Positions 1-58,094 of a stretch of 58,094 bases of DNA are shown here, piece after piece (within the stretch, counting starts at the first letter, position 1; every line of letters starts with the position of its first letter). Origin of the DNA: a virus (lineage: Duplodnaviria > Caudoviricetes). The position numbers were made by a program, and so were the translations under genes. The notes beneath the pieces were generated by a model. The model ran no database searches. It was given only the letters and a program-made list of their open reading frames with translations, and was not told the DNA's origin. The DNA is taken from IMG/VR virus record IMGVR_UViG_3300030110_001023, positions 1 through 58,094 of that record. The stretch is one strand, 5' to 3'.

Positions 1-601
1 CCATGTTGCTGACCGCATTGTATGCGCGGTCAAAACATTCGGTGGTCACCTCCGATACACGCTCCTCATTCTTGCGTTGTATCTGAGCGGTGATCTTCTG
101 CTTGTCATCCTCAGACATGGCGACCCGAAAGTCTCCAGCCTCAGGGACAGGCCGCACCTCGATGTCTGCCCAGAACATGCCAGCGACATCAGCTTGGTGG
201 GGAAACAGACCTGCGTCATACAGATCACCCAACCTGTCAGGTGCCTGATCGACAAGCTCAGGGTACACCTTGACGAAGTCAGCGACTGCGAGGTCGAAGG
301 CGTCCTTCTTCTCACGCATGACCTCAGTGAAACGCTCGTAGCCGCTGGCCTTGATGATGTACCAGCCATCCTCAGACCACGGTGCGGTCTCAGCAGCGAA
401 CACATTGTAGAGAACACCCCGTGCGGTCTTGACCGCTTTGTATTTGGAGTGGGTGGTATCGATGGTGGTCTTGAGAACCTTGACCGCCTTGTTATTGGCG
501 TTCTTCTGATCCGCGACCTCAGCCGATACAGCCTTGTCAGTTTTGGAAAAACTGGGGCACTTGACCGACAGCCTTACAAGCAATGCTTTTTCTGAAAGCA
601 T
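1..601 (-). CDS. DUF3150-like phage protein, N-terminal part (runs off the left edge)
   Basis: Not in ORF track. ATG at 601 with RBS GAAAGGAG; frame MLSEKALLVRLSVKCPSFSKTDK...ETAPWSEDGWYII...FRVAMS...RAYNAVSNM is open to the edge. Family call is by resemblance and by its context beside AAA and VWA genes. Confidence 0.7.
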   Translation of the reverse strand, partial: MLSEKALLVRLSVKCPSFSKTDKAVSAEVADQKNANNKAVKVLKTTIDTTHSKYKAVKTARGVLYNVFAAETAPWSEDGWYIIKASGYERFTEVMREKKDAFDLAVADFVKVYPELVDQAPDRLGDLYDAGLFPHQADVAGMFWADIEVRPVPEAGDFRVAMSEDDKQKITAQIQRKNEERVSEVTTECFDRAYNAVSNM

Positions 602-630
602 GATAGCTCCTTTCGATGGTTGATATTTAC

Positions 631-646
631 GAGTCACCAGTGACTC
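631..646. promoter_or_regulatory. 16-bp palindromic operator-like site, copy 1 (GAGTCACCAGTGACTC)
   Basis: 7-bp inverted arms with a 2-bp spacer; intergenic, 30 bp upstream of ATG 601; five further copies elsewhere. Confidence 0.65.
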
Positions 647-662
647 AGGATGTGATGCATTC

Positions 663-703
663 GCATCTATCAGCACACCCGCTGTGATGTGCTGGTAGAT
701 GCG
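663..703 (-). other. long intergenic RNA hairpin (processing or attenuation element)
   Basis: Arms gcatctatcagcaca / tgtgctggtagatgc lie between the AAA gene and the DUF3150-like gene. Confidence 0.45.
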
Positions 704-730
704 GGGGCGTTAGCCCCCACACCGTAGGCG

Positions 731-1717
731 TTAGCCGATCTCCACATCGGCATTGTCTGCGCGGTACTCGCATACTGCGCGGGTCTCAGCCAGATCAGGC
801 TGACGGGACAGGATGTCCCGCACTAGGACGACACTGAACTCCCGCCCCAGTCGCTTGCCGTAGATCAGCGCAGCGCCAATGGTCTCTTCGGTAACCCGCT
901 TGGCGATGTTAGACACCAAGGCGATGGTCACGTCAGTCTCTGTCGGCACCTCGCAACCCTCTGGGTCATCGAAGACCTTAGAGACAGGGATCAGCCTGTC
1001 AAAGATGCGGAGGAAGCCAGCGAACTCTGCCGCACGTCCCTCGCCAATCACCCCAGAGAATGCTGGCAAGTAGTCTTTGCATTCCAAGTGGGGAAGCAGG
1101 GCCGACACCGTAGACCATGACCGTGCGGTGGGGCACACCTCAGCCTTGGGGTCGAACTCTTGGAGTGCATCAGGGCGGTGCCTGATGTATCCGACCACAC
1201 GGTGATCGATGCCCGACTGTCCAGCCCATGCCGCCCAGTCGTCAGTGTCAGCCTCCAGTGGCACCACCGTGAGACGGTCCCGCACATGGGTTGGCAGTGG
1301 CCGACAGCCAGCCTTGTCCTTGGAGCGGTTGCCTGTGGCGATCACCGCCCAGCCCTTGGGCAGCTTGTAGCCATGCAGCTCCCGCTCCAGCAAGAGCCGC
1401 GCAGCACCGTTGAGAACGCCCTCGTCACCTTGAGGTAACTCGTCAATGAGAAGGACACCGACATCCCCGTCACGATCTGCGCGGGGTAGCCAGTCCATTG
1501 GCTTGAAGGTGGTAAGTGACCCTGACACGTCAGGGATACCCGTCCAATCCTCCCGTGCCATCGTGGGCACTGGGGCATAGATCAGGTTACCTCCCAGATC
1601 GTCAGCGACCTGACGTGCTAGGGCAGTCTTGCCCAGACCGGGTTCGCCTTCGAGGTAGGGCACACGACCCGACTTGACGATGGCGTGAACGATGCGAAGT
1701 GCTTGAGAAAATTTCAT
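731..1717 (-). CDS. MoxR/dynein-related AAA+ ATPase
   Basis: Walker A GEPGLGKT, Walker B LLIDE, sensor ATGN, arginine finger DR, helix motif PTARSW. Confidence 0.88.
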   Translation of the reverse strand: MKFSQALRIVHAIVKSGRVPYLEGEPGLGKTALARQVADDLGGNLIYAPVPTMAREDWTGIPDVSGSLTTFKPMDWLPRADRDGDVGVLLIDELPQGDEGVLNGAARLLLERELHGYKLPKGWAVIATGNRSKDKAGCRPLPTHVRDRLTVVPLEADTDDWAAWAGQSGIDHRVVGYIRHRPDALQEFDPKAEVCPTARSWSTVSALLPHLECKDYLPAFSGVIGEGRAAEFAGFLRIFDRLIPVSKVFDDPEGCEVPTETDVTIALVSNIAKRVTEETIGAALIYGKRLGREFSVVLVRDILSRQPDLAETRAVCEYRADNADVEIG

Positions 1718-1720
1718 GAG

Positions 1721-1954
1721 CTAGGCTCCTTTCAAGGCTTGTTTGGTTTGGGAAACAGTTCCTCTGAAAATCATCAGAGCAACCTTGGCGACCACGATGG
1801 CCAGTGATCTGCGGGTGGGCAGACCACGATTAGCGAGTTCATCTTGAGCAACGCTGGCAATCTCCGTGATAGATGATTGCGAGTGTAACTCGAACTCGAA
1901 GTGAGGCTGCATGTCTGATGCAATCTCTTGGATAACTTGATCTGACACAAACAT
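1721..1954 (-). CDS. hypothetical protein (77 aa)
   Basis: ATG 1954 preceded by AAGGAGG; packed in the operon. Confidence 0.65.
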   Translation of the reverse strand: MFVSDQVIQEIASDMQPHFEFELHSQSSITEIASVAQDELANRGLPTRRSLAIVVAKVALMIFRGTVSQTKQALKGA

Positions 1955-2037
1955 TGTGTCCTCCTTTCGGGTTGGTTGAGATGATGGTGTAATTGACACC
2001 GTCGAGGGCACCCAGCGGGTGCCCTCTGCGTTGGCAA

Positions 2038-2226
2038 CTATCGACGTAGCCTCGCCATCTTATTGAGGTGACGCTGGCGTTCTTTGAAACGCTGCTCACG
2101 TCGCTTGTTTCTCCGACGAACGTGGGCGATGTACGGGTCAGGTTCGTAGGTGCTGTAGAATGCCAAGGCAGCGGTGAACACTGCCGCGACAACGAAGATT
2201 GAGCAAAATAAAATGACTGCGCTCAT
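2038..2226 (-). CDS. small membrane protein (N-terminal TM, basic tail)
   Basis: Hydrophobic N-terminus, RBS GAGGA, operon packing. Confidence 0.6.
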   Translation of the reverse strand: MSAVILFCSIFVVAAVFTAALAFYSTYEPDPYIAHVRRRNKRREQRFKERQRHLNKMARLRR

Positions 2227-2228
2227 GA

Positions 2229-2474
2229 TCAGTTCCTCTCGTTTTTGGGTGTGTACTTTTCCAAGTGCAACACGTTGTTAACGTACCATCTCTTGTGCCC
2301 ATGCTTGTGAACATGCAGAGAGTGCTTGCCCTGCCTTGGCGTGGCCCTTTTGTCAGCCGTGCCATCTTTTTTTCTAGGCTGGTACAGGTTGGTGACGACA
2401 GTCCAGCCAGAGCGGCGAGGGTGTGTCTCGCGGCTCTGGCCTACGCAAACGCGACCATATGGTGTATAATTCAT
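2229..2474 (-). CDS. hypothetical basic protein
   Basis: ATGA overlap with the stop of the upstream gene at 2471-2474. Confidence 0.55.
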   Translation of the reverse strand: MNYTPYGRVCVGQSRETHPRRSGWTVVTNLYQPRKKDGTADKRATPRQGKHSLHVHKHGHKRWYVNNVLHLEKYTPKNERN

Positions 2475-2734
2475 GATCCATGCCCCCTGCGTTTGAACAC
2501 CGATTGCCAATTGTTTTTGTCTAGCAGGTGGTCAGCCAGCAGCCCCATCAGGTCTGCCTTGCAGTCCTCCAAGGTGGCAGCATATGTCACCTCAAGGACG
2601 TGGCCGTCCGCTGTGACATAGCCCGCCCAGCGCAGGTCTTCGAAACCTTCGGCAGCCTCATGATCTGGGGCAGCGTTGTATTGCCGAAACTGCGGCTGCG
2701 TAACGTCCATCGACGTGAAATATTTTTTGTTCAT
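2471..2734 (-). CDS. hypothetical protein (87 aa)
   Basis: Start MNKKYF at 2734 with RBS GAAAGG, just downstream of the hammerhead cleavage site. Confidence 0.6.
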   Translation of the reverse strand: MNKKYFTSMDVTQPQFRQYNAAPDHEAAEGFEDLRWAGYVTADGHVLEVTYAATLEDCKADLMGLLADHLLDKNNWQSVFKRRGHGS

Positions 2735-2770
2735 GTTATGCCTTTCGGTTGATGTTGATATTGAGTGGTT

Positions 2771-2839
2771 ACCCAGAACGCTGCGCAGCGGTGCAGCGTT
2801 TTCGGCCCGTACCAATGGGCGCTCATCAGTGGGCTTGGT
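2771..2839 (-). ncRNA. type I hammerhead ribozyme
   Basis: Minus strand: ACCAA-GCCCA-CUGAUGA-GCGCCC(AUUGGUAC)GGGCC-GAAA-ACGCUGC(ACCGCUGC)GCAGCGU-UC^UGGGU. Full core, three stems, and loop II UUGGU complementary to the 5' ACCAA. Confidence 0.88.
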
Positions 2840-3026
2840 CTGCCTCGCATTCGGGGCAGATCGTGGGGGTCTCGAATGCCTCTGTGTAATACGCGCAGTC
2901 GTCGCAATCGGGGTCGATCTCAATGATCTCAACCTCCCCAGCTTCCTCCATGTGATCCATGAAGTTTTCAGGGGTAAGCTTGGACAGATCAACGTCAGCG
3001 GTAAGCGCATAAGTTTTGTATTTCAT
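2826..3026 (-). CDS. small acidic zinc-ribbon protein
   Basis: CDDC...CPEC; RBS GGAG; its TGA stop lies inside the ribozyme CUGAUGA. Confidence 0.65.
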   Translation of the reverse strand: MKYKTYALTADVDLSKLTPENFMDHMEEAGEVEIIEIDPDCDDCAYYTEAFETPTICPECEADQAH

Positions 3027-3043
3027 TTCAACTCCAATCGTAA

Positions 3044-3059
3044 AAGTTACCAGTGACTC
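3044..3059. promoter_or_regulatory. 16-bp palindromic site, copy 2 (AAGTTACCAGTGACTC)
   Basis: Matches consensus RAGTYAC-CA-GTRACTY; 18 bp upstream of ATG 3026. Confidence 0.6.
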
Positions 3060-3061
3060 AG

Positions 3062-3088
3062 AAAGTGTGCCGCCCCCGAAGGGGCGGC
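3062..3088 (-). terminator. GC-rich hairpin with UUCG tetraloop (terminator or attenuator)
   Basis: GCCGCCCC-UUCG-GGGGCGGC just after the stop at 3095; U tail is weak. Confidence 0.55.
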
Positions 3089-3094
3089 GTTGGA

Positions 3095-3706
3095 TTAGAC
3101 TGCCTGTTTGAGGACAGTCACGTTGTCGTCGTATCCGCTGCCGACCTTGGCGAGGTCAGCGGCGTTCATGACCAATTCCCAGACAGCGGTCTTGCCTTCG
3201 ACGGTATCGACATCGTGACCGTTTGCCTTGGCAAGCTTCTGGGCGAGGGCGACGATCTGCTCTTCGTCGCTCAATTCCTCCTTCGGGTTCAGGAAGGCGA
3301 CCAGCTTGTTGAAGCTGTTGATCTGCAACTCTTCGCAGCGTTGGTTGATCGTGTCGCGAAACTTTCCAGCGGTCAGGTTGTCGCTGTAGCCGCCGTCTCT
3401 TGCGACGTTGATGGTGCTGAGAAATTCAGGATGCTTGGCAAGCTTGAGGGCATTTTCTGCCAGCTTCTTGCCTTTGCCGCTGGCATTCTTCTGCCCCAGC
3501 ACATCGAAGCACACCGCATCGCGGAACTGGCCAGCCTTCTTGCTGCCCTTGCGGAAGTTTTGGCGAGCAGCTTCAACCGCCAGAATGCCGATCAAGGTGA
3601 ACTTGTCAGCCTCGACAAATTGGTTGGCGCGGAATTCAGAGATCTCAGCTTCTTTGCGTGAGATGTCGGCGGCAACGTGAGCAGCTTGTTTGATGATGTT
3701 TGTCAT
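3095..3706 (-). CDS. hypothetical early protein (203 aa), first gene of the early operon
   Basis: Start MTNIIKQ with RBS GAAGGGA; strong GC3 codon bias. Confidence 0.75.
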   Translation of the reverse strand: MTNIIKQAAHVAADISRKEAEISEFRANQFVEADKFTLIGILAVEAARQNFRKGSKKAGQFRDAVCFDVLGQKNASGKGKKLAENALKLAKHPEFLSTINVARDGGYSDNLTAGKFRDTINQRCEELQINSFNKLVAFLNPKEELSDEEQIVALAQKLAKANGHDVDTVEGKTAVWELVMNAADLAKVGSGYDDNVTVLKQAV

Positions 3707-3730
3707 GTGTGTGATCCCTTCGATCTGAAT

Positions 3731-3800
3731 GTGTTTCGACCATGCTTGGTCCAAGGGGCAGGATTGCCCTCATCAGGGGTGCAGCATCAGCACCCGACAC
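3731..3800 (-). ncRNA. type III hammerhead ribozyme with an extra hairpin inserted in the core
   Basis: GUGUC^-GGGUGC(UGAUGCU)GCACCC-CUGAUGA-[GGGCA(AUCC)UGCCC-CUUG]-GACCA(AGCA)UGGUC-GAAACAC. Loop I AUGCU is complementary to AGCAU at loop II. Confidence 0.78.
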
Positions 3801-4103
3801 TTGCGGGGTGGTCTCTCAGTCAGCAACCGTTCGTTGCCTCGCACGTCCAGCTTGCTATCGCTGGGGGTTCGCGGCGGCAGAGATGCCATCCCCGTGATCC
3901 CCGTTGCCAACGTCCTTTCATCGTTGTCGTGCAGCGGGGTCTCATTCTGGCGGGGCTGTCACACCTTACGCTCTTGTCCGTTTGCTAGGACACCAGCCTC
4001 ATTGCTGATGCGGTCCCTTCCCGGATCGCTGTGGTTCGCTTTGTTTCTGGCTAGCGTTGCCCAGGGGGTGGCCCCCGCTCGGTGACTGATGTGTGCCGCC
4101 GAG
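3796..4103 (-). ncRNA. putative ~300-nt structured non-coding RNA or leader
   Basis: No credible ORF; many hairpins and possible 5'/3' closing pairing; lies between a promoter and a hammerhead cleavage site. Confidence 0.55.
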
Positions 4104-4109
4104 GACCTA

Positions 4110-4138
4110 CGTATGGACCCACTCGGTGGGCTTGTCAA
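4110..4138 (-). promoter_or_regulatory. sigma70-type early promoter
   Basis: TTGACA-17 bp-CATACG on the minus strand; a -10 element lacking the last T is common in Alphaproteobacteria. Confidence 0.55.
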
Positions 4139-4410
4139 ACACAAATTGTCACATTATCGAAAGTTTTTTTTCGGTTTGAGGCTGACTGCGGGTTTCCAGT
4201 GGCCACCAAATCCCATTGATTTGTCAGGAGGTGAATTTAAGCTGTTTTTTGGACGTGTTTTTACATGCGCTGCGAATCGTCATTTTCGGGCGCTACTGCA
4301 AGAAAAACGAGTCGGTTTGTAATGTTTTCAATGACTTAATTTTTTTGGGGGTGTCGACCTGGTCGCACGCTGCGTGTCACCCCCGCCTGAAAAAAAAGGA
4401 GATTCGGACG

Positions 4411-4905
4411 ATGTCAGACAGTTTGAAAGTGGTGGGCGGCACCGACAGCGGCAAGCAGTCGGGCAAGGGGCGGCGACCACTGACCAGCAAGCAGCAAGCA
4501 TTCGCTGATGGCGTGGTCTCAGGTCTCAGTCAGAGCGAGGCCTACCGGCGCGCTTATTCGGCGGCTGGCATGAAAGCATCAGCCGTCCATACCGAGAGTA
4601 GTTCATTGGCTGGCCACCCTGAGGTTGCCCGAAGGATCGCGGCGGGATTAGCGGAGAAGGAACGGGCAGCACAGCGCAGCGGCCTCTCCCGAAGGGCAAT
4701 GGTTCTTGAGAGGCTGGAGCATGAGGCCATGAACGCAGAGGCTGATGCGGCCCGTATCAGGGCACTCGAATTGCTGGGGAAACATGAGCGGCTATTTGTG
4801 GACGTGGTAGAGAATCAGGAAGACACTCGGACGGCTGATGACCTGCGCGAAGAACTGGCGCAGCGGCTGGCTGGTCTGACCGCTCGAGTCACTGGTGACT
4901 CGTAG
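4411..4905 (+). CDS. terS: terminase small subunit
   Basis: LTSKQQAFADGVVSGLSQSEAYRRAY HTH and RIRALELLGKH motif; ATG 4411 with RBS AAGGAG. Confidence 0.85.
   Translation: MSDSLKVVGGTDSGKQSGKGRRPLTSKQQAFADGVVSGLSQSEAYRRAYSAAGMKASAVHTESSSLAGHPEVARRIAAGLAEKERAAQRSGLSRRAMVLERLEHEAMNAEADAARIRALELLGKHERLFVDVVENQEDTRTADDLREELAQRLAGLTARVTGDS
4886..4901. promoter_or_regulatory. 16-bp palindromic site, copy 3 (GAGTCACTGGTGACTC)
   Basis: Exact reverse complement of copy 1 (match extends to 19 bp); overlaps the last codons of terS. Confidence 0.6.
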
Positions 4906-5160
4906 CAGCACGATGCGCTGCGCGGCGGGCGGCGGGATGGCAGTCAGGCAAAAAGACCCCGCCCCTAAACGGCCAACTGTTTCTGGCGTCAGAAGCCGAG
5001 GGGCCACCCCCTGTGCTGCGACACAGCGCGTGTCAGGCACGCATGTATGCTGTTTCACTCAAACGATTAGCTGATTTTAATAGACCCCCCCTATTACTTC
5101 TTTTTCCCAATGGGATGAAGTGTGCCCCCACCCCTATAAAACAATCTGACATGATGTAGG

Positions 5161-5189
5161 TTTACAGTGGGCCTATAATGTGCTATAAA
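5161..5189 (+). promoter_or_regulatory. sigma70-type promoter
   Basis: TTTACA-17 bp-TATAAA upstream of the mom-like gene. Confidence 0.5.
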
Positions 5190-5208
5190 ATCACAGGGAG
5201 AAAAGTCT

Positions 5209-5922
5209 ATGGCAGTTCCTGATGATTATTCAGTAAGGCAGATTATGTCGTATGAATGCCATGAATGGTTTCTAAAAAAACACTATGCAAAACGATTGCC
5301 GTCTACTTCATATGCTTTTGGTCTTTATAGAAATAAAGATAGTTTGCTTATAGGTGTTTGTAGTTATGGCAGACCGATGAGTTCAACATTGGTAAGTGGT
5401 TCGTTTAATGGGCTATACCAAGATAATTTTATGGAACTAAACAGGTTGATCATAACAGATGATGCAGAAAAAAACGTACTGTCTTTTTTTGTATCGCAAA
5501 CTTTAAAAAAATTACAGTCACCAAGTGTAGTAGTTAGTTATGCAGATAGCTCTCAGCATCATCACGGATATATTTATCAAGCGACAAATTGGATATACAC
5601 AGGTTTAAGTAAAAAATTTAAAGATTATGCTGTTGAAGGATTAGAACATATGCATCACAGCTCTATTGAAGATAGTGTTGGCAGGTATGACAAGAATAAA
5701 AACATTAATAAACAAGAGTTACTAAAAGAAAGATATGGAGACAGGTTGTACATGAAAGAACGTGCAAGAAAGCATAGATATTTTTATGTATTAGGGAACA
5801 AGAAACAACGAAAAGAAATGGTAAAAAATTTAGCTTATACAGTAAAACCGTATCCAAAGGGGGATAACAAAAAGTATGATGCTTCATACACACCATCTAC
5901 ACAAGGAGTTTTATTTCTGTGA
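5209..5922 (+). CDS. Mom-like adenine-modification enzyme (GNAT fold)
   Basis: KKHY..R.P...YAFGL, GVCSYG.P, ELNRL, VVSYAD...H.GYIYQATNWIYTG, KHRY motifs. Confidence 0.8.
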   Translation: MAVPDDYSVRQIMSYECHEWFLKKHYAKRLPSTSYAFGLYRNKDSLLIGVCSYGRPMSSTLVSGSFNGLYQDNFMELNRLIITDDAEKNVLSFFVSQTLKKLQSPSVVVSYADSSQHHHGYIYQATNWIYTGLSKKFKDYAVEGLEHMHHSSIEDSVGRYDKNKNINKQELLKERYGDRLYMKERARKHRYFYVLGNKKQRKEMVKNLAYTVKPYPKGDNKKYDASYTPSTQGVLFL

Positions 5923-6104
5923 TACCACCTAGTAACTGCCCTTGGTGTGGCGAGTTCACTCACTATAACTTTGTGAGGGGTCACTACGTTTGTTTGAGAT
6001 GTAGCAGACCAGTGTCAGATTGCTGTGACGGTGAAACTGCTAACGATCAAAAACAGTTAAACAGTCAGAGGGACACTGTTAATAACAGTTCTTATAACAG
6101 TTAA
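5919..6104 (+). CDS. small zinc-ribbon protein
   Basis: CPWC...RGHYVCLRC...DCCDGE. Confidence 0.6.
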   Translation: MIPPSNCPWCGEFTHYNFVRGHYVCLRCSRPVSDCCDGETANDQKQLNSQRDTVNNSSYNS

Positions 6105-6175
6105 TATTTTTTTTGTTAATAACTGATAACAGATAATAACAGTAACTGTTAATAACAGGGTTAACCAAATAACAT
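6040..6175. repeat. AT-rich cluster of TAACAG/CTGTTA repeats (candidate replication origin or operator array)
   Basis: About ten (A)TAAC(AG) units in both orientations, including two copies of the palindrome CTGTTAATAACAG. Confidence 0.6.
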
Positions 6176-6187
6176 TTTTTTGGAGGT

Positions 6188-6901
6188 TTGTCAAACTTGT
6201 CAATGAACACTTTCGGTAAACGACTAACAGTCGCTATGAAGAACGCTAAGAAAAGTCAGACTGACATCGCCCGTGATCTATCTGTGGCACAGGCTTCGGT
6301 TAATGCTTGGGTATGGGATAAGAACTGGCCCACCATGAAAAATCTTCTAGCTCTCGAATCTCATCTTGATGTGAGCGTAAATTGGCTTTTGGTAGGAGAA
6401 GAAGGAATGCGAAACAAATTTGATTACTACCCTACCCCAGCTACCATTATCTGCGAACTGGGCAGACGCATAGGATGGGATGCTTGCTCCTTCTGGGAGC
6501 CGTGTAATGGTGGTGGGCATATGAGTGATGGTATGAAGTCTTTTGGATTTAGTGCCATCAGAACGGATATACAGGATGGAGAGGACTTCTTTTCATATGA
6601 TGAGGCACTCCATGAGAACCTGATAACCAATCCACCCTTTCGTCAGATACGAGAGTTTATAGATCATGCCTTTGCGATTGGGGTGAAGCGTATGGCTCTG
6701 GTTTGTCCTGAGCGGTTATGGGCATGTCGAAAAGGAAACGAACAGTTTAGGAGGCACAGACCTGATGTGTTCGCCATGATGGACTGGCGCGAAGATTATT
6801 TAAACAAAGGAGGGAAACCGGATCGTGCCCTCGCTGTTTCTATCTGGAACTCCCCTTGTGCTGATTCTTGTAGCTTTGATATATGGTCGAGAACTTTGTA
6901 A
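6188..6901 (+). CDS. Cro/CI-type HTH fused to an amino-DNA methyltransferase
   Basis: N-terminal FGKRL...SQTDIARDLSVAQASVNAW...LDVSVNWLLVG; C-terminal DYYPTP, WEPCNGGG (SAM motif I) and ITNPPF (motif IV). Confidence 0.82.
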   Translation: MSNLSMNTFGKRLTVAMKNAKKSQTDIARDLSVAQASVNAWVWDKNWPTMKNLLALESHLDVSVNWLLVGEEGMRNKFDYYPTPATIICELGRRIGWDACSFWEPCNGGGHMSDGMKSFGFSAIRTDIQDGEDFFSYDEALHENLITNPPFRQIREFIDHAFAIGVKRMALVCPERLWACRKGNEQFRRHRPDVFAMMDWREDYLNKGGKPDRALAVSIWNSPCADSCSFDIWSRTL

Positions 6902-7008
6902 TCAGTTTATATTTCTTGATCGTGTCGATTGGAGGTATAGTCTTCTCATGCGTTATGCTTTCCATACTCATAGCTGTTCTGGTATTTATTATTAAGGAAG
7001 GCAGGTAA
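6883..7008 (+). CDS. 41-aa membrane peptide
   Basis: MVENFVISLYFLIVSIGGIVFSCVMLSILIAVLVFIIKEGR fills an operon gap; not in ORF track. Confidence 0.4.
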   Translation: MVENFVISLYFLIVSIGGIVFSCVMLSILIAVLVFIIKEGR

Positions 7009-7011
7009 GCC

Positions 7012-7179
7012 ATGCCGATTATCCATCTCTTTCGAGACAAGAAGCTAGTCGAGCGTGTGAAGCAGCTAGAAGATGACCTCAAGGATATTGTTGATGTTGC
7101 TCGCATATCTGAAGGCCCAGCCGCATCTTACTATGGTATGATGGCGCAGAAAGCTCTTGATGGCTCAGACGAACAATGA
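7012..7179 (+). CDS. 55-aa hypothetical protein
   Basis: MPIIHLFRDKKLVERVKQLEDDLK...; ATGA overlap with the next gene; not in ORF track. Confidence 0.55.
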   Translation: MPIIHLFRDKKLVERVKQLEDDLKDIVDVARISEGPAASYYGMMAQKALDGSDEQ

Positions 7180-7448
7180 AAGTATTTTATATACTCGTAA
7201 GTTTATTGTGGTACGCACCATCCTTTGACAATGAGCCATCTTTCCGTATAACGCATTTGAATGGTAAGCCTTTATTCTTTACGTCCAAGGAAGCATGTTT
7301 GAAGCATGTTCATGGAAATCATAAATATATTAAAATGTTTGTGGATAGCTACTACGAGGGTAAGGCAACTTCTAACCACATAGTTTGTGAATCTTTTGAA
7401 TTTACACCTGCGTCTTTAAGCGAGGGAAAATATGAAAGGCAAATTTAA
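7176..7448 (+). CDS. hypothetical protein with signal-peptide-like N-terminus
   Basis: Hydrophobic N-terminus, F.SKEAC...C pattern, operon packing. Confidence 0.55.
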   Translation: MKVFYILVSLLWYAPSFDNEPSFRITHLNGKPLFFTSKEACLKHVHGNHKYIKMFVDSYYEGKATSNHIVCESFEFTPASLSEGKYERQI

Positions 7449-7923
7449 CGGAAGAATTTCTGCACAGTTCACCGCACCAAAGACGTGGGTTCTTGAAAAG
7501 CCACTTTCTTTTGAAACGAGATCACTGGGAAAACATGAAGTTGATTTGCTTCTTCGCATAGGAGCGAATGTTGCTTCTCACCTTTCTAAAGTTTTGGGAA
7601 GGGTTACATGTGACAAGGGCATGAAGACTGATCTTGCATCAGTGCCAAGGATTGTCTGGTCATTTATTTCTCCTTGGGATGTTGCCCGTGCTGCTGTCAT
7701 TCATGATCACCTGTATGCGTCTCTCAGGCAGTATTATAACGGCATTTACAGAGACAAGAAGAAATGGAAAGAAGCCCGTAAGCTTTCTGACGATGTGTTT
7801 CTTTGGGCCATGCAAAGCGCACACCCACCCGTACCAAAGTATAAGATATGGTGTGCATACTACGCCGTAAGAATTTTTGGGCGTTGGCCAGCATCTGCCA
7901 AACCTGATCAGGCTGAGAAGTAA
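7432..7923 (+). CDS. DUF1353 family protein
   Basis: G..TDLASVPR..W..I.P....RAAVIHD.LY...D.VF..AM motif. Confidence 0.8.
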   Translation: MKGKFNGRISAQFTAPKTWVLEKPLSFETRSLGKHEVDLLLRIGANVASHLSKVLGRVTCDKGMKTDLASVPRIVWSFISPWDVARAAVIHDHLYASLRQYYNGIYRDKKKWKEARKLSDDVFLWAMQSAHPPVPKYKIWCAYYAVRIFGRWPASAKPDQAEK

Positions 7924-7925
7924 AC

Positions 7926-9413
7926 ATGGACCTGTCTTCTGTCGATATCGATGCGATAAGTCATGATGACAGGATGGAACTTCTTTCTCTTGTTGAGAAA
8001 CTGGAGAAGGCTGAAACCCGCGAACTCTGCCACAGCGAGTTTATTCCTTTTGTAAAATCTGTGTGGCCAGCTTTCATTGAGGGGCGGCACCACGAAATCA
8101 TGGGGGAAGCCTTTGAGCGGGTTGCGAAGGGAGAACTCAAACGCCTGATCGTAAACATGCCGCCCCGTCATACCAAGTCTGAGTTTGCCAGCTATCTTCT
8201 CCCTGCTTGGTTTCTTGGGCAGTACCCAGAAAAAAAGGTTATCCAGACAGCGCATACAGCAGAGCTTGCAACTGGGTTTGGTCGAAAGGTTAGAAACCTT
8301 TTCCAAGACGAATCATTTAAAGATATCTTTCCTAATGTATCGTTAAGGGCAGACTCAAAAGCGGCTGGTCGCTGGAACACAAACATGGGAGGTGATTACT
8401 TCTCTATCGGTGTGGGCGGTGCTGTAACAGGTAAAGGTGCTGACCTGCTCATCATTGATGATCCGCACTCGGAACAAGATGCACAGTCTGGTGCGTATAA
8501 CGCTGAAGTGTTTGATCGTGTGTATGAGTGGTACACCTCAGGCCCACGGCAACGACTTCAACCGGGAGGAGCTATCGTCATCGTTATGACACGGTGGCAT
8601 CAACGTGACCTGACAGGGCAAATCCTCAAAGCATCTATTGAACGGCATGGATCAGATGAGTGGGAGCTTATTGAGCTTCCTGCCATCATGCCATCAGGAA
8701 ACGCCTTATGGCCTGAGTTCTGGCAGATAGAAGAACTTGAAACCCTCAAGAATGAACTGCCTGTCTCGAAGTGGTCAGCCCAGTATCAGCAAGACCCCAC
8801 CAGTGAACAGGGTGCTATCATCAAAAGAGAATGGTGGAAAAGATGGGAAAGAGATGAGCCACCACCCTGTGACTTCATGATCCAGTCTTGGGATACGGCG
8901 TTTCTGAAAACTCAAAGAAGCGACTACTCAGCTTGCACTACATGGGGTGTGTGGTTCAACGAAGAAGAAAACAAGCATAACTTAATTATGCTAAATGCGT
9001 TTCAGGATCGTTTGGAGTTTCCTGAACTCAAACAAAAAGCATACGAACATTATGTTGACTGGTCACCAGATGCTTTTATTGTGGAAGCGAAGGCGACAGG
9101 ATTGCCACTGATATTTGAATTACGGCAAATGGGGATACCCGTTGCAGACTTTACGCCAAGCCGTGGTAACGATAAGATCGCCCGTGTTAATGCGGTTGCT
9201 GATCTTTTTTATTCTGGCATCGTGTGGGCACCAGAAACAAGATGGGCTGAGGAAGTGATCGAACAGTTTGCGTCTTTTCCATCGGGGTCTCACGATGACT
9301 TAGTTGATTCAAGCACCCAAGCATTGTTGCGTTTTAGACAAGGCGGCTTTGTTCGCGCAGCGAGCGATGAGGTGGAACAGGAATATTGGCGTGATACTGT
9401 AGAGTATTACTAA
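7926..9413 (+). CDS. terL: terminase large subunit
   Basis: NMPPRHTKS Walker A, LLIIDDP Walker B, MTRW coupling motif, nuclease QSWDTA and HDDLVD. Confidence 0.97.
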   Translation: MDLSSVDIDAISHDDRMELLSLVEKLEKAETRELCHSEFIPFVKSVWPAFIEGRHHEIMGEAFERVAKGELKRLIVNMPPRHTKSEFASYLLPAWFLGQYPEKKVIQTAHTAELATGFGRKVRNLFQDESFKDIFPNVSLRADSKAAGRWNTNMGGDYFSIGVGGAVTGKGADLLIIDDPHSEQDAQSGAYNAEVFDRVYEWYTSGPRQRLQPGGAIVIVMTRWHQRDLTGQILKASIERHGSDEWELIELPAIMPSGNALWPEFWQIEELETLKNELPVSKWSAQYQQDPTSEQGAIIKREWWKRWERDEPPPCDFMIQSWDTAFLKTQRSDYSACTTWGVWFNEEENKHNLIMLNAFQDRLEFPELKQKAYEHYVDWSPDAFIVEAKATGLPLIFELRQMGIPVADFTPSRGNDKIARVNAVADLFYSGIVWAPETRWAEEVIEQFASFPSGSHDDLVDSSTQALLRFRQGGFVRAASDEVEQEYWRDTVEYY

Positions 9414-9429
9414 TCGGAAGGAAGATACG

Positions 9430-11955
9430 ATGGCCATCGAAAAGCCTCTGGTAAGTGGACCGTTTCCCGAAGAGATGGAAGGAACGGTAGAAGTTGAGAC
9501 GGAAGAAGAGCCTGACCTATCAATAGGAGTTTTGAATCCTGACGCTGTTTCTATTGAGACAGAAGATGGTGGTGTCATCATTGAGTTTGATCCACGCTCT
9601 GAAGATGAGGATGCGGATGGTCAAGCGCATAACGCAAACCTCGCTGAGTTTATGGAAGAAGGAGACCTTCAGAACTTGGCAACGGACCTTGTGGGTCTGT
9701 TCGATTCTGATCGCATGTCCCGTAAAGACTGGGAGATGACATACATAAAAGGTCTCGACCTTCTTGGCCTCAAGATCGAAGATCGCACCCAACCATTCCC
9801 CGGTGCTTGTGGTGTCTTTCATCCCGTTCTCACCGAAAGCATTATCAGGTATCAAGCGCATTCCATGATGGAAACCTTTCCCGCATCTGGTCCTGTAAAG
9901 ACCCAAGTGATCGGAGAGATTAATACAGAAAAAGAAGAGCAAGCAGTTCGTGTGCAAAACGAAATGAACTTCCAAGTAACGGAAGTCATGACAGATTATC
10001 GTAGTGAACATGAGCAGCTTTTATTTCACCTTCCCCTCGCTGGCTCTGCATTCAAGAAGATTTATTACGATGTGGATATGGGCAGAGCTTGCGCTGTCTT
10101 TGTGCCAGCAGAAGACTTGGTTGTTGCTTATGGTGCAACAGACCTGAGAAGCTGTGAGCGTTTTACTCATGTCATGAAGAAGACATCAAACGAAGTGAGA
10201 AAGCTTCAGGTTGCTGGCTTCTATCGTGATATTGACTTGTCAGAACCGTCTCCCGATTACAGCAAAATACAAAATGCCTATGATCGTATCCAAGGTGATG
10301 ACCCATCTGTTGAGTATGATGATCGATACACGCTCTTGGAAATGCATGTAGACCTTGACCTTGAAGGCTATGAGGACATGAAGGATGGGGAGCCTACGGG
10401 CATCGCATGTCCGTATGTAGTCACCATCGATAGCCAAGCCCGTGAGATACTTTCCATACGCAAGAACTGGAACAAAGACGACGAGCGCAAGATGCGCCGA
10501 ATGCATTTCTCTCATTATAAATTTATGCCGGGGCTTGGTTTCTATGGTCTTGGACTAACGCATATGATTGGCGGTATGGCCAAATCTGCCACATCTATCC
10601 TGCGTCAACTGGTTGATGCGGGTACATTGAGCAATCTACCAGCAGGTCTCAAGACAAGAGGACTGCGTATCAAAGGAGATGATTCACCCATATCACCGGG
10701 TGAGTTTCGGGATGTGGACGTTCCCGGTGGTTCAATCAGGGACAACATCAGCTTCATGCCATACAAGGAACCGTCAGGAACTCTCTATCAGTTACTGGGC
10801 ACAATCGTTGACGAGGCCCGTAAGTATGCGGCTGTCCCCGATATGAATATCGGAGAGATGACCAATCAGGCTCCCGTTGGATCAACCCTAGCCATACTTG
10901 AACGGTCTATGAAAGTAATGTCTGCCTGTCAGGCAAGGCTTCATGCATCTCTCAGAAACGAGTTCAAGATACTTGCGGGTGTTATCAAAGATTTCTTACC
11001 AGATGCTTACGACTATGAGATGAATAAAGATGCAAGCCGTAAGAAAGATTTTGATGAGCGCATTGATGTAATCCCTGTGTCTGATCCAAACGCAACGACA
11101 ATGGCGCAACGGATCATGCAGTATCAGGCAGCGTTGCAGTTAGCGCAGCAAGCCCCGCAAATGTATGACCTTCCTCAGTTACACAAGCAAATGCTTGAAA
11201 CGCTTGGTATACAAAACGTCGATAAGATTATTCCTGTGGGTGCTGAGGTCATGCCAGAAGACCCCGTCAGTGAAAACATGAACATCATAAACATGAAGCC
11301 TGTGAAAGCTTTTGCTTATCAGGACCATGAAGCGCACATCAGAACCCACATGTCTGCCATACAAGACCCAAAGATACTCAAGCTTGTCGAGCAGTCGCCT
11401 AACGCAAACGCAATACAAGCGGCACTTGAAGCGCATCTTCGCGAACATCTGGCATTCCAGTATCGCGACGAGATTGAAGATCAACTGGGTGTCGAACTGC
11501 CACCAATTGGTGAGCCATTACCACGCGATGTAGAACAGAGACTTGCTGGTCTGGTTGCTGCTGCCGCCGAGAAGCTTCTGAAGAAAGATGTGGCTGAAGC
11601 ACAAGCAGAAGAAAACATGCAAAAGGCACAAGACCCTGTTGTTCAGATGCAGCAAGAAGAGCTTCGGTTGCAAGCAGCAGATATTGAGCGCAAGGCAAAG
11701 GCAGATCAGATGCGTGTTGAGGCTGACATCCTCAAGACACAAACCACGGCAGAGACCGAAAGAAAGAGGATTGCGTCTCAAGAAAAAACCACAGGCGCTC
11801 AGATCGGAGCCAAGATTGCAACAGAAAGCATGAAGGCAGAAGTAAACAGCAAAGAGACATCTTCCAAAGAAAAGATTGAAGGTGCAAAACTTGGCGCAAA
11901 AATAGCAGAAGATTTACTGGAGGCAGCAGAAGATGGCAGCAAAGAAGAAAGCTAA
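9430..11955 (+). CDS. portal protein (podovirus/P22-like, long C-terminal coiled coil)
   Basis: Follows terL; 841 aa; GSAFKKIYYD and GLGFYGLG motifs. Confidence 0.9.
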   Translation: MAIEKPLVSGPFPEEMEGTVEVETEEEPDLSIGVLNPDAVSIETEDGGVIIEFDPRSEDEDADGQAHNANLAEFMEEGDLQNLATDLVGLFDSDRMSRKDWEMTYIKGLDLLGLKIEDRTQPFPGACGVFHPVLTESIIRYQAHSMMETFPASGPVKTQVIGEINTEKEEQAVRVQNEMNFQVTEVMTDYRSEHEQLLFHLPLAGSAFKKIYYDVDMGRACAVFVPAEDLVVAYGATDLRSCERFTHVMKKTSNEVRKLQVAGFYRDIDLSEPSPDYSKIQNAYDRIQGDDPSVEYDDRYTLLEMHVDLDLEGYEDMKDGEPTGIACPYVVTIDSQAREILSIRKNWNKDDERKMRRMHFSHYKFMPGLGFYGLGLTHMIGGMAKSATSILRQLVDAGTLSNLPAGLKTRGLRIKGDDSPISPGEFRDVDVPGGSIRDNISFMPYKEPSGTLYQLLGTIVDEARKYAAVPDMNIGEMTNQAPVGSTLAILERSMKVMSACQARLHASLRNEFKILAGVIKDFLPDAYDYEMNKDASRKKDFDERIDVIPVSDPNATTMAQRIMQYQAALQLAQQAPQMYDLPQLHKQMLETLGIQNVDKIIPVGAEVMPEDPVSENMNIINMKPVKAFAYQDHEAHIRTHMSAIQDPKILKLVEQSPNANAIQAALEAHLREHLAFQYRDEIEDQLGVELPPIGEPLPRDVEQRLAGLVAAAAEKLLKKDVAEAQAEENMQKAQDPVVQMQQEELRLQAADIERKAKADQMRVEADILKTQTTAETERKRIASQEKTTGAQIGAKIATESMKAEVNSKETSSKEKIEGAKLGAKIAEDLLEAAEDGSKEES

Positions 11956-12121
11956 GTCACGGGTTAATGAGGCAGGAAACTATACCAAGCCTACCATGAG
12001 GAAGCGTCTCTTCAATAAGATCAAGGCAGGTGGAAAGGGTGGCAAGCCGGGACAATGGTCGGCACGAAAAGCCCAGATGCTTGCCTCACAATACAAGAAG
12101 GCTGGAGGAGGATATAAATAA
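11933..12121 (+). CDS. small basic protein resembling the N-terminal half of DUF5872-type proteins
   Basis: YTKPTMRKRL...KGGKPGQWSARKAQMLA..YKKAGGGY. Confidence 0.7.
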   Translation: MAAKKKAKSRVNEAGNYTKPTMRKRLFNKIKAGGKGGKPGQWSARKAQMLASQYKKAGGGYK

Positions 12122-12279
12122 TGAGCAAGAAGTCAGTTGATGCACCAAAGGGATATCATTGGATGAAAGCTGGCAAAGGTTTTAAGCTGATGAAAAACCC
12201 TCCCGGTGGATACAAGCCACATAAAGGCGCAAGCAAGAAAGCGTCATTTGAAATTCAAACGGTTCATAAGAGTAAGTAA
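12121..12279 (+). CDS. 52-aa lysine-rich protein
   Basis: MSKKSVDAPKGYHWMK...GYKPHKGAS; stop/start overlaps on both sides; not in ORF track. Confidence 0.7.
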   Translation: MSKKSVDAPKGYHWMKAGKGFKLMKNPPGGYKPHKGASKKASFEIQTVHKSK

Positions 12280-12533
12280 TGGCTCTCAAGAAATCACAGA
12301 AGTCGCTCAAGAACTGGACAAAGCAAAAGTGGAGAACCAAGTCTGGTAAGCCTTCCACACAGGGATCAAAGGCAACGGGAGAAAGGTATCTCCCTTCTTC
12401 TGCAATCAAATCTCTAAGTTCAAAAGAATATGCTGCAACCACAAGAGCAAAAAGAGCGGGAACTAAAAAGGGGAAGCAGTATGTACCCCAACCAAAAAAA
12501 GTTGCAAAGAAAACAAGGAGACATCGCAAGTGA
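12279..12533 (+). CDS. DUF5872-like basic protein
   Basis: QKSLKNWTKQKWRTKSGK...GERYLP...KGKQYV.QP. Confidence 0.7.
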   Translation: MALKKSQKSLKNWTKQKWRTKSGKPSTQGSKATGERYLPSSAIKSLSSKEYAATTRAKRAGTKKGKQYVPQPKKVAKKTRRHRK

Positions 12534-12730
12534 GTTTAGGACAGGATCACATATTGATTCGTCTACACAAGTTTATCACCGAACAATTAAATGATGGCGC
12601 AGACCATCTGGCATCTGGTGGTGCGAGAAACTTTGATGAGTACAGCCGTATGGTTGGACGCATCGAAGGCATTGCTATGGTGGAAAGGGAACTCAAAGAC
12701 CTTTCCAGTAAACTTGAAGACGATGACTAA
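12530..12730 (+). CDS. small head-module protein
   Basis: LASGGA..FDEY..MVG.IEG pattern; lies between portal and GroES. Confidence 0.7.
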   Translation: MSLGQDHILIRLHKFITEQLNDGADHLASGGARNFDEYSRMVGRIEGIAMVERELKDLSSKLEDDD

Positions 12731-12795
12731 ACAGGAAACCGCTGTGCCTGTATCAATTCAGCGCGAAACGAGCATTGCTCGCGAGGAACGACCAT

Positions 12796-13194
12796 ATGAC
12801 AAAAGTCAAAGAGAAGAAAGATTCGACTGTCGAATTTGATAAAGACCTAGAGAAGCAAACAGCTTCTCAACTTCCTAAGCCATGCGGTTATAAGATTTTA
12901 ATCGCTCTTCCTGAAATAGAAGAAACCACTGAAGGCGGTATTATTAAACCAGATCTTGTTCGAGAGATTGAAGAATACTCGACAGTGGTTGGTTTTGTGA
13001 TGTCGCTGGGTCCAGATTGTTATAAAGGTGACAAGAAGTTCCCATCAGGAGCCTACTGTAAAGAAGGCGACTTTATTTTGTTTCGGGCATTTCAAGGAAC
13101 TCGCATCCGCATTCATGGAAAAGAGTTTCGCTTGATTAACGATGATAATGTTGAAGCCGTGGTGGATGATCCCCGTGGCATCAAGAGGGCTTAG
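12796..13194 (+). CDS. groES: GroES/Cpn10-like co-chaperonin
   Basis: P.GYKILI...EETTEGGII.P...G.V..LGP...G.RIRIHGKEFRLINDDNVEAVV. Confidence 0.88.
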   Translation: MTKVKEKKDSTVEFDKDLEKQTASQLPKPCGYKILIALPEIEETTEGGIIKPDLVREIEEYSTVVGFVMSLGPDCYKGDKKFPSGAYCKEGDFILFRAFQGTRIRIHGKEFRLINDDNVEAVVDDPRGIKRA

Positions 13195-13196
13195 AC

Positions 13197-14195
13197 ATGG
13201 CTGAAGAAAAGCAAGAAGTAGTTCAAGAGGCTCAAGAAGAGCTTTTTGAAATTGAAGTCATTGATGATACGCCAGAAGAAGATCGGCCTTATGTAGCTGA
13301 TAAATCTTCTGACGGTTCTGAAGTTGATGATGAGATCAAAGGTCTTGGTAAAAGAGCGCAAGATCGTATTGGTCAGTTGAAACGAGAGTTTCACGACAAG
13401 AGACGGGAAGCTGACGCTGCACAACGTATGCAGCAAGAAGCCATCAATGTTGCTCAAACAATCCGTCAGGAAAATGAGCAGCTAAAGGCGCTGCTCAAAA
13501 ACGGTAACACGGCTTTGTTTGATGTAACGAAAGCTAAGAATGATGCAGACCTTGCCTCTGCACAATCAAGGCTTACGGCAGCATACGATGAAGGAAACGC
13601 TGAAGAAATTGTTTCAGCACAAACTGCTCTTAACGAGTTAATGTTTGATGGGCGCAAACTACAAGAAGCAATCAGCCAACGAAATGTGATTGCTGAACAA
13701 CCTGCTCCTCAGGCTGCACCTGCTCAACAACAGCAACAGCCAGATATTACGTTAACAGAAAAGGATGCTGATTGGATTAGGAGGAACCCTTGGTTTCAGA
13801 AAGATCAGAAACTAACTGCCTATGCAATGGGTTTGCATTATGAGCTTACCCAACAAAAAGGTGTTCATCCTAATGGTTCTGAATATTACAAGATGATTGA
13901 TGAGGAAATGAGAAAGCATTTTCCTATTGACGAAATAAACCAAAATTACCAGAATGGTACTGGAGAAGAATTTGTTTCTTCTGATGTTCGTGAGTCGTCA
14001 GACGCAGATAACATTTCTGTAGATGTCGAGTCAGAAGAAGCAATGGCCCCCGTGGTTGCGCCAGCTACTCGTAGTAGTAACAAAAAACCAACGCGAGCCA
14101 GACTCACGAAAACCCAAGTAGACCTCGCTAAGAAACTTGGGCTGACAAACGAGCAATACGCAAAAGAGCTTTTGAAGGAGCAGTTAAATGGCTAA
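13197..14195 (+). CDS. capsid scaffolding protein
   Basis: Acidic coiled coil, W..RNPWF, C-terminal LT..QV.LAKKLGLT.EQYAK; upstream of the capsid genes. Confidence 0.7.
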   Translation: MAEEKQEVVQEAQEELFEIEVIDDTPEEDRPYVADKSSDGSEVDDEIKGLGKRAQDRIGQLKREFHDKRREADAAQRMQQEAINVAQTIRQENEQLKALLKNGNTALFDVTKAKNDADLASAQSRLTAAYDEGNAEEIVSAQTALNELMFDGRKLQEAISQRNVIAEQPAPQAAPAQQQQQPDITLTEKDADWIRRNPWFQKDQKLTAYAMGLHYELTQQKGVHPNGSEYYKMIDEEMRKHFPIDEINQNYQNGTGEEFVSSDVRESSDADNISVDVESEEAMAPVVAPATRSSNKKPTRARLTKTQVDLAKKLGLTNEQYAKELLKEQLNG

Positions 14196-14691
14196 TGATC
14201 AAGACAGCGAATTGTTCGACGGTGATGAGCGCGAATCCAGAACCGCCGCCAGTTTAGGGGATAAAGAAACCCGTGAGATGAGCGAGCGCACAAAAAGCTG
14301 GGCACCTCCGTCATTGTTGCCTGAGCCTACTCCAGTAGATGGCTATGTGTATCGTTGGATACGCACAGCTACTTTGGGTGAAGCGGATAACACGAATGTT
14401 TCCCAACGATTTAGAGAAGGCTGGGAAGCTGTTCCTGTAGAAGATCATCCTGAGATGCAAATCCTGACTGACCATAATTCTAGGTTTGAAGGAGCTATTG
14501 AAGTTGGTGGCTTGTTGCTTTGTAGGACCGCTGAAGAGAATATGAAACAGCGGGACGGTTATTACGCTAATAAAACAAAGCAGCAGATTGACGCAGTTGA
14601 CCAGAGCTACCTTAGAGAAAGCGACCCCCGTATGCCCGTTCTCAGACCAGAGAACACAACGAGGGTTGGTTTCGGAACTGGGCGCTCATAG
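14188..14691 (+). CDS. head-assembly-associated protein
   Basis: W.PPSLLP.P...GYVYRWIR...REGWE...GGLLLC; position between scaffold and capsid. Confidence 0.65.
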   Translation: MANDQDSELFDGDERESRTAASLGDKETREMSERTKSWAPPSLLPEPTPVDGYVYRWIRTATLGEADNTNVSQRFREGWEAVPVEDHPEMQILTDHNSRFEGAIEVGGLLLCRTAEENMKQRDGYYANKTKQQIDAVDQSYLRESDPRMPVLRPENTTRVGFGTGRS

Positions 14692-14737
14692 AATTTTTCT
14701 GTGGGCTTTTTGAAACTGAAGATGCAAGGAGTCTTAA

Positions 14738-15340
14738 ATGTCTTCAACTGCTGCACCCTTCGGTCTGCGTCCAATCGGTAAGCTGGATAGTGGTTCACTT
14801 GAAGTATCGCGCCAATATCCAATAGCTTCGGGTTATGGAACCAACATCTGCATGGGCGACATCGTCCAGCTTGTGGATGGCGGCACCGCAACCACGATTG
14901 AAAAGCAGTCTGCTACAGGGGATGACTCTACCGAAATTGATATGGTAGGGATTTTCATGGGCTGTAAATACACAGACCCTAACTCAAACCAAATGACGTT
15001 TAGTCAAAAGTGGCCAGCAAGTACGGTGGCCTCTGATGCAATGGCGTATGTGGTTGATGATCCAAATGTCTTGTTCACCATCCAAGCGGATGCTGCCCCG
15101 ACGAATACGGGAGACATTTATGGTAAGAACACTCTTTTAATTCAAACAGCACCTAATACGAGCTTGAATATTAGCCGTGTTGCTTTGGATATTTCTGAGC
15201 TTTCTACCGATGCTCAAAACCCAATTCGGGTTATTGATTATCTTGGTGGAGATCAAGGAGATGAAAAGGGAACGACTTACCCCGTGCTGGTGTGCAAGTT
15301 TAATTATCATCAGCATTCATCCACAACTGGCTCGGCATAA
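14738..15340 (+). CDS. capsid decoration/cement protein
   Basis: APFGLRP...I..GD.V...VVDDP; beta-rich; immediately before the major capsid gene. Confidence 0.65.
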   Translation: MSSTAAPFGLRPIGKLDSGSLEVSRQYPIASGYGTNICMGDIVQLVDGGTATTIEKQSATGDDSTEIDMVGIFMGCKYTDPNSNQMTFSQKWPASTVASDAMAYVVDDPNVLFTIQADAAPTNTGDIYGKNTLLIQTAPNTSLNISRVALDISELSTDAQNPIRVIDYLGGDQGDEKGTTYPVLVCKFNYHQHSSTTGSA

Positions 15341-15353
15341 GGAGATTTGAGTT

Positions 15354-16262
15354 ATGGCTATAGCAAGAACACAACTCCTTAAAGAGCTTCTTCCCGGCTT
15401 GAACGCCTTGTTCGGATTGGAGTACGAGAAGTACGAAGACGAACATACATCGATTTACGAAACCGAAAGTTCGGATCGTAGCTTCGAGGAAGAGGTGAAG
15501 TTGTCTGGATTTGGTTCGGCTCCGGTTAAACCCGAAGGCGAAGCGATTTCCTTTGATAGCGCACAGGAGTCATTTACGGCTCGGTATAACCATGAAACGG
15601 TTGCTATGGGTTTCTCTATCACTGAAGAGGCGATGGAAGATAACCTGTATGATTCCCTTTCAGCACGTTATACCAAGGCTCTCGCCCGTGGTATGGCTTA
15701 CACCAAGCAGACTAAAGCTGTTACGCCCCTCAATAACGGGTTTACCAGCTATCAGTCTGGTGATGGTGTAACGCTCTTTAACACGGCTCACCCAACGGTT
15801 GCTGGCGGTAACAATTCAAACCGTCCGACAACGGCTGCTGATCTAAACGAAACGACCCTTGAAAATGCGGTAATTGATATTGCTGCATATGTCGATGAGC
15901 GTGGACTTTTGATCGCAGCACGTCCTCGCAGGTTGGTTATTCCTCCTGCACTGACGTTTGTTGCAACTCGCATTCTCCAATCGGAGCTTCGGGTTGGCAC
16001 TGCTGATAACGACATCAATGCTATTCGTAGCAACGGTTCGATCCCAGAAGGCTATGAGGTCAATCACTATCTGACTGACAGCAACGCTTTCTTCATCGTT
16101 ACCGATGTTCCTAATGGTATGAAGCACTTCGAGCGCACCCCCATGCAAACCAGCATGGATGGTGACTTCGACACAGGCAATGTCCGTTACAAGGCACGGG
16201 AAAGATATTCCTTTGGAGTATCAGACCCACTCGGAATTTACGGTTCTCCGGGTTCTTCTTAA
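15354..16262 (+). CDS. major capsid protein (HK97 fold, Mu gpT-like)
   Basis: KELLPGLNALFG, FSITEEAMEDNLY, DGVTLFNTAHP, P.RLVIPP, YKARERYSFG; strong RBS and downstream terminator. Confidence 0.92.
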   Translation: MAIARTQLLKELLPGLNALFGLEYEKYEDEHTSIYETESSDRSFEEEVKLSGFGSAPVKPEGEAISFDSAQESFTARYNHETVAMGFSITEEAMEDNLYDSLSARYTKALARGMAYTKQTKAVTPLNNGFTSYQSGDGVTLFNTAHPTVAGGNNSNRPTTAADLNETTLENAVIDIAAYVDERGLLIAARPRRLVIPPALTFVATRILQSELRVGTADNDINAIRSNGSIPEGYEVNHYLTDSNAFFIVTDVPNGMKHFERTPMQTSMDGDFDTGNVRYKARERYSFGVSDPLGIYGSPGSS

Positions 16263-16269
16263 CACCGTA

Positions 16270-16302
16270 ATGGGGGGAGAGTTTTCTCCCCCCATCGTTT
16301 TT
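16270..16302 (+). terminator. rho-independent terminator after the capsid gene
   Basis: G-rich/C-rich stem (atgggggg...cccccat) followed by a T tract. Confidence 0.75.
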
Positions 16303-16346
16303 CCTGACGGCGAAAGCCGACACTAGCCACGACAGGAGGAAACATC

Positions 16347-17063
16347 ATGGCTGTGCATTTTACTGGTCCTATTCTTTTTGGCGGGAAGGATACCCCGCGC
16401 AAATGGTTTGAAAACCTTCCGATTGATAAGAACCCTGACTATGTCGTTTATATGGACGACTTCACAGGGATTGCTCTTGATACCACCAATGACTGGACGC
16501 TTATTAAGGACAGCAGTGCTACTGCTGCTCTTGGTGCTGACGCTGAGAGCGGGACTTTGGTTCTGACTTCTCAAGCCACCACCGATAACGATGGTGCTTC
16601 TGTTCAAGGCAATGAAATTTTTGCTATGGCTTCTGACAGAGATATTTGGTTTGAAACCAAACTAACTCCAACAGATGCTGAGGGTAGCGCAATGGACATT
16701 TGCGTAGGCCTTACCGTTAACTTTGCAACAAACCCAGAAGCCATGTTAACGGCTGCTGATCGCGTTGTCTTCCAAGTAGATGACGGTGATAGTAATATTG
16801 ACTGCATCACTGAAAAAGACGGAACGGCAACAACCACAGATAGCGGCATTGACGTTGCAAGTGGAACGGCTGTAACTCTTGGCTTTCATGTTAAGGGCAC
16901 AACCTCTGTTGAGTTCTTTGTAAATCGTCTTCTGGTTGCCACTCATACGGCTAACCTGCCTGACAATGAAAACCTTGCGATTGGTGCGATGGAGCTTTCT
17001 GGTTCTGCAACGGGAACGAAGTCTATGGCCATAGATTATTTGATGGCTGTCCAAAACCGCTAG
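16347..17063 (+). CDS. virion structural protein (beta-sandwich, lectin-like)
   Basis: MAVHFTGP N-terminus, YMDDF motif, Thr/Asp-rich beta strands. Confidence 0.6.
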   Translation: MAVHFTGPILFGGKDTPRKWFENLPIDKNPDYVVYMDDFTGIALDTTNDWTLIKDSSATAALGADAESGTLVLTSQATTDNDGASVQGNEIFAMASDRDIWFETKLTPTDAEGSAMDICVGLTVNFATNPEAMLTAADRVVFQVDDGDSNIDCITEKDGTATTTDSGIDVASGTAVTLGFHVKGTTSVEFFVNRLLVATHTANLPDNENLAIGAMELSGSATGTKSMAIDYLMAVQNR

Positions 17064-17073
17064 GAGATAAACA

Positions 17074-17217
17074 ATGGCAACGAAGTCTAAAAGCAAAGCT
17101 GTAGCAAAAAAAGCTACAGCTAAACCTGCTGAGAAGAAAACTGTTGCTGCCAGCACTCCCCCCAAAGGGAGTGCTGAATACAAGGCTCTGGTCTTGCAGG
17201 GCAAGATAAAGGAGTAA
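17074..17217 (+). CDS. 47-aa Lys/Ala-rich protein
   Basis: RBS AGGAG; MATKSKSKAVAKKATAKPAEKK...PPKGSAEYKALVLQG; not in ORF track. Confidence 0.65.
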   Translation: MATKSKSKAVAKKATAKPAEKKTVAASTPPKGSAEYKALVLQGKIKE

Positions 17218-17221
17218 GCTT

Positions 17222-17629
17222 GTGGCAGATGCAGTAACAACTCAAACGATTGTTGACGGCCAAAAAGAAGCAGCTTTTAAGTTTACTAATGTGAGCGATG
17301 GATCAGGCGAGTCTGCTGTTGTTAAGGTAGATGTGTCGGCTCTAGCAAAGGAGCATGTAACTCAAAAATCCTGCACTAAGTTTACCATTGATCAAATTTG
17401 GTGGCAGTGTGTGGGAATGAAGGTGCAGCTTCTTTTTGATGCAACGAGTAACGCTTTCATTATTGAGCTTGGAGAAACTTCTTCTGGTCATCATGACTAT
17501 CGTGATTTTGGTGGGATATGGAATAATGCTGGCTCTGGTGTTACGGGAGATGTCTTGTTTACAACTGTAGGCCATTCATCAGCCGATACCTACACGATCT
17601 TACTTTCTGGTCGTAAGAGTTATGGCTAA
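17222..17629 (+). CDS. virion structural protein
   Basis: MADAVTTQT..DG...KFTNVSDGSGESAVVKVDVS...DFGG..NNAGSG.TGD. Confidence 0.65.
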   Translation: MADAVTTQTIVDGQKEAAFKFTNVSDGSGESAVVKVDVSALAKEHVTQKSCTKFTIDQIWWQCVGMKVQLLFDATSNAFIIELGETSSGHHDYRDFGGIWNNAGSGVTGDVLFTTVGHSSADTYTILLSGRKSYG

Positions 17630-17988
17630 TGACCAAGAAGTTTCCCGGTGTTAAGAGGCTACCTAGTGGCGGCATAGAATATCGCGGCACTAAGTTTGCT
17701 GGGTTTAATAAACCCAAGCGATCTAATCGTGCTGGCAAGAAGGGTATGGTTCTTGCCAAAGAGGGCGATAAGGTAAAGCTGATACATTATGGTGACTCGT
17801 CAATGGGGCACAACTATTCTCCAGAAGCGAGGAAGAGCTTCAAAGCCAGACATGCTAAAAATATAAAAAAGGGAAAAATGTCTGCTGCATTTTGGGCCAA
17901 TAAAGAACTTTGGGGTGGGCCGGGAAAGTCAAAGAAATCTCCACCAAAATCTCAGAAGTCTGTGAAGGGTATAAAGAGACGGTCATGA
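17629..17988 (+). CDS. basic phage protein
   Basis: K.IHYG...M......ARKSFKARH...SAAFWA...LW pattern. Confidence 0.65.
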   Translation: MTKKFPGVKRLPSGGIEYRGTKFAGFNKPKRSNRAGKKGMVLAKEGDKVKLIHYGDSSMGHNYSPEARKSFKARHAKNIKKGKMSAAFWANKELWGGPGKSKKSPPKSQKSVKGIKRRS

Positions 17989-18212
17989 AGAACCATTTTG
18001 CAACTGTGTTAACATCATGCTGTCTAGCCATTGGAGGTTGGGCAGTTCTGTTGCTTGTTGATATGGACAAAAAGGTTGCTGTTCTTGAATCTTCAGTATC
18101 AGAAACAAATGTAAAGGTTAGTCAGAACTATGATCTAATCAAAATTGTTTTGACAGAGTTAAGGCCATTTACCAAGACAAACCAGATTTCTTATGAAGAG
18201 GTAAAAAAATGA
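17985..18212 (+). CDS. small membrane/coiled-coil protein
   Basis: ATGA overlaps at both ends; TM segment followed by coiled coil. Confidence 0.55.
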   Translation: MKNHFATVLTSCCLAIGGWAVLLLVDMDKKVAVLESSVSETNVKVSQNYDLIKIVLTELRPFTKTNQISYEEVKK

Positions 18213-18499
18213 AATACTCTGATCAAAAGAAAAAAATGAAAATGGCGAATGGTGGTCTGCCTGAAGATTTAAATATGGGCAACATTGAAGGTCGTCTTCG
18301 TAATATTGGCAATCAACTCCGTGGCAGCAGTTTAAGCTTTATGGATAATTTAACTGATGCTGAAATCCTTCAACAGGTTTTAAACTCTCAACAAGCGCAA
18401 AATTTTTTAACTCAGATTGGAAACGTGTCTATCCCAAAAAGTAAGGCTATTAGAAAAGCGGGATCAATCAGAGGGCCAAGGCCACCAAGGATGGATTAG
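18209..18499 (+). CDS. hypothetical protein with MANGG motif
   Basis: RBS GAGG; KKKMKMANGG N-terminus. Confidence 0.55.
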   Translation: MKYSDQKKKMKMANGGLPEDLNMGNIEGRLRNIGNQLRGSSLSFMDNLTDAEILQQVLNSQQAQNFLTQIGNVSIPKSKAIRKAGSIRGPRPPRMD

Positions 18500-18503
18500 G
18501 ATA

Positions 18504-19202
18504 ATGGCGGTAAGCGGAACATCTACGTTTAATTTAGACATAGCCGAAATTTGTGAGGAAGCTTACGAAAGGGCTGGTCTTGAGATGCGTAGTGGTTACG
18601 ACCTTGCTACTGCAAGACGCAGTCTTAATCTTATGGGCCTTGAGTGGGCAAACCGTGGTATCAATCTGTGGCTTGTTGAAGAAGGAAGCGTAACGCTATC
18701 TACAGACACAGCAACTTATACGTTACCGACTGATACCATCGATCTTCTTGAGCATACGCTCAGGACAAACAACGGCACTACCAGCCAGACTGATACTGCT
18801 TTGGTAAGGATGTCCGTAAGTACATACTCACAGATTACCAACAAGCTTACCTCAGGTCAGCCAACACAAATATATATAGACAGACAAAGGGATGCTCCGA
18901 CTGTAACTCTTTGGCCAGTGCCAAGCTCTACATATAATGGAGACTTTATACGGTACTTCAGGCTTCGGCGTGTTCAAGATACAGGTGCCAAGTCTAGTAA
19001 TAATGTAGACATACCTGCGCGATTTCTCCCATGCATGGTAGCTGGCTTGTCGTATTATATAGCACTCAAAAAGCCAGAAGCCGCGCAACGTATTCCGACA
19101 CTCAAAGCTATTTACGAGGAGCAGTTTGATTTAGCTGCTGAAGAAGACCGTGAAAAAGCAAGCTTAACATTTACACCTTTATCGGATTACTATTCGCTAT
19201 GA
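18504..19202 (+). CDS. head-tail adaptor / tail tubular protein
   Basis: EEAYERAG...ARRSLN....EWANRGINLW, G.P, LWPVP, L...YEEQF..A..EDR. Confidence 0.75.
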   Translation: MAVSGTSTFNLDIAEICEEAYERAGLEMRSGYDLATARRSLNLMGLEWANRGINLWLVEEGSVTLSTDTATYTLPTDTIDLLEHTLRTNNGTTSQTDTALVRMSVSTYSQITNKLTSGQPTQIYIDRQRDAPTVTLWPVPSSTYNGDFIRYFRLRRVQDTGAKSSNNVDIPARFLPCMVAGLSYYIALKKPEAAQRIPTLKAIYEEQFDLAAEEDREKASLTFTPLSDYYSL

Positions 19203-19543
19203 GTAGTCCATACGCAAATGGTAAGTATGCCTTTGGGTTCTGTGATCGAACTGGTTTTAGGTATCCGTTAAAAGACCTTGTCTTTGAGGTTCGTAATGGT
19301 GTGAAGACTGGTTTGCGGGTAGGCCGTGATGTTGTTGATCCAGATCAACCTCAAAACTTTTTGGGGCGCATACGGATATTTGATCCGCAATCATTGCGCG
19401 ATCCAAGGCCAGACAGAAGCTTAGAGGCAAGCAGAAGCTTTTTTGGTTGGAACCCAGTCGGAGATGGAGGGACGGCTCCTAGCGGCACTGACAGCCTCTC
19501 TATGCAGGGTTCTGTAGGCGATGTTACGGTAACAATATCTTAA
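19199..19543 (+). CDS. conserved neck-region protein
   Basis: YA.GKYA.G.CDRTGFRY...DP.QPQ...DPQSLRDPRPD. Confidence 0.65.
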   Translation: MSSPYANGKYAFGFCDRTGFRYPLKDLVFEVRNGVKTGLRVGRDVVDPDQPQNFLGRIRIFDPQSLRDPRPDRSLEASRSFFGWNPVGDGGTAPSGTDSLSMQGSVGDVTVTIS

Positions 19544-19554
19544 AGGAGATTACG

Positions 19555-20010
19555 ATGGCTGAAAAAATAAAACCCCCTAGAATGGCCCCCGGTGAAAAAA
19601 CAACCACTCTTAAACCCCCTACTTCAGAAAAAGAAGCTATGGAAAGAGCAATAAAAAGAATGCAAGCAAGAGAAGCCGCTAAAAAAGAAAGCGTAAAGCC
19701 AAAGAAAATGGGTGGTGGTAGTCTTTCTTATGGAAAGATGAAAATGGCTGGCGGCGGCATGGTTGATGACATGAAGGCTGCTGGTTTTAAAATGGCTGAA
19801 GGCGGTAAAATGCCTATGGACCCAAAGACGGGTAAGCCTACTTTTGTTGGAGACGGCAAAGGCAAGATGGGTCATGGCGGTATGGCATACGGCAAAAAGA
19901 AAATGATGGGTGGCGGTATGGCTTATGGCAAAAAGAAGATGATGGACGGCGGTTCTGTAGCTCGTGGCAGTGGAGCAGCACGTCCACAAAAGTTTGGCAA
20001 GAATGGCTAG
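19555..20010 (+). CDS. Lys/Met/Gly-rich protein with repeated (K)MxxGG units
   Basis: Six KMxxGG-type repeats, C-terminal ARGSGAA; RBS AAGGAG. Confidence 0.7.
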   Translation: MAEKIKPPRMAPGEKTTTLKPPTSEKEAMERAIKRMQAREAAKKESVKPKKMGGGSLSYGKMKMAGGGMVDDMKAAGFKMAEGGKMPMDPKTGKPTFVGDGKGKMGHGGMAYGKKKMMGGGMAYGKKKMMDGGSVARGSGAARPQKFGKNG

Positions 20011-20016
20011 TGAGTT

Positions 20017-20661
20017 ATGGCTTGGACATTTACCACACTTAAAACGGCTATTCAGGATTATGTAGATAATTCTGAAACTACGTTTGTAAACAATCTGGAT
20101 GAGTTTATTCGGATTGCTGAAAACAGAATATTTTATTCTGTGCAGCTACCTATATTCAGAAGGAATGTAACGGGTAGCTTTACAACTGGTGGTAAGTATC
20201 TTTCTCAGCCAACAGACTTTTTAACTGCTATGAGTCTTTCTGTAACAAGCGGTAACAATACGACATATCTTTTGCCTAAAGATGTTAACTACATTACCGA
20301 AGCGTACCCAGACTCTACTGAAACAGGTCTTCCTAAGTATTACGCCATCTTTGATGATACTTTTTTTATCGTAGGACCAACGCCTGACTCTGGGTACACC
20401 ACCGAACTTCATTATGCATATCAACCTGAAAGCATCACCACAGCTTCTAGCGGCACAAGCTGGCTTGGTGATAATGCTGAAGATGCATTGTTGTATGGTT
20501 CTTTAGTAGAAGCGTACACATTTATGAAGGGTGAAGTGGACTTGATTACAAACTACACAGAAAGGTTTGCAGCTTCTGTTCAAAAACTCAGTAATCTGGG
20601 AGAAGCTAGAAACCGCAAAGATCAATATCGTAATGGCGCTTTCCAAGTACAGGAGACATGA
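20017..20661 (+). CDS. second adaptor/tail-tubular-like protein
   Basis: LKTAIQDY...FIRIAENRI, G.PKYYA, PTPDS.Y..ELHY, LLYGSLVEAY.FMKG. Confidence 0.7.
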   Translation: MAWTFTTLKTAIQDYVDNSETTFVNNLDEFIRIAENRIFYSVQLPIFRRNVTGSFTTGGKYLSQPTDFLTAMSLSVTSGNNTTYLLPKDVNYITEAYPDSTETGLPKYYAIFDDTFFIVGPTPDSGYTTELHYAYQPESITTASSGTSWLGDNAEDALLYGSLVEAYTFMKGEVDLITNYTERFAASVQKLSNLGEARNRKDQYRNGAFQVQET

Positions 20662-20954
20662 TGCTATCTCTTAATGCAGAAATGCCCAGTGATTTTAAGG
20701 TTGATGTAGGCACAACAAATAACAGAGGACATACACCTTCTGAAGTTGCAGAGATGTGCGTTAATAAACTTATGCATGTTTCGGAAGATGCGCCCCCAGC
20801 TATAAGGGATCAAGCTGTGTTCTTTAAAGATCAACTTTTTGTTTTGGTTGAGCATTACATGAAACAAGCAGTTGCAAGTGATAGGACAAATGTAATTAAT
20901 GCTTTAACAAACGCTGGCTCACCTCAGTTGGCTGAAATGATACGGAGACTTTAA
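20658..20954 (+). CDS. conserved hypothetical protein
   Basis: V.TTNNRGHTP.EVAEMC..K...VS..APPAIRDQA. Confidence 0.65.
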   Translation: MMLSLNAEMPSDFKVDVGTTNNRGHTPSEVAEMCVNKLMHVSEDAPPAIRDQAVFFKDQLFVLVEHYMKQAVASDRTNVINALTNAGSPQLAEMIRRL

Positions 20955-21386
20955 ATGGCTATATCACAGGCAATGTGTACTTCTTTCAAAGTTGAGTTGA
21001 TGAAAGCTGTCCACAACTTTACAGCATCCACTGGTAACACTTTTAAGTTGGCGCTGTACCAAAGCACTGCTTCTCTTGATGCAACAACAACTGCTTACAC
21101 TTCTAGTGGTGAAGCAACTGGTACAGGTTATTCTGCCAAAGGAGGAACGCTGACAAGTGTTACCCCTACTTCTAGCGGCACCACAGCAATAGGTGATTTT
21201 GCTGATCTTACTTTTTCTTCAGTCACCGTTACGGCTCGCGGTGCTTTGATATTTAACGAAACAGCCACGGGTGACCCGGCTGTTGTTGTTTTAGATTTTG
21301 GTGCTGACAAGTCTGCAACTGCTGGGGATATGACAATAACCTTTCCGACAGCTAGTGCGACTGCTGCAATTATTAGAATTGGATAG
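20955..21386 (+). CDS. virion structural protein (tail/fibre associated)
   Basis: MAISQAMCTSFK.EL...FKLALY...GY.A.G..L...ARGALI.N...VLDFG.DK. Confidence 0.7.
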   Translation: MAISQAMCTSFKVELMKAVHNFTASTGNTFKLALYQSTASLDATTTAYTSSGEATGTGYSAKGGTLTSVTPTSSGTTAIGDFADLTFSSVTVTARGALIFNETATGDPAVVVLDFGADKSATAGDMTITFPTASATAAIIRIG

Positions 21387-21396
21387 AGTTTAGAGT

Positions 21397-22203
21397 ATGT
21401 CTACGTCGGGTTGGGGCAGGGGAACATGGGGTAGTGGCTCTTACGGGCAACCTATTATTGCTGACACCACTTATGCTGTTACAGTCTCCAATCCCGGTAG
21501 TGGTAATAAATATTATATAGATGGTGTTTTAACACCCACTCTAAACCTACAAGAAGGACAAACATATAAGTTTGATCAGTCTGATAATACAAATGATGGT
21601 CACCCATTACGCCTTTCTACCACTTCAGACGGGACACATGGAGGAGGCTCTGCTTATACAACTGGTGTAATAACATCAGGAACACCAGGAAACTCAGGCG
21701 CTTTTACTCAGATAACCGTTGCCGCAGGTGCGCCTAATTTATACTACTACTGCTCAAGTCACTCTGGTATGGGAGGCGCGGCAATAACTCCTGCCCCCGT
21801 AGATGGTTGGGGCAGAGGGGAATGGGGTAGCGGTCCTTGGGGCCAACCTGATACAGTTACAGTTACTGGGGTAGCGGCCACAGGTGCTGTAGGTACAGCT
21901 ACTGCTGCTGGTGGCGTTGGTATAACTCTAACGGGCGTTTCGGCTACAGGTGCTGTTGGTAATACTGCTGAATCAGAAGGAACTGGTGTAACAATATCCC
22001 TATCTGGTGTAGAACTAAATGCATCATTAGGAAATGTGACGGCTACAGCAGGAACTGGTATAGTAATTGACGTAACGGGTCTTGAGGCTACAACGGGTAT
22101 TGGAACTGTAAATATTTGGGGAGAAATAATCCCGACACAAGATGCATCTTGGTCAGCGATATCAATATCTCAAGATGCTGATTGGACTGACATAGCTGCA
22201 TAA
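21397..22203 (+). CDS. tail-associated protein with a cupredoxin-like domain and GWGRGxWG repeats
   Basis: G.TY.FDQSD..N.GHPLR...LYYYCSSHSGMG, flanked by GWG repeats and V.TGV.ATGAVG repeats. Confidence 0.7.
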   Translation: MSTSGWGRGTWGSGSYGQPIIADTTYAVTVSNPGSGNKYYIDGVLTPTLNLQEGQTYKFDQSDNTNDGHPLRLSTTSDGTHGGGSAYTTGVITSGTPGNSGAFTQITVAAGAPNLYYYCSSHSGMGGAAITPAPVDGWGRGEWGSGPWGQPDTVTVTGVAATGAVGTATAAGGVGITLTGVSATGAVGNTAESEGTGVTISLSGVELNASLGNVTATAGTGIVIDVTGLEATTGIGTVNIWGEIIPTQDASWSAISISQDADWTDIAA

Positions 22204-22217
22204 AAAGGAATGAAACT

Positions 22218-23585
22218 ATGACTTCAACATATACGAGTAATCTTGGTATTGAAAAACCAGCTACTGGTGATCAGTCAGGAACATGGGGTGATACCACCAA
22301 TACCAACTTTGATATTGTTGACCGTGCTATTGCAGGTGTCGGCTCTATTACTTTGAGTGGCACGTCACACACGCTGACGACAACAGATGGATCGCTTACA
22401 GACGGAATGTTCAGAGTTCTGGTTTTGGCAGGAAGTCCAACTGGAACAAACACCGTAACAATTTCACCCAACGACCAAGATAAATTTTATCTGGTTAAAA
22501 ACGGAAGTGGGCAAAGCGCAGTTTTTAGCCAAGGAACTGGCGCAAATGTTACCATACCAAACGGCGGTGCAGATATAATCTTTGCAGACGGCGCAGGTAG
22601 TGGTGCTGCTGTTTCCAGTATTTTTGCCAACTCGTTATCTTTTGGAAAAATAAATCTTACATCAGATACGGCTGCTGGAGATGCGGCGGCATTAGGAGCT
22701 ACGGGTAGTGAGGGTTTGATATTAACAGGTCAGGGAAGCACCAATGATGTAACCATCAAAAACGATGCTGACCAAGACGTGTTAGAAATTCCAACAGGAA
22801 CACAAAATGTTACCGTTGCTGGTGACTTTACGGCAGCAGGAACTTTAAATGTTACAGGAGATACATCAGCAGGAGATAGTGCTGCTATAGGCTTTGCGGC
22901 GGCAGATGGTCTTGTTCTAACAGGTCAGGGTTCTACTAATGACGTGACCATTAGGAATGATGCAGATGCTGAAGTTTGTGGCGTACCAACAGGTACAGAT
23001 GATTTACGGTTTCCTGACGATGCAAAGATAGAAATGGGAACTGGCGGCGACTTACAGCTTTATCACGATGCATCAAACAGTTACATCGTTGATAACGGCA
23101 CAGGTAATCTTAAAATTGCTGGTAGCCAGATCGACTTTATGGGTGGTGCTGATAGTGGCGAGACTATGGCTACTCTTGCTGATAACGGCGCTGTCACTTT
23201 GTATCATGACAATACGGCAAGGGTGGCAACCTCAGGAACTGGGATTGCAGTTACGGGAACTGTAATAGCAACAACTGATACTGACACGTCAAATACAGGG
23301 AGTACTGTGTTAGACTTTGGGACAAATCAAAACTTTGTTTTAACGCTTACAGGCAATATTACGCTGGCTAACCCTTCAACAGAACAGGTTGGTCAAGCTG
23401 GCATAATTGTGTTTATACAAGACGGCACAGGTTCAAGAACTGTAACACTTGATACAGACTATGAAAGTCCTGCTGCTGGGGGCATTACCCTTAGTACAAC
23501 AGCGGGTGCCGTAGATGTTGTCCCGTATTTTGTAAAAGCTTCTGGCTCTATTCAACTTGGCGCACCACAACTGGCGTTTGGCTAA
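22218..23585 (+). CDS. tail fibre protein
   Basis: N-terminal STY..NLGIEKPATGDQSGTWG..TNTN anchor, internal ~50-aa duplication, C-terminal QDGTGSRT. Confidence 0.8.
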   Translation: MTSTYTSNLGIEKPATGDQSGTWGDTTNTNFDIVDRAIAGVGSITLSGTSHTLTTTDGSLTDGMFRVLVLAGSPTGTNTVTISPNDQDKFYLVKNGSGQSAVFSQGTGANVTIPNGGADIIFADGAGSGAAVSSIFANSLSFGKINLTSDTAAGDAAALGATGSEGLILTGQGSTNDVTIKNDADQDVLEIPTGTQNVTVAGDFTAAGTLNVTGDTSAGDSAAIGFAAADGLVLTGQGSTNDVTIRNDADAEVCGVPTGTDDLRFPDDAKIEMGTGGDLQLYHDASNSYIVDNGTGNLKIAGSQIDFMGGADSGETMATLADNGAVTLYHDNTARVATSGTGIAVTGTVIATTDTDTSNTGSTVLDFGTNQNFVLTLTGNITLANPSTEQVGQAGIIVFIQDGTGSRTVTLDTDYESPAAGGITLSTTAGAVDVVPYFVKASGSIQLGAPQLAFG

Positions 23586-26071
23586 TGACTATGTTTTCTT
23601 CTTTTTGGATGGCGAATGCTGGCGGTGCTTCTGGGTACGCTGTTGAAAACAGTGCCCGGTTTGACTCTGCTAGTAGTCAATATCTGTCCAGAGCAAACAG
23701 TGGCACCCCTACATCTACCAATGAGTTTACAGTAAGTTGGTGGTGGAAAGATGCCACTCCCGATAAATCATACACGGAAAGCGGCAACTACACTCACTTT
23801 GGCATGAGTCCAACCGCAAACTTCTTTTATATAGGGGTAGGGGCTGGAGCTTCAGCGGGTACTTACGAATTTAATGTTTACTCTAAAGACTCAAGTGGAA
23901 CTACCAGAACAGATTATGACAAAGCCAACTTGCGCGACCCTAATGGGTGGAACCATTTTGTTGTAGCTATTGATACTGATCAGTCAACCGCTGGAAATAG
24001 AAAACGTATGTATCGAAATGGAGTTGAGGTAACAAAACGAGCCTCTTCTGACTTTGGATCAGGTGTAACTTTCCCTGGTATGGCAGACGGGCAAAGCATG
24101 TACTGGGCTTATAACGGTTCATCTGGAAATTACATGATGGGATATCTTGCTCAATGCGCCTTCGTAGATGGGCAGCAGCTAACCCCATCAGATTTTGGAG
24201 AGCATTCAAATGAAGGGGTATGGCGTCCTAAAGATTTATCCGGTTTAACTTTTGGAAGTTACGGGCATTGGCTTAAATTTGAAGATAGTTCAAACGTAGG
24301 ATTAGACAGTAGCGGCAACTCAAATAACTTTACGAATAACAATACTGTCATTCAGACTAACGACTCGCCTACTAAAAATTATGCGGTGTTAACGCCTCTT
24401 AGCGCACAACAAAGTGGCGAGTTGTCTAAAGCAAATACCGCGACAACTTCTGGTTCCGATCAGGGAATGACCTTTGCAAGTTTTCCTGTAACGACTGGTC
24501 AAAAAGTTTACATAGAGGCTACTTGTTCTGGGGCTACTTCGTGCATGACAGGTTGCGTAAAGGCAATATCAGCAACAACCAGAGACCCTACTTCTGATTT
24601 TGACGGCCTTGAAACTGCTGACGGCGGTGCTGGTCGGCTGCTTCATGTTGGGCTAGGAGATGTTTTTAATTCTGACGGCAATTACAGCGCAACAAACTAC
24701 GCTCCAAATGATAGCGTTCCCGTCACCCATATGATTGCCCTTGATCTAGTTAATGACAAGATTTATTGGGGCGATGCTGGGGTGGGTGCAAGTGGATGGT
24801 CGAATGGTTCGGGTAGTTTTAATCAAGCCTTTGGTTCAGCAGTTGGAGTTGATTTGACGGCTAACCTAGATTGGTTCTTTGCCTTTAGGCCGTTTGGTGG
24901 AACTATTGAGGTAAATTTTGGTGCAACAGCTTTTACTGTCAGCCCACCAACTGGTTATAGTTCAGGTTATTCGGCAGCTATTGAAAGAGAAAATCGTGAG
25001 ACTGCTTTGACCATTGAAGACGGCACGGCTCATTTCCAAGCAACTACATACTCAGGCAATGGCGGTTCAAATGAAATTAATCAGTCTGGAAATTCGCAAT
25101 TCCAACCTGACTTGGTATGGCTTAAAGAGCGTGATGGTGGGAATCACGGCACACTAATAGACGCAGTGCGTGGTGCTAATAAAGGTATGTACCCTTCTCT
25201 CAGTAATGCTGAATACACTGAAAGTAACCTAAGTTTTGATGCAGATGGTTTTTCACTGTCAGCGACAGGCTCTGCTGCTCAAGTTAACGGTTCTAGTAAT
25301 ACTTATATTGGTTGGCAGTGGCTTGCTGGCAATGGCACATCTACACCAAGCGGTGGAGATATAGCAACGACTGTATCAGTTAATCAAACAAATGGTTTTT
25401 CTATAGTAAAATGGACGGGTAACGGAAATGATGGGGCTACGATAGCTCATGGTTTGGGTGCGGCCCCTTCATGGATAATATACCGCAAGACAGCCGCACA
25501 ACAATGGTTTGTTCAACATGCAGGTATGACAGGTGGCGTTGCTAATGGCAGTTCAACTAAACAAATGGTTCTTGATGCCATCGGTGGAGAAGGTGGGCCG
25601 TTTAGTGGGGGTTACATTGACACAATTGGTAGCTCAACAATGACTTTACAACAAGGGTCTTCAAGCATTGTGAATTGTAACGATAGTGGTGCAGAGTACA
25701 TTGGATGGTTTTGGTGCGAAAAACCCGGATTTAGTGCATTTGGTTCCTACGAAGGGACTGGCAATGCAAATTACGGCGCTTTTGTGGATTTAAAATTTAA
25801 GCCCGCATTCCTTATGGTTAAAAATGTAGACGCAAACGGTGGATGGGCTATGTACGATAATGCTAGAACGCCGTTTAACCCAAGCAACAAAAATATAAAT
25901 GCAAATGCAAACGCTGCTGAATATTCACCTGATTATCCAATAGACTTTTTGTCCAACGGATTTAAAGTTAGGGATGCTCAAGCGTATGTAAACACTGATG
26001 GTCAAACTTATATCTACATGGCTTTTGCGGAACATCCCTTCGCGGGAACAACACCATCCACGGCATACTAG
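23585..26071 (+). CDS. receptor-binding fibre/spike with LamG/concanavalin-like and SPRY-like domains
   Basis: NSARF, RDP.GWNHFVVA.DT, G.DSSGN.NNF, NFGA..F...PPTGY, FQPDLVW.K.R, YIYMAFAEHPF. Confidence 0.78.
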   Translation: MTMFSSFWMANAGGASGYAVENSARFDSASSQYLSRANSGTPTSTNEFTVSWWWKDATPDKSYTESGNYTHFGMSPTANFFYIGVGAGASAGTYEFNVYSKDSSGTTRTDYDKANLRDPNGWNHFVVAIDTDQSTAGNRKRMYRNGVEVTKRASSDFGSGVTFPGMADGQSMYWAYNGSSGNYMMGYLAQCAFVDGQQLTPSDFGEHSNEGVWRPKDLSGLTFGSYGHWLKFEDSSNVGLDSSGNSNNFTNNNTVIQTNDSPTKNYAVLTPLSAQQSGELSKANTATTSGSDQGMTFASFPVTTGQKVYIEATCSGATSCMTGCVKAISATTRDPTSDFDGLETADGGAGRLLHVGLGDVFNSDGNYSATNYAPNDSVPVTHMIALDLVNDKIYWGDAGVGASGWSNGSGSFNQAFGSAVGVDLTANLDWFFAFRPFGGTIEVNFGATAFTVSPPTGYSSGYSAAIERENRETALTIEDGTAHFQATTYSGNGGSNEINQSGNSQFQPDLVWLKERDGGNHGTLIDAVRGANKGMYPSLSNAEYTESNLSFDADGFSLSATGSAAQVNGSSNTYIGWQWLAGNGTSTPSGGDIATTVSVNQTNGFSIVKWTGNGNDGATIAHGLGAAPSWIIYRKTAAQQWFVQHAGMTGGVANGSSTKQMVLDAIGGEGGPFSGGYIDTIGSSTMTLQQGSSSIVNCNDSGAEYIGWFWCEKPGFSAFGSYEGTGNANYGAFVDLKFKPAFLMVKNVDANGGWAMYDNARTPFNPSNKNINANANAAEYSPDYPIDFLSNGFKVRDAQAYVNTDGQTYIYMAFAEHPFAGTTPSTAY

Positions 26072-26080
26072 GAGATAAAG

Positions 26081-26632
26081 ATGTTTGTGTTAAACGATAA
26101 AACGGTTTTGCAATCGGGTAAATCTTGGACAGATGATAACGGTCTTACGCACCCAAGTAACTGGGCAAGTGCATGGTCGGTTGACGATAAAGCGGCTTAC
26201 GGTATTAAAGAGGTAAGCATACAAACAAAACCTGATGAAAAATTTTATTGGGTGACTGGCCCAGCTTTAGACGGTTCTTGGACTTCTACGGAAAAAAACT
26301 TAAACGATGTTACACAAACGGTTCTTGGCGAAGACGTTACTACAAAAGGTCTTAAATCAGAGTGGATTAATAGGACAAAAAAAACAGCAAATTCTTTGTT
26401 GGCTCCTACTGATTGGCAAGTAATCGCTAAAGCAGATCGTGACCGCGCTATTGATTCAAACGTAGCAACTTACCGTGCGGCTGTTGTTACCAAGTGTGCC
26501 GCTATAGAAACGTCCATTACCAATGCCGCTAATCTAAATGCCTTTAAGGCGTTATTTGATGTGCCTGTGGACAGCGATGGTAATCCTACAGGTAACGCAC
26601 CTATGTATGATTGGCCTGTGATGGGTGAGTAA
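26081..26632 (+). CDS. tail fibre assembly/chaperone-like protein
   Basis: HPSNW...LLAPTDWQVI...YRAAV...DWP. Confidence 0.65.
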   Translation: MFVLNDKTVLQSGKSWTDDNGLTHPSNWASAWSVDDKAAYGIKEVSIQTKPDEKFYWVTGPALDGSWTSTEKNLNDVTQTVLGEDVTTKGLKSEWINRTKKTANSLLAPTDWQVIAKADRDRAIDSNVATYRAAVVTKCAAIETSITNAANLNAFKALFDVPVDSDGNPTGNAPMYDWPVMGE

Positions 26633-28492
26633 ATGCCCCTTCAAGACCTTAAATTTCGTGCTGGCGTTAACAGAGAAACCACATCTTATTCAAATGAAGG
26701 TGGTTGGTTTGACGTTGATAAGGTGCGCTTTCGTGACCAATATCCTGAAAAGATTGGTGGGTGGCAGAAATATTCTGGCTCTCAATTTTTAGGAACGTGC
26801 AGGTCTTTGTACGGATGGGTTGCTCTTGACGGGTCAATATATGTAGGTGTTGGGACAAATAAAAAGTTTTATGTTGAAGAAGGGGAAACATATTTCGACA
26901 TAACCCCAATAAGAAAAACAACAACAAACGCAGCTACGTTTGCAGCTTCTAATGGTTCAGCGACTATTACAGTAAGTGATTCAAATCATGGTGCTGGCGT
27001 TGGAGACTTTGTAACATTTAGCGGCGCAGTTTCTTTAGGTGGTACTATTACTGCTGCTGTATTAAACGCAGAACATGAAATAGTTACAGTACCAAACTCT
27101 TCTACATACACAATAACAGCTTCAGCTACAGCAAACTCAAGCGATACGGGTAATGGCGGTGGATCAGTAACTGCTGTCTATCAAATAAACATAGGACTAG
27201 ACACTGGTGTTAGTGGTTCAGGTTGGGGTGTTGGAACTTGGGGCCGTGGTACTTGGGGTTCAGCGTCTACAAGCACTGTAGCTTCTGCTCAACTTGGGCT
27301 GTGGAGCCAAGATAACTTTGGTGAAGACCTGCTGTTAAATCAACGCCAAGGTAATATTTATTATTGGGATGCATCAAGCGGCACAAGCACAAGAGCCGTT
27401 GTGTTATCAAGTTTGGCTAACTCAAATCTCGCACCTACTATTGCAAAGCAAATTTTGGTTTCTGACAGAGACAGACATGTTCTTGCTTTTGGATGTGATG
27501 ATGAGTCGTCAATAGGAACACAAGACCCGCTATTAATACGTTTTGCAGATCAAGAGTCTTTGACTGATTGGGAAACAAGAACCGATAATACAGCAGGTAG
27601 TTTAAGGCTTGGCACAGGATCAGAGATAGTTTGTGCCAAAGAAACCCGAGAAGAGATACTCGTTTGGACAGATGTGTCGCTTCATTCCGTGCGCTTTATT
27701 GGACCGCCGTTTACTTTTGGTCTCAGGCAGGTATCTGGTTTAATAACAATCATATCCCCTAACGCATCTATAGCAGTTGAAGACTTTGCTGTGTGGATGG
27801 GGCGCGATGATTTCTTTGTGTACAAAGGCGGGGTCAATACACTGCCCTGCACAGTAAAGCAGTATGTGTTTTCTGATTTAAACCAAGCCCAAACTCAAAA
27901 GATTTTCTGTGGCGTTAATTCAGCTTTTAGTGAAATCTGGTGGTTCTATCCATCATCTAGTTCTTTGGAAAATGATCGTTATGTGGTTTGGAACTACACA
28001 AACAATCTCTGGTATTACGGGAATTTATTTAGAACTGCTTGGTTAGACAGGGGGATTAAAGACTTTCCTATTGGAGCATCAAGTGACGGTTATCTTTATA
28101 ACCATGAGTTTGGCTTAGATGACGGGTCTACTGATCCTGCATCACCCATATCTTCTTTCATTGAATCATCTCAGGTAGACATTGGGCAAGGCGATAACTT
28201 TGCTTTTGTAAACAGGATTATTCCAGATATATCTTTTTCAACCAGCACAGTATCTGATCCAAGTGCAAATGTAATTTTAAAAAGTAGAAATTTTCCCGGT
28301 GGCGGCTTTCAACAAACAGATACAACTGGCGTAACGCAAACAGCGACCACGCCAGTTGAACTGTACACAGAGAAGGCTGACATACGATTGCGTGGGCGCT
28401 CTATGACTTTAAGAGTAGAGTCAAATGCAACTGGCGTTCAATGGAAACTTGGTACGCCACGCATGAACATACGCCCTGATGGGCGGCGATAA
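26633..28492 (+). CDS. tail nozzle / DNA-stabilisation protein (P22 gp10-like)
   Basis: KVRFR..PEKIGGW, DNFGEDL, DPLLIRF.DQE, RLRGR...LRVES, W.LGTPR...RPDGRR. Confidence 0.75.
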   Translation: MPLQDLKFRAGVNRETTSYSNEGGWFDVDKVRFRDQYPEKIGGWQKYSGSQFLGTCRSLYGWVALDGSIYVGVGTNKKFYVEEGETYFDITPIRKTTTNAATFAASNGSATITVSDSNHGAGVGDFVTFSGAVSLGGTITAAVLNAEHEIVTVPNSSTYTITASATANSSDTGNGGGSVTAVYQINIGLDTGVSGSGWGVGTWGRGTWGSASTSTVASAQLGLWSQDNFGEDLLLNQRQGNIYYWDASSGTSTRAVVLSSLANSNLAPTIAKQILVSDRDRHVLAFGCDDESSIGTQDPLLIRFADQESLTDWETRTDNTAGSLRLGTGSEIVCAKETREEILVWTDVSLHSVRFIGPPFTFGLRQVSGLITIISPNASIAVEDFAVWMGRDDFFVYKGGVNTLPCTVKQYVFSDLNQAQTQKIFCGVNSAFSEIWWFYPSSSSLENDRYVVWNYTNNLWYYGNLFRTAWLDRGIKDFPIGASSDGYLYNHEFGLDDGSTDPASPISSFIESSQVDIGQGDNFAFVNRIIPDISFSTSTVSDPSANVILKSRNFPGGGFQQTDTTGVTQTATTPVELYTEKADIRLRGRSMTLRVESNATGVQWKLGTPRMNIRPDGRR

Positions 28493-28797
28493 TGGCAAGG
28501 AGGCCGATAGCACCAGCAGCACCAACATTTTTAACACCACCAGCAAACTACGATGTGGGTTACTTTGGTGCCCTCTCTGCAAACTTAAATATACTGGTGG
28601 GTCAAATCGAAAACCCCGGCTTAGTTCGTGCTGAGGGTTTAACACTAACAAACTTAAAAACAAACGATACGGAACTTGGGGCTGGAGACGTTTTTGAGGT
28701 AGATGGATTTTTAAAAGTAAGTAGAATACATAATCCGCATGTTGCGGGGAATACCAGTACAGGATCAGTAGGTTCTGTTACAGTATCGATTAGTTAG
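28492..28797 (+). CDS. small tail-associated protein
   Basis: Follows the nozzle gene; C-terminal GSVGSVTVSIS resembles that of 19199-19543. Confidence 0.55.
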   Translation: MARRPIAPAAPTFLTPPANYDVGYFGALSANLNILVGQIENPGLVRAEGLTLTNLKTNDTELGAGDVFEVDGFLKVSRIHNPHVAGNTSTGSVGSVTVSIS

Positions 28798-28803
28798 GAG
28801 GGC

Positions 28804-30639
28804 GTGATGAGCCTAGTAGAAGCAGCAGAAGCGGTAAGGCAGAAAGGACGATTTGGCGATACCGTTCTCATGCACGTCAACCCCGAAGAAGCCAAGGCTT
28901 TGGCTCATGGATCAGGTGGTTACCTAACAACAAATCCTGACACTGGATTACCAGAAGCGTTTCTTCCTGCACTGCTTCCCATTATCGGGGGACTTGGTGG
29001 CACTGCTTTAGCAACATCAGGTGCTTTAACTGGTCTTGGTGCAGCGGGTGCTTTTCTTAGCGCCAATCCATTCTTAGCAGGAGCGATAGGCTCTGGATTG
29101 GGAAAGTTTATTGGAACGGGTGATTTAGGTGAGGGTCTCAAGACTGGTCTTATATCTGGTGTAACTGGTGGCTTGCTTCAGGGTTTATCTGGCGGTGAGT
29201 TTATTAATACACCAGAGGCTATTGGTGGTGTAGAGCAACTAGCTAATGTTCCTAATGTTACTGTTGATCAAGCGGTTGCTATTAAACAAGCTGCTGATGC
29301 AGCGGGAAACATTGGGCAGGTAAAAACCTTAGGAATACCGGGGTCAGAAAATATATTAAAAGAGGTGCAAAAGTCTGCTGCTTCTTTGCCAGCAGGTTAT
29401 AATCCTAGTGAAAGCATCACTACTGCTGGTACAGGAGTACTTTCACCTTCGACTGCTCCTTATATAGACCCAACCACGGGGCTTCTACAGGAGGGTAACC
29501 TAAACATAGCGGGTGAGCTTGCTGGTGGGGTGGGCAGTGCTATCCTTGGAGATGCAATGGACCCACAAACTGTAAACTTTGATGACGTTGCAACGAGAAA
29601 GTCTTATGACGCACCAGAGAGGATTGGCGTAAGAGAGCGTTTCTTACCCGATGAAGATTTCAGAGGCGGCGTAGATCCAGAGTTCGATTACTTCGGCGAA
29701 ACGACTTATGCTGCTGATGGCGGTCCAATCAAAATGCAAGACGGTGGTGTCACTAGTTTTAGTTCAAGTAAAGATGTAGCTGATGCGTTCTCTCAAGGAT
29801 TACCAGCAGCCGCATACGCTGAACAAATGCGCCGTGGTGTTATGGGCGATAAATCTTTTACTGCTGCTTACATGGATGCTATGTCAAAATTGTTCAACAT
29901 GTTCCGTAGCGAAGAGGGCCAGCGCGGTGGTCGGATTGCTGAAAAGGTAGGTCCAAAATTAGTTGATAGAAACAGAGCAGATAGGGTTCTTCAGGAATTA
30001 TTGGGCAGTGATGAGTTTGTTATTCCTGTTGATCAAACAGTAGACATGCCTAAAACCCCCACACGCCGTTACGATGGTGGCGCAATCAAAATGCAGGACG
30101 GCATGGGTTTAGCGGCTATGGCTGGTGTGATGGATGATGCAGACCCAGACTCTGCTATGATGCAAATACAATCAATGATGATGGAAGGCCAGCAAGGTGA
30201 CGAAGATACATCTAACATTATTATTGACGAGGCAATATCAGCTATTCGAGGTGAACATGCGAACCCAGAAGTTGCCATACAAGCCTTTGTTGAACAATAC
30301 GGAGAAAACGCACTTGATGTTTTGGTAACGCAAGTTCAGCAAGAAGAGATGCTAGAACAGATGGGACGCAATCAAGACATGCTTGTTGAAGGCGACGGTA
30401 TGATTGAAGGCATGGGCAAGGGCCGTGATGACATGGTGCAAGCAACACTAGAGGGGGAGCAAGACGTTCTTCTTTCTGACGGAGAGTTTGTGCTTCCTGC
30501 TGACGTTGTCTCTGGCATAGGCGACGGTAGTTCTAAAGCTGGAGAAGCAGAACTGATGGCGCTTATAGATCGTGTAAGGACACGGCGTACTGGAACTAAG
30601 GAGCCACCGAACATGGTTGGGGAGGTGCTTCCTGCATGA
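28804..30639 (+). CDS. internal virion/ejection protein
   Basis: GRFGDTVLMHVNP.E, NPDTGLPEAF, glycine-zipper hydrophobic segments, C-terminal G.G..D.V.A.L...LSDGEFVLPADVVS..G.GSS.AG. Confidence 0.68.
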   Translation: MMSLVEAAEAVRQKGRFGDTVLMHVNPEEAKALAHGSGGYLTTNPDTGLPEAFLPALLPIIGGLGGTALATSGALTGLGAAGAFLSANPFLAGAIGSGLGKFIGTGDLGEGLKTGLISGVTGGLLQGLSGGEFINTPEAIGGVEQLANVPNVTVDQAVAIKQAADAAGNIGQVKTLGIPGSENILKEVQKSAASLPAGYNPSESITTAGTGVLSPSTAPYIDPTTGLLQEGNLNIAGELAGGVGSAILGDAMDPQTVNFDDVATRKSYDAPERIGVRERFLPDEDFRGGVDPEFDYFGETTYAADGGPIKMQDGGVTSFSSSKDVADAFSQGLPAAAYAEQMRRGVMGDKSFTAAYMDAMSKLFNMFRSEEGQRGGRIAEKVGPKLVDRNRADRVLQELLGSDEFVIPVDQTVDMPKTPTRRYDGGAIKMQDGMGLAAMAGVMDDADPDSAMMQIQSMMMEGQQGDEDTSNIIIDEAISAIRGEHANPEVAIQAFVEQYGENALDVLVTQVQQEEMLEQMGRNQDMLVEGDGMIEGMGKGRDDMVQATLEGEQDVLLSDGEFVLPADVVSGIGDGSSKAGEAELMALIDRVRTRRTGTKEPPNMVGEVLPA

Positions 30640-31052
30640 TTGTTTCCCTAGTACCTGTTGAGTACATCGATAGAGAATGGGATCATGTTGCTAATTTAAT
30701 ATCGAAAGCTGTTCAGCGTTCTGGTGGCAGATGGGATATTGGTTCTGTTTATGAAGAGGTAAAGGCTGGTTATCAACAACTGTTCATTGTTTATGATGAA
30801 GACAAGAAAGAAACGAAAGCAGCTTGGACATCTAAGTTTCTTGATTATCCGGGAGCTAAGTCTTTGCAGACTATTTTTATAGGCGGTTCTGGATATGATG
30901 AGTGGTTTGATGAGGTAAATGATTTTATAAGACGGTGGGCATCTGAAAACGATTGTAAGTTTGTTGAGTTCATTGGGCGTAAAGGTTGGGAAAGAAAGCT
31001 AAAAAAGATTGGCTGGACTTCTGAATATTATTCTTATCGTATGGAGATATAG
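30636..31052 (+). CDS. GNAT-fold protein of the ejection module
   Basis: YP..K.L...FIGG...WA.EN.C..VE..GRKGWERKL...GW. Confidence 0.62.
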   Translation: MIVSLVPVEYIDREWDHVANLISKAVQRSGGRWDIGSVYEEVKAGYQQLFIVYDEDKKETKAAWTSKFLDYPGAKSLQTIFIGGSGYDEWFDEVNDFIRRWASENDCKFVEFIGRKGWERKLKKIGWTSEYYSYRMEI

Positions 31053-31054
31053 TC

Positions 31055-32113
31055 ATGGGTAAAGGCGGCGGCGGTGGTGGTTCTCCTCCCCCACAAACAT
31101 CACAGGTAACTCAGACTACAAGTAACCTTCCTGAATATGTAGAACCTTATTTTAAAAGGTTGCTAGATAGAGCGGAGGGGCAGACTAATTTACCTTACGA
31201 AACCTATGGTCAAACAAGGATTGCTCTGCCTACAACAGCAGGTGCTGCCTCTGAAACAATGGTAACTGACATTGCTCAAGACCCTACCACAAGTGCAATG
31301 TTTGATGTGGCGGGACTGGAGTTTGCAGAACAGATTACTCGTCCTACACAATTTACAGGAACAGACTTAGTTACTCAGTTTGACCCAACCGCTACATATG
31401 AAGCTTATGCTGCGCCAACAGAAAGTGTTATGGCAGCAACTGACCCTCGTGATAATTTACAAAGCTTTATAAATCCATACCTTGAAAACGTGCTTGCCCA
31501 GCAAGAAGCTTCGGCAAGACGCAGGTTCGATGAAGCGCAAGCTGGCAGAGATTTTCAAGCTAGGGACGCATTTAGTGGAAGCCGAAGGTTTGTTCCTACC
31601 GCACTAGCGCAGCGTGATCTTGATGAAAGATTAGATCGAATGGGTGGAGAGGCGCGGTCTCAAGCATTTGATCGTGCCCTTGCTGCTGCAACTGGACAAC
31701 AAGAACTAGCTGTAAAAACAAGAGCGCAAGCTCTCCAAGATGCAGCAGCGCAACAAGCCACCCGTTTAAAAGCAGCAGAGACGGCTGACCGTTTGGGACT
31801 AGCTGGTGCAGAAGCTTTGTTGGGTGTAGCCCCTGCCAAGCAACAAACAAGGCTTGAGCAAGCCTCTTCTTTGGGAGCGGTGGGTGAAGCACAGCGTTTA
31901 AGAAATCAAGCAGAGCTTGATCAAGCGTATCAAGACTTTATCAATCAGCGTGATTATGAAAGAGGTCAACTGCAATTCCTGTCATCTATTCTTCGAGGTG
32001 TACCGATTACGCCTGAGTCTGAGGTGCGTAGGTTAGAGCCGCCTCCCAGCCCGTACACCCCATTGCTTAGTCTTGGTCTGGGCGCAGCAGGACTGTCAAA
32101 AATACTAGGTTAA
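31055..32113 (+). CDS. DNA ejection/pilot protein
   Basis: MGKGGGGG start, LPEYVEPY, FINPY...V, AFSGSR, Gln/Ala-rich helices, hydrophobic C-terminus. Confidence 0.68.
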   Translation: MGKGGGGGGSPPPQTSQVTQTTSNLPEYVEPYFKRLLDRAEGQTNLPYETYGQTRIALPTTAGAASETMVTDIAQDPTTSAMFDVAGLEFAEQITRPTQFTGTDLVTQFDPTATYEAYAAPTESVMAATDPRDNLQSFINPYLENVLAQQEASARRRFDEAQAGRDFQARDAFSGSRRFVPTALAQRDLDERLDRMGGEARSQAFDRALAAATGQQELAVKTRAQALQDAAAQQATRLKAAETADRLGLAGAEALLGVAPAKQQTRLEQASSLGAVGEAQRLRNQAELDQAYQDFINQRDYERGQLQFLSSILRGVPITPESEVRRLEPPPSPYTPLLSLGLGAAGLSKILG

Positions 32114-32128
32114 ATACGGAGACGTAAG

Positions 32129-34825
32129 ATGGTAGCAAATCTGGTACAGCTTCAAGACAAGCTGAAAGACCTGAGTGATAAGCAGCTTCGGGATATATAC
32201 TCGAAGGGCACTGTCCCTCAGTTTCTTGTGATGACAGAAATGGGTCGTCGTAAAGAAATGCAAGAGGAGTATCAGAGAAATCAACAGCAACAAGCTACCA
32301 CTGTTGCTCAAGACCTAATGTCTCCTGCAACAGACATGGCAAGAACTATAGGTGGTATGGCACAACCACAAAACAGAATGTCTATGCAAGGACAAGACCT
32401 GCCTATTGAACAGTCAATGACAACTATGCCCATGTCACCTCAGCCAATGGCAAATAAGTTACCAGTAACTTCTATGGCTAATGGCGGTCTTGCAAAAATA
32501 AACAAGTCCTCTCCTCGTAAGATGGACATTGGTGGTGCGCTGGGTATGTCAAGCATGACCCCGGTTCAATCTAGGGGTATGACCCCTTTTGCATCTAGCA
32601 TCATGCGCCCGCCCCCAGATTTTCATCCTTTTGGAGGTGGACTAAAGGAAGAGCTTGATGAAGTAGATGCGGATTTATCTGGTCTTTCAGAGAAGATAGA
32701 TGACGTGGGAGAATATGCAGAGAGACGTGGTAATGCTCTGGCTCAGGGGGTTGAAGCTCAGATTGAAAATTATGAAAATAATATTCAAGGCCAGTTAGGA
32801 ACTGGTTCTTATAATAATCCTTATCAGAGGTTTCTTGATAACCCAAGAGGGCCGAGGCCTATTGCTGGTAAGGGTGGTGTGAGAATGGGCGGTAAACCGC
32901 TTGATATGACACAGGTTGTCCGTGACCCTCAACCTGCAAACATAAATCAACAGACTCAACAGACTATGGCTGATGGTGGCCTTGCAAAGATCAGGGCGCA
33001 GAATGGTTTTTTTGCTAGACCAGTTCGTCAACAACCTTATCCACAAACATCTCTTTCTCTTGCTGATCAACGTCGACTCAGAATGGAAGCATTGAGAGAG
33101 TCGGCGGCTGCTAGTAATCCAATGAGGAGTATAATAGACGGCATTACTCCAATGGATGTTCGTCCTACTTTATCTCCGTCACAACAAATAAAATATGATC
33201 AATTAGGCACTGCTATATATGACGATATAAATCTTGCCAAAGACCTTTTCCCCAATCAACCAGACTTGCAATTACAGTATATACAAGGTGCATCCCCCGA
33301 TATCGTAAGTAGTGGAGGAAGAGGTGATGCTGGTACTATAAGTCAGATGGCTTTGTCTGATCTTTCCACTGAGGGTCCAGAAGGTGGTTTAGCAAGTTAT
33401 GATCCTTTCTATGGATTTTCCCCAGATCCAATTAATTTATCAACGCAAATGCCTTATCCCAGTGCTGATTTGTCTGGGCGTGGTCTTACATATTCAACGG
33501 CTACAGGGCCACAAACCCCTGATTTAGTAAGCAGTGGAGGCAGGGGTGATGCGGGCACTAGAATGCGTATGGCCATGTTAAACGCTTCAAATACTCAAGT
33601 ACCACCAGTGTCTTCAAGCACAACTGCACCTGAAGGCCCAAATCCTTTTATACGACAAGCGGGTATACAAACTGTTCCTAAACCTGATTATTCAGGTGGG
33701 CCTTCTGATAGAAGAGTTGGAGGCATAACAACTGATTTGTCTGATTTTCAGGCAAGGCTGAAGGAAGTAAAGGGAAAACAATTTACGCCACCCACTGCGA
33801 CTCAAGCTGCAACAGATCGACTTGCTGCAACAAACAAAGCTTTGGCAGCAGCACAAGCAGCGCAGACTGGTGACTCAGTTTACAAAGACTTGTTTGCTAA
33901 CCTCGATAAAAGAACGGAAGCATCTGAGGATGCTGGTGATGAGGCGTTAGGGTTAGCATTGCTAGATGCTGCCTTGCGGGTAGCTGGTTCTAAAAGCCCA
34001 TCAGCATTCCAGGCTTTAGGTGAGGCTGCACCAGCGGTAAGAGGGTACGCTAAAACTAAAGCAGAGATTAGAAAAGAACAAAACAATCTGTTGGATTCTC
34101 GCGCCAAGCTAACGCAACTCAAGCTTGCTGAGACGCAAGGCAATAAAGAAGAGGTCCGTAAGATACGACAAGAGTTGAGGCAGATAAATCAAGATCAGGC
34201 ACAGATCGAAGACAGAGCCTTTAAACGATTTAATGATGAAAGAACCCTCAACCTAAATCTGATTAGCGCTGAGTCTAAACTTGCTACAGCCAAAACTGCT
34301 GAAAAAAGACAGAACGCAACACTTGCTGTACAAAACGCACAACTAGCGATCAGTAAAAATAAACTAGAAACTCAAGCTGGTGACATAACATTCACCATTA
34401 GCAATCTTAAAAAAGACCTGCCTAGATTGACTGGTCAAGCTAAACTACAAGCCGAAGAAGCTATTAAATTTTATGAAGATAGGCTCACAGACGTTACAAA
34501 AACTATTCAGCAAACAAAAACGCCGAGTGCGCTACAGTCAATGACCATGCAAACCAGATTGTTGGCGCAACAAAAGTCACTACAAGGTCAAATAACCGCA
34601 GATGAAAAAAAATATAGAAGTAAAGATTATTTTTTAAAAACACAATTGGATAAGTCTGCTGCTGGAAGAAAAAGAGCAGAGGAAGAGTACGCTGCTTTTC
34701 AAACAAGACTTAAGAACAACAAAAAGTTACTTGAAAGAATTAATCAACAGTTAGGTGGTAAACCAGCTTCTGGAGTCACCTCTCTTGAAGACTTACGATC
34801 AGAAATCGCGAACCAAAGTAAGTAA
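32129..34825 (+). CDS. internal virion/ejection protein (898 aa)
   Basis: Low-complexity middle region with MxxGG motifs, coiled-coil C-terminus, position in the ejection module. Confidence 0.62.
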   Translation: MVANLVQLQDKLKDLSDKQLRDIYSKGTVPQFLVMTEMGRRKEMQEEYQRNQQQQATTVAQDLMSPATDMARTIGGMAQPQNRMSMQGQDLPIEQSMTTMPMSPQPMANKLPVTSMANGGLAKINKSSPRKMDIGGALGMSSMTPVQSRGMTPFASSIMRPPPDFHPFGGGLKEELDEVDADLSGLSEKIDDVGEYAERRGNALAQGVEAQIENYENNIQGQLGTGSYNNPYQRFLDNPRGPRPIAGKGGVRMGGKPLDMTQVVRDPQPANINQQTQQTMADGGLAKIRAQNGFFARPVRQQPYPQTSLSLADQRRLRMEALRESAAASNPMRSIIDGITPMDVRPTLSPSQQIKYDQLGTAIYDDINLAKDLFPNQPDLQLQYIQGASPDIVSSGGRGDAGTISQMALSDLSTEGPEGGLASYDPFYGFSPDPINLSTQMPYPSADLSGRGLTYSTATGPQTPDLVSSGGRGDAGTRMRMAMLNASNTQVPPVSSSTTAPEGPNPFIRQAGIQTVPKPDYSGGPSDRRVGGITTDLSDFQARLKEVKGKQFTPPTATQAATDRLAATNKALAAAQAAQTGDSVYKDLFANLDKRTEASEDAGDEALGLALLDAALRVAGSKSPSAFQALGEAAPAVRGYAKTKAEIRKEQNNLLDSRAKLTQLKLAETQGNKEEVRKIRQELRQINQDQAQIEDRAFKRFNDERTLNLNLISAESKLATAKTAEKRQNATLAVQNAQLAISKNKLETQAGDITFTISNLKKDLPRLTGQAKLQAEEAIKFYEDRLTDVTKTIQQTKTPSALQSMTMQTRLLAQQKSLQGQITADEKKYRSKDYFLKTQLDKSAAGRKRAEEEYAAFQTRLKNNKKLLERINQQLGGKPASGVTSLEDLRSEIANQSK
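32456..32471. promoter_or_regulatory. 16-bp palindromic site, copy 4 (AAGTTACCAGTAACTT), intragenic
   Basis: Identical to the copy at 44943. Confidence 0.45.
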
Positions 34826-34830
34826 AAATT

Positions 34831-37800
34831 ATGGGTGAAATAATTGATATTCCAAACATTGGGCCTATTGAATTTCCTGATGGGATGTCTCGTGATGAAA
34901 TCCTAAACATAATTGATAACGAATTACTGCCCGGTCTTCAGCAACAAGAACCACAAGCTCCTCCCGAATATGACTATGCGGCACGGGATGAGATGGGATT
35001 CTTCGAGCGGTTTGGGGAACAGGTTGGTTCTAGCGCCAGCATATTGCGTGGTCTTGGCTCTCAGTTTGTCGAGGCAACTGGTGAAGCCACAGGTATAGAA
35101 GCTCTTGAAGAATTTGGAGAAGAAGGCCGAGAGGCTTTTGAGCAAAGACAGAAAGAAAAAGAAGTACCGACAATACAGTTTACTGACATCAGGAACCTGA
35201 GTGATGTCGGTAGTTGGATAACTGATACGGCTGGTGAACAAGTCCTTCTTAGTGCCCCAAGCATCGCAGGAAGTCTTGCTCTTGGTAAAGCAGGTGCGGC
35301 TATAGGAACAGTGTTTGCTCCCGGCGTGGGCACTGTTATTGGTGGCACAATAGGGGCAACACTAGGTGCATTTATTCCTTCCTTAGTGTTAGGGGTTGGT
35401 GAAGTACAGGGATCAATAAAAGAAAAAGATGAAACGGTAGAGGCACCGGGAGCAGCGTTTCTAGGAGGTAGTGCGATTGCTGCTTTAGACTCTGTCCTTC
35501 CTGGCAAGATAGGAGGTCAGATAGTCAAGAGATTTGGTGCAGATGTTGCTGAAGATGTAGCGCAACGTGCATTGTTGAAACCAATCAAGCGTGAGTACAT
35601 CAAGGCTGCTGGCAAAGGCATAGCTACAGAAGGCATTACAGAAGCCTTGCAAGAAGCTATTGCTGAAGTCACTGCCGTTCAAGCAACTGGCCAAGAGGTA
35701 GACGGGTCACAACTTGCAGAGATAATGATCAATGCTGGTGCTGCTGGTGCATTGATGGGAGGCACCCTCAGGACTGGGGCAGAGCGGTTTAAGAAAACAA
35801 GAACTCAAGAAGAAATAGACCAAGCAAAGGCAGAGGTAGATAAAAGACAGGAACAAAGAGACGAAGAAATAAAAGGTATAATAACGCCAGACCCAGATGC
35901 ACCTCTGCAAATAACATATGAAGAAGCGTCTTTTACCACCGATACCCCAGAGCAAGTCGTTGATACAATTATTGACGAGTCAGTATCACAAGGTGCTGAC
36001 ACAGGACTGGGGCAAGATATAGGCGAAGGCGCACCTATTGGTCCGTTTACAGTAAGACCAATGCCGGGAGGTGGCTTTACTGTTGTGAACGGAGCAGGAG
36101 AAGTACGCACACCTATATTTGGCACCTTAGACCAAGCACAAGAAGCTGCTGATCTGTTAGCTGAAAGGGTTCCAGAGGCCATAGAAGTAGCAGAGATTGA
36201 GTTTACAGAAGCTGCTGCACAACGTGCGCTTGAAGATAATAAGATTAAAGAAACAGAAGCTACTCTCGAAGCAGCGAAAGAAACGATAACTCCTTTGGGC
36301 TTCCTGTCCCGTGAGGACGTAGGTTCTAAAATAGCAAGTCAGATAGATAGGAAGAGAACTTTAGCTGTTTCTTTGAGACCCGGAGAGACTGTGCAGAACG
36401 ATGGCCAGTATACAATTGAAGAGGTAGCAGAGACTGGCGCATCCAATGAAGTTCTTAGTAACATCATTTCTAATAAGAGGCCTGTTACACAAGACCCAGA
36501 CCTCAATGTTTCTGTGAGAGACATAGAAGACTTATCATCTACCAAGAATATACGGTTTGGAGACGATGCCTTTAAGACGTTTTCTCTTAGAACAACAGGC
36601 AAGTCCATGCCTCAGAACATGTCTCAGGTGCAGCGCAATGTTCTGTTTGAAAGCATAGACGCACTACCTGAGTTTGAAAACGAGACATCTATCCCGGTTA
36701 TCAAATACCCACACTTTACATCGAAGCAAATACAGGATGTAGCCAAAGCTATCAGGGAGACGGGAAAAGTTAGCGACAAGCTAATTATGGAAACTCTTGA
36801 AGCCCCCAATATTCGTGGCACAAGACGAAAAGAAATATCCAATGAAGTTCGTAGAGAGTTAGTGCGAAGAGGTGTGCTGCAAAGAGATGGTTCTGTAAAA
36901 AAACGATCTGTTGTAAAACCTTCCTTTGAAAGAAGTCCTGCCCCTAATGTAAAAAAACAAGAGCTACTTCAAAGACTAGAGCCTTTAGCTAGTGCCATAA
37001 ACGAAAGGTTTCAGCAAAGGGTAAAGGCTTTCCCAGAGCTAAAAGATGTTAGGTTAAAATTTAATAATGTAATAGACGATATTGCGACTGGAGAAATACA
37101 GCAAGACGCTGAAGGAGATTTTGTTACTAAACAAGAACAGGGTCAGTTCTTCAAGGCAATAAGACTTGCTGTGAATGTTGTTACTGACCCGTCAAAATCA
37201 GATCAAGAAAATATAGCAGCATTAGCTGAGGTCTTGGATCATGAGTTTATTCACGCAGCTTATGAAGCAGGTGTTGTAACTGATCAAGAGCAAGCATCTC
37301 TCGAATCTTTTGTTAAGAAAGCAAAGCGACCCGGCACTGATGGCAAGACTTATTATGATGATAGAGTTGATGCGCTTGACCCAAATACAAGTGAGGAGTT
37401 GCTTGTAGAAGAAGCTGTCGCAGAGGCGTTCAGAGACTACGCTGCTGGTCGTCGCGTGTTCCCGCCAAAGACACGGAGCATATTCCGAAAGATTGCAGAG
37501 TTTTTTGGTTTGTTAAAGCAAGCTGCTGCTGATGCTGACATTGTAACAGGTAACGAAATATTTCAACGGCTTGATGCTGGTGTAAGTCCGAGCAGTCCAA
37601 AAAGACAGCGTAGTGAAGCTACAGCAACTACGGCTCCGATGGCAAACCTCAAGCCAGCGGATAGGGCAAAGGTAGAAAGTGGTGAGAGGCTTCCTGATTT
37701 TGTCGAGCCTCCTGAAAAGACTAAACAAAAGCTTTCTAGGAAACGTGCCCGTAAAGTACCAGCACCTGTAGGTGAAAATCCTTTCCCGACACCTCCTCAA

Positions 37801-40800
37801 AATGAGATTGATGATCGACTGCGTAGAAAGGGAAAGCGCACAGATGTTGTAGATGCCGTGGTTTCTACAGGACCAAGAAACCCACGCACTGAAATAAAAA
37901 ATGATCAAGGCGATGTTGTTGCTGTAGTAGGCCAGATTACTTTTGATGACTGGATTAACAAGACCGAAGGCCAGCTATCTGATGCTGAACTAGCAGAGGC
38001 TAGACAGTGGTATCCTGACGCAGCCAAGGCATATCAAAAATACTTTGGCGCAGACTGGCCTAATTATCTGGCAGCTTGGTTGATGGCTAATCAACAAGCC
38101 TCACCATCAACAGCAGCTATGAATGCAGTTCGTGCTAGAGAGCAAGCTCTTTCTGGTGTTGAGGTGGAGGTCGAGGCAGGGTTAGCTGCTGAAAAATTAT
38201 TTGGTTTTTGGAACGCAATGGAAAGAGATGGCGAGCTTCCATTGGGAGGGGCGCAAAAACTTTATGACTTTATTGATAGTGGATTACTGCGTGAGACACG
38301 CTCTTGGATGGGCGATGACGTGCGGGGTGGCGCACCTGCCGTTGCTGATGTTCACTCTTTACGAGATACGGGCTTTGTTGATCCAACGTATCAAGAGTTT
38401 TTAAAAGATAATTACAACCTGAATATTGATAGTGACACGTCAGGATCACCAAACGAAAATCAATATGAGCGGTCTGCTGACTTTATGAGATCGCTTACTA
38501 ATTATCTTAATGACATAAAATACAAAGGCGGTGGGTGGACCCCGTACCAAGTGCAGTCTGTCGGTTGGATGGCAACGACCAAGTTTCTGGGTCGTCCCGG
38601 TCAAACAGCAGAAGACTCAATTTTATTTAATATTAGAAATCTTCCGTTTGAATTGGCATTTGGTGAAGGGTCTCCATTGGCAGCGTCACTGCCTGAGTAT
38701 TCTTCTCTACCCGCTATTGGTCAAAAAGAAGTTACGCAGATAGCTGCTGATGCAGCATCTGATTTTGCAAGAGATGTAACGGGCGTTGCAGAAATAAATC
38801 GTGTCCATGCTACTGGTGGTTGGATGGACGACACGATAAATCCAAATATGACGGAGCAACTTGTAGCTTCTCCAGAGGCTACACAAGACATGGCCAGCGT
38901 TCTTGGTTTCTTGTTAGAGCAAGAAAGGATGCTCTCTTATCGGGTGCTGCCTAAGAAAACAACAAAGTCTAAAGTTGCTTTAAAAATACGACCCACAGAT
39001 GTGTCAAAAGATTTGTTGAACAATGACACAAACATGGCCATACTGTGGGATAAGTTGCGTAAGGCTGACCTAGCCAGAAGTAAAAAGGCATCCACTAAAC
39101 TAGCTAAGGACCGGAAAGCACAGCCTGAAGAAGACATATCTCTTGATGAGGTTGATGCTCTTATTCAAGGGTACACCTCGACTGTAGATGAGAACGGTAA
39201 TGCAGCAATGCTTATACTTCTCGACAGTAGGGGTAAGACTTTGGAGTCACGCTTTGAGCCTGATGGAGATGTGTCACAGGCATTGGCTAGAATATCGGAT
39301 GAGATTGGTATCAACTTAGAATTTGAAGCGGCTTACTACGAGAGTGAACTTACAGAAAACGACTGGACGGAGGATCAGACAGGTGACGGTTACTTACAAA
39401 GGATTCATCAAAGATACGGACCCGCTGTTGCAGAAAGGGTCAAGGATTTTAAGCGGAGCGAACTTGAACCGCTACTCAAAGACTCCATTACCAGCGCGAA
39501 ACTCAAGTATGGAAGCGGGCAAAAGTTCTCAAGGAAAAGTCCAACCGCCACGCAAGAAGACCTAGATACATTCTTTGAAAGCATGGGAGAGGAGGGCGCT
39601 CTCCTAGAATACCCTGAAATAGGTGAGAACCTAGATCAATGGATTATGAATGTGGACAGGGGTGCGTTAACAAATGCGCTAAACTCTCCTGAGTATGATG
39701 AATATCAATCTGTTTTATCTGCAAATTTGGAACGAGCCTTTCCTTCTGGACAGATACCAGTATCTCGCACAGAAAATTATGCAGTAACAACTGCTACTGA
39801 CAGACAAACAACAAATTTCCTCGTATCTACAGATGACGTAAAGTTTGCGGGAAATGTAGATGAGAACGAACTTATTGTTCAGTTGCCACCCAGCTTTGGT
39901 TATGGCACTGCCCCCATCTCTGTAAGAGTAAGGCCAGAGCAAGAGAATAGGGTAGACGGCTTACCTGCCACCTATAAAATTCCCAACGTAGGTTCAGTAC
40001 CTACGGAACCCTTTGGCCCAGCTAGGCAAGCTGCTCGTGATTATGGCCAATCAGTAGGCCGAAACATTCCTGACCTTGCGGGTAATTACACATACGAATC
40101 TGTAGACTTCGAGCGAGCAAGTCGTACAGGAAATGCTTATGATGAATTACTAAGCTCACCAGAAGATGAGTTTACTGAAGCAGCATACGATGCTCTCGCC
40201 GAAGAAGTTCTCACTCAGTACGACTTCATAAAAGATACAGGATTGGAAATTGAGTTCTCCCCTGATGACATCGACCCATACCCCAATTCTGCACAGGAGA
40301 TGGTTGAAGACGTAAAGAACAATAATCACATGTACGTTAGTTCGATTGATCAAAGGTATGGTGAAGGGGAAATAGTATCAGAAGATGTGCAGAATAATCC
40401 CATGCTTCGTCTTACTGACGAGTACATATCAGGTCGTCAGGCTAGGGTAGATGACATTCTTCGGTTGGTTCATAATTACTTTGGGCACGTCAAAGAAGGT
40501 TTTAATTTTACAGACTCTGGTAAAGATGCAGCATATGCTAGTCACGCTGTTATGTTTAGCCCCCTTGCTCGCGTTGCTTTAGCAACTGAAACTCGCGGTC
40601 AAAATTCATCAGCAACCTTGAGCAGAAGTAAGAGAGGTCTTTCAGAAGAAACTTCTGTAGTTGTACCACCAAAAATTGGCATTCTTCCTGACTTTGTTAT
40701 TAATGAAGGTATAGAAAATCTTGTTGAGCCTGTTGATGTTCAGGAGCTTCGAGATGAGACAACCTTTAATGTTCAGGGGTCATTTGTCCCTGATCAAAAG

Positions 40801-43800
40801 TTTTCTCGTAAGTACCCACAAGACCCAGCCGATGTTGCTGCAAACAGGTTTGTAAAAAGAGCAAGGGCCGATGGAACTCGAAGCGATAACTGGGGTAAGA
40901 TACCTTTTGCTGGGAAACTTTTGCCAGTACGCGCTGCTTTCGGCAGGAACTACACAACTGGCGGTTATGGTTTAAGACATGCCAGCCTCCATGACGAAGA
41001 CTACCAAGGTGTAGAAGATTTACCTTTTACCAGTTCTGCTAGCGCAATAGGTTCTGCCCTTGATGCATTTACACAAGCGCGGATATCTGGTGTTGACAAG
41101 TCAAGATTTAAATTCAAACAAAATAACAAACGTGATTCACTGGAAATGCGCTGGAGGCCAACAGGATCAAGCACTGATGTTGTTGTGGTATTTGATAGAC
41201 AGATAGACGATAAGTCAGGACAAGAATTTTTAGGCATTACTACATCTTATCCTGACAGCGAGGTTATCCGCGACAAATATAACAGAGAAGAAGTAGAGAA
41301 GCTGAGGAAAGGTGGTGTCCTTGGTCCTAATTTTGCAGCCACTTCACCAACCGCACAGGAAACTGTCTTAACATTTAAGACAAAGAAGCCCACTGATCGA
41401 CCAACGCTCAAGCTCAAGGGTAAAGCAAAACAAAAGTTTTCTCGTGGCAGAGGTGTCAATGATTTATCTCCTGAGTTACAAGAAACTGTCAGACGAACAC
41501 AGGCAATAAATGAGCAAGAGACGGCAGGACAGGCATGGCTCGGTGCCTTGTTTGGTGATTACAAAAACAGCGTTTTGTTTAGTAACAACTGGCAAAGGAT
41601 AAGATCCAAATTTCGTGAATCATGGATAGAAAAGTATGACGTTCTATCTGTTCTTGCAGACAAGGAACAGCGTGAAGTAACGGGAACTTTGGGTGCAGAA
41701 GCAAACGCATACTCTGCTGTGCTTATGGCTGATCAACATGCTCAGATGACGAAGCTTGCGTGGTATGACGGGGTTCCAATTTACGATAAAAAAGAGGGCT
41801 ATACCAGAGTTACCAACACCGTAGATGGTCAACCTATTCGAGGCCTTGCAAAAATACTTGAGCCTCTGCTTGCTGAAGGCAAGACATCTTTATTTGGTAC
41901 ATATGCACAAGCCAGAAGAGCAGAGAGACTTAACGCAGAGCAACGAGACTCTGGGATGACGCAAAGTGACATCGACAACGGCTTATTGCTTGGTGAAATG
42001 AACCCAGAGTTTGCTGCAATCTTTGATGAGTATCAGGTGTGGAACAGTTACCTTGTAAAATACATGGTTGATACGGGTCTTATTACAGCAGAGATGGGTA
42101 AGGTATGGATATCTACCGCTGACTATACGCCATACTATAGGCAAGAACAGGAAGCTGCTGGTGCAGCGCAAGACATGACTTTCTTCTATCCTGATCCTAC
42201 CCTTGGCCCAATTGGACAAGGTGCAGCGGCGTTACAAGGTAATCCCAGAGAAAGAATACCTCTTGATGGAAAGCGACCACCCCCAAAACTTGTCGGCGCT
42301 GGCCGTGCATTTCAACTTGAGATTGATGGGGTAAACCAGCCAGAAGAATATGACTCTTACAACAAGGTAAAGGCTGTTGCCAAAGCTATTGAACGGTCAA
42401 GTCCTGACGCAGAAATAAAAATATATTCAGCGCCTCGCAGGGTAGATGACTTCCTTGACAATGTCGCAAGGAACACTGCTACCGCCATCCAAGGCGGTAT
42501 GAAAAACATTGCGGCACAAAGAGTCATAAGGGCATCACGGTCTCTTGGTTTAGCAAATGAGGTTAATCCTGATCCGTCAGGAGCAAAGCCCCTCAATACA
42601 GTTCAGATAAGAGTGGACGGTGTCGATAGATACTTTGAGATTGTAGATAACGATCTCTACACAAGCATGACTATTTTATCTCAGAACAAAGATATTGCTC
42701 TGGACAATCTTTTTGTTGGTGTCGCATCTACTCCAGCAAGAGTGTTACGAGAGTTAGTCACCAGAGACCCCGGCTTTATGCTGCGAAACATGATGCGAGA
42801 TACCCTTAGTGCGTGGGTAACATCAGGGGTAAATTATGTTCCCATCATAGACAGCGCACGGGGTGTGGTAGATGTTTTAAGAGGCGACGCTTCAAGCGAG
42901 GCGTTACGACGTGCAGGAATCTTTGGCGGGTTTGATTTTGCTGGCACACCTAAAGATATGGCGAAGTATATTGAGAGCAAAACAAAAACAAAATATCCGT
43001 CTGGTGTATTTGAAAAAGCAACCAGTCCTTTCAAGATACTATGGGATGCAACGACTGTCGCAACGAATGCATCCGAAGCAGCAACTCGTGTGGCTGTATA
43101 CAAGAGAGTGTTAGAGAAAACAGGGAACGAAGCACAAGCTATTTTTGAGGCGCTTGAGGTTTTAAACTTTAACAGACGTGGAGCCAACCCTGTTATTCAA
43201 GTAATTACAGCAATTACGCCGTTCTTAAATGCTCGTATTCAGGGCTTAGATGTGCTGTATCGTGCTGGTATAAACAAACGTACAGCTAATCCCAATGCTA
43301 CCCGAAGGGCGTTTGCAGCTAAGGCTTCCCTTATTGCTGGATTGACGGCTTTGTATACCACACTTATGCGAGATCAAGATTGCTATAAGAATGCTACGCC
43401 AGAAGCTAGAGACTTAAATTGGTTTATACCCACACCATTTGACGACACTTGTTTTAAAATACCTACACCGTTTGAGGTTGGTTTCCTGTTTAAAACTATT
43501 CCTGAGAGAATTATGCAATGGTCGTTTGGTTCTGATGTTGGGCGTGATGTTTTCGAGTCCTTTAAAAGGAACGCAACATCTACCTTTGCTGTCACTCCCC
43601 CACAAATATTTACACCTACATTAGAACTTATGGTGAACCACTCGTTCTTTACGGGTAGAGAAGTTGTGCCGTATTACTTGCAGAACTTAGACCCTGATTA
43701 TCGAAAGTATCAGACGACAAGCAGCTTTGCTATTAAGCTGGGCAGAGAGTTAAACATAGCACCGATAAAGATAGATCACTTTATCAAAGGATACTCAGGC

Positions 43801-44250
43801 ACACTGGGAAGTTACGCTCTTGATTTGGGAAGTAGTGCTATTGATGCTTTCGAGCCAACGGATCAACCACTTCCTCCTGACAGGTCATGGTATAACCTGC
43901 CAATGGTGAGGAGTTTCTTCCAAGACCCGAATAGTCGCGGCACCGTTATACAGTTTTATGAGTTAGACCAGCTAGTTAAACAGGCAACGAACACATTCAA
44001 GGCGGCAGAGCGCGAAGGTGATGTGCAAAAGATAGAAGAGATTGTTGAAGATCGTGCGTCTCTCTTGGCTCTCGAAGATGAGTTAAAGAATATTAGAAAC
44101 AGCCTCAACGAAATACGAGAAACAAAGAATCAAATCTTACGGGCACCTCTTGATCCCGCACAAAAGCAAGAACTGTTAGAGGCAGTAAGGCTGCAAGAGC
44201 TTGCCATCACTTCAGCTATTCCACAGTTGCGTCAGATAGGCTTGCAATGA
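34831..44250 (+). CDS. giant polyvalent virion/ejection protein (3139 aa) with LPD38-like C-terminus
   Basis: Glycine-zipper N-terminus, HEFIH zincin motif, internal enzyme-like cassettes; C-terminal F..RN..RD, F.R.G, PFLNA.IQG, KIP.PFE.G. Confidence 0.8.
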   Translation: MGEIIDIPNIGPIEFPDGMSRDEILNIIDNELLPGLQQQEPQAPPEYDYAARDEMGFFERFGEQVGSSASILRGLGSQFVEATGEATGIEALEEFGEEGREAFEQRQKEKEVPTIQFTDIRNLSDVGSWITDTAGEQVLLSAPSIAGSLALGKAGAAIGTVFAPGVGTVIGGTIGATLGAFIPSLVLGVGEVQGSIKEKDETVEAPGAAFLGGSAIAALDSVLPGKIGGQIVKRFGADVAEDVAQRALLKPIKREYIKAAGKGIATEGITEALQEAIAEVTAVQATGQEVDGSQLAEIMINAGAAGALMGGTLRTGAERFKKTRTQEEIDQAKAEVDKRQEQRDEEIKGIITPDPDAPLQITYEEASFTTDTPEQVVDTIIDESVSQGADTGLGQDIGEGAPIGPFTVRPMPGGGFTVVNGAGEVRTPIFGTLDQAQEAADLLAERVPEAIEVAEIEFTEAAAQRALEDNKIKETEATLEAAKETITPLGFLSREDVGSKIASQIDRKRTLAVSLRPGETVQNDGQYTIEEVAETGASNEVLSNIISNKRPVTQDPDLNVSVRDIEDLSSTKNIRFGDDAFKTFSLRTTGKSMPQNMSQVQRNVLFESIDALPEFENETSIPVIKYPHFTSKQIQDVAKAIRETGKVSDKLIMETLEAPNIRGTRRKEISNEVRRELVRRGVLQRDGSVKKRSVVKPSFERSPAPNVKKQELLQRLEPLASAINERFQQRVKAFPELKDVRLKFNNVIDDIATGEIQQDAEGDFVTKQEQGQFFKAIRLAVNVVTDPSKSDQENIAALAEVLDHEFIHAAYEAGVVTDQEQASLESFVKKAKRPGTDGKTYYDDRVDALDPNTSEELLVEEAVAEAFRDYAAGRRVFPPKTRSIFRKIAEFFGLLKQAAADADIVTGNEIFQRLDAGVSPSSPKRQRSEATATTAPMANLKPADRAKVESGERLPDFVEPPEKTKQKLSRKRARKVPAPVGENPFPTPPQNEIDDRLRRKGKRTDVVDAVVSTGPRNPRTEIKNDQGDVVAVVGQITFDDWINKTEGQLSDAELAEARQWYPDAAKAYQKYFGADWPNYLAAWLMANQQASPSTAAMNAVRAREQALSGVEVEVEAGLAAEKLFGFWNAMERDGELPLGGAQKLYDFIDSGLLRETRSWMGDDVRGGAPAVADVHSLRDTGFVDPTYQEFLKDNYNLNIDSDTSGSPNENQYERSADFMRSLTNYLNDIKYKGGGWTPYQVQSVGWMATTKFLGRPGQTAEDSILFNIRNLPFELAFGEGSPLAASLPEYSSLPAIGQKEVTQIAADAASDFARDVTGVAEINRVHATGGWMDDTINPNMTEQLVASPEATQDMASVLGFLLEQERMLSYRVLPKKTTKSKVALKIRPTDVSKDLLNNDTNMAILWDKLRKADLARSKKASTKLAKDRKAQPEEDISLDEVDALIQGYTSTVDENGNAAMLILLDSRGKTLESRFEPDGDVSQALARISDEIGINLEFEAAYYESELTENDWTEDQTGDGYLQRIHQRYGPAVAERVKDFKRSELEPLLKDSITSAKLKYGSGQKFSRKSPTATQEDLDTFFESMGEEGALLEYPEIGENLDQWIMNVDRGALTNALNSPEYDEYQSVLSANLERAFPSGQIPVSRTENYAVTTATDRQTTNFLVSTDDVKFAGNVDENELIVQLPPSFGYGTAPISVRVRPEQENRVDGLPATYKIPNVGSVPTEPFGPARQAARDYGQSVGRNIPDLAGNYTYESVDFERASRTGNAYDELLSSPEDEFTEAAYDALAEEVLTQYDFIKDTGLEIEFSPDDIDPYPNSAQEMVEDVKNNNHMYVSSIDQRYGEGEIVSEDVQNNPMLRLTDEYISGRQARVDDILRLVHNYFGHVKEGFNFTDSGKDAAYASHAVMFSPLARVALATETRGQNSSATLSRSKRGLSEETSVVVPPKIGILPDFVINEGIENLVEPVDVQELRDETTFNVQGSFVPDQKFSRKYPQDPADVAANRFVKRARADGTRSDNWGKIPFAGKLLPVRAAFGRNYTTGGYGLRHASLHDEDYQGVEDLPFTSSASAIGSALDAFTQARISGVDKSRFKFKQNNKRDSLEMRWRPTGSSTDVVVVFDRQIDDKSGQEFLGITTSYPDSEVIRDKYNREEVEKLRKGGVLGPNFAATSPTAQETVLTFKTKKPTDRPTLKLKGKAKQKFSRGRGVNDLSPELQETVRRTQAINEQETAGQAWLGALFGDYKNSVLFSNNWQRIRSKFRESWIEKYDVLSVLADKEQREVTGTLGAEANAYSAVLMADQHAQMTKLAWYDGVPIYDKKEGYTRVTNTVDGQPIRGLAKILEPLLAEGKTSLFGTYAQARRAERLNAEQRDSGMTQSDIDNGLLLGEMNPEFAAIFDEYQVWNSYLVKYMVDTGLITAEMGKVWISTADYTPYYRQEQEAAGAAQDMTFFYPDPTLGPIGQGAAALQGNPRERIPLDGKRPPPKLVGAGRAFQLEIDGVNQPEEYDSYNKVKAVAKAIERSSPDAEIKIYSAPRRVDDFLDNVARNTATAIQGGMKNIAAQRVIRASRSLGLANEVNPDPSGAKPLNTVQIRVDGVDRYFEIVDNDLYTSMTILSQNKDIALDNLFVGVASTPARVLRELVTRDPGFMLRNMMRDTLSAWVTSGVNYVPIIDSARGVVDVLRGDASSEALRRAGIFGGFDFAGTPKDMAKYIESKTKTKYPSGVFEKATSPFKILWDATTVATNASEAATRVAVYKRVLEKTGNEAQAIFEALEVLNFNRRGANPVIQVITAITPFLNARIQGLDVLYRAGINKRTANPNATRRAFAAKASLIAGLTALYTTLMRDQDCYKNATPEARDLNWFIPTPFDDTCFKIPTPFEVGFLFKTIPERIMQWSFGSDVGRDVFESFKRNATSTFAVTPPQIFTPTLELMVNHSFFTGREVVPYYLQNLDPDYRKYQTTSSFAIKLGRELNIAPIKIDHFIKGYSGTLGSYALDLGSSAIDAFEPTDQPLPPDRSWYNLPMVRSFFQDPNSRGTVIQFYELDQLVKQATNTFKAAEREGDVQKIEEIVEDRASLLALEDELKNIRNSLNEIRETKNQILRAPLDPAQKQELLEAVRLQELAITSAIPQLRQIGLQ

Positions 44251-44960
44251 GTGCGTATTCTTTTGCACAGATGGTCAAGAAGCCGTTTCGTCGGGCGTGT
44301 ATCTGGGGCGACAAGAAGTTCTTTGATCCCTCTGTGACTCCATTGTCGCAGCAGCTTGAGGAAAGTTATCCCACCATATTGTCAGAGACACAAAGCATGA
44401 TGCAAAGGTACGATGACTTTGCACCCTTCCAAGATATATCACCTGATCAAACATACATAAGCAACGATGACAGGTGGCGCATGTTCTTCCTGAAGGGAGC
44501 GGGTGTAACCTTCAAGCGTAACGCTGCTCATTTCCCTACACTCATGAGTGTTCTCAACAAGCACAGAGGTGTGGTCTCTGCTTACCTGTCAGTGCTAGGT
44601 CCACAAAAGATTCTCAACCCGCATGAAGGACCGTGGGCTGGTGTTCTGCGAATGCATATGGGGTTGATTATCCCTGATCCAGACAAGTGCCACATCAATG
44701 TGGAGGGCGACAAGTATCACTGGGACAACGGCAAGGTTGTTTTATTTGATGACACATACAATCACTATGCTGTAAACGAAACGGATCAACTGAGAGTAAT
44801 CCTGTTTATAGATTACATGAGACCCATGCGGTTCCCTTACAATCTATTGAACTGGACTGTCATGAAAATGAGTTGGGCTTTCCCGTACATATGGAGGCCA
44901 CTGTGGCGGCACCGACGCTGGTCACAGAAGTTTTATGCGGAGAAGTTACCAGTAACTTAG
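44247..44960 (+). CDS. aspartyl/asparaginyl beta-hydroxylase family 2OG-Fe(II) dioxygenase (LpxO-like)
   Basis: W..FFL, S.LGP...L.PHEGP..GVLR.H.GL, W..GK..LFDDTY.H.A.N.T...RVILF.D..RP. Confidence 0.88.
   Translation: MSAYSFAQMVKKPFRRACIWGDKKFFDPSVTPLSQQLEESYPTILSETQSMMQRYDDFAPFQDISPDQTYISNDDRWRMFFLKGAGVTFKRNAAHFPTLMSVLNKHRGVVSAYLSVLGPQKILNPHEGPWAGVLRMHMGLIIPDPDKCHINVEGDKYHWDNGKVVLFDDTYNHYAVNETDQLRVILFIDYMRPMRFPYNLLNWTVMKMSWAFPYIWRPLWRHRRWSQKFYAEKLPVT
44943..44958. promoter_or_regulatory. 16-bp palindromic site, copy 5 (AAGTTACCAGTAACTT)
   Basis: Abuts the RBS (AGGAG) of the endolysin gene. Confidence 0.55.
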
Positions 44961-44969
44961 GAGCGTAAT

Positions 44970-45395
44970 GTGGATATTGACAAGTTAATAGTACAGTTGA
45001 AGGTACACGAAGGTGTGCGTAAGTTTGTTTATCTCGACACAGAAGGCATAGAGACCATTGGTGTTGGGCGCAATCTGGTAGACCGTGGTTTGTCAGATGA
45101 TGAGATAGAACTCATGCTGGCAAACGATATTAGAGATTTTCAAGATGAGGTGGAAGCTGCCTTTCCTTGGTGGTCTGATCTTGATGACGTGCGTCAACGG
45201 GTTGTTGTGGACATGGCTTTCAACATGGGACTTGGCTCACTCTCAAAGTTTGTGAACACCTTGGCTCACATTGAAGAGGGTCGGTATGATGAGGCAAGCG
45301 TCGAGATGCTTGACTCTAGGTGGGCTAGGCAGGTTGGAGATAGGGCCAAGGTCTTGAGTGAGATGATGAGAACAGGCGGAGATCATGACTATTAA
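44970..45395 (+). CDS. endolysin, T4-type lysozyme (GH24)
   Basis: HEG....Y.DTEG..TIGVGRN catalytic E/D/T; MAFNMG, EMLDSRWARQVG.RA. Confidence 0.92.
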   Translation: MDIDKLIVQLKVHEGVRKFVYLDTEGIETIGVGRNLVDRGLSDDEIELMLANDIRDFQDEVEAAFPWWSDLDDVRQRVVVDMAFNMGLGSLSKFVNTLAHIEEGRYDEASVEMLDSRWARQVGDRAKVLSEMMRTGGDHDY

Positions 45396-45717
45396 AGGTC
45401 GCAAGGGTCTGGAAAAGGACAGCATCTATGAGGAGTATGATGTGGACGGAGACGGCATTGTCAGTGACGAGGAACTGGCAAAGGTCAAGGCTATTCATGA
45501 AGCTGAATCAGCAGAAGAAAAAGCTGATGCCCAGAGAAGAATGGCTTGGGTATCTATTATTGCCATGCTTGTCTTTAGTGCTTTTCTTTTCCTTCCTATT
45601 TTTCCTGACTCTCGGATTAAAGCTTTGGCTGATTTGTTCGGTCTGTTTTACATTGGCATGGCTGGTGTCGTCGGTGCGTACATGGGCATGACTGCCTACA
45701 TGAGTGCGAAGAGGTGA
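45385..45717 (+). CDS. putative holin (2 TM) with an N-terminal EF-hand-like loop
   Basis: DVDGDGIVSDEE followed by two TM helices; lies between endolysin and spanins. Confidence 0.65.
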   Translation: MTIKGRKGLEKDSIYEEYDVDGDGIVSDEELAKVKAIHEAESAEEKADAQRRMAWVSIIAMLVFSAFLFLPIFPDSRIKALADLFGLFYIGMAGVVGAYMGMTAYMSAKR

Positions 45718-45720
45718 GCC

Positions 45721-46119
45721 GTGATCAAAATTTATTTCACTATATTACTTGTTGGTCTTATCGGTGGAATTGGATACGGCGGTTATTACTATTACAAAGA
45801 TACTCAAAACCGCATTAAAGTTTTGACAGAGAACAACGCAAAGCTTGAGGTTGCTAGGAAAGTACAAGACGAAACCATAAAGACACTGACTGATGATGCT
45901 AAAAAATTTAAGGAACTTAACAGGAAACTTTCCAAAGATATGCAGAGAGCCGAAGCGTATCGCAATAACCTGATAGACAAATTGCGTAAGCATAATCTTA
46001 CACGGCTCAGTCAGAAGAAACCTGAACTAGTAGAGAAGAAGATAAACAATGGCACACAAAAACTTTTTGACCAACTGGAAGGTCTTACTGCTTTGCCCAG
46101 TTCTTCTCCTGCTAAGTAG
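45721..46119 (+). CDS. inner-membrane spanin (Rz-like)
   Basis: N-terminal TM plus coiled coil; overlaps the lipoprotein gene. Confidence 0.7.
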   Translation: MIKIYFTILLVGLIGGIGYGGYYYYKDTQNRIKVLTENNAKLEVARKVQDETIKTLTDDAKKFKELNRKLSKDMQRAEAYRNNLIDKLRKHNLTRLSQKKPELVEKKINNGTQKLFDQLEGLTALPSSSPAK

Positions 46120-46450
46120 TTGCAGCGGTTGGAACCCGCTCAAGCAGATAGAGGTAAAGACAATTCAGGTAGATCGGGTTATTCCTACACAGGAAAGACC
46201 GCGACCCTTAAAGCTAAGTGATATAAAATGGTATGTGGTAACCGATAGAAACTTCAGGGATTTTAAGAAGAGGTATAAAAAAGAAAACGGTGAGTTCTTA
46301 TTCTATGTAATCAGTGTTCGGGATTACGAAACGCTTGCCTTAAATATGGCAGAATTACAGAGGTATATTGGACAGCAAAAAGAAATTATAGTTTATTACG
46401 AGCAAGCAGTCGCACCTAAGCCTGTGTCTCGGAAAGAAGAGATGAAATGA
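46049..46450 (+). CDS. outer-membrane spanin lipoprotein (Rz1-like)
   Basis: Lipobox LLLSSC and a proline-rich segment. Confidence 0.7.
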   Translation: MAHKNFLTNWKVLLLCPVLLLLSSCSGWNPLKQIEVKTIQVDRVIPTQERPRPLKLSDIKWYVVTDRNFRDFKKRYKKENGEFLFYVISVRDYETLALNMAELQRYIGQQKEIIVYYEQAVAPKPVSRKEEMK

Positions 46451-46656
46451 AGACATATGAAGTTGGTGTGTATAACAAGTATATACGAGAACGGGTACGC
46501 AATGGTGATGATGTTGACCCAGCAGAGGCTGCTTGGGAAAACATACACTACTTTGATGTTAAAGCAGAAAACGAAGCAGACGCTAAAAGAAAAATATCGT
46601 TTGAGTATAAACCAGAAAAAGGTTTCGTCATTGACTGCATAAATGTTTACAAATAG
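46447..46656 (+). CDS. small hypothetical protein
   Basis: YEVGVYNK..RE.VR.G...W...HY..V.A....A...Y.P.KGFVI; ATGA overlap with the upstream gene. Confidence 0.6.
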   Translation: MKTYEVGVYNKYIRERVRNGDDVDPAEAAWENIHYFDVKAENEADAKRKISFEYKPEKGFVIDCINVYK

Positions 46657-46668
46657 GAGGGTAAGTTA

Positions 46669-47220
46669 ATGGACCCTGTAACATTGGCGGCTGTGACGGG
46701 CGGGTTTGCCGCTGTCAAATCAGCTATTAGTGGGGTGAGAAGCGCCCTTGAATCAGCAGACGATGTGGGAGCAATCGCTTCTCATATTGACACGTTATTC
46801 AAAACACATGGCGCTGCTAAGAAGCGTATCAAAGAAGCCCAAAATAAAAAGCCAACTCCTGCGTGGCAGAAATTAATTAAGTTTCGGCTTGGTGAAGATA
46901 ACGACGAGACATCTCTTGCAAATATTACAGCGGCAAAGCTGGCAGAGAAACAGCAAGAGGAGGACATTCGTAGGTTATCAATTCAAATAAACAAACGGTT
47001 TGGCGCAGACACTTGGGATGAAATCTTAGAGGCCCAGAAAGAAGCAGTCATCAAGCAGAGAAAGCGAAGGAAAGAAGCGGCTGAGAAACGGGAAAGGGAA
47101 AAGCTAGAAGCTAAAGGTTTCTGGCAAAAGCTTGTTATTGAGTTTGGTAAATTTATTGTAGTCGGTGCGTTTGTTGGCATCATGATAATGGTATTGATAT
47201 ATCTCAAGGCCAACAAGTAA
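46669..47220 (+). CDS. membrane-anchored coiled-coil protein
   Basis: MDPVTLAA start, C-terminal TM; RBS AGGAGG. Confidence 0.65.
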   Translation: MDPVTLAAVTGGFAAVKSAISGVRSALESADDVGAIASHIDTLFKTHGAAKKRIKEAQNKKPTPAWQKLIKFRLGEDNDETSLANITAAKLAEKQQEEDIRRLSIQINKRFGADTWDEILEAQKEAVIKQRKRRKEAAEKREREKLEAKGFWQKLVIEFGKFIVVGAFVGIMIMVLIYLKANK

Positions 47221-47564
47221 TGGACGGCGCTGTCGATATAAAATTTTTGATTACGCTAGGAGGTATAATCTTTAGCGTAGCTGGCGCAGCGGCTGTCGGT
47301 AAGATGCAGATCAAAGCGATTATTGAATCGCTGGGTGACGTTGAGAAAAGATTGAGGGATATTGATAAGAGACTTGATGTGCTTGAAACAAACCAAGGTA
47401 TTGTTCAGAATCAAATCAATACGCTCAAAGGTATTCTTAGTCCTGACAATCTTGCAAAGCAAAATAGAGAAGTAGAAGGTATTAAAGTCAGTGTTGTCGA
47501 GGCGCACAAAGATATTGATCGGTTGTTCAAAATGCACAACGGCAGTCATCCTGAGGTAAAGTAA
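47220..47564 (+). CDS. TM plus coiled-coil protein
   Basis: N-terminal TM, heptads, C-terminal MHNGSHP. Confidence 0.6.
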   Translation: MDGAVDIKFLITLGGIIFSVAGAAAVGKMQIKAIIESLGDVEKRLRDIDKRLDVLETNQGIVQNQINTLKGILSPDNLAKQNREVEGIKVSVVEAHKDIDRLFKMHNGSHPEVK

Positions 47565-47794
47565 TGGATTTAATTTTTTCTGGAGTGCTGTCGATAGCAA
47601 GTATGTTTTACTGCGACAACCAAGAATTTTTTAAACAAGCTTATAAAGAAATGAGCCAAGGGGCTGAGTGGCATTACGTTGGCCGTCAACCCCTTGACCC
47701 ATCAGCTAAGTCTATATCTGGTCGCATCTGCAATGAGGGTAAGTGCAGCGAACCTTATATTATGTGGAAGCTAAAGATGCCTGATAATGACTAG
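47564..47794 (+). CDS. hypothetical protein
   Basis: TAATG coupling with the upstream gene; last plus-strand gene of the late module. Confidence 0.55.
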   Translation: MDLIFSGVLSIASMFYCDNQEFFKQAYKEMSQGAEWHYVGRQPLDPSAKSISGRICNEGKCSEPYIMWKLKMPDND

Positions 47795-48075
47795 TCATCT
47801 TCAGACTTCAGAGCAGACGACATCTCGTCACAAACAAACTCGTTGAACGTGCGACCATCAGGCAAGTCTTTGCCGTCAATAATTGTCGTTGACCGAATCC
47901 ATTTGCAGCAGTCTCTGATGCCATGCTCGTAAGTTCTGTTGGTCAAGATGTACTCAAGACCTTCTCTGATCAAAGAACCAATGCTCCTTTCCTCTTGACC
48001 AGACCGCCTTCGCAATCTCTCTAACTGATCTTCTTCGACCACAAAGTTGAAAGTTGTTTTGTCTGACATGATCAC
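47791..48075 (-). CDS. ribbon-helix-helix DNA-binding protein
   Basis: TTFNFVVEEDQLERLRRRS....RSIGSLIREGL. Confidence 0.65.
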   Translation of the reverse strand: MIMSDKTTFNFVVEEDQLERLRRRSGQEERSIGSLIREGLEYILTNRTYEHGIRDCCKWIRSTTIIDGKDLPDGRTFNEFVCDEMSSALKSEDD

Positions 48076-48077
48076 CT

Positions 48078-48431
48078 CTAAAATGGAATGTCATCGTCAA
48101 GATCAAAATCATCTTCAGCCTTTTGATTGGACGGGGGTGGTGATTGATTGGACTGATCCATGTATGACTCGTCATACTCATTGACAAGCAGCCGCATGTT
48201 AGGACCGTACTGGCCCTCCTTTGATCTGTCCACGATCCCGTTGTCATAGGCTTGAATTGAGAGAAGCGGCTCCTTCCCCTCCTTCACACAAGCGACCAAG
48301 AACTTAACCACATCCTTGGACAGATGCATGTTGCCCCGAAAGTCTGGCTGACTGTCCTTGTTCTTATTCCTAACTGGCCTAAGGTTACAACTATTCTCCT
48401 TAGGTTTGTTTTCTATCTTCCATTGCGCCAT
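48078..48431 (-). CDS. single-stranded DNA-binding protein-like
   Basis: K...QPDFRG OB-type motif and acidic tail DLDDDIPF. Confidence 0.7.
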   Translation of the reverse strand: MAQWKIENKPKENSCNLRPVRNKNKDSQPDFRGNMHLSKDVVKFLVACVKEGKEPLLSIQAYDNGIVDRSKEGQYGPNMRLLVNEYDESYMDQSNQSPPPSNQKAEDDFDLDDDIPF

Positions 48432-49180
48432 TACACGTCCTCCTTCAAGGTTTTGATACGATCATTCAACCACGTCTGGGTTGACTTGGTGTTGTCTTCT
48501 ATCCACGACAATGCGTCTTGGTAGGCTTTGTCTCCTCTCTTTTTCAGCGCCTCTCTTCCTTCTTTGTTATCATTCCAAAACTTAATTAAATCTTTCTTTG
48601 CCGCCTTCGCATCATCAATACCCATGTCATTCACAACGTCCTGTGAAGCAGCACCGATGTTTGAAAAGTGCATGGCATACAGTTCTTTCATGCTCTCTGG
48701 ATCATAGGGATCATCATTTTGTACCTCGTCATCCAGAGACAGATCATCATCTGATGGTGACTCGTCATTAGCTGTCATGGGTAAATCCTCCCCTGCATAG
48801 ATGTAGTGACCCAGACCGCAGTAAGCCAAGGCCTTTACAAGACAACGCTGCAAAGCTGTGTTCACCGCAAATGAGTCAGGTGTTTTGACAGCATTGTTTT
48901 TGTAGTCGGTAATCGGGTAAGTCTCTGTCACTGTCTGGTCTCCCACCTTTACGGTGACCTTGACGTAAGCAAACCCCTGCTTATCCATTGCGTAGGGCAC
49001 TTGATTGTTATGCTCACCCAGAGTGAACCAGTGTTTCTCAAAGCTTGCGTTGGGAAAGTTTTCTTTAACGATGCCCCACGCCCACGCCCAAGAAAGGTAT
49101 GTCATGTTACCTTTCTTTTCAGTGTGGTCGTTGCAGTTAATTGACTGAAGCGTTTCCCAGACTGTTGATGTGTCTGTCAT
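48431..49180 (-). CDS. Sak3/DUF1071 single-strand annealing protein
   Basis: EKKG..TYLSWAWAW...VNTALQRCLVKALA..GLGHYIYAGEDLP. Confidence 0.85.
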   Translation of the reverse strand: MTDTSTVWETLQSINCNDHTEKKGNMTYLSWAWAWGIVKENFPNASFEKHWFTLGEHNNQVPYAMDKQGFAYVKVTVKVGDQTVTETYPITDYKNNAVKTPDSFAVNTALQRCLVKALAYCGLGHYIYAGEDLPMTANDESPSDDDLSLDDEVQNDDPYDPESMKELYAMHFSNIGAASQDVVNDMGIDDAKAAKKDLIKFWNDNKEGREALKKRGDKAYQDALSWIEDNTKSTQTWLNDRIKTLKEDV

Positions 49181-49527
49181 GGCAGTAAGTCCAGCAGCTT
49201 CTGCCACCACGTCTTAGGTCTCTCTCGCTCGACGTATGGGATGGGGGTGAGAAAGTCAGCCAATGCTGGAGACATGGCTGGCTTTTCTTCTGGCTGATCA
49301 ATCACTGTCGTCTGCTTGCCATTGCGCTGCCAAATCGGTGGCTTGTTTCGACGCATGTTCAGCACACCTTTGTACTGATCGTAACCAAGCTTATCGATAA
49401 TCACCCGCCTGACTTGTTGATAGCCTATTTTATTTGTCGGGCGTTCACTAATCTCTTTGAGGCTTGCGCCGTCAAGAAACTCCTCAACGATAAGTTCGTC
49501 GCGTTTAGCCTTTTCTTCTCTAGTCAT
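49177..49527 (-). CDS. HTH-containing hypothetical protein
   Basis: RDELIVEEFLDGASLKEIS....IGYQQVRRVI; RBS AGGAG. Confidence 0.6.
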   Translation of the reverse strand: MTREEKAKRDELIVEEFLDGASLKEISERPTNKIGYQQVRRVIIDKLGYDQYKGVLNMRRNKPPIWQRNGKQTTVIDQPEEKPAMSPALADFLTPIPYVERERPKTWWQKLLDLLP

Positions 49528-50398
49528 TTTGATTCTCCTGTTTGTATTGGTCGCAAAAGTCTGCGACCTGACAATAGTTTCCAACGCATCGCGCTGGTTC
49601 TCCCTTACGTTCTATGATTTGAAAGTCCTCCTTAGTTTTCATTTTGTTGTGATGCTCTTCTGCCTCCTCAAAAGTTTCGCAATTTTTTACTGACCGCACA
49701 CCGCCGTGTTTCACGATGGCCCATGTGCTATCTCTTTTCCACCTGTCTTCATTGGTGCATAAGGGTGGCTCGTTACCCATGTCATGATCGAACCAAGCGT
49801 CCTGATGATACGTCACCCTCTCTTCGATAAATCTTTTCTGTTCTTCCCGTGACCAAAGCGGCAACTCAACGACATGAACGGCGGCTTGGGGGTAGCTGTT
49901 GCTGTTGATGGCTTGTGCTTTTTTCCAATCCCGCAAGATCATGATCACTTGTAACCGATCAATATCAATACCCAGATCGTGGTGGGCAAGGTATGCATAA
50001 CAGTTGAGTTGTTCTTCCCATTCAGTGTTGGGCTTGCCCACCTTGTATGCACTCGTAAATTTCCAATCCATCAACACCTTCTGTTTCCCGTCAGTCCGAA
50101 TCGCATCACATTGTCCTGATACTTTCCAACCGTTGACCTCCATAAACATGCGCTGTTCGATGATGTCACTATCGTCAGCGCCTTCTTCCAAGACGGTGTG
50201 AATGCATTTGCCTAAGAGTTTCCAAACATCATCCGCAATATCAGTCACGATCTCGTCTTTATGTTTGGCCTGAAGGATACTAATCCTTGGCGATGACAAT
50301 AGCCGTGTGATAGTAATGTTGGATTCGCCGGGGTCGTACTTATCCCGAGCGAGGAGGTTCTCGAACTGATGGGGTAATCCATATTTATTTGTAATCAT
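49520..50398 (-). CDS. PD-(D/E)xK (Cas4/RecB-like) exonuclease
   Basis: G..IH..LE, SGQCD, DWK, EQLNCYAYL and C-terminal cysteines (C...RC..YC....FC). Confidence 0.82.
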   Translation of the reverse strand: MITNKYGLPHQFENLLARDKYDPGESNITITRLLSSPRISILQAKHKDEIVTDIADDVWKLLGKCIHTVLEEGADDSDIIEQRMFMEVNGWKVSGQCDAIRTDGKQKVLMDWKFTSAYKVGKPNTEWEEQLNCYAYLAHHDLGIDIDRLQVIMILRDWKKAQAINSNSYPQAAVHVVELPLWSREEQKRFIEERVTYHQDAWFDHDMGNEPPLCTNEDRWKRDSTWAIVKHGGVRSVKNCETFEEAEEHHNKMKTKEDFQIIERKGEPARCVGNYCQVADFCDQYKQENQND

Positions 50399-50430
50399 AT
50401 CTACCACTGAGTGGGTTGCTGTTGTCATGC

Positions 50431-50459
50431 GTTATATATTCATGTATATGAAGTGTCAA
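50431..50459 (-). promoter_or_regulatory. sigma70 promoter for the recombination operon
   Basis: TTGACA-17 bp-TATAAC on the minus strand in a short AT-rich divergent gap. Confidence 0.65.
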
Positions 50460-50842
50460 TGACTGAAATCAAGTTTGAAATTCTGGGTCAGCCCTACTCC
50501 AAAGCAAACAGCCGCAAGATGGTGTACTTTGGTAATCGGCCAGCCTTTATAAAATCAGATCGCGCACGGGATTATGAGGCGATATTCGCGTCTCAGTGCC
50601 CGACACTTGATCCCATCATTCCTTACAACAATACAGAGAAGCAGGACGTGGCTGTGTTCATGACCATATGGTACGCCAGTCGCCGCCCTGACCTAGACGA
50701 AAGCCTCATACTTGATTGTATGCAGGGGCGTATCTACGAGAACGACAGGTGTGTAAAAGAGAAACACATTAAGTGGGCGTATGATAAGGAAAATCCTCGC
50801 GCCGAAATTCAGGTGGTGAAAATAAAAATACCGCCTCCATGA
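50459..50842 (+). CDS. rusA: RusA-like Holliday junction resolvase
   Basis: GQPYSKAN...RRPDLD...ILDCMQG.IYENDR.V......DKENPRAEI. Confidence 0.82.
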   Translation: MTEIKFEILGQPYSKANSRKMVYFGNRPAFIKSDRARDYEAIFASQCPTLDPIIPYNNTEKQDVAVFMTIWYASRRPDLDESLILDCMQGRIYENDRCVKEKHIKWAYDKENPRAEIQVVKIKIPPP

Positions 50843-50857
50843 GGAGGCGGTAAGTTT
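50829..50857 (+). terminator. hairpin/terminator after rusA
   Basis: taccgcctcc-atga-ggaggcggta. Confidence 0.5.
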
Positions 50858-50896
50858 CAGGGAGGTTTCATCACAAATCGATTAGGAGAAATCAAT

Positions 50897-52666
50897 TTGA
50901 CAAAAGGCACAATAATGGAAATGACACAGCAAGACAATTACTTTCATGATCAGATTCAAGTAAGAGCAAACAGCGCAAGGGTAGGTTATTCAACGACTGC
51001 GCGAATCAAATGTCCGTATTGCAGTGACCATCGTAAAAACAAACATGACCGATCTATGGCAGTTACGTTCTTTTCTGACAGGCTGGTATACCTCTGCCAT
51101 CATTGCGAAGAGAAGGGTGCCATCTCCACAGAAAAGAAAGAGTGGAAACCAAAGCGCACATACCCGAAGGTGCAGGTCAAGGACGCTCCCCGATCCCCTG
51201 CCATAGACTGGTTGATACGAGAGCGGAAGATTGACCCTGACGTGGTCAAACAGTTCGGGGTGATATCGACTCGTAAGTATTTTCAAAAGCTTCAACGCGA
51301 AGCAGACTGCGTTGGCTTTCCTTTTTACAACGAGACAGAGGTCTATGCGGTCAAGTACCGCACATCAGGTGGGGATAAAGCACACACGCAAGAGGGTGCG
51401 GGTGGGGCACAATCATTCTTTGGTATTGAGAAGGTGCGGCCTGAGGCCAAGACGTTGATCATATGTGAGGGAGAGATTGATCAGTTAAGTCTCGTCACCG
51501 CTGGGTTCATCGACAGCGTCAGCGTCCCTAATGGGGCACCCATGAAGGCTTCCGAAGGAGAGGTCGATCCCACCAACGATAGGAAGTATGGCTTTGTATG
51601 GGCCGCAAAAGACCTCCTGAAGCAGGTTGATAAGGTTATCCTCGCCGTGGACATGGATGGCCCCGGTCAGGCACTGGCAGAGGAACTGGCACGGCGTATA
51701 GGTAAGGTGAAATGCTGGCAGGTAGACTGGCCCGAAGACTGCAAAGACCCCAACGATATTCTCGTAAAGCATGGGCCTGATAAACTGGTAGAAGTTATCG
51801 GTGACTCAAAGCCGTGGCCTATCACTGGGTTGTTTGACGTTGATCATTATGCCGATCAGGTAAATCAGATATATGAACGGGGACATCAACGGGGTCTGTC
51901 CACTGGTATCGATAGCGTCGATAACCTTTTTACCATATGTCCGGGTCAACTATCGATTGTCACTGGGCACCCGTCATCAGGTAAGTCTGAGTTCATCGAT
52001 CAGATCATGGTCAATATGGCTGAGAGTTATGACTGGTCGTTTGCCGTATGTAGTTTTGAGAACGATCCCCCAACGCACATCATTAAGCTGATGGAGAAAC
52101 ATGCGGGGGTTCCGTTCCACGATGGGCCTAGCATGAGGATGACCCGCGAAGAACTTGCAGAGGCGAAGGATTGGTGTGGCCGTCATTTCTTTTTCGTTGA
52201 GCAGAACGATGGCGAGCCAGCGTCTATTGAATCAATATTGGAGCGAGCGCAAGCTGCCATCCTACGATATGGGGTGAGGGGCTTGGTCATTGATCCGTAC
52301 AACTACGTTGATATTGACAAGTCAAAGGTGAGTGAGACTGAGGCGATCAGTCAGATGCTGACACGCTGTCGGTTATTCGCACGGGCACATGACATCCATG
52401 TATGGTTCATCGCACATCCCGCCAAGATGATGCGAGATGGGGGTGAGTTCCCAGCGCCTAAGGGATATGACATATCAGGATCAGCGGCATGGTTTGCCAA
52501 GGCTGATCTGGGCGTGACCGTTCACAGAAAGCCTGACACTAACTTATCTGAGATTCATTGTTGGAAGGTGCGCTTCAAGTGGGTGGGTCAACAGGGTGTG
52601 ACTGACCTTGAATATTTTAAATCAACAGGACAATACAGGGAGGCCATCAACTATGCAGAGCTTTGA
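50897..52666 (+). CDS. bifunctional primase-helicase (T7 gp4/Twinkle-like)
   Basis: Zn finger CPYC...CHHC, TOPRIM EGEID and DMD, KDPND, Walker A GHPSSGKS, VIDPY, IAHP, ISGS. True start may be a downstream ATG near 50915. Confidence 0.93.
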   Translation: MTKGTIMEMTQQDNYFHDQIQVRANSARVGYSTTARIKCPYCSDHRKNKHDRSMAVTFFSDRLVYLCHHCEEKGAISTEKKEWKPKRTYPKVQVKDAPRSPAIDWLIRERKIDPDVVKQFGVISTRKYFQKLQREADCVGFPFYNETEVYAVKYRTSGGDKAHTQEGAGGAQSFFGIEKVRPEAKTLIICEGEIDQLSLVTAGFIDSVSVPNGAPMKASEGEVDPTNDRKYGFVWAAKDLLKQVDKVILAVDMDGPGQALAEELARRIGKVKCWQVDWPEDCKDPNDILVKHGPDKLVEVIGDSKPWPITGLFDVDHYADQVNQIYERGHQRGLSTGIDSVDNLFTICPGQLSIVTGHPSSGKSEFIDQIMVNMAESYDWSFAVCSFENDPPTHIIKLMEKHAGVPFHDGPSMRMTREELAEAKDWCGRHFFFVEQNDGEPASIESILERAQAAILRYGVRGLVIDPYNYVDIDKSKVSETEAISQMLTRCRLFARAHDIHVWFIAHPAKMMRDGGEFPAPKGYDISGSAAWFAKADLGVTVHRKPDTNLSEIHCWKVRFKWVGQQGVTDLEYFKSTGQYREAINYAEL

Positions 52667-53432
52667 TCCGAAGGGTGATTTCAGAGCAGAGATCAAGACG
52701 CACAGCGTTATAGATTTTTTTGTGTTGGAAACAAACCTACCACCTCAGTTCATTGAGGTGCTGAACACTGAGATTGACAAGTTACTGGGAGAAGAGAACG
52801 TCAAGGAAGAGAAGGATTTCTCTGGTAATCTGGTGGGTCAGATAAAGCGTGGCGCACAGCTTAACCTAGAGAAGGGCAGGTGCGATGCCTTTCACGGTGT
52901 GTACGGTGTGGCTGAAAGCCTCGCCAAAGAATACGCCAAGCGGTTCATGATGATCGGTGGGAGTGACGTTGTGCAGCAGGGGTCTGTCGATTATCCACAC
53001 GCAGATTGTTATGAGGCGTGGACAGTCCACAGTTTCGCAGGGGATTATAATCCCATTCATGACCACGGTAACAGGTTGGATGGTGCCATGTCATTTGTGA
53101 TTTACACGATGGTGCCAGAGAATATGCGAAACAAAGATGCTTCAGATATGAAACATGCGTCAGGTTGGATGGATGGCTGCATCAGTTTTGTCAACGGCCC
53201 GACCAGTCAGAAGGCAGCAGCATCGTTCAGATATCCCAAGGTTCTGAACATCATTCCTGAGGTTGGGAAGATGGTCATCTTTCCACACTGGCTAAACCAT
53301 ATGGTGTATCCGTTTGATTGCGAGGGTGAGCGGCGTTCAGTGAGCGGCAACATAACCATGATGACCGAAGAGCATTATCAGATATTGACTAGTCAGGACA
53401 TGGTAGGTGAGGGAGCAAAGAATGATGAATAA
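52653..53432 (+). CDS. 2OG-Fe(II) oxygenase (TIGR02466-like)
   Basis: W.....GDYNPIHDH...SFVIY...PEVG.MVIFP.WL.H.VYPF....ERRSVSGN. Confidence 0.85.
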   Translation: MQSFDPKGDFRAEIKTHSVIDFFVLETNLPPQFIEVLNTEIDKLLGEENVKEEKDFSGNLVGQIKRGAQLNLEKGRCDAFHGVYGVAESLAKEYAKRFMMIGGSDVVQQGSVDYPHADCYEAWTVHSFAGDYNPIHDHGNRLDGAMSFVIYTMVPENMRNKDASDMKHASGWMDGCISFVNGPTSQKAAASFRYPKVLNIIPEVGKMVIFPHWLNHMVYPFDCEGERRSVSGNITMMTEEHYQILTSQDMVGEGAKNDE

Positions 53433-53721
53433 GCTTGGAATAAAACCAGCGCAGGTAACACGAGGGACCGTGTTGGATGAGGCCCGTAACTTAATCACGG
53501 GTAACCGTGCTGAAATGCACGGCGATGCAAAGCAAAACTTTACAAACATTGCCAAGCTTTGGAGCGTGTATCTTGATAGGGAGGTGGGTGCCAAGGACGT
53601 GGCGCTGATGATGTCTCTATTAAAAATAGCGCGAACCAAAACGGGAGAAATGAACCACGATGATGTGGTTGATGCGATTGGTTACTTGGCGTTGGGGGAG
53701 GAAGTAGCCCCCACCCGTTAG
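53422..53721 (+). CDS. DUF6378 family protein
   Basis: L.EA..LI.G.R...HGD...NF..IA.LWS.YL......DVA.MM.LLKIAR......D..VD..GY.AL. Confidence 0.8.
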   Translation: MMNKLGIKPAQVTRGTVLDEARNLITGNRAEMHGDAKQNFTNIAKLWSVYLDREVGAKDVALMMSLLKIARTKTGEMNHDDVVDAIGYLALGEEVAPTR

Positions 53722-53730
53722 GGTGAGGGC
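53707..53730. terminator. hairpin between convergent transcription units
   Basis: gcccccaccc-gtta-gggtgagggc at the convergence point. Confidence 0.45.
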
Positions 53731-53739
53731 GCTGGTGAA

Positions 53740-53970
53740 CTAGAGGTATTGGCGTATCATGTAACGAATTTGAGCGGATACGCTACGCTCGTTCTCTTCG
53801 CAAGCTTTCTGCAACTTGTCATGGCAGTCAGGGTCCAGAATAATATGCATCCTGATCTTGTCTTCTGCTAGGGTTGAGTTGTCTTTTGAGACTGGTTTCG
53901 ACTGTGTGCCAGTACCCACTGCCCCACTCGTTTCCTCTGTTGTCACATAGCTCTCGAACTGTGGTGGCAT
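53740..53970 (-). CDS. Arc/RHH-type DNA-binding protein
   Basis: RMHIILDPDCHDKLQKACEENERSVSAQIRYMI; start at 53970 (AAGGAG) or 53850. Confidence 0.6.
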   Translation of the reverse strand: MPPQFESYVTTEETSGAVGTGTQSKPVSKDNSTLAEDKIRMHIILDPDCHDKLQKACEENERSVSAQIRYMIRQYL

Positions 53971-54028
53971 TGTGTATTCTCCTTAGTACATTGTACGTCT
54001 GATCCGACGTTAGGTTGGTGGTGTTCAT
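53828..54028 (-). CDS. small hypothetical protein
   Basis: ATG 54028 with RBS AAGGAG; W...YW..V...L.R pattern. Confidence 0.55.
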   Translation of the reverse strand: MNTTNLTSDQTYNVLRRIHNATTVRELCDNRGNEWGSGYWHTVETSLKRQLNPSRRQDQDAYYSGP

Positions 54029-54054
54029 GTTCACTCCTTGTATCACACGGGATG

Positions 54055-54420
54055 TCATTCTTCAACACTGGGTGTGTCTTTGTTGGTTACAAGATGCACA
54101 ATCTCAGCCGACTTGAGCGTTGTCTTTTCCTCTGACATGTGTGCAGCAACCCAATCTTCAAACACTGGCGAGTGCATGATGTCTTCGTAACCCGTCATGT
54201 CCAGGTTGATCTGAAGGTGGTCGCCATTGATGTCCACGCTAGACACATCACATGTGGCAGATATGCCATCAAGCTGACCGATAAATACCATCATGTCTTC
54301 GATACGTTTTTCAAAGATCATGGCAAGATCAGCAAGGCTAAGTTGAGCTATCAAACTGCCCAGAGAATCAGCATGGATAGATCGGGGTGCAGACAGGTAT
54401 TTGTGGCTACTAATATACAT
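54055..54420 (-). CDS. hypothetical acidic protein
   Basis: Probable start MYISSHK overlapping the upstream stop. Confidence 0.55.
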   Translation of the reverse strand: MYISSHKYLSAPRSIHADSLGSLIAQLSLADLAMIFEKRIEDMMVFIGQLDGISATCDVSSVDINGDHLQINLDMTGYEDIMHSPVFEDWVAAHMSEEKTTLKSAEIVHLVTNKDTPSVEE

Positions 54421-54736
54421 CGGGCACGTCCTTCCAGTTGACCCAGCCTTTGCCCCAGCATCTGTCGCATTCGATGGTGACCTCATTGTAGCCAGCCCAA
54501 GGCCCATTTTCTGTGTGGCCTCCGACTTCTACTTCGCTGTCAACTCTGCCCGTGCCGCCGCAATCGGTACACTCAAAGTCAAAGCTGGGTATGGCATCCC
54601 AACTCTCACGCCATCCATGTACGATGTTTGGTTCAACGCCATGTTCAATGGCAAGCTTCACTAGATTGATCGTGTCGTTCTCAACGTCCACGATCTTTGC
54701 TTCTAGCTCCGCAATTTCTTCCTTAACGGTTAGCAT
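54410..54736 (-). CDS. protein with DnaJ-type zinc-finger repeats
   Basis: CTDCGGTG and CDRCWGKG; RBS AGGAGG. Confidence 0.68.
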   Translation of the reverse strand: MLTVKEEIAELEAKIVDVENDTINLVKLAIEHGVEPNIVHGWRESWDAIPSFDFECTDCGGTGRVDSEVEVGGHTENGPWAGYNEVTIECDRCWGKGWVNWKDVPDVY

Positions 54737-55913
54737 GTAATGATCCTCCTGACTTGTTTGTAAGAACATAGTCCTTCGTAATGGTGCCCAACTCTTTGTT
54801 ACCTCGCTTGTGAGCGCGAACCCACACGCGAGTACCGCCCCTAAGTCTACGGAAATGACCCCGCACATCATGTAATCTTTTGATGCCCTCGGTCTCCCTA
54901 AACTCACGGGGAATAATTGATATGCCTCTGGGCTTTGGCAAGTCAATTTCGATCTGGATGTGCGAGTTACCCCGCCTGAATTTACCAAACTTGTATTGTT
55001 TGTCAGTGCTTGCTTGGCGTGGAGACTGGATAACCCAGTCAAAGTTAAGCAACGCCAGAACAGTAATCAGGAACCGTGCGTCACCCCGAATGCTATCCTG
55101 CCCCACTGCTTGTATTCTAGCAGCAGTCTCTTCGTTCCATTCAGCATTGGCAACGTCCAGATAAAAGTCGATGCCCGGTCCTTGCAGTAAACGAATGTGA
55201 TTGCACAACTGGAACAGTGCTTCTCCAGTTTCTTTTGGGTTGGTCTTCTGATTATGCTGCGCCCACCATCCACCCAGTGCATCAATGCTGACGTTATGTT
55301 CAGCCTTGATATGCTGAAACAACTCATCATCAGACACAGATGTCTGACCTGTAAAGTCCTTGAGGAAATAACGGTGATGCGCCTCAGTAAATCCTGATCC
55401 CTCTTCACACACAGCAAACTGAATTGACAAGGGTGCAGCACCGATCATTTCTTTACCCGAAGCAGGGTCATTGAAGGGGACAAAGGGTGTGCCAATAAAA
55501 CTGTCACCCTCATACCCCGTGTGGGGTGCGTCTTCTAACAGATATCCCACGGTGTGGGATATGGCTGACCAGTCAATGGGATTATCCTGAGCAAACTTGT
55601 CCCTTGCTACCCGCTGCAAAACCTCCTGACGCAGGTGTTCATTCCACTCTATCCAAGTCAAATCGTTTGGCATACGAGCGAAGGGCAGCATCCGCAACAG
55701 TTCGCTGCAAGTCGCGATCATGCTCTGCTCCATTGCAAACTCAAGAAAGCGATCATCCAGCACGAACCGTGTTGCCTTACGCATGTCGATATATTTCTGG
55801 TGGCAGCGATCCTTGAACGCTTGGATGTGGCGCACCTCTTGTGCTGCGAAGACACCCTTCTTAGGGTTGTTCAAGGCAGCGATGACATCGTCAGCTAGAT
55901 TGAACTTAGCCAT
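54723..55913 (-). CDS. conserved phage early protein (396 aa)
   Basis: R.P....WIEW in the N-terminal part; basic C-terminal H.VRGHFR...VWVR.H.RG....G motif; RBS AGGAGG. Confidence 0.75.
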   Translation of the reverse strand: MAKFNLADDVIAALNNPKKGVFAAQEVRHIQAFKDRCHQKYIDMRKATRFVLDDRFLEFAMEQSMIATCSELLRMLPFARMPNDLTWIEWNEHLRQEVLQRVARDKFAQDNPIDWSAISHTVGYLLEDAPHTGYEGDSFIGTPFVPFNDPASGKEMIGAAPLSIQFAVCEEGSGFTEAHHRYFLKDFTGQTSVSDDELFQHIKAEHNVSIDALGGWWAQHNQKTNPKETGEALFQLCNHIRLLQGPGIDFYLDVANAEWNEETAARIQAVGQDSIRGDARFLITVLALLNFDWVIQSPRQASTDKQYKFGKFRRGNSHIQIEIDLPKPRGISIIPREFRETEGIKRLHDVRGHFRRLRGGTRVWVRAHKRGNKELGTITKDYVLTNKSGGSLHANR

Positions 55914-55930
55914 ACAAACCTCCTATTTAT

Positions 55931-55946
55931 GAGTCATCAGTAACTT
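55931..55946. promoter_or_regulatory. 16-bp palindromic site, copy 6 (GAGTCATCAGTAACTT)
   Basis: One mismatch to consensus; 18 bp upstream of ATG 55913, the same spacing as copy 2. Confidence 0.55.
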
Positions 55947-56102
55947 GTAAGTAAATGGGCGGCATCCACATCAGTGAACACCGCCCATGCAAATCGCGAG
56001 AATCGAAAGGAACCCGCACCGTAAACCACAATGCGAGTAGAAAAGCTCCTCCATTTGCTGACGGGGTTATAATCGGGGCACTCGCCGTCTAATCCCCATC
56101 AG

Positions 56103-56426
56103 CTAGGGACCGACGTACCGCCAGACCTTGATCTCTCTACTGTGATTAGTCTTTCGCTGAGAGTTTACACGCTCACCCGTGAACTCCCAGTCCTTGCCCC
56201 TGAAGATAGAGCCAGCAGCATTGCCCAAGCTATCGGTGATACCCTCTCTGGCAAACGCCCTGCTTACATCATCAGCAGTCACGGTGCGGCTGTCTCGCAG
56301 CATGGCGATCTGCTTTGCCACATGCCTTGCGTGGGTCAGCAGGTCATGCTTGCTGGCAGCAGCAGATGCCATGCCCTCTTCTTTGAGGCGCTGTGCCTCA
56401 GCTAGATCAAACAAGTCCATTGTCAT
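56103..56426 (-). CDS. hypothetical phage protein
   Basis: K.EGM..A...VTADDV...NAAGSIF...TG..V.S.R..NH...I.VW. Confidence 0.68.
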   Translation of the reverse strand: MTMDLFDLAEAQRLKEEGMASAAASKHDLLTHARHVAKQIAMLRDSRTVTADDVSRAFAREGITDSLGNAAGSIFRGKDWEFTGERVNSQRKTNHSREIKVWRYVGP

Positions 56427-56566
56427 CCCTTCCATGCTATGATGCCTTGCTCAACGCTGGGTGCGAAGTGAAGCAGCCCAACGGTGATTGTAGTCCACAA
56501 AAGAATAGCGATGAAGGAGAGAGCGATCTCTCTCCAATCACGCTTGGCCCAGTCATGTTGTCTCAT
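56423..56566 (-). CDS. 47-aa membrane peptide
   Basis: RBS GGAGG; one TM segment; ATGA overlap; not in ORF track. Confidence 0.5.
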   Translation of the reverse strand: MRQHDWAKRDWREIALSFIAILLWTTITVGLLHFAPSVEQGIIAWKG

Positions 56567-56579
56567 CTGTCACCTCCAA

Positions 56580-57830
56580 TCAGGCAGCGACTTGGACAAC
56601 TGTTGCCCAAGTCGCGTCCTCTTCGATTGCATCCAACCATCTCTGGTCCCGCACACATGCTGCAAGCAGCGTCGGCAGTGCTGGCTCAGGGATGTCTTTA
56701 TAGATATCCTCCATGTCAGAGAAGATGATGATAGCATCAACGTCGAGTTGTTGCTCATCGACATACTCCAGAGCCTTGCAGGTGTTTGTCCCACCGTAGT
56801 AGCGGGTGCGGTCAATCTCATCACCGGGGTCAACGACCTGATGCTCCTTGACCGTGTGGGTGAACTTGACCACATGGCTGGTGATGTCGAACTCTGAGGT
56901 GATCGACTGCAACTCCTCGCAGAACTGGGCGAACATCTCGTCATCGACTGATGATGACACGTCAATCAGAACTGCAATCTCACCGCCCACGTCACGGCGG
57001 CGGGTAGGCAGCGGCACACCCACCGCACGGGACCGACGACCAAGGCGCTGGTAGGACGTGCCAGACGGGCGACCATCCAGCAAGAACCTGCGAAGCACAC
57101 CCCGCCAGTCAACGACTGGCTTGCGTAGCAGCGTGATGTGCTGCTTGAAGGGGCTGTCTTCCTTGCCAGCCTCGCCGCTGATCATGGCGGCATTGAGGAC
57201 GATCTCAGTCCACTTGTCCTCCTCCTCCTTGATCTCTGAGGCGGTGAGACCAGAGCCGTCATCAGATGTGCCATCGATCACCACCCCGTGGCCCTGCATG
57301 TCCACTGGCTGGTCCTTGCCCGACTGGGCAGGGGCATCCCCAGAGCCGCTGTTTTCTTGGGGTTGATCGTCACCACCCTCAGCATCACCCTGAGAGTCAC
57401 CCTCCGATTCGCCAGTACCCTCTGGCTCTGGCTGGTCATCGAACAATTTGCGGTAGATATCTTCCGCTGACTGACCGCGATATGCCAAGTCGATCAGGCC
57501 GTCCTCAGGTAGGGAGAACCCAGCATCAACTAGGATGCTGTTGATGGCGTAGTCAGCAGCCGTGTTCCAGTTATTGGGATCACGCTGCCCCCTGCGAAGA
57601 TGGTGCTTAAAGATCACATGGCACACCTCATGAGCGAGGACGCCCTTGAGGTGAGCGTTAGTGTGGCCATCCACAAACGCAGGGTTGAACCAGATAGAGG
57701 AACCATCTGTCGCCATCGTGTCAAACTGATCTGACTCGATCAGGTTGAGCCGCATGGCGATGTTGCCGAAGAACGGATTGTCCAGCAAAAGCTGCGTCCG
57801 TGCTGTCACGATCTTGTGTTGTGCTGACAT
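56580..57830 (-). CDS. DUF2201-type metallopeptidase + VWA domain protein
   Basis: TMATDG, LAHEVCH (HExxH), WN.AADYAIN, acidic linker, MIDAS DVSSS, GGT, FSD. Confidence 0.88.
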   Translation of the reverse strand: MSAQHKIVTARTQLLLDNPFFGNIAMRLNLIESDQFDTMATDGSSIWFNPAFVDGHTNAHLKGVLAHEVCHVIFKHHLRRGQRDPNNWNTAADYAINSILVDAGFSLPEDGLIDLAYRGQSAEDIYRKLFDDQPEPEGTGESEGDSQGDAEGGDDQPQENSGSGDAPAQSGKDQPVDMQGHGVVIDGTSDDGSGLTASEIKEEEDKWTEIVLNAAMISGEAGKEDSPFKQHITLLRKPVVDWRGVLRRFLLDGRPSGTSYQRLGRRSRAVGVPLPTRRRDVGGEIAVLIDVSSSVDDEMFAQFCEELQSITSEFDITSHVVKFTHTVKEHQVVDPGDEIDRTRYYGGTNTCKALEYVDEQQLDVDAIIIFSDMEDIYKDIPEPALPTLLAACVRDQRWLDAIEEDATWATVVQVAA

Positions 57831-57841
57831 GTCAATACCTC

Positions 57842-58094
57842 CTACTGACCAATAAAGTCATCGATTTGGTTCATGATCTCGCGGGCATCTGCCGCGACTT
57901 CCTGACGCTTGGCACCATCCTCCTTGAGGGTGGCAGCATCAGTCTCAGTGAGACGCTGGCCGATCTCGCGGGCCAACTGCTCAAGGCGAGGGTCATCACC
58001 CACGTTGAGGGACGGCAGCAACTCTGCGATGTCTCGCACGTTGCCGACCAAACTGTCGTAAAGCTTGGCACCCTTCTTGTCGGGATCGTATGCC
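57842..58094 (-). CDS. DUF3150-like protein, C-terminal part (continuation of 1-601)
   Basis: Frame open from the right edge: AYDPDKKGAKLYDSLVGNVRDIAELLPSLNVGDDPRL...REIMNQIDDFIGQ*. Confidence 0.7.
   Translation of the reverse strand, partial: AYDPDKKGAKLYDSLVGNVRDIAELLPSLNVGDDPRLEQLAREIGQRLTETDAATLKEDGAKRQEVAADAREIMNQIDDFIGQ

Follow-up and report, generated by a model that had tools for sequence, protein, structure and literature searches.

It is quite probable that positions 2834..2766 on the minus strand of the window (the whole stretch of DNA analysed, a complete virus record of 58,094 bases) encode a genuine type I hammerhead ribozyme, which belongs to a very large family of hammerheads located between phage genes and would split an early polycistronic message, and that the overlap between its core and the stop codon of the preceding gene is a by-product. 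The site was read from the sequence as a type I hammerhead at 2834..2771, with CUGAUGA, GAAA, three stems and C17 at 2776. The features of the site and its surroundings are as follows:

2826..3026, minus strand: upstream gene of 66 aa with two CxxC pairs (zinc-ribbon-like), from ORF reading
2835..2839, minus strand: 5' ACCAA, located in the last codons of this ORF, a perfect complement (5 bp) of UUGGU (2815-2811) in loop II
2830..2834, minus strand: 5' strand of stem I, GCCCA, pairing with 2775-2771 (5 bp, the outermost being G-U)
2823..2829, minus strand: core strand C3-A9, CUGAUGA, in which the required C3-U4-G5-A6-N7-G8-A9 is present
2804..2822, minus strand: stem II and loop II, with G10.1-C11.1 at 2822/2804, the bulged C2821 and four G-C pairs
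2800..2803, minus strand: core strand G12-A13-A14 and A15.1 (GAAA), from sequence reading and covariance model
2777..2800, minus strand: stem III hairpin of 8 bp (2800-2793 with 2784-2777), counted inward from A15.1-U16.1, with an 8-nt loop (2792-2785)
2775..2776, minus strand: predicted cleavage site in the triplet UUC, C17 being 2776 and the cut falling at 2776/2775, from hammerhead numbering
2771..2775, minus strand: 3' strand of stem I, UGGGU, from sequence reading and covariance model
2766..2769, minus strand: 3' tail ACCA, complementary to UGGU (2814-2811) of loop II (4 bp), following stem I after one unpaired A
2471..2775, minus strand: predicted start of the 3' cleavage product, a 41-nt leader (2775-2735) and then an ORF of 87 aa (2734-2471)
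3731..3800, minus strand: second hammerhead, type III, with C17 at 3796, about 25 nt upstream of the ATG (3706) of a 203-aa gene

The topology is assigned to type I because stems II and III are capped by loops and stem I is open to the flanking RNA. The G-C pairs of stem II join 2820-2817 to 2808-2805 and enclose a loop II of 8 nt (2816-2809), which contains UUGGU. The closing pair of this stem, G2822-C2804, is present and is followed by the unpaired C2821, a bulge that does not occur in the orthologues L133-L136. The 5' strand of stem I (2834-2830) doubles as coding sequence and supplies the upstream ORF with its final two sense codons (Ala-His). Membership of the hammerhead class also calls for U16.1 and for a nucleotide other than G at position 17, which are found here at 2777 and as C2776, respectively. 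The original prediction had described a type I hammerhead with CUGAUGA, GAAA and stems I-III, and had placed the cut of a UUC triplet between 2776 and 2775. All of these elements are present, the predicted cut agrees with hammerhead numbering, and every coordinate given in that prediction is correct on the minus strand.

A generic type I descriptor asked for the core and GAAA, for stems II and III with 4 bp or more each, and for a stem I of 4 bp; stem II was allowed one inserted or bulged base, stem III had to be closed by A-U, and position 17 could be anything but G. The descriptor matched the window once, at 2834..2771, and gave no match in 300 block-shuffled windows. Viral contigs were scanned with a pattern of fixed stem I, core, CGAAA and UCUGGG, which matched at least 120 stretches; the 20 fixed bases of this collecting pattern were taken from the window, and the family sample is thereby selected. 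The scan yielded at least 148 matches across all loci, 145 of them among the matches listed having a stem III of at least 4 bp, and the family amounts to at least 107 unique sequences, the window included. The traits common to the family are a CCCA/UGGG stem I, capped stems II and III, and a pseudoknot between loop II and the 3' tail. As a control, the same pattern was applied to 596 Gb of bacterial genomes, where only 11 of 94 matches had both stems. Since the control matches were mostly without both stems, the viral matches are considered real and virus-enriched: the collecting pattern alone does match by chance, but the viral matches do not look like chance.

Covariation was assessed in an alignment of 106 family sequences among the matches listed, from which the window was left out. 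In these 106 sequences 86.1% of cells were paired (69.1% in shuffles), and the covariation score of 0.386 (0.118 when shuffled) was equalled by 0 of 500 shuffles. Controls in which the structure was slid along the same alignment reached at most 40% paired. The signal is carried by stems II and III, four of the five stem I pairs (CCCA/UGGG) being fixed by the collecting pattern and thus uninformative, while the fifth varies across the family (GU, AU, UA, CG and GC were all seen). A lack of covariation among homologs had been named in the original prediction as part of what would count against it; covariation was found, both in this score (0.386 against 0.118) and in compensatory changes of the orthologues. 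A covariance model built from the 106 sequences without the window (R1) scored the site at 53.7 bits (rough E 2.5e-13), the next match reaching 10 bits; some of the score of the site is inherent in the design, since the window had supplied the 20 fixed bases of the pattern.

The Rfam models gave a different picture. No hammerhead was detected in the whole window at gathering score, nor in 2650-2950 at E<=10, where neither RF00163 nor RF03152 matched the site, so that the check suggested in the original prediction, a search with the Rfam hammerhead models, was negative at both settings. When RF00163 (Hammerhead_1; gathering score 34 bits) was run alone, the site was unscored, and the best score in the record was 11.1 bits elsewhere. 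Rfam at gathering score likewise returned no hammerhead match in 20 family loci with at least 22 such ribozymes, and the syntenic relatives scored only 25-28 bits with RF03152 (RAGATH-1; gathering score 56.3). Because at least 22 clear family members are missed in those 20 loci, the silence of Rfam was rejected as counter-evidence. The failure of RF00163 reflects the scope of its 45-position model, since other family members were missed too.

Five loci that encode the zinc-ribbon protein (L132-L136) were identified in a metagenome scan. L132 is identical to the window and lies on an independent contig. In L133 (cut short), L134, L135 and L136 the ribozyme is kept at the same place, 3' of the zinc-ribbon gene, and its stem II is straight, the window and L132 having one extra C. 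Compared to the window, L135 shows two compensatory double changes in stem III, a shorter loop and a CUC triplet, and L136 has one change in loop II; the triplet UUC is also found in L134 and L136, and the outer (fifth) pair of stem I is A-U in the orthologues instead of the G-U of the window. Conservation by coding alone was considered and rejected, as the ORFs of the orthologues end before the element.

One downstream gene is common to the window and L136 and another to L134 and L135, and in L134 the same leader stands before a different gene that starts at the same ATG. Since the downstream gene differs between orthologous loci, the ribozyme is situated at a cassette-exchange junction. Comparison of the window with its syntenic relatives L005 and L008 showed 3085..1955 to be a variable stretch between two conserved blocks. 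Three further loci (L002-L004) were dropped as zinc-ribbon relatives; they are alike only over a CPEC-type stretch and have no hammerhead. A blastn search of 2400-3200 against a phage GenBank collection gave no match, and an orthologue-specific pattern had 0 matches in viral contigs.

According to its homologues, the zinc-ribbon ORF is a real gene: its protein is matched by three homologous protein clusters at 60-94% identity, two of which contain an in-frame insertion of 22 residues. Its matches to known domains were limited to sub-threshold, rubredoxin-like ones. On the other side of the ribozyme the next ATG is at 2734, which sets the leader at 41 nt (2775-2735), close to the roughly 40 nt expected in the original prediction, and this leader carries GAAAGG, a Shine-Dalgarno-like sequence. 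No relative of the 87-aa protein was found by the locus search, and the flanking proteins gave nothing above threshold with PHROGs, Pfam, NCBIfam and Atlas. A start preceded by a Shine-Dalgarno sequence follows the cut in 100 of the 107 family members among the matches listed, at a median of 30 nt. Both sides of the family ribozymes look maximally compact.

The element is located in a leftward early operon, within a variable region of small genes between the conserved 203-aa gene and a conserved AAA ATPase gene. Syntenic relatives carry two to three hammerheads in the same operon. The promoter and terminator scan detected no terminator-like site on the minus strand, and a terminator reading of 2834..2771 was rejected on this ground.

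The type III hammerhead at 3731..3800 has an 18-nt insert containing a hairpin between A9 and G10.1. At the position of this insert there is one U in L005, and the insert of L008-L010 is 19 nt long and has a covarying hairpin. The ribozyme is kept in L005 and L008-L010 with covarying stems, and its loop I can pair with loop II (AGCA). RF00008 matched it at 3728-3803 with 25.4 bits, below the gathering score of 48.5. This second hammerhead would be part of the same processing system as the type I copy.

Several further observations were made in and around this operon and in other loci. A type I hammerhead following a 47-aa ORF in L008-L010 (L008 1247-1330) is a presence/absence polymorphism; L005 (4830-4870) lacks this ribozyme and has just the stop codon and UCCCA ahead of the leader of the next gene. 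A partly palindromic motif of about 15 nt (GTTACCAGTGACTCA type) lies 3' of the hammerhead in L005 (about 5118-5135) and L008-L010, and a motif of the GTTACCAGTGACTCA type is found in opposite orientation at 3040-3060 of the window, just upstream of the zinc-ribbon gene. On the minus strand of the window, 4108-4137 contains a TTGACA hexamer followed by a small GCCCAC/GUGGGU hairpin, and the matching place in L005 reads TTGACG, 17 nt, TATATA. The region 4108-4137 is probably the promoter region of the operon, and a consensus promoter scan of 2300-4300 found no site. Other loci were found to hold known RNAs at the Rfam gathering score, namely two group I introns in L025 (11878-12946; 83.3 and 65.1 bits) and sRNA-Xcc1 in L033 (6343-6426; 74.5 bits). 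The viral contig L063 holds three type I hammerheads of the CCCA/UGGG family within about 800 bases (413-1190).

Two stretches next to the ribozyme are complementary to loop II, and the family was used to distinguish between them. Among the matches listed, 35 of 107 members have, 2 nt past the end of stem I, a tetramer that can pair with loop II, and ten different tetramers occur; in 1000 permutations the number of such members averaged 8.0 and never exceeded 17. On the 5' side, ten offsets gave 1 to 8 complementary members of 107 among the matches listed, against means of 2.4 to 4.5, i.e. no enrichment. Because only the 3' tail is enriched for complementarity, the tertiary contact of the family is assigned to loop II and the 3' tail. 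The ACCA of the window lies exactly in the enriched 3' register, and it is thus the predicted, family-typical pseudoknot partner; in L135 the tail is ACCG, which is wobble-compatible.

The original prediction had proposed a pseudoknot between UUGGU of loop II and the 5' ACCAA. Its complementarity does exist in the window, but the partner seen family-wide is the 3' tail ACCA (35 of 107 among the matches listed against a mean of 8.0). The 5' ACCAA is kept in L135 and L136, where it is non-coding, and is replaced in L133 and L134 by GCUAA, which pairs via two wobbles. For the lineage of the window these few independent sequences are weak evidence of a 5' partner. The 5' and 3' pairings use the same bases of loop II and are therefore mutually exclusive.

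The upstream ORF (3026..2826) stops at UGA 2828-2826, which is U4G5A6 of the core, and U7G8A9 provides a second in-frame UGA directly after it. The claim that the zinc-ribbon ORF reads into stem I and terminates at the UGA of CUGAUGA was thus exact. The position of the stop is not a conserved feature in the five orthologous loci, where it starts at +1, -8 or -12 relative to C3. Where the window has CAA and reads on for three codons, L133 and L134 have a TAA that starts 8 nt 5' of C3; in L135 and L136 the C-terminus is different and the stop is 12 nt 5' of C3. The core UGA may also terminate one protein cluster, whose sequence finishes in Thr-His. The end of the ORF therefore slides over 13 nt among the orthologues, with the ribozyme fixed.

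Upstream ORFs were then counted in the family from mechanical ORF calls; an ORF was counted if it had 40 codons or more and its end fell between -40 and +6 relative to C3. Among the matches listed, such an ORF was present in 96 of 107 family members, and its stop codon begins at -7 (32 members), -8 (22), +1 (20, the window included) or between -9 and -29 (22). Hence 20 of these 96 ORFs end at the core UGA and 54 more abut stem I, again among the matches listed. The overlap of stop and core is explained by the fact that, of the three possible reading frames, one always meets a UGA in the core, and it looks like a movable ORF end that falls back on the built-in UGA of the ribozyme. Judged by these counts and by the orthologues, about one upstream ORF in five ends within the ribozyme, which is a common side effect and an evolutionarily unstable one.

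From the sequence, structure, conservation and covariation described above, we infer cleavage, its products and its purpose as follows. Most likely, the ribozyme cuts the polycistronic early mRNA between cistrons. The RNA would fold once RNA polymerase has passed about 2766, and the ACCA tail would dock on loop II, aligning stems I and II. Self-cleavage of the leftward polycistronic early transcript would then occur after C2776. Hammerhead cleavage produces a 2',3'-cyclic phosphate on the upstream product and a 5'-OH on the downstream product. The zinc-ribbon message would be left complete, with its stop codon 50 nt 5' of the cut, and its 3' end would consist of the stem II and stem III structures with the cyclic phosphate, while the next cistron would begin with the 5'-OH and a fixed leader of 41 nt.

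The likely purpose would be to split a polycistronic message into units of independent stability and translation. A possible added role would be to provide each swappable gene cassette with a 5' end that is independent of context. In engineered ribozyme insulators such as RiboJ, a hammerhead before the coding sequence fixes the 5' end whatever lies upstream. The likeness is in the fixed 5' end at a cassette-exchange junction; RiboJ is a synthetic part, and the insulating role of the window element is a predicted one.

An unlikely alternative, in line with the inference of the original prediction, is that the ribozyme is gated by translation: ribosomes ending the zinc-ribbon ORF would occupy stem I and the core, how fast or how far the RNA is cut would reflect the translation of the upstream gene, and this coupling would be the selected function and not mere processing. 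The arrangement in the window would allow for it, as the stop is in the core and the last two codons form the 5' strand of stem I, and in the family 74 of 96 upstream ORFs among the matches listed have their stop at +1 or no more than 8 nt 5' of C3. From its established footprint size, a terminating ribosome covers a nearby stem I. Because the stops are so close in 74 of 96 cases (among the matches listed), a terminating ribosome would cover stem I nearly family-wide. Moreover, the 5' ACCAA in or near the ORF end, which is retained in orthologues, can compete with the 3' tail for loop II. The exact overlap varies, however, with stops at +1, -8 or -12 among the five orthologous loci, and the 5' element has no family-wide signal. 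Tight abutment is also the prediction of simple genome compaction, and the downstream side is equally economical (median leader 30 nt). A literature search found no such coupling reported for bacterial or phage hammerheads.

Transient interference of ribosomes with folding, here and in most of the family, is plausible on the positions of these stops, and if terminating ribosomes affect the folding of the ribozyme, they would do so throughout the family. A still more doubtful extension is that loop II has two exclusive partners, and that ribosomes strip off the 5' competitor and melt stem I, setting which pseudoknot forms and when the cut occurs. If true, the window element would be a natural translation-sensing hammerhead, and stop-flush phage hammerheads could be ribosome-gated insulators at gene-cassette junctions.

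Improbable as well is the view that the window copy is a weakened or inactive relic of the family ribozyme, crippled by the bulged C and the UUC triplet; it would then persist because it forms a stable structure at a 3' end or between genes, or simply as a linker conserved where recombination occurs. The extra C is indeed missing from all four orthologues L133-L136, but the same bulge position occurs in six of 107 family members with different stems among the matches listed (L036, L084, L087, L094, L127 and the window), and the bacterial MAG contig L201 has two copies in which the start of stem II is also bulged. Its recurrence in six family members and in L201 suggests that the bulge is tolerated.

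The triplet is likewise rare, with A15.2-U16.2 (UUC) in one of 106 family members and C-G (GUC) in 101 of 106 among the matches listed; UUC nevertheless obeys the NUH rule, and L134 and L136 use UUC and L135 uses CUC. In minimal hammerheads UUC is a slower triplet. The bulge and the UUC triplet may make the window copy slower than its orthologues. When folding is left unconstrained, the structure of lowest energy differs from the hammerhead (-27.5/-27.8 against -24.9 kcal/mol; z = -0.72): in this alternative, part of the core pairs with loop II and the stability exceeds that of the hammerhead secondary structure by 2.6 kcal/mol, in a comparison that leaves the pseudoknot and tertiary contacts outside. 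Against a relic stand the intact state of every core position and the identical sequence in L132, an independent contig.

Two observations on sequence variants are added here. One of the two copies in L201 is identical to the copy in the viral contig L094, which suggests that L201 is a prophage. A single U is inserted between A9 and G10.1 in 13 of 107 members among the matches listed (e.g. L015, L018, L029 and L065), which are otherwise canonical type I. A viroid hammerhead is known to carry one extra base at the same position.

There is a negligible probability that the site resembles the hammerhead consensus by chance, or that it is simply a hairpin or a terminator: although Rfam is silent on the site and the z-score of the fold (-0.72) is not significant, there is no terminator-like site on the minus strand, and the chance reading is effectively refuted by the R1 score (53.7 bits against 10 for the next match), the compensatory changes in the orthologues and the 0 matches in 300 shuffles.

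The preferred reading, a family hammerhead that would process an early phage message, has precedents. Perreault et al. (2011; PMC3088659) described multiple hammerheads flanking prophage genes, some of them active in vitro and in E. coli, as well as pseudoknots in all three hammerhead types, and proposed mRNA processing for the clustered prophage hammerheads. A 2019 review (PMC6765202) states the idea of polycistronic processing and describes the purpose as still undefined. A 2026 paper gives 1,305 hammerheads from deep-sea RNA viromes. Hence the literature already covers the hammerhead class, its occurrence in phages, the clustering of copies and the pseudoknot, the phage arrangement having been published in 2011. 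As far as the available text of PMC3088659 goes, the window element resembles its phage and prophage clusters in ribozyme class, in its intergenic position in polycistronic phage transcripts and in the presence of several copies per operon, and differs from them in the bulge after G10.1-C11.1, the UUC triplet and the upstream ORF that runs into the core.

The type I topology is common to the window element, RF00163 and RF03152 (RAGATH-1). The order of elements in the RAGATH-1 consensus, i.e. stem I, CUGAUGA, a short stem II, GAAA, a long stem III and GUC, is the same, and the 5' hairpin of RAGATH-1 is not found in the window element. The type I hammerheads of fungal RNA viruses (PMC13725137) also have a long helix III, fill a short intergenic region and are cut a few to tens of nucleotides before the next start codon. 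They differ in that they belong to RNA viruses of eukaryotes and are tied to cap-independent initiation, whereas the window is a DNA phage with a Shine-Dalgarno-led gene. In the available portions of PMC3088659, PMC13725137 and PMC6765202, neither a count of stops within the core nor a gating of phage hammerheads by ribosomes was found, and the supplementary alignments of 2011 may hold the CCCA/UGGG family.

Taken alone, the element is one more phage intergenic hammerhead. The useful side results are the blind spot of Rfam, the statistics of stop positions and the sliding ORF end. The first of these concerns a virus-enriched type I family of at least 107 distinct sequences, which lies below the Rfam thresholds and is overlooked by routine annotation. 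Gene callers and ribozyme finders should expect ORFs and ribozymes to overlap, because the core UGA terminates 20 of 96 upstream ORFs and another 54 lie directly against stem I (among the matches listed). The set of orthologues, finally, would provide a compact natural system for asking what the hammerheads of bacteria and phages do, a question that the 2019 review calls open.

What the first reader, a model, noticed from the sequence alone, without database searches (positions are those of the whole stretch)
3731..3800. Variant type III hammerhead with an extra stem-loop inside the catalytic core
Seen: GUC triplet (cut between 3796 and 3795), 6-bp stem I, CUGAUGA, then an 18-nt insert (GGGCA-AUCC-UGCCC-CUUG) before stem II and GAAAC. 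Loop I AUGCU can pair with AGCAU at loop II, which supports GACCA/UGGUC as the true stem II. Standard hammerhead descriptors would probably miss this layout. Inference: the insert could tune the cleavage rate or bind a protein.
Basis: partly seen in the sequence, partly recalled or inferred. Interest (0 to 1): 0.8.

Follow-up and report, generated by a model that had tools for sequence, protein, structure and literature searches.

The report
Phage hammerhead ribozyme with inserted hairpin
A marine phage carries, just ahead of a gene's ribosome-binding site, a self-cutting hammerhead RNA with an extra hairpin wedged between its catalytic core and second stem, a build that many related phages keep but that the hammerhead literature searched here does not describe.

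Summary
On the minus strand, 3800..3731 reads GUGUC | 6-bp stem I with a UGAUGCU loop | CUGAUGA | 18-nt insert (5-bp hairpin plus CUUG) | 5-bp stem II with an AGCA loop | GAAAC.

It is a real type III hammerhead. A phage whose downstream protein is 54% identical has, at the same spot, the same ribozyme with one U in place of the 18 nt. Stems I, II and III covary.

I collected 56 unique relatives. 34 carry 14-30 nt at this site, in at least five unrelated sequence classes, and 33 of the 34 fold into hairpins with compensatory changes. One type I hammerhead shows the same layout.

Rfam misses the element at gathering score. A 2023 survey states that known hammerhead alignments have no insertion above 1-2 nt next to CUGAnGA.

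The claimed 5-bp loop-loop pairing is not conserved; only GCU/AGC is.

Probable role: cut off the leader about 90 nt before the start codon and, together with a second (type I) hammerhead at 2845..2771, release a 1,020-nt two-gene mRNA.

Cleavage is untested, and the insert's function is unknown.

This scan has already noted similar insert-bearing hammerheads on other genomes.

The parts
3797..3800 (-). Stem III, 5' strand (GUGU; U3797 = 16.1)
   Evidence: Pairs with ACAC 3734-3731. In the six-sequence window class this helix is 100% paired, with one both-sided change.
3796..3796 (-). C17, the cleavage-site nucleotide. The scissile bond lies between 3796 and 3795. Expected products: a leader ending in a 2',3'-cyclic phosphate and an mRNA starting with 5'-OH G3795.
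   Evidence: GUC triplet read. A GUH triplet was present in 35 of 36 unique pattern hits although the patterns did not impose it. The product chemistry follows from established hammerhead mechanism and was not tested.
3777..3795 (-). Stem I (GGGUGC/GCACCC, 6 bp) with heptaloop I UGAUGCU (3789-3783)
   Evidence: All 6 pairs of stem I change on both sides among the nine canonical relatives. Two pairs covary within the window class.
3770..3776 (-). Core strand CUGAUGA (C3-A9)
   Evidence: Aligned to the Hammerhead_3 consensus.
3756..3769 (-). Inserted hairpin GGGCA-AUCC-UGCCC, directly 3' of A9
   Evidence: Its second pair is G-C in the window, A-U in L041 and C-G in L028/L024. Only 5 of 500 shuffles of the insert fold as well.
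3752..3755 (-). 4-nt linker CUUG between the inserted hairpin and stem II
   Evidence: Relatives with one inserted hairpin mostly have a C-N-N-G linker: CUUG, CUCG, CACG, CCUG, UUCG, CUAG, CAAG, CCCG.
3738..3751 (-). Stem II (GACCA/UGGUC, G10.1-C11.1 closing pair) with tetraloop II AGCA (3746-3743)
   Evidence: Homologous to the only stem II of insert-less relatives. 4 of 5 pairs covary in the canonical set and 2 of 5 in the window class.
3731..3737 (-). Core GAAA (G12-A15.1, 3737-3734) and stem III 3' strand (A3734 plus CAC 3733-3731)
3704..3720 (-). Shine-Dalgarno-like AAGGGA (3720-3715) and ATG (3706-3704) of the downstream gene. The ATG starts 27 nt after the end of GAAA.
   Evidence: In 47 of 56 unique family members an SD plus start codon lies within 90 nt, at a median of 24 nt after GAAA.
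3095..3706 (-). Gene 1, a 203-aa protein of unknown function. It is the first gene after the ribozyme.
   Evidence: No Pfam or PHROG match. 37 relatives found; the few that carry a name are called hypothetical.
2826..3026 (-). Gene 2, 66 aa with two CxxC pairs. Its stop codon is the UGA inside the CUGAUGA of the second hammerhead.
   Evidence: read directly.
2771..2845 (-). Second, type I hammerhead candidate (triplet UUC, cut between 2776 and 2775). It closes the two-gene block.
   Evidence: Read. Only a weak model match: RAGATH-1-hammerhead, 17.5 bits, E = 1. L001 has a type I hammerhead at the corresponding place, with different but still complementary stems II and III.

Best explanation
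This is a functional type III hammerhead self-cleaving ribozyme in the 5' untranslated region of a leftward operon of a complete 58-kb phage genome.

Structure. The AGCA-loop hairpin (3751-3738) is stem II. An 18-nt module (5-bp hairpin plus 4-nt linker) is inserted in the phosphodiester between A9 and G10.1. This turns the region above the core into an extra three-way junction. The inserted hairpin probably projects away from the core.

Action. As the RNA is made, the ribozyme cuts after C3796. The 4-bp stem III lets the leader fall off. The mRNA then starts with a 5'-OH followed by the compact ribozyme fold, about 15 nt before the ribosome-binding site and 90 nt before the ATG.

With the type I hammerhead at 2845..2771, this would release a 1,020-nt two-gene mRNA (3795..2776). 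Its ends, stability and translation would then be independent of the variable upstream leader.

Shown: sequence, homology, covariation of all helices including the insert, recurrence of the layout, and position before start codons.

Inferred: that it cleaves, the 3D arrangement of the insert, and the effect on the mRNA.
For: (1) Core, triplet and four helices are read directly. Hammerhead_3 aligns over its full length.

(2) The orthologous locus L001/L002 has the same ribozyme with a single U at the insert site.

(3) Nine canonical relatives: 15 pairs, 98.5% of cells paired, 12 pairs with both-sided changes. 0 of 500 shuffles reach the covariation score, and slid controls give 35-45% paired.

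(4) Window class (6 sequences): 95% of cells paired. The 5% unpaired come from the alignment register of the two 19-nt inserts. The insert hairpin's second pair is GC, AU or CG.

(5) The patterns fixed only the loops and core strands. Yet 35 of 36 unique hits have a GUH triplet, 36 of 36 have 6/6 stem I pairs and 33 of 36 have 5/5 stem II pairs.

(6) Census of 56 unique family members: 22 have 0-1 nt at the site and 34 have 14-30 nt. 33 of the 34 inserts fold into one or two hairpins that start at the first nucleotide after A9; L043 starts at the second. 20 of 27 unique inserts are more stable than at least 95% of their own shuffles.

(7) Members of one insert class differ in stems I and II through compensatory changes: GGGUGC, CGGUGC, UACGCC, UGCGCC and CGCCCC for stem I. 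So selection on the hammerhead fold continued after the insert was acquired. A scan that did not impose GUC or GAAAC gave 11 real class members, and all 11 have both intact.

(8) Protein-anchored, pattern-free loci L069-L071 carry a 19-nt insert. L068 (the same locus as L001), with a near-identical 3' flank, has 1 nt.

(9) An SD plus start codon follows in 47 of 56 members, at a median of 24 nt.

(10) Hammerheads that flank single genes or short gene blocks in prophages, and that process about 2-kb polycistronic transcripts in vitro, are described in Perreault et al. 2011 (PMC3088659; passages of section 6 read).
Against: - No cleavage data exist.
- No RNA sequencing run could be listed for this sequence, so no 5' end could be mapped.
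- The A9 phosphate and G10.1 are known (recalled, not from a call) to form a divalent-metal site. A large insertion there could slow or abolish catalysis.
- Perreault et al. 2011 found that other core insertions (A6a; 2a/2b) lower activity strongly (sections 8 and 9).
- CUGAUGA and GAAAC were fixed in most of my patterns, so their conservation is largely by construction.
- Rfam's curated threshold is not reached: 25.4 against 48.5 bits.
- The consensus scan found no sigma-70 promoter in 2600-4400. Transcription of this strand is inferred only from gene orientation and a TTGACA at 4138-4133 with a poor -10.
- The energy z-score of the element is only -1.8.
Confidence: 0.78

Rival explanations
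1. Same ribozyme, different architecture. Either the hairpin that directly follows CUGAUGA (3769-3756) acts as stem II, and the linker plus AGCA hairpin is an insertion between C11.1 and G12. Or G3769 pairs with C3738 as the 10.1-11.1 pair, closing a bifurcated (Y-shaped) stem II. In both cases the A9-G10.1 step stays canonical.
For: - The class A inserted hairpin GCC-GARA-GGC is identical to the whole stem II of ordinary hammerheads, where GAAAC follows it directly (L077, L078, L079).
- In the single-hairpin classes the nucleotide after A9 is G and the last before G12 is C, so a G-C pair between them is possible.
- Rfam's model aligns it that way, treating 30 nt as stem II content.
- Natural stems II of only one or two pairs are reported (Perreault 2011, section 8).
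Against: - Insert-less orthologues keep only the AGCA hairpin, with the same loop and length.
- The AGCA hairpin keeps a fixed geometry (5 bp plus 4-nt loop, or 4 bp plus 6-nt loop) and a G-C closing pair. The first hairpin ranges from 3 to 7 bp, as expected for a part that does not dock on loop I.
- The two-hairpin classes start with C (CCGC..., CCCA...). For them the first-to-last pair would be C-C, and the first hairpin would give C10.1-G11.1.
Confidence: 0.17
2. The insert makes the ribozyme conditional. Cleavage is slowed or switched by folding of the inserted hairpin, or by a protein or RNA that binds it. The hammerhead would then act as a regulated gate for the operon.
For: - The insert sits at the most sensitive junction of the core.
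- It is kept as a hairpin through compensatory changes.
- Two classes carry GNRA tetraloops (GAAA, GAGA, GCAA), which commonly make tertiary contacts (the role of GNRA loops is recalled knowledge).
- Close relatives differ in having or lacking the insert.
Against: - At least five insert classes share no sequence and differ in the number of hairpins, so no common ligand or protein site is visible.
- The window's loop AUCC is not GNRA.
- No neighbouring gene is consistently linked to the insert-bearing forms. This was not examined systematically.
Confidence: 0.12
3. A decayed, catalytically dead hammerhead relic whose core was disrupted by an insertion.
For: Other core insertions reduce activity strongly (Perreault 2011). 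No activity data exist for this element.
Against: - 34 unique insert-bearing sequences keep a GUH triplet and fully paired stems through compensatory changes.
- All 11 class members found without imposing GUC or GAAAC have both intact.
- The position before a ribosome-binding site is retained.
Confidence: 0.06

Closest known systems
Type III hammerhead ribozymes (Rfam RF00008), especially the sTRSV/CChMVd-like form with a heptaloop I and a short loop II (Dufour et al. 2009, PMC2632901)
   Same: - Same core (CUGAUGA ... GAAA, A15.1-U16.1, GUC).
- Stems I and II capped by loops, stem III open.
- Loop I UGAUGCU fits the UNmYN motif and loop II AGCA fits the RNnA motif described there. The sTRSV loops are given as UGUGCUU and GUGA (abstract and passages of section 25).
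   Different: - 18 nt (14-30 nt in the relatives counted; 33 nt in the truncated L037) lie between A9 and G10.1.
- It is DNA-encoded in a phage 5' UTR, not part of a rolling-circle RNA replicon.
- It scores below Rfam's gathering threshold, as do its canonical phage relatives (31-33 bits).
Hammerheads with one extra nucleotide between A9 and G10.1 (CChMVd (+) hammerhead; De la Pena & Flores 2001, J Biol Chem 276:34586)
   Same: Same insertion site. Most insert-less relatives here carry exactly one extra U, A or G there (12 of 22).
   Different: One nucleotide against a folded 14-30-nt module. I saw only the title of that paper, in reference lists. Its kinetic results are recalled, not read.
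Clustered hammerheads flanking genes in prophages and phages (Perreault et al. 2011, PMC3088659)
   Same: Phage context. Two hammerheads bracket a short gene block. The proposed role is processing of a polycistronic transcript (passages of section 6).
   Different: That paper lists the core variants A6a, U13a, 2a/2b, U10.1-U11.1 and others (section 8 read in full). In what I read it reports no long insertion after A9. Its supplementary figures could not be seen.
Non-circularly permuted hammerheads (types SGC, CSG, GCS; Eckert et al. 2023, PMC10085705)
   Same: Natural departures from the classical hammerhead layout, found by comparative genomics.
   Different: Those rearrange the order of blocks but keep CUGAnGA contiguous with its stems. 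[quoted passage not shown] The present family breaks that contiguity.
RiboJ-type ribozyme insulators of synthetic biology (sTRSV-derived; Lou et al. 2012; recalled, not retrieved)
   Same: A hammerhead placed just upstream of a ribosome-binding site removes the variable leader, so that expression no longer depends on upstream context.
   Different: RiboJ is an engineered part. This is an analogy of function only, and nothing about it was tested here.

Membership tests
Hammerhead ribozyme, type III | Conserved core nucleotides C3 U4 G5 A6 N7 G8 A9, G12 A13 A14, an A15.1-U16.1 pair and a non-G nucleotide at position 17 | tested here: met
   CUGAUGA 3776-3770, GAAA 3737-3734, U3797 pairs with A3734, C3796. 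Full-length alignment to RF00008.
Hammerhead ribozyme, type III | Three helices around the core, with I and II closed by loops and III open, supported by covariation | tested here: met
   12 of 15 pairs change on both sides, and 0 of 500 shuffles reach the score; window class.
Hammerhead ribozyme, type III | CUGAnGA directly contiguous with stems I and II (no more than 1-2 nt inserted) | tested here: not met
   18 nt lie between A9 (3770) and G10.1 (3751). The feature is as stated by Eckert et al. 2023. This is the point on which the element is a variant rather than a standard member.
Hammerhead ribozyme, type III | G10.1-C11.1 as the closing pair of stem II | tested here: met
   G3751-C3738. 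The pair is invariant in both alignments (G-C in 9 of 9; 6 of 6).
Hammerhead ribozyme, type III | Tertiary contact between loop I and loop II | tested here: inconclusive
   The loops fit both a 3-bp GCU/AGC pairing and the UNmYN/RNnA motif. One co-variant pair was seen: UGAAGCC with GGCA in L021. One lineage breaks a pair: UGAUACU with AGCA. The loops were fixed in several patterns, which limits the test.
Hammerhead ribozyme, type III | Score at or above Rfam's gathering threshold for RF00008 (48.5 bits) | tested here: not met
   25.4 bits and no hit at gathering score. Canonical phage relatives also reach only 31.3-32.9 bits, so the threshold does not discriminate in this phage group.
Hammerhead ribozyme, type III | Site-specific self-cleavage 3' of position 17 | not testable with these tools
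   No RNA sequencing run could be listed. This needs a bench assay.
Gene-flanking phage hammerhead pairs (Perreault et al. 2011) | Two or more hammerheads on one strand that bracket a gene or a short gene block in a phage genome | tested here: met
   Type III at 3800..3731 and a type I candidate at 2845..2771 bracket genes 3706..3095 and 3026..2826. L001 has the same arrangement. The second element has only weak model support.

The most novel reading that the evidence does not exclude
The A9-G10.1 phosphodiester of the hammerhead lies next to the catalytic metal site. In phages it may be a natural expansion port. Folded modules of one or two hairpins would be inserted there repeatedly and independently, turning the core junction into a four- or five-way junction without loss of cleavage. 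In at least some lineages the module would make cleavage conditional, giving a natural allosteric hammerhead that gates an operon.
Probability: 0.15. Interest if true: 0.8.

Novelty: new variant of a known kind. Interest (0 to 1): 0.6.

Why it matters
1. The element contradicts a working rule of hammerhead comparative analysis. That rule holds that CUGAnGA is always contiguous with its stems, and it was used in 2023 to enumerate the possible permutations.

2. Standard models under-score or miss such elements. Phage hammerhead counts, and maps of phage mRNA processing, are therefore probably incomplete.

3. A structured insertion next to the A9/G10.1 metal site is a natural experiment on how much the active site tolerates.

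4. If these variants are active, the site offers a new attachment point for engineered aptamer-ribozyme switches.

5. The family sits about 24 nt before start codons. This suggests that phages use hammerheads as natural 5'-UTR insulators or stabilisers, a long-standing open question about bacterial and phage hammerheads.

Tried and rejected
Chance match: rejected.

Individual hits dropped as chance matches:
- L023: no GUH triplet, stem II 2/5.
- L052 and L060: stem I does not pair.
- L073, L075, L076, L080: core plus hairpin string only, with no GAAAC or stems.
- 5 of the 16 stem-I-bearing hits of the loose class-C pattern, and the other 104 of its 120 matches.
- L048 and L049 from the genome scan: no covariance-model hit at E <= 0.1, and they are not counted as members.
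- L081: possibly three hairpins, but I could not find a convincing stem III or cleavage triplet, so it is left open.
- L037: 33-nt insert, cut by the contig end, so it is left out of the census.

Linker idea: I asked whether CUUG pairs with the CAAG just upstream of stem III. It does in the window and L041, but not in L028, L024 or L039. Rejected.

Rfam membership by gathering score: uninformative, because canonical relatives fail too.

Promoter: the consensus scan found none in 2600-4400.

Phage-record search: blastn of 3000-4300 against the annotated phage collection gave no match.

Expression: no RNA holder was listed for 3300-4200.

Downstream protein: no Pfam or PHROG family. All 37 homologues are unnamed or called hypothetical.

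Literature. Searches found no description of a long insertion between CUGAnGA and stem II. They cover only the open-access library.

Full report
**What is there.** The window is a complete 58,094-bp virus record. It has a long plus-strand structural block at about 44-47% G+C. A minus-strand module of about 55% G+C covers both ends. The small terminase subunit (4216-4905, +), a Mom-like gene and an HTH regulator lie to the right of the finding. An AAA ATPase and several unknown genes lie to the left on the minus strand.

On the minus strand, 3800..3731 reads:

GUGUC | GGGUGC-UGAUGCU-GCACCC | CUGAUGA | GGGCA-AUCC-UGCCC-CUUG | GACCA-AGCA-UGGUC | GAAAC-AC

The minimum-free-energy fold contains all four helices, but energy alone is weak evidence: z = -1.8, and 10 of 200 shuffles fold as well.

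Rfam finds nothing at gathering score in the whole window. In a local search, Hammerhead_3 aligns over its full length at 25.4 bits (threshold 48.5, E 0.0025), with 30 nt where the model has 14.

**Homology settles which hairpin is stem II.** The gene that follows (ATG 3706, 203 aa, no Pfam or PHROG family) has a 54%-identical relative on IMG/VR contigs L001/L002. At the same distance before its start codon that phage has:

GUGUC | CGGUGC-UGAUGCU-GCACCG | CUGAUGA | U | GAUCC-AGCA-GGAUC | GAAAC

The loops are the same, stems I and II show compensatory changes, and one U stands where the window has 18 nt. The AGCA hairpin is therefore stem II, and the 18 nt are an insertion between A9 and G10.1.

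**The family.** One pattern fixed only the two loops, CUGAUGA and GAAAC, and allowed 0-30 nt at the site. It found 19 stretches in viral contigs. With 5-35 nt allowed it found 25 stretches in metagenome contigs.

The stems and the cleavage triplet were not imposed. Of 36 unique sequences, 35 have GUC or GUA, 36 have 6/6 stem I pairs and 33 have 5/5 stem II pairs. The one clear chance hit is L023.

For nine canonical relatives, 98.5% of cells are paired. 12 of 15 pairs change on both sides, no shuffle of 500 reaches the covariation score, and slid controls give 35-45% paired.

A covariance model built from those nine sequences alone scores the window's element at 50.4 bits, E about 1e-14. Even the canonical relatives reach only 31-33 bits with Rfam's Hammerhead_3 (2 hits at E <= 0.01 in nine loci). 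So failure at Rfam's threshold says little in this phage group.

**The insert recurs and is structured.** After further scans I held 56 unique type III sequences of this family. 22 have 0-1 nt at the site and 34 have 14-30 nt.

That proportion is biased, because several scans asked for inserts. In the one scan that allowed both forms, my count from the listing is 3 of 15 unique sequences with a long insert.

The inserts fall into at least five classes with no sequence in common:
- GCC-GNRA-GGC plus a 4-nt linker (14 nt).
- GCCC-NNNN-GGGC plus a linker (16-17 nt).
- The window's class, GNGCA-AUYY-UGCNC-CUUG and GCCGCR-NGG-UGCGGC-CUYG (18-19 nt).
- Two adjacent hairpins with no linker (24-25 nt).
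- Two adjacent hairpins with no linker (30 nt; also 33 nt in the truncated L037, which is not counted).

33 of the 34 fold into a hairpin that starts at the first nucleotide after A9; L043 starts at the second. 20 of 27 unique inserts are more stable than at least 95% of their own shuffles; for the window's insert only 5 of 500 shuffles do as well.

Within the window's class, the second pair of the inserted hairpin is G-C (window), A-U (L041) or C-G (L028, L024). In the two-hairpin class, UGGC/GCCA alternates with CAGC/GCUG.

Members of one insert class differ in stems I and II by compensatory changes. The hammerhead fold therefore stayed under selection after the insert arose.

A scan that imposed neither GUC nor GAAAC gave 11 real members of the window's class, and all 11 have both intact.

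Protein-anchored loci L069-L071, found without any RNA pattern, carry a 19-nt insert. L068 (the same locus as L001), with an almost identical 3' flank, has one nucleotide. The module is thus gained or lost between close relatives.

The same layout also occurs in one type I hammerhead, L082:

CUGAUGA - GCC-GAAA-GGC - AACA - GGCG-CGAAA-CGCC - GAAA, then a closed stem III, GUC, and stem I CUGCU/AGCAG

**Architecture.** Three readings are possible.
- M1, favoured: the AGCA hairpin is stem II and the module bulges out between A9 and G10.1. This gives a three-way junction in the single-hairpin classes and a perfect four-way junction in the two-hairpin classes.
- M2: the first hairpin serves as stem II.
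- M3: the first G and the last C pair as 10.1-11.1 below a forked stem II.

In favour of M1: homology with the insert-less forms; the constant geometry and G-C closing pair of the AGCA hairpin against the 3-7-bp range of the first hairpin; and the two-hairpin classes, which start with C and so cannot form M3.

In favour of M2 or M3: GCC-GARA-GGC is by itself the whole stem II of ordinary hammerheads such as L077-L079.

Only probing or a solved structure can decide.

**Loop-loop contact.**
- Loop I is U-G-N-N-(G/A)-C-U. Variants seen are UGACGCU, UGAAGCU, UGUUGCU, UGGCGCU and UGAUACU.
- Loop II stays AGCA, or ends in (A/G)GC(N)A when left free.
- At most GCU/AGC pairs.
- One co-variant exists: UGAAGCC with GGCA in L021.
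- One lineage breaks a pair: UGAUACU with AGCA.

The loops fit the classical type III motif equally well. That motif is UNmYN for loop 1 and RNnA for loop 2, with sTRSV as UGUGCUU/GUGA (Dufour et al. 2009; abstract and passages).

**Likely function.** In 47 of 56 members a Shine-Dalgarno sequence and start codon follow within 90 nt, at a median of 24 nt after GAAA. In the window the ATG starts 27 nt after it.

A second hammerhead, type I, lies at 2845..2771 with its cut between 2776 and 2775. The 66-aa gene 3026..2826 ends in the UGA of its CUGAUGA. Its model support is weak (RAGATH-1-hammerhead, 17.5 bits, E = 1). But L001 has a type I hammerhead at the corresponding place, with different yet complementary stems.

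The two ribozymes would release a 1,020-nt two-gene RNA (3795..2776). This fits the gene-flanking hammerheads of prophages described by Perreault et al. 2011 (passages of section 6).

From the established hammerhead mechanism, I infer three things:
- Cleavage leaves a 5'-OH mRNA that begins with the folded ribozyme.
- The 4-bp stem III lets the leader dissociate.
- Expression is thereby uncoupled from the upstream leader, which is not conserved between L068, L069 and the window.

None of this was tested. No RNA run could be listed.

**Novelty.** Perreault et al. 2011 list several core variants, but no long insertion after A9 in what I read (section 8 in full, and passages). Eckert et al. [quoted passage not shown] A 2017 review has no occurrence of 'insertion'. 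Six full-text searches gave no description.

A single extra nucleotide at this site is known from a viroid hammerhead (De la Pena & Flores 2001; title seen in reference lists only).

I therefore class this as a new variant of a known kind.

This scan has already recorded similar insert-bearing phage hammerheads on other genomes. Those notes agree with this reading. I saw them after my own analysis, and I did not check them on their own DNA.

Noticed in passing
window 2771-2845 (minus strand): Type I hammerhead candidate: CUGAUGA, stem II with a bulged C, GAAA, a closed 8-bp stem III and a UUC triplet, cut between 2776 and 2775. The 66-aa gene 3026..2826 ends at the UGA inside its CUGAUGA. Rfam gives only RAGATH-1-hammerhead at 17.5 bits, E = 1. 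L001 (about 4040-4110) has a type I hammerhead at the corresponding place with covarying stems.
   Followed up: partly
window 3069-3088 (minus strand): An 8-bp G+C-rich hairpin with a UUCG loop lies right after the stop codon of gene 1, without a clear U tract. L001 has a similar hairpin at the same place (about 3652-3673). It may be an mRNA stabiliser, a processing site or a weak terminator between genes 1 and 2.
   Followed up: no
window 3801-4138 (minus strand): About 340 nt with no credible ORF lie between a TTGACA (4138-4133, poor -10) and the ribozyme. L001 has a good TTGACG-17-TATAAT-like promoter only about 110 nt upstream of its hammerhead. The leaders are not alignable between relatives. 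The consensus scan found no promoter in 2600-4400.
   Followed up: partly
L082 about 4830-4910 (minus strand of the locus): A type I hammerhead with the same two-hairpin layout between CUGAUGA and GAAA: GCC-GAAA-GGC, linker AACA, GGCG-CGAAA-CGCC. It lies before a gene with a Shine-Dalgarno sequence. The layout is therefore not confined to the UGAUGCU/AGCA type III family.
   Followed up: partly
L015 and L074 (same IMG/VR contig, about 680 nt apart); L003 (two sites); L021 (three sites); L064 (three sites): Several related phage contigs carry two or three hammerheads of this family close together. On one contig both copies carry the 14-nt insert.
   Followed up: no
window 1-4000 and 56000-58094: The minus-strand early-looking module has about 55-57% G+C, against 42-49% for the rest of the genome. 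This suggests a mosaic origin. Both hammerheads lie in the high-G+C module.
   Followed up: no

What the first reader, a model, noticed from the sequence alone, without database searches (positions are those of the whole stretch)
3796..4138. Promoter -> ~300-nt structured RNA -> ribozyme: candidate self-releasing phage ncRNA
Seen: a TTGACA promoter (4110-4138, minus strand) followed by ~305 nt without a credible ORF and dense in hairpins (about 3991-4010, 3975-3992, 3899-3939, 3847-3864, 3823-3837). GCGGGG/CCCCGC could pair the two ends (4073-4078 with 3803-3808). The segment ends at the hammerhead cut. Inference: one of the first phage products is a discrete folded RNA cut off the early mRNA, possibly a decoy, antitoxin mimic, anti-defence or antitermination RNA. 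I do not recognise it as tRNA, tmRNA, RNase P or SRP. This is the best candidate for an undescribed system in the window.
Basis: partly seen in the sequence, partly recalled or inferred. Interest (0 to 1): 0.85.

Follow-up and report, generated by a model that had tools for sequence, protein, structure and literature searches.

The report
Knot-headed phage leader RNA, ribozyme-ended
The gene-free stretch is the folded, roughly 310-base leader of a marine phage's leftward operon: a conserved RNA knot at the front, a swappable folded middle and a self-cutting hammerhead at the end, a layout shared by many uncultured phages and of unknown function.

Summary
Observation largely confirmed. Window 3796-4138 (minus strand) holds a perfect -35 (TTGACA) with a weak -10, then about 308 nt with no credible ORF, ending at a type III hammerhead (3728-3803, cut after C3796). 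Rfam 15 names nothing except a sub-threshold hammerhead hit.

Relatives from viral and marine metagenome contigs show a modular leader:
- promoter;
- 5' hairpins plus a 25-nt H-type pseudoknot (4037-4061; both stems covary across 19 leaders);
- a swappable cargo (about 3801-4032);
- a hammerhead directly before the RBS of a conserved 203-aa gene.

The 3' 150 nt of this window's cargo form a six-helix domain ("B1") found in 9 leaders, with 11-15 of 30-32 pairs showing compensatory changes. The proposed pairing of the two ends is not supported: a local closing helix covaries instead. Folding-energy excess is not significant (z -1.4). No RNA-seq holder exists, so cleavage and stability remain inferred.

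In two other phages (L352, L354) the same pseudoknot head leads RNAs that end at a terminator-like site instead of a hammerhead.

Best reading (0.45): a discrete early RNA made from a knot-cargo-ribozyme cassette. A cis-acting transcriptional role is the main rival.

The scan has noted leader-plus-hammerhead layouts before on other DNA.

The parts
4110..4138 (-). Sigma70-like promoter: -35 TTGACA (4133-4138), 17-nt spacer holding an inverted repeat (4118-4130), weak -10 CATACG (4110-4115). The transcription start is inferred at about 4101-4107.
   Evidence: Sequence. The scan tool found no promoter because the -10 lacks the final T. Relatives have stronger promoters at the same position.
4078..4103 (-). 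5' hairpin P0: 9-position stem with one C-A mismatch and an 8-nt loop.
   Evidence: RNAalifold on the window, L197 and L198. All predicted pairs are kept, but changes are one-sided (wobble) only, with no compensatory pair.
4064..4076 (-). Small G/C hairpin P0' (GGGGG-CCA-CCCCC).
Evidence: invariant in the three sequences that have it.
4037..4061 (-). H-type pseudoknot (PK). Stem 1 is 4059-4061 with 4049-4051. The 7-nt loop has its CGCU (4053-4056) pairing with AGCG (4037-4040) across an A-rich linker (4041-4048).
   Evidence: Ungapped alignment of 19 leaders. Counts: 96.1% of cells paired against 14-38% when partners are slid; 6 of 8 pairs have two-sided changes, including CGCG/CGCG <-> CGCU/AGCG <-> CACG/CGUG. 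Instances were picked with a regex that demands pairing.
3801..4032 (-). Swappable 'cargo' between the pseudoknot and the hammerhead.
   Evidence: blastn of the window against relatives. L198 is homologous at 4384-4033 and 3800-3242 but not in between. L213 shares only 4061-4028 and the region from 3800 downstream. L224 and L226 share only 3902-3770.
3976..4010 (-). Two cargo hairpins: M1 (4004-4010 with 3991-3997, loop AAUGAG) and M2 (3988-3991 with 3976-3979, loop UAGCAAAC).
   Evidence: Sequence. L197 and one metagenome contig change 4006, 3993 and 3977 in ways that keep pairing through wobble. Only two close relatives exist, so support is weak.
3804..3938 (-). B1 domain, six helices. Pa 3931-3938/3900-3907; Pb 3922-3926/3908-3912; closing helix Pc 3890-3894/3804-3808; H1 3884-3887/3876-3879; H2 3860-3864/3847-3851 (loop GAUAGCAA); H3 3833-3837/3823-3827.
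   Evidence: Covariance model R1 scores the window at 135.7 bits over 3796-3951. Pair counts: MAFFT alignment 81.9% paired, 11/32 pairs compensatory; model-fitted alignment 86.9%, 15/30. Slid controls give 34-48%.
3728..3803 (-). Type III hammerhead. Stem III is 3797-3800 with 3730-3733; cleavage falls after C3796; stem I is 3790-3795 with 3777-3782; the core CUGAUGA is 3770-3776. An extra hairpin plus CUUG is inserted before stem II (3738-3751), followed by GAAA.
   Evidence: Rfam RF00008, 25.4 bits, E 0.008, below the gathering score. In 12 long-form relatives 98% of cells pair and 9/21 pairs are compensatory. Canonical short forms occupy the same position in L028, L216, L217 and L218.
3715..3721 (-). 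Shine-Dalgarno-like GAAGGGA, 8 nt before the ATG of the first gene.
   Evidence: Sequence; conserved as GAAGGGA or GAGG in relatives.
3095..3706 (-). First gene of the leftward operon (P0001, 203 aa, no family).
   Evidence: Translation. No Pfam or PHROG match. Only viral hypothetical-protein clusters in the Atlas. Relatives always sit downstream of a hammerhead.

Best explanation
The stretch is the 5' leader of the phage's leftward operon, which I take to be early because it is read from a host-type promoter. It belongs to an uncatalogued family of modular phage leader RNAs.

Host RNA polymerase starts near 4103. The first roughly 65 nt fold into two hairpins and a compact H-type pseudoknot, the conserved 'head'. 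The next roughly 230 nt are a structured 'cargo' that related phages exchange wholesale. Here the cargo consists of two small hairpins plus the six-helix B1 domain, whose closing helix ends 3 nt before the ribozyme.

The type III hammerhead then cuts after C3796. That would release a roughly 308-nt RNA with a 2',3'-cyclic phosphate. The downstream mRNA would keep a 5'-OH, the folded ribozyme body and an exposed ribosome-binding site.

Shown:
- the anatomy;
- covariation in the head, in B1 and in the ribozyme;
- the mosaic boundaries;
- recurrence in other phages.

Inferred:
- the ribozyme is active;
- the released leader is a stable product with a job of its own (a cargo RNA acting on a host or phage factor);
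- the ribozyme also insulates translation of the first gene from whichever cargo sits upstream.

Its molecular target is unknown.
For: 1. HAMMERHEAD RECURRENCE. I passed 27 of the 31 metagenome loci encoding a P0001 relative; the other four start inside the gene. All 27 have a hammerhead core between the available upstream DNA and the gene. The same holds for the viral loci.

2. HAMMERHEAD STEMS COVARY. 98% of cells pair against 30-48% when partners are slid; 9/21 pairs are compensatory; 0/500 shuffles reach the observed values. Canonical forms sit at the same site in relatives.

3. PSEUDOKNOT. Both stems covary in 19 leaders. The CGCU/AGCG and CACG/CGUG variants show that the loop pairs with the downstream tetranucleotide. 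It also turns up in further phage groups: 7 new loci among the 16 stretches, and 6 new loci with a fully paired stem 1 among the 21 stretches.

4. B1 DOMAIN. It is found in 9 leaders only. Compensatory changes occur in 11/32 pairs of the unfitted alignment and 15/30 of the fitted one. G-U pairs fit the minus strand only.

5. CARGO SWAPPING with sharp boundaries at the pseudoknot and the hammerhead, while the flanking genes stay homologous. An alternative cargo, module C, also shows compensatory pairs (15/57). Different cargo before the same gene argues against the cargo being that gene's cis-regulator.

6. DEFINED 3' END. In L352 and L354 the unit promoter - pseudoknot - cargo ends at a terminator-like site directly before the RBS. 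A defined 3' end just upstream of the first gene is therefore the common theme.

7. COMPOSITION AND CODING. The RNA is U-poor (35 of 310 nt) and non-coding.
Against: - No RNA evidence exists: no listed sequencing run holding the stretch is RNA.
- The hammerhead scores below Rfam's gathering threshold. It carries an 18-nt insertion next to the catalytic core, so its activity is unproven.
- The -10 element is weak.
- The folding-energy excess of the leader is not significant, and the antisense strand folds no worse.
- The cargo segment 4032-3939 has only one close relative plus one contig, so it carries no covariation.
- Pseudoknot instances were chosen with a regex that demands pairing. B1 rests on 9 related sequences, and its structure was derived from the window itself.
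- Terminator-ended relatives fit a cis-acting attenuation or antitermination device at least as well.
- I found no target: no long complementarity to the phage's own genome, and the host is unknown.
Confidence: 0.45

Rival explanations
1. Cis-acting transcription device. The nascent pseudoknot head, perhaps with the cargo, acts on the transcribing RNA polymerase or blocks Rho. Transcription of the long untranslated leader and of downstream terminators would then succeed (put-like processive antitermination or attenuation). On this view the hammerhead only trims the spent leader.
For: The head sits directly after a host-type promoter in nearly all leaders. In L352 and L354 the leader ends at a terminator-like hairpin plus U run abutting the RBS, so the first gene can only be expressed by read-through. 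By eye, similar hairpins close the leaders of L347, L355, L365, L366 and L367. Earlier scan notes, which I did not check, describe pseudoknots right after early promoters in T7-like phages and compare them to put RNA. The T7 A1 leader does contain a loop CCGG / downstream CCGG arrangement like that of L222 and L224.
Against: A ribozyme that severs the RNA from the polymerase fits poorly with a device that works through the nascent transcript. The pseudoknot (25 nt) looks nothing like the two-hairpin put fold. No intrinsic terminator is predicted on the minus strand in 3000-4138 of this window. The scan tool confirmed a terminator in only 2 of the 4 terminator-type leaders I gave it. Wholesale cargo exchange is unexplained.
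Confidence: 0.22
2. Passive leader plus mRNA 5'-end remodelling. The point is the hammerhead, one of at least two in this operon. It gives each cistron its own 5'-OH, structured 5' end and independent stability. The leader is simply what lies upstream, kept structured and U-poor to escape Rho and RNase E.
For: Hammerheads of the same type lie between coding genes in many viral contigs, each preceded by a small G/C hairpin. A second, type I-like hammerhead is visible at about 2771-2839 in this window (first-stage note e1-6240558). Perreault et al. 2011 (PMC3088659, passages read) describe hammerheads flanking phage genes, and a haloarchaeal virus transcript whose 5' end maps at a hammerhead cut.
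Against: A promoter placed next to the gene would need neither leader nor ribozyme. The pseudoknot head is conserved across phage groups with different downstream genes. B1 keeps six helices through compensatory change, which neutral spacer sequence would not do.
Confidence: 0.17
3. Regulated ribozyme or riboswitch-like leader. The cargo domains are sensors for a metabolite or protein, and their folding controls hammerhead cleavage (or, in other phages, termination). This would set the stability or translation of the first mRNA.
For: The closing helix of B1 ends 3 nt before the very short (4-bp) stem III, so it could stack on stem III and tune it. In the intercistronic hammerheads a hairpin likewise abuts stem III. 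Expression platforms differ between phages (ribozyme or terminator) as they do for riboswitches.
Against: No Rfam aptamer matches this leader at E<=10 or 12 related loci at E<=0.1. Different cargo precedes the same gene, unlike riboswitches, which track their genes. No alternative pairing that hides the ribozyme is conserved.
Confidence: 0.08
4. DNA-level element (operators, origin or packaging site), or a hidden small protein gene.
For: The region lies in the 700-bp divergent gap next to terS. An inverted repeat sits inside the promoter spacer. A 118-aa antisense frame is open.
Against: Compensatory changes that preserve helices, with G-U pairs on one strand only, point to RNA. The antisense frame is not conserved as protein.
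Confidence: 0.05

Closest known systems
Hammerhead ribozymes flanking genes in phages and prophages, and 'HHphage' of haloviruses HF1/HF2 (Perreault et al. 2011, PMC3088659; passages read; supplements not seen)
   Same: A self-cleaving hammerhead inside a phage polycistronic transcript, just upstream of a gene. In HF2 the 5' end of a major transcript maps at the cut.
   Different: That work describes the ribozymes, not a conserved structured RNA upstream of them. Here the ribozyme closes a leader with a conserved pseudoknot head and exchangeable folded cargo. The ribozyme itself carries an extra hairpin between CUGAUGA and stem II.
Theta (HDV-like) ribozymes next to phage tRNA genes (Kienbeck et al. 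2024, PMC10879173; title and start of abstract seen in the listing; the role in tRNA end formation is my recollection)
   Same: A small self-cleaving ribozyme used by phages at the end of a non-coding RNA gene.
   Different: A different ribozyme class, and the partner there is a tRNA of known function. Here the released RNA matches no known family.
HK022 putL/putR antiterminator RNAs (recalled; no call)
   Same: A folded RNA made immediately after an early host-type promoter, ahead of the early genes.
   Different: put is two stem-loops of about 70 nt that stay with the polymerase. Here the fold is a 25-nt H-type pseudoknot followed by variable cargo, and the RNA is cut from the transcript.
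Leader-derived immunity RNAs: P4 CI, P1/P7 c4, N15 CB (recalled; Rfam search gave no such match)
   Same: A small stable RNA processed out of the untranslated leader of the operon.
   Different: Those RNAs are released by RNase P and pair with repeated target sites in the same operon. I found no complementarity above chance (best 14 nt; 8 of 100 shuffles did as well), and processing here is by ribozyme.
Synthetic ribozyme insulators such as RiboJ (recalled; no call)
   Same: A hammerhead placed between promoter/5' UTR and RBS, so that downstream translation no longer depends on what lies upstream.
   Different: RiboJ is an engineered part. Here the arrangement is natural, and the removed piece is itself conserved and structured.
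preQ1-I-type and other compact H-type pseudoknots with an A-rich third loop (recalled; no Rfam match)
   Same: Hairpin whose loop pairs with a tetranucleotide after an A-rich linker.
   Different: The loops are too short for the preQ1 pocket. There is no sequence match, and the position is at the start of phage leaders rather than before queuosine genes.

Membership tests
Hammerhead ribozyme, type III (Rfam RF00008) | Conserved core CUGANGA ... GAAA and an NUH cleavage triplet | tested here: met
   CUGAUGA, GAAA and GUC are present and invariant in 12 relatives.
Hammerhead ribozyme, type III (Rfam RF00008) | Three helices around the core, with stem III open and stems I and II closed | tested here: met
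   98% of cells paired; stems I, II and III each show compensatory change.
Hammerhead ribozyme, type III (Rfam RF00008) | Score at or above the curated gathering threshold | tested here: not met
   25.4 bits against 48.5, with no hit at gathering. The shortfall is explained by the 18-nt insertion before stem II; short canonical forms exist at the same site in relatives.
Hammerhead ribozyme, type III (Rfam RF00008) | Self-cleavage | not testable with these tools
   Needs an in vitro or in vivo cleavage assay.
HK022 put-type processive antiterminator RNA | Two adjacent stem-loops of about 70 nt just downstream of an early promoter | tested here: not met
   The position is met, but the fold is an H-type pseudoknot. 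The put architecture is recalled, not fetched.
HK022 put-type processive antiterminator RNA | Suppresses downstream terminators in cis | not testable with these tools
   Only indirect: terminator-like sites end the leaders of L352 and L354.
Leader-derived antisense immunity RNA (P4 CI / P1 c4 type) | Complementary target sites elsewhere in the same operon or genome | tested here: not met
   The longest complementary match to the rest of the window is 14 nt; 8 of 100 shuffled leaders reach 14 or more.
Riboswitch or allosteric ribozyme | A conserved aptamer that travels with the regulated gene | tested here: not met
   No Rfam aptamer match. Different cargo lies upstream of orthologous genes.
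CsrB/RsmZ-type protein sponge | Many GGA motifs, enriched and placed in hairpin loops | tested here: not met
   7 GGA observed against 7.9 expected from shuffles.
tRNA / tmRNA / tRNA-like | Cloverleaf detectable by ARAGORN or Rfam | tested here: not met
   0 genes in the window; no Rfam hit.
'Early-leader pseudoknot' of T7-like phages (earlier scan notes only, unpublished and unchecked) | Hairpin whose loop pairs with a downstream tetranucleotide, placed right after an early host-type promoter | tested here: inconclusive
   The T7 A1 leader shows a hairpin loop CCGG with a downstream CCGG, resembling the head of L222/L224/L226. The window's head has a different sequence. No common model was built.

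The most novel reading that the evidence does not exclude
Promoter - pseudoknot - cargo - ribozyme is a natural RNA expression cassette. The pseudoknot head and the ribozyme (or a terminator in other phages) are constant 'ends' that stabilise and release whatever folded RNA lies between them. Marine phages shuffle these cargo RNAs, like accessory genes, as first-expressed trans-acting effectors against host factors or defences. The hammerhead doubles as a natural insulator, so that swapping cargo does not disturb the early genes.
Probability: 0.25. Interest if true: 0.85.

Novelty: new variant of a known kind. Interest (0 to 1): 0.62.

Why it matters
Hammerheads in phage operons have been known since 2011, but what they are for is still open. 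This locus and its relatives give a concrete, testable layout: a conserved pseudoknot head, exchangeable folded RNA modules and a ribozyme (or terminator) that fixes the 3' end just before the first gene.

If the released RNAs act in trans, phages would have a class of first-expressed RNA effectors that gene-centred annotation cannot see. If they act in cis, this would be a new RNA-based way of controlling early transcription in abundant marine phages. Either way the pseudoknot head and the B1 domain are candidates for new RNA families. The ribozyme placement is also a natural counterpart of engineered ribozyme insulators.

Tried and rejected
1. RFAM. The whole window at gathering gave 0 hits. 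Region 3500-4600 at E<=10 gave only the weak hammerhead. Region 1-3720 at E<=1 gave only a chance PhotoRC-I fragment. Twelve related loci at E<=0.1 gave only one weak hammerhead.

2. DNA SIMILARITY. blastn of 3700-4420 against the phage collection found no match. There is only one copy in the window's own record.

3. EXACT-WORD SCAN of viral contigs with 22 nt of the ribozyme: 0 hits.

4. B1 PATTERN SCAN of viral contigs: 72 stretches. Only contigs I already held carried the domain; one further hit (L177) was by chance.

5. HOST SEARCH. No P0001 relatives were found in 185,579 species genomes. All looked coding, for example a conserved enzyme gene of Acidimicrobiia and a gene of Atopobium, except one doubtful case (L268). 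This was a dead end. The nearest cultured phages by large terminase are Pelagibacter phages at about 53% identity. P0001 has no match in cultured phages.

6. EXPRESSION. No RNA holder was listed for 3500-4500. Laying four DNA runs gave only contigs, one of them an L197-like variant. Nothing can be said about transcript ends.

7. SPONGE IDEA. GGA motifs are not enriched.

8. ANTISENSE REGULATOR IDEA. No complementarity to the phage genome above chance.

9. CODING IDEA. Rejected.

10. PAIRING OF THE TWO ENDS. Rejected in favour of helix Pc and hairpin P0'.

11. boxA. A lead from an earlier scan note: I saw no GCUCUU-type boxA by eye.

12. TERMINATOR SCANS. Those of L365 and L355 did not report the hairpins I see by eye, so only L352 and L354 count as tool-supported.

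13. tRNA/tmRNA. None found.

14. FIRST GENE. No Pfam or PHROG family. The Atlas gives only viral hypothetical-protein clusters and a weak DUF3102 lead at 0.87.

15. LITERATURE. Four searches found no description of a conserved structured leader upstream of phage hammerheads. Supplements, including those of PMC3088659, were closed and may list such ribozymes.

ROWS DROPPED BEFORE COUNTS.
- One weak model hit (L226 3-118, 16.5 bits) was left out by re-running at E<=1e-5.
- 8 of 27 regex hits were left out of the pseudoknot alignment: L003 (a truncated duplicate) and L033, L102, L109, L117, L138, L159 and window 46545-46586 (not in a leader).
- The inner pairs of the extra ribozyme hairpin were not counted, because two length variants are out of register.
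Full report
WHERE IT SITS

The window is a complete 58,094-bp uncultured viral record. The nearest cultured relatives by large terminase are Pelagibacter phages at about 53% identity. Related contigs come from marine metagenomes.

The finding lies in a 700-bp gap between two divergent units. On the plus strand is the small terminase gene at 4411-4905 (Pfam Terminase_2, PHROG 51). On the minus strand is a leftward operon that starts with a 203-aa gene of no known family (3706-3095). That operon continues through a small ORF, an AAA ATPase and further genes.

THE OBSERVATION

The -35 is a perfect TTGACA (4138-4133), followed by a 17-nt spacer and CATACG (4115-4110). The scan tool reports no promoter because the -10 lacks the terminal T. 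Related phages carry TTGAC-N17-TATA-type promoters at the same position (partly read by eye).

About 308 nt follow without a credible ORF. The longest frame is antisense, and it is broken by amino-acid-changing substitutions and a frameshift in the near-identical leader L197. The RNA strand is 31% G, 31% C, 26% A and only 11% U.

Rfam recognises only a sub-threshold type III hammerhead at 3728-3803 (25.4 bits, E 0.008, gathering score 48.5), whose GUC triplet places the cut after C3796.

The single-sequence folding energy of the leader is not exceptional. It gives z -1.40, with 10 of 100 shuffles as good, and the antisense strand does better at z -2.21. By that criterion alone the finding would fail.

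RELATIVES

Protein-guided searches with the terminase and with the first gene returned 10, 2 and 9 viral loci and 31 metagenome loci.

blastn shows that in most relatives only the ribozyme and the gene are alignable to the window. I gave the 27 metagenome loci that have upstream DNA; the other four start inside the gene. Each of the 27 has a hammerhead core upstream of the gene.

A pattern scan found 106 stretches with this kind of type III hammerhead in viral contigs, amounting to 77 distinct sequences across all loci I held. They occur in two settings:
- between coding genes, preceded by a small G/C hairpin;
- at the end of long non-coding leaders.

The ribozyme comes in three forms at the same site:
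- canonical;
- with one extra U after CUGAUGA;
- with an inserted hairpin plus CUUG, as in this window.

For 12 long-form sequences 98% of cells pair, against 30-48% when partners are slid. Nine of 21 pairs show compensatory change, and 0 of 500 shuffles reach the observed values. The proposed loop I / loop II contact is compatible with the data but does not vary, so it is untested.

THE LEADER IS A MOSAIC

Pairwise blastn shows the following.
- L198 matches the window at 4384-4033 (promoter, 5' hairpins, pseudoknot) and again at 3800-3242 (ribozyme and gene), but not in between.
- L213 shares only 4061-4028 and the region from 3800 downstream.
- L224 and L226 share only 3902-3770.
- L197 is collinear throughout at 83% identity.

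The unit is therefore head - cargo - ribozyme, with the cargo (about 4032-3801) exchanged as a block.

THE HEAD

A hairpin with a 3-5 bp stem has a 7-nt loop. That loop contains CGCG (here CGCU). It is followed by an A-rich linker (consensus NAAACAA) and then CGCG (here AGCG).

In an ungapped alignment of 19 leaders, 96.1% of cells pair against 14-38% when slid. All four stem-1 pairs and two stem-2 pairs change on both sides. The variants CGCU/AGCG (6 sequences) and CACG/CGUG (1 sequence) rule out a mere palindrome.

One caveat applies. The instances were collected with a regex that requires pairing, so only the diversity of pair types is informative, not the percentage paired.

By my reading, of about 24 distinct leaders in the protein-defined set:
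- 17 have this pseudoknot;
- 3 (L222, L224, L226) have a CCGG-type variant;
- 4 lack it.

In the window it lies at 4037-4061. It is preceded by two hairpins (4078-4103 and 4064-4076) that are shared only with L197 and L198 and supported only by wobble changes.

Pattern scans then found the same head in further phage groups with unrelated downstream genes.
- (16 stretches): 7 new loci in leader context (two of them the same sequence), 1 contig I already held, and 8 hits in other contexts.
- (21 stretches): 8 on contigs I already held, and 6 of 13 new loci with a fully paired stem 1.

THE CARGO OF THIS WINDOW

The 3' 150 nt align to eight other leaders. I derived six helices from the window, built a covariance model (R1) and searched about 115 sources. 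Only those nine leaders match, at 91-165 bits.

Pair counts:
- MAFFT alignment, not fitted to the structure: 81.9% of cells pair against 34-48% slid; 11 of 32 pairs change on both sides; 0-1 of 500 shuffles reach the observed values.
- Model-fitted alignment: 86.9% paired and 15 of 30 pairs compensatory.

The closing helix Pc (3890-3894 with 3804-3808) covaries: CGGGG/CCCCG, CGAGG/CCUCG, CCGGG/CCCGG and CCGAGA/UCUCGG. G-U pairs occur in several helices, which favours the minus strand as the folded one.

The 5' part of the cargo (4032-3939) contains two hairpins. These are kept in L197 and in one metagenome contig by wobble-compatible changes only, so their support is weak.

GCAA is over-represented: 7 observed against 2.1 expected. 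AGCA(A)-type loops recur in the cargo hairpins and in ribozyme stem II. I cannot explain this.

An alternative cargo, module C in L002, L198 and others, also shows compensatory pairs (15 of 57 predicted).

HOW IT MOST LIKELY WORKS

Shown: the anatomy above.

Inferred:
- transcription from the host-type promoter starts near 4103;
- the head and cargo fold;
- the ribozyme cuts after C3796.

That would free a roughly 308-nt RNA with a cyclic-phosphate 3' end adjacent to helix Pc. The mRNA would be left with a 5'-OH, the ribozyme body and a free GAAGGGA ribosome-binding site 8 nt before the ATG.

Three observations make me favour a discrete RNA product over a mere untranslated region:
- the head is conserved across phage groups;
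- the cargo is structured yet exchanged in front of orthologous genes;
- in L352 and L354 the same head-plus-cargo unit ends at a terminator-like hairpin and U run that abuts the RBS, so a defined 3' end just before the first gene is the shared feature.

Those terminators equally suggest a cis-acting read-through or attenuation device, which is my main rival. Only 2 of the 4 terminator-type leaders I scanned were confirmed by the tool.

I found no target. There is no complementarity to the phage genome above chance, no GGA enrichment, no tRNA-like fold and no Rfam family. No RNA data exist for this sequence.

COMPARISON WITH WHAT IS KNOWN

Hammerheads that flank phage genes, and one at the 5' end of a major halovirus transcript, were described by Perreault et al. 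2011 (PMC3088659; passages read). The ribozyme placement is a known kind.

I found no description of the pseudoknot head, the B1 domain or cargo exchange in Rfam 15 or in four full-text searches. Supplements were closed.

Earlier notes of this scan, all unchecked AI notes, report leader-plus-hammerhead layouts in other uncultured phages (e1-5356096, e1-6127680, e1-5979797). They also report a pseudoknot right after early promoters in T7-like phages (e1-1925022 and others). I checked only that the T7 A1 leader has a hairpin-loop CCGG with a downstream CCGG, resembling the head of L222 and L224. The window's head differs in sequence.

VERDICT

This is a real, structured, non-coding leader RNA of an uncatalogued modular family, ending at a credible but untested hammerhead. 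The proposed trans function is possible but unproven.

Noticed in passing
window 2771-2839 (-): A second, type I-like hammerhead lies after the small ORF 3026-2826. It has CUGAUGA, a bulged stem II, GAAA, a long stem III hairpin and a UUC triplet, and the ORF's stop codon lies inside CUGAUGA. Rfam did not report it at E<=1. I saw it only by eye, following first-stage note e1-6240558.
   Followed up: partly
window 3752-3769 (-), and the same site in L002, L008, L019-L021, L197-L199, L214, L222, L227: The hammerhead carries an 18-19-nt hairpin plus CUUG between CUGAUGA and stem II. Relatives have either nothing or a single U there. The outer pairs of the inserted hairpin covary. An insertion next to A9/G10.1 is unusual and may affect catalysis.
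   Followed up: partly
window 4186-4197 (+), and upstream of the promoter in L007, L008, L019-L021, L028, L215-L227: A conserved 12-nt word (CTGCGGGTTTCC) lies between terS and the leftward promoter. In the window, L197 and L198 it is inverted relative to the other phages. It may be a protein-binding site for packaging or regulation.
   Followed up: no
window 4118-4130 (-): An inverted repeat (CCCAC-CGA-GTGGG) fills the promoter spacer. Relatives have GTGGGA..GATGGG-type words there. This is a candidate operator.
   Followed up: no
window 3069-3088 (-): A strong G/C hairpin without a U run follows the first gene directly. It may be a 3' stabiliser or a weak terminator between cistrons.
   Followed up: no
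L049:568-1680 (-) and L007 about 1013-1622 (-): In L049 the gene after the hammerhead is a 371-aa fusion. Its N-terminal part resembles a separate 179-aa protein that follows a second hammerhead in L007, and its C-terminal part resembles P0001.
   Followed up: no
L347, L352, L354, L355 (about 20-40 nt before the terminator-like hairpin): A conserved word of the form CUG-WWUU-GAAAC precedes the closing hairpin of the terminator-ended leaders. It recalls a hammerhead core but lacks G8/A9 and a stem II. Unexplained.
   Followed up: no
window 1-4900 and 54000-58094: The leftward operon region has 55-57% G+C against 42-49% in the rest of the genome.
   Followed up: no
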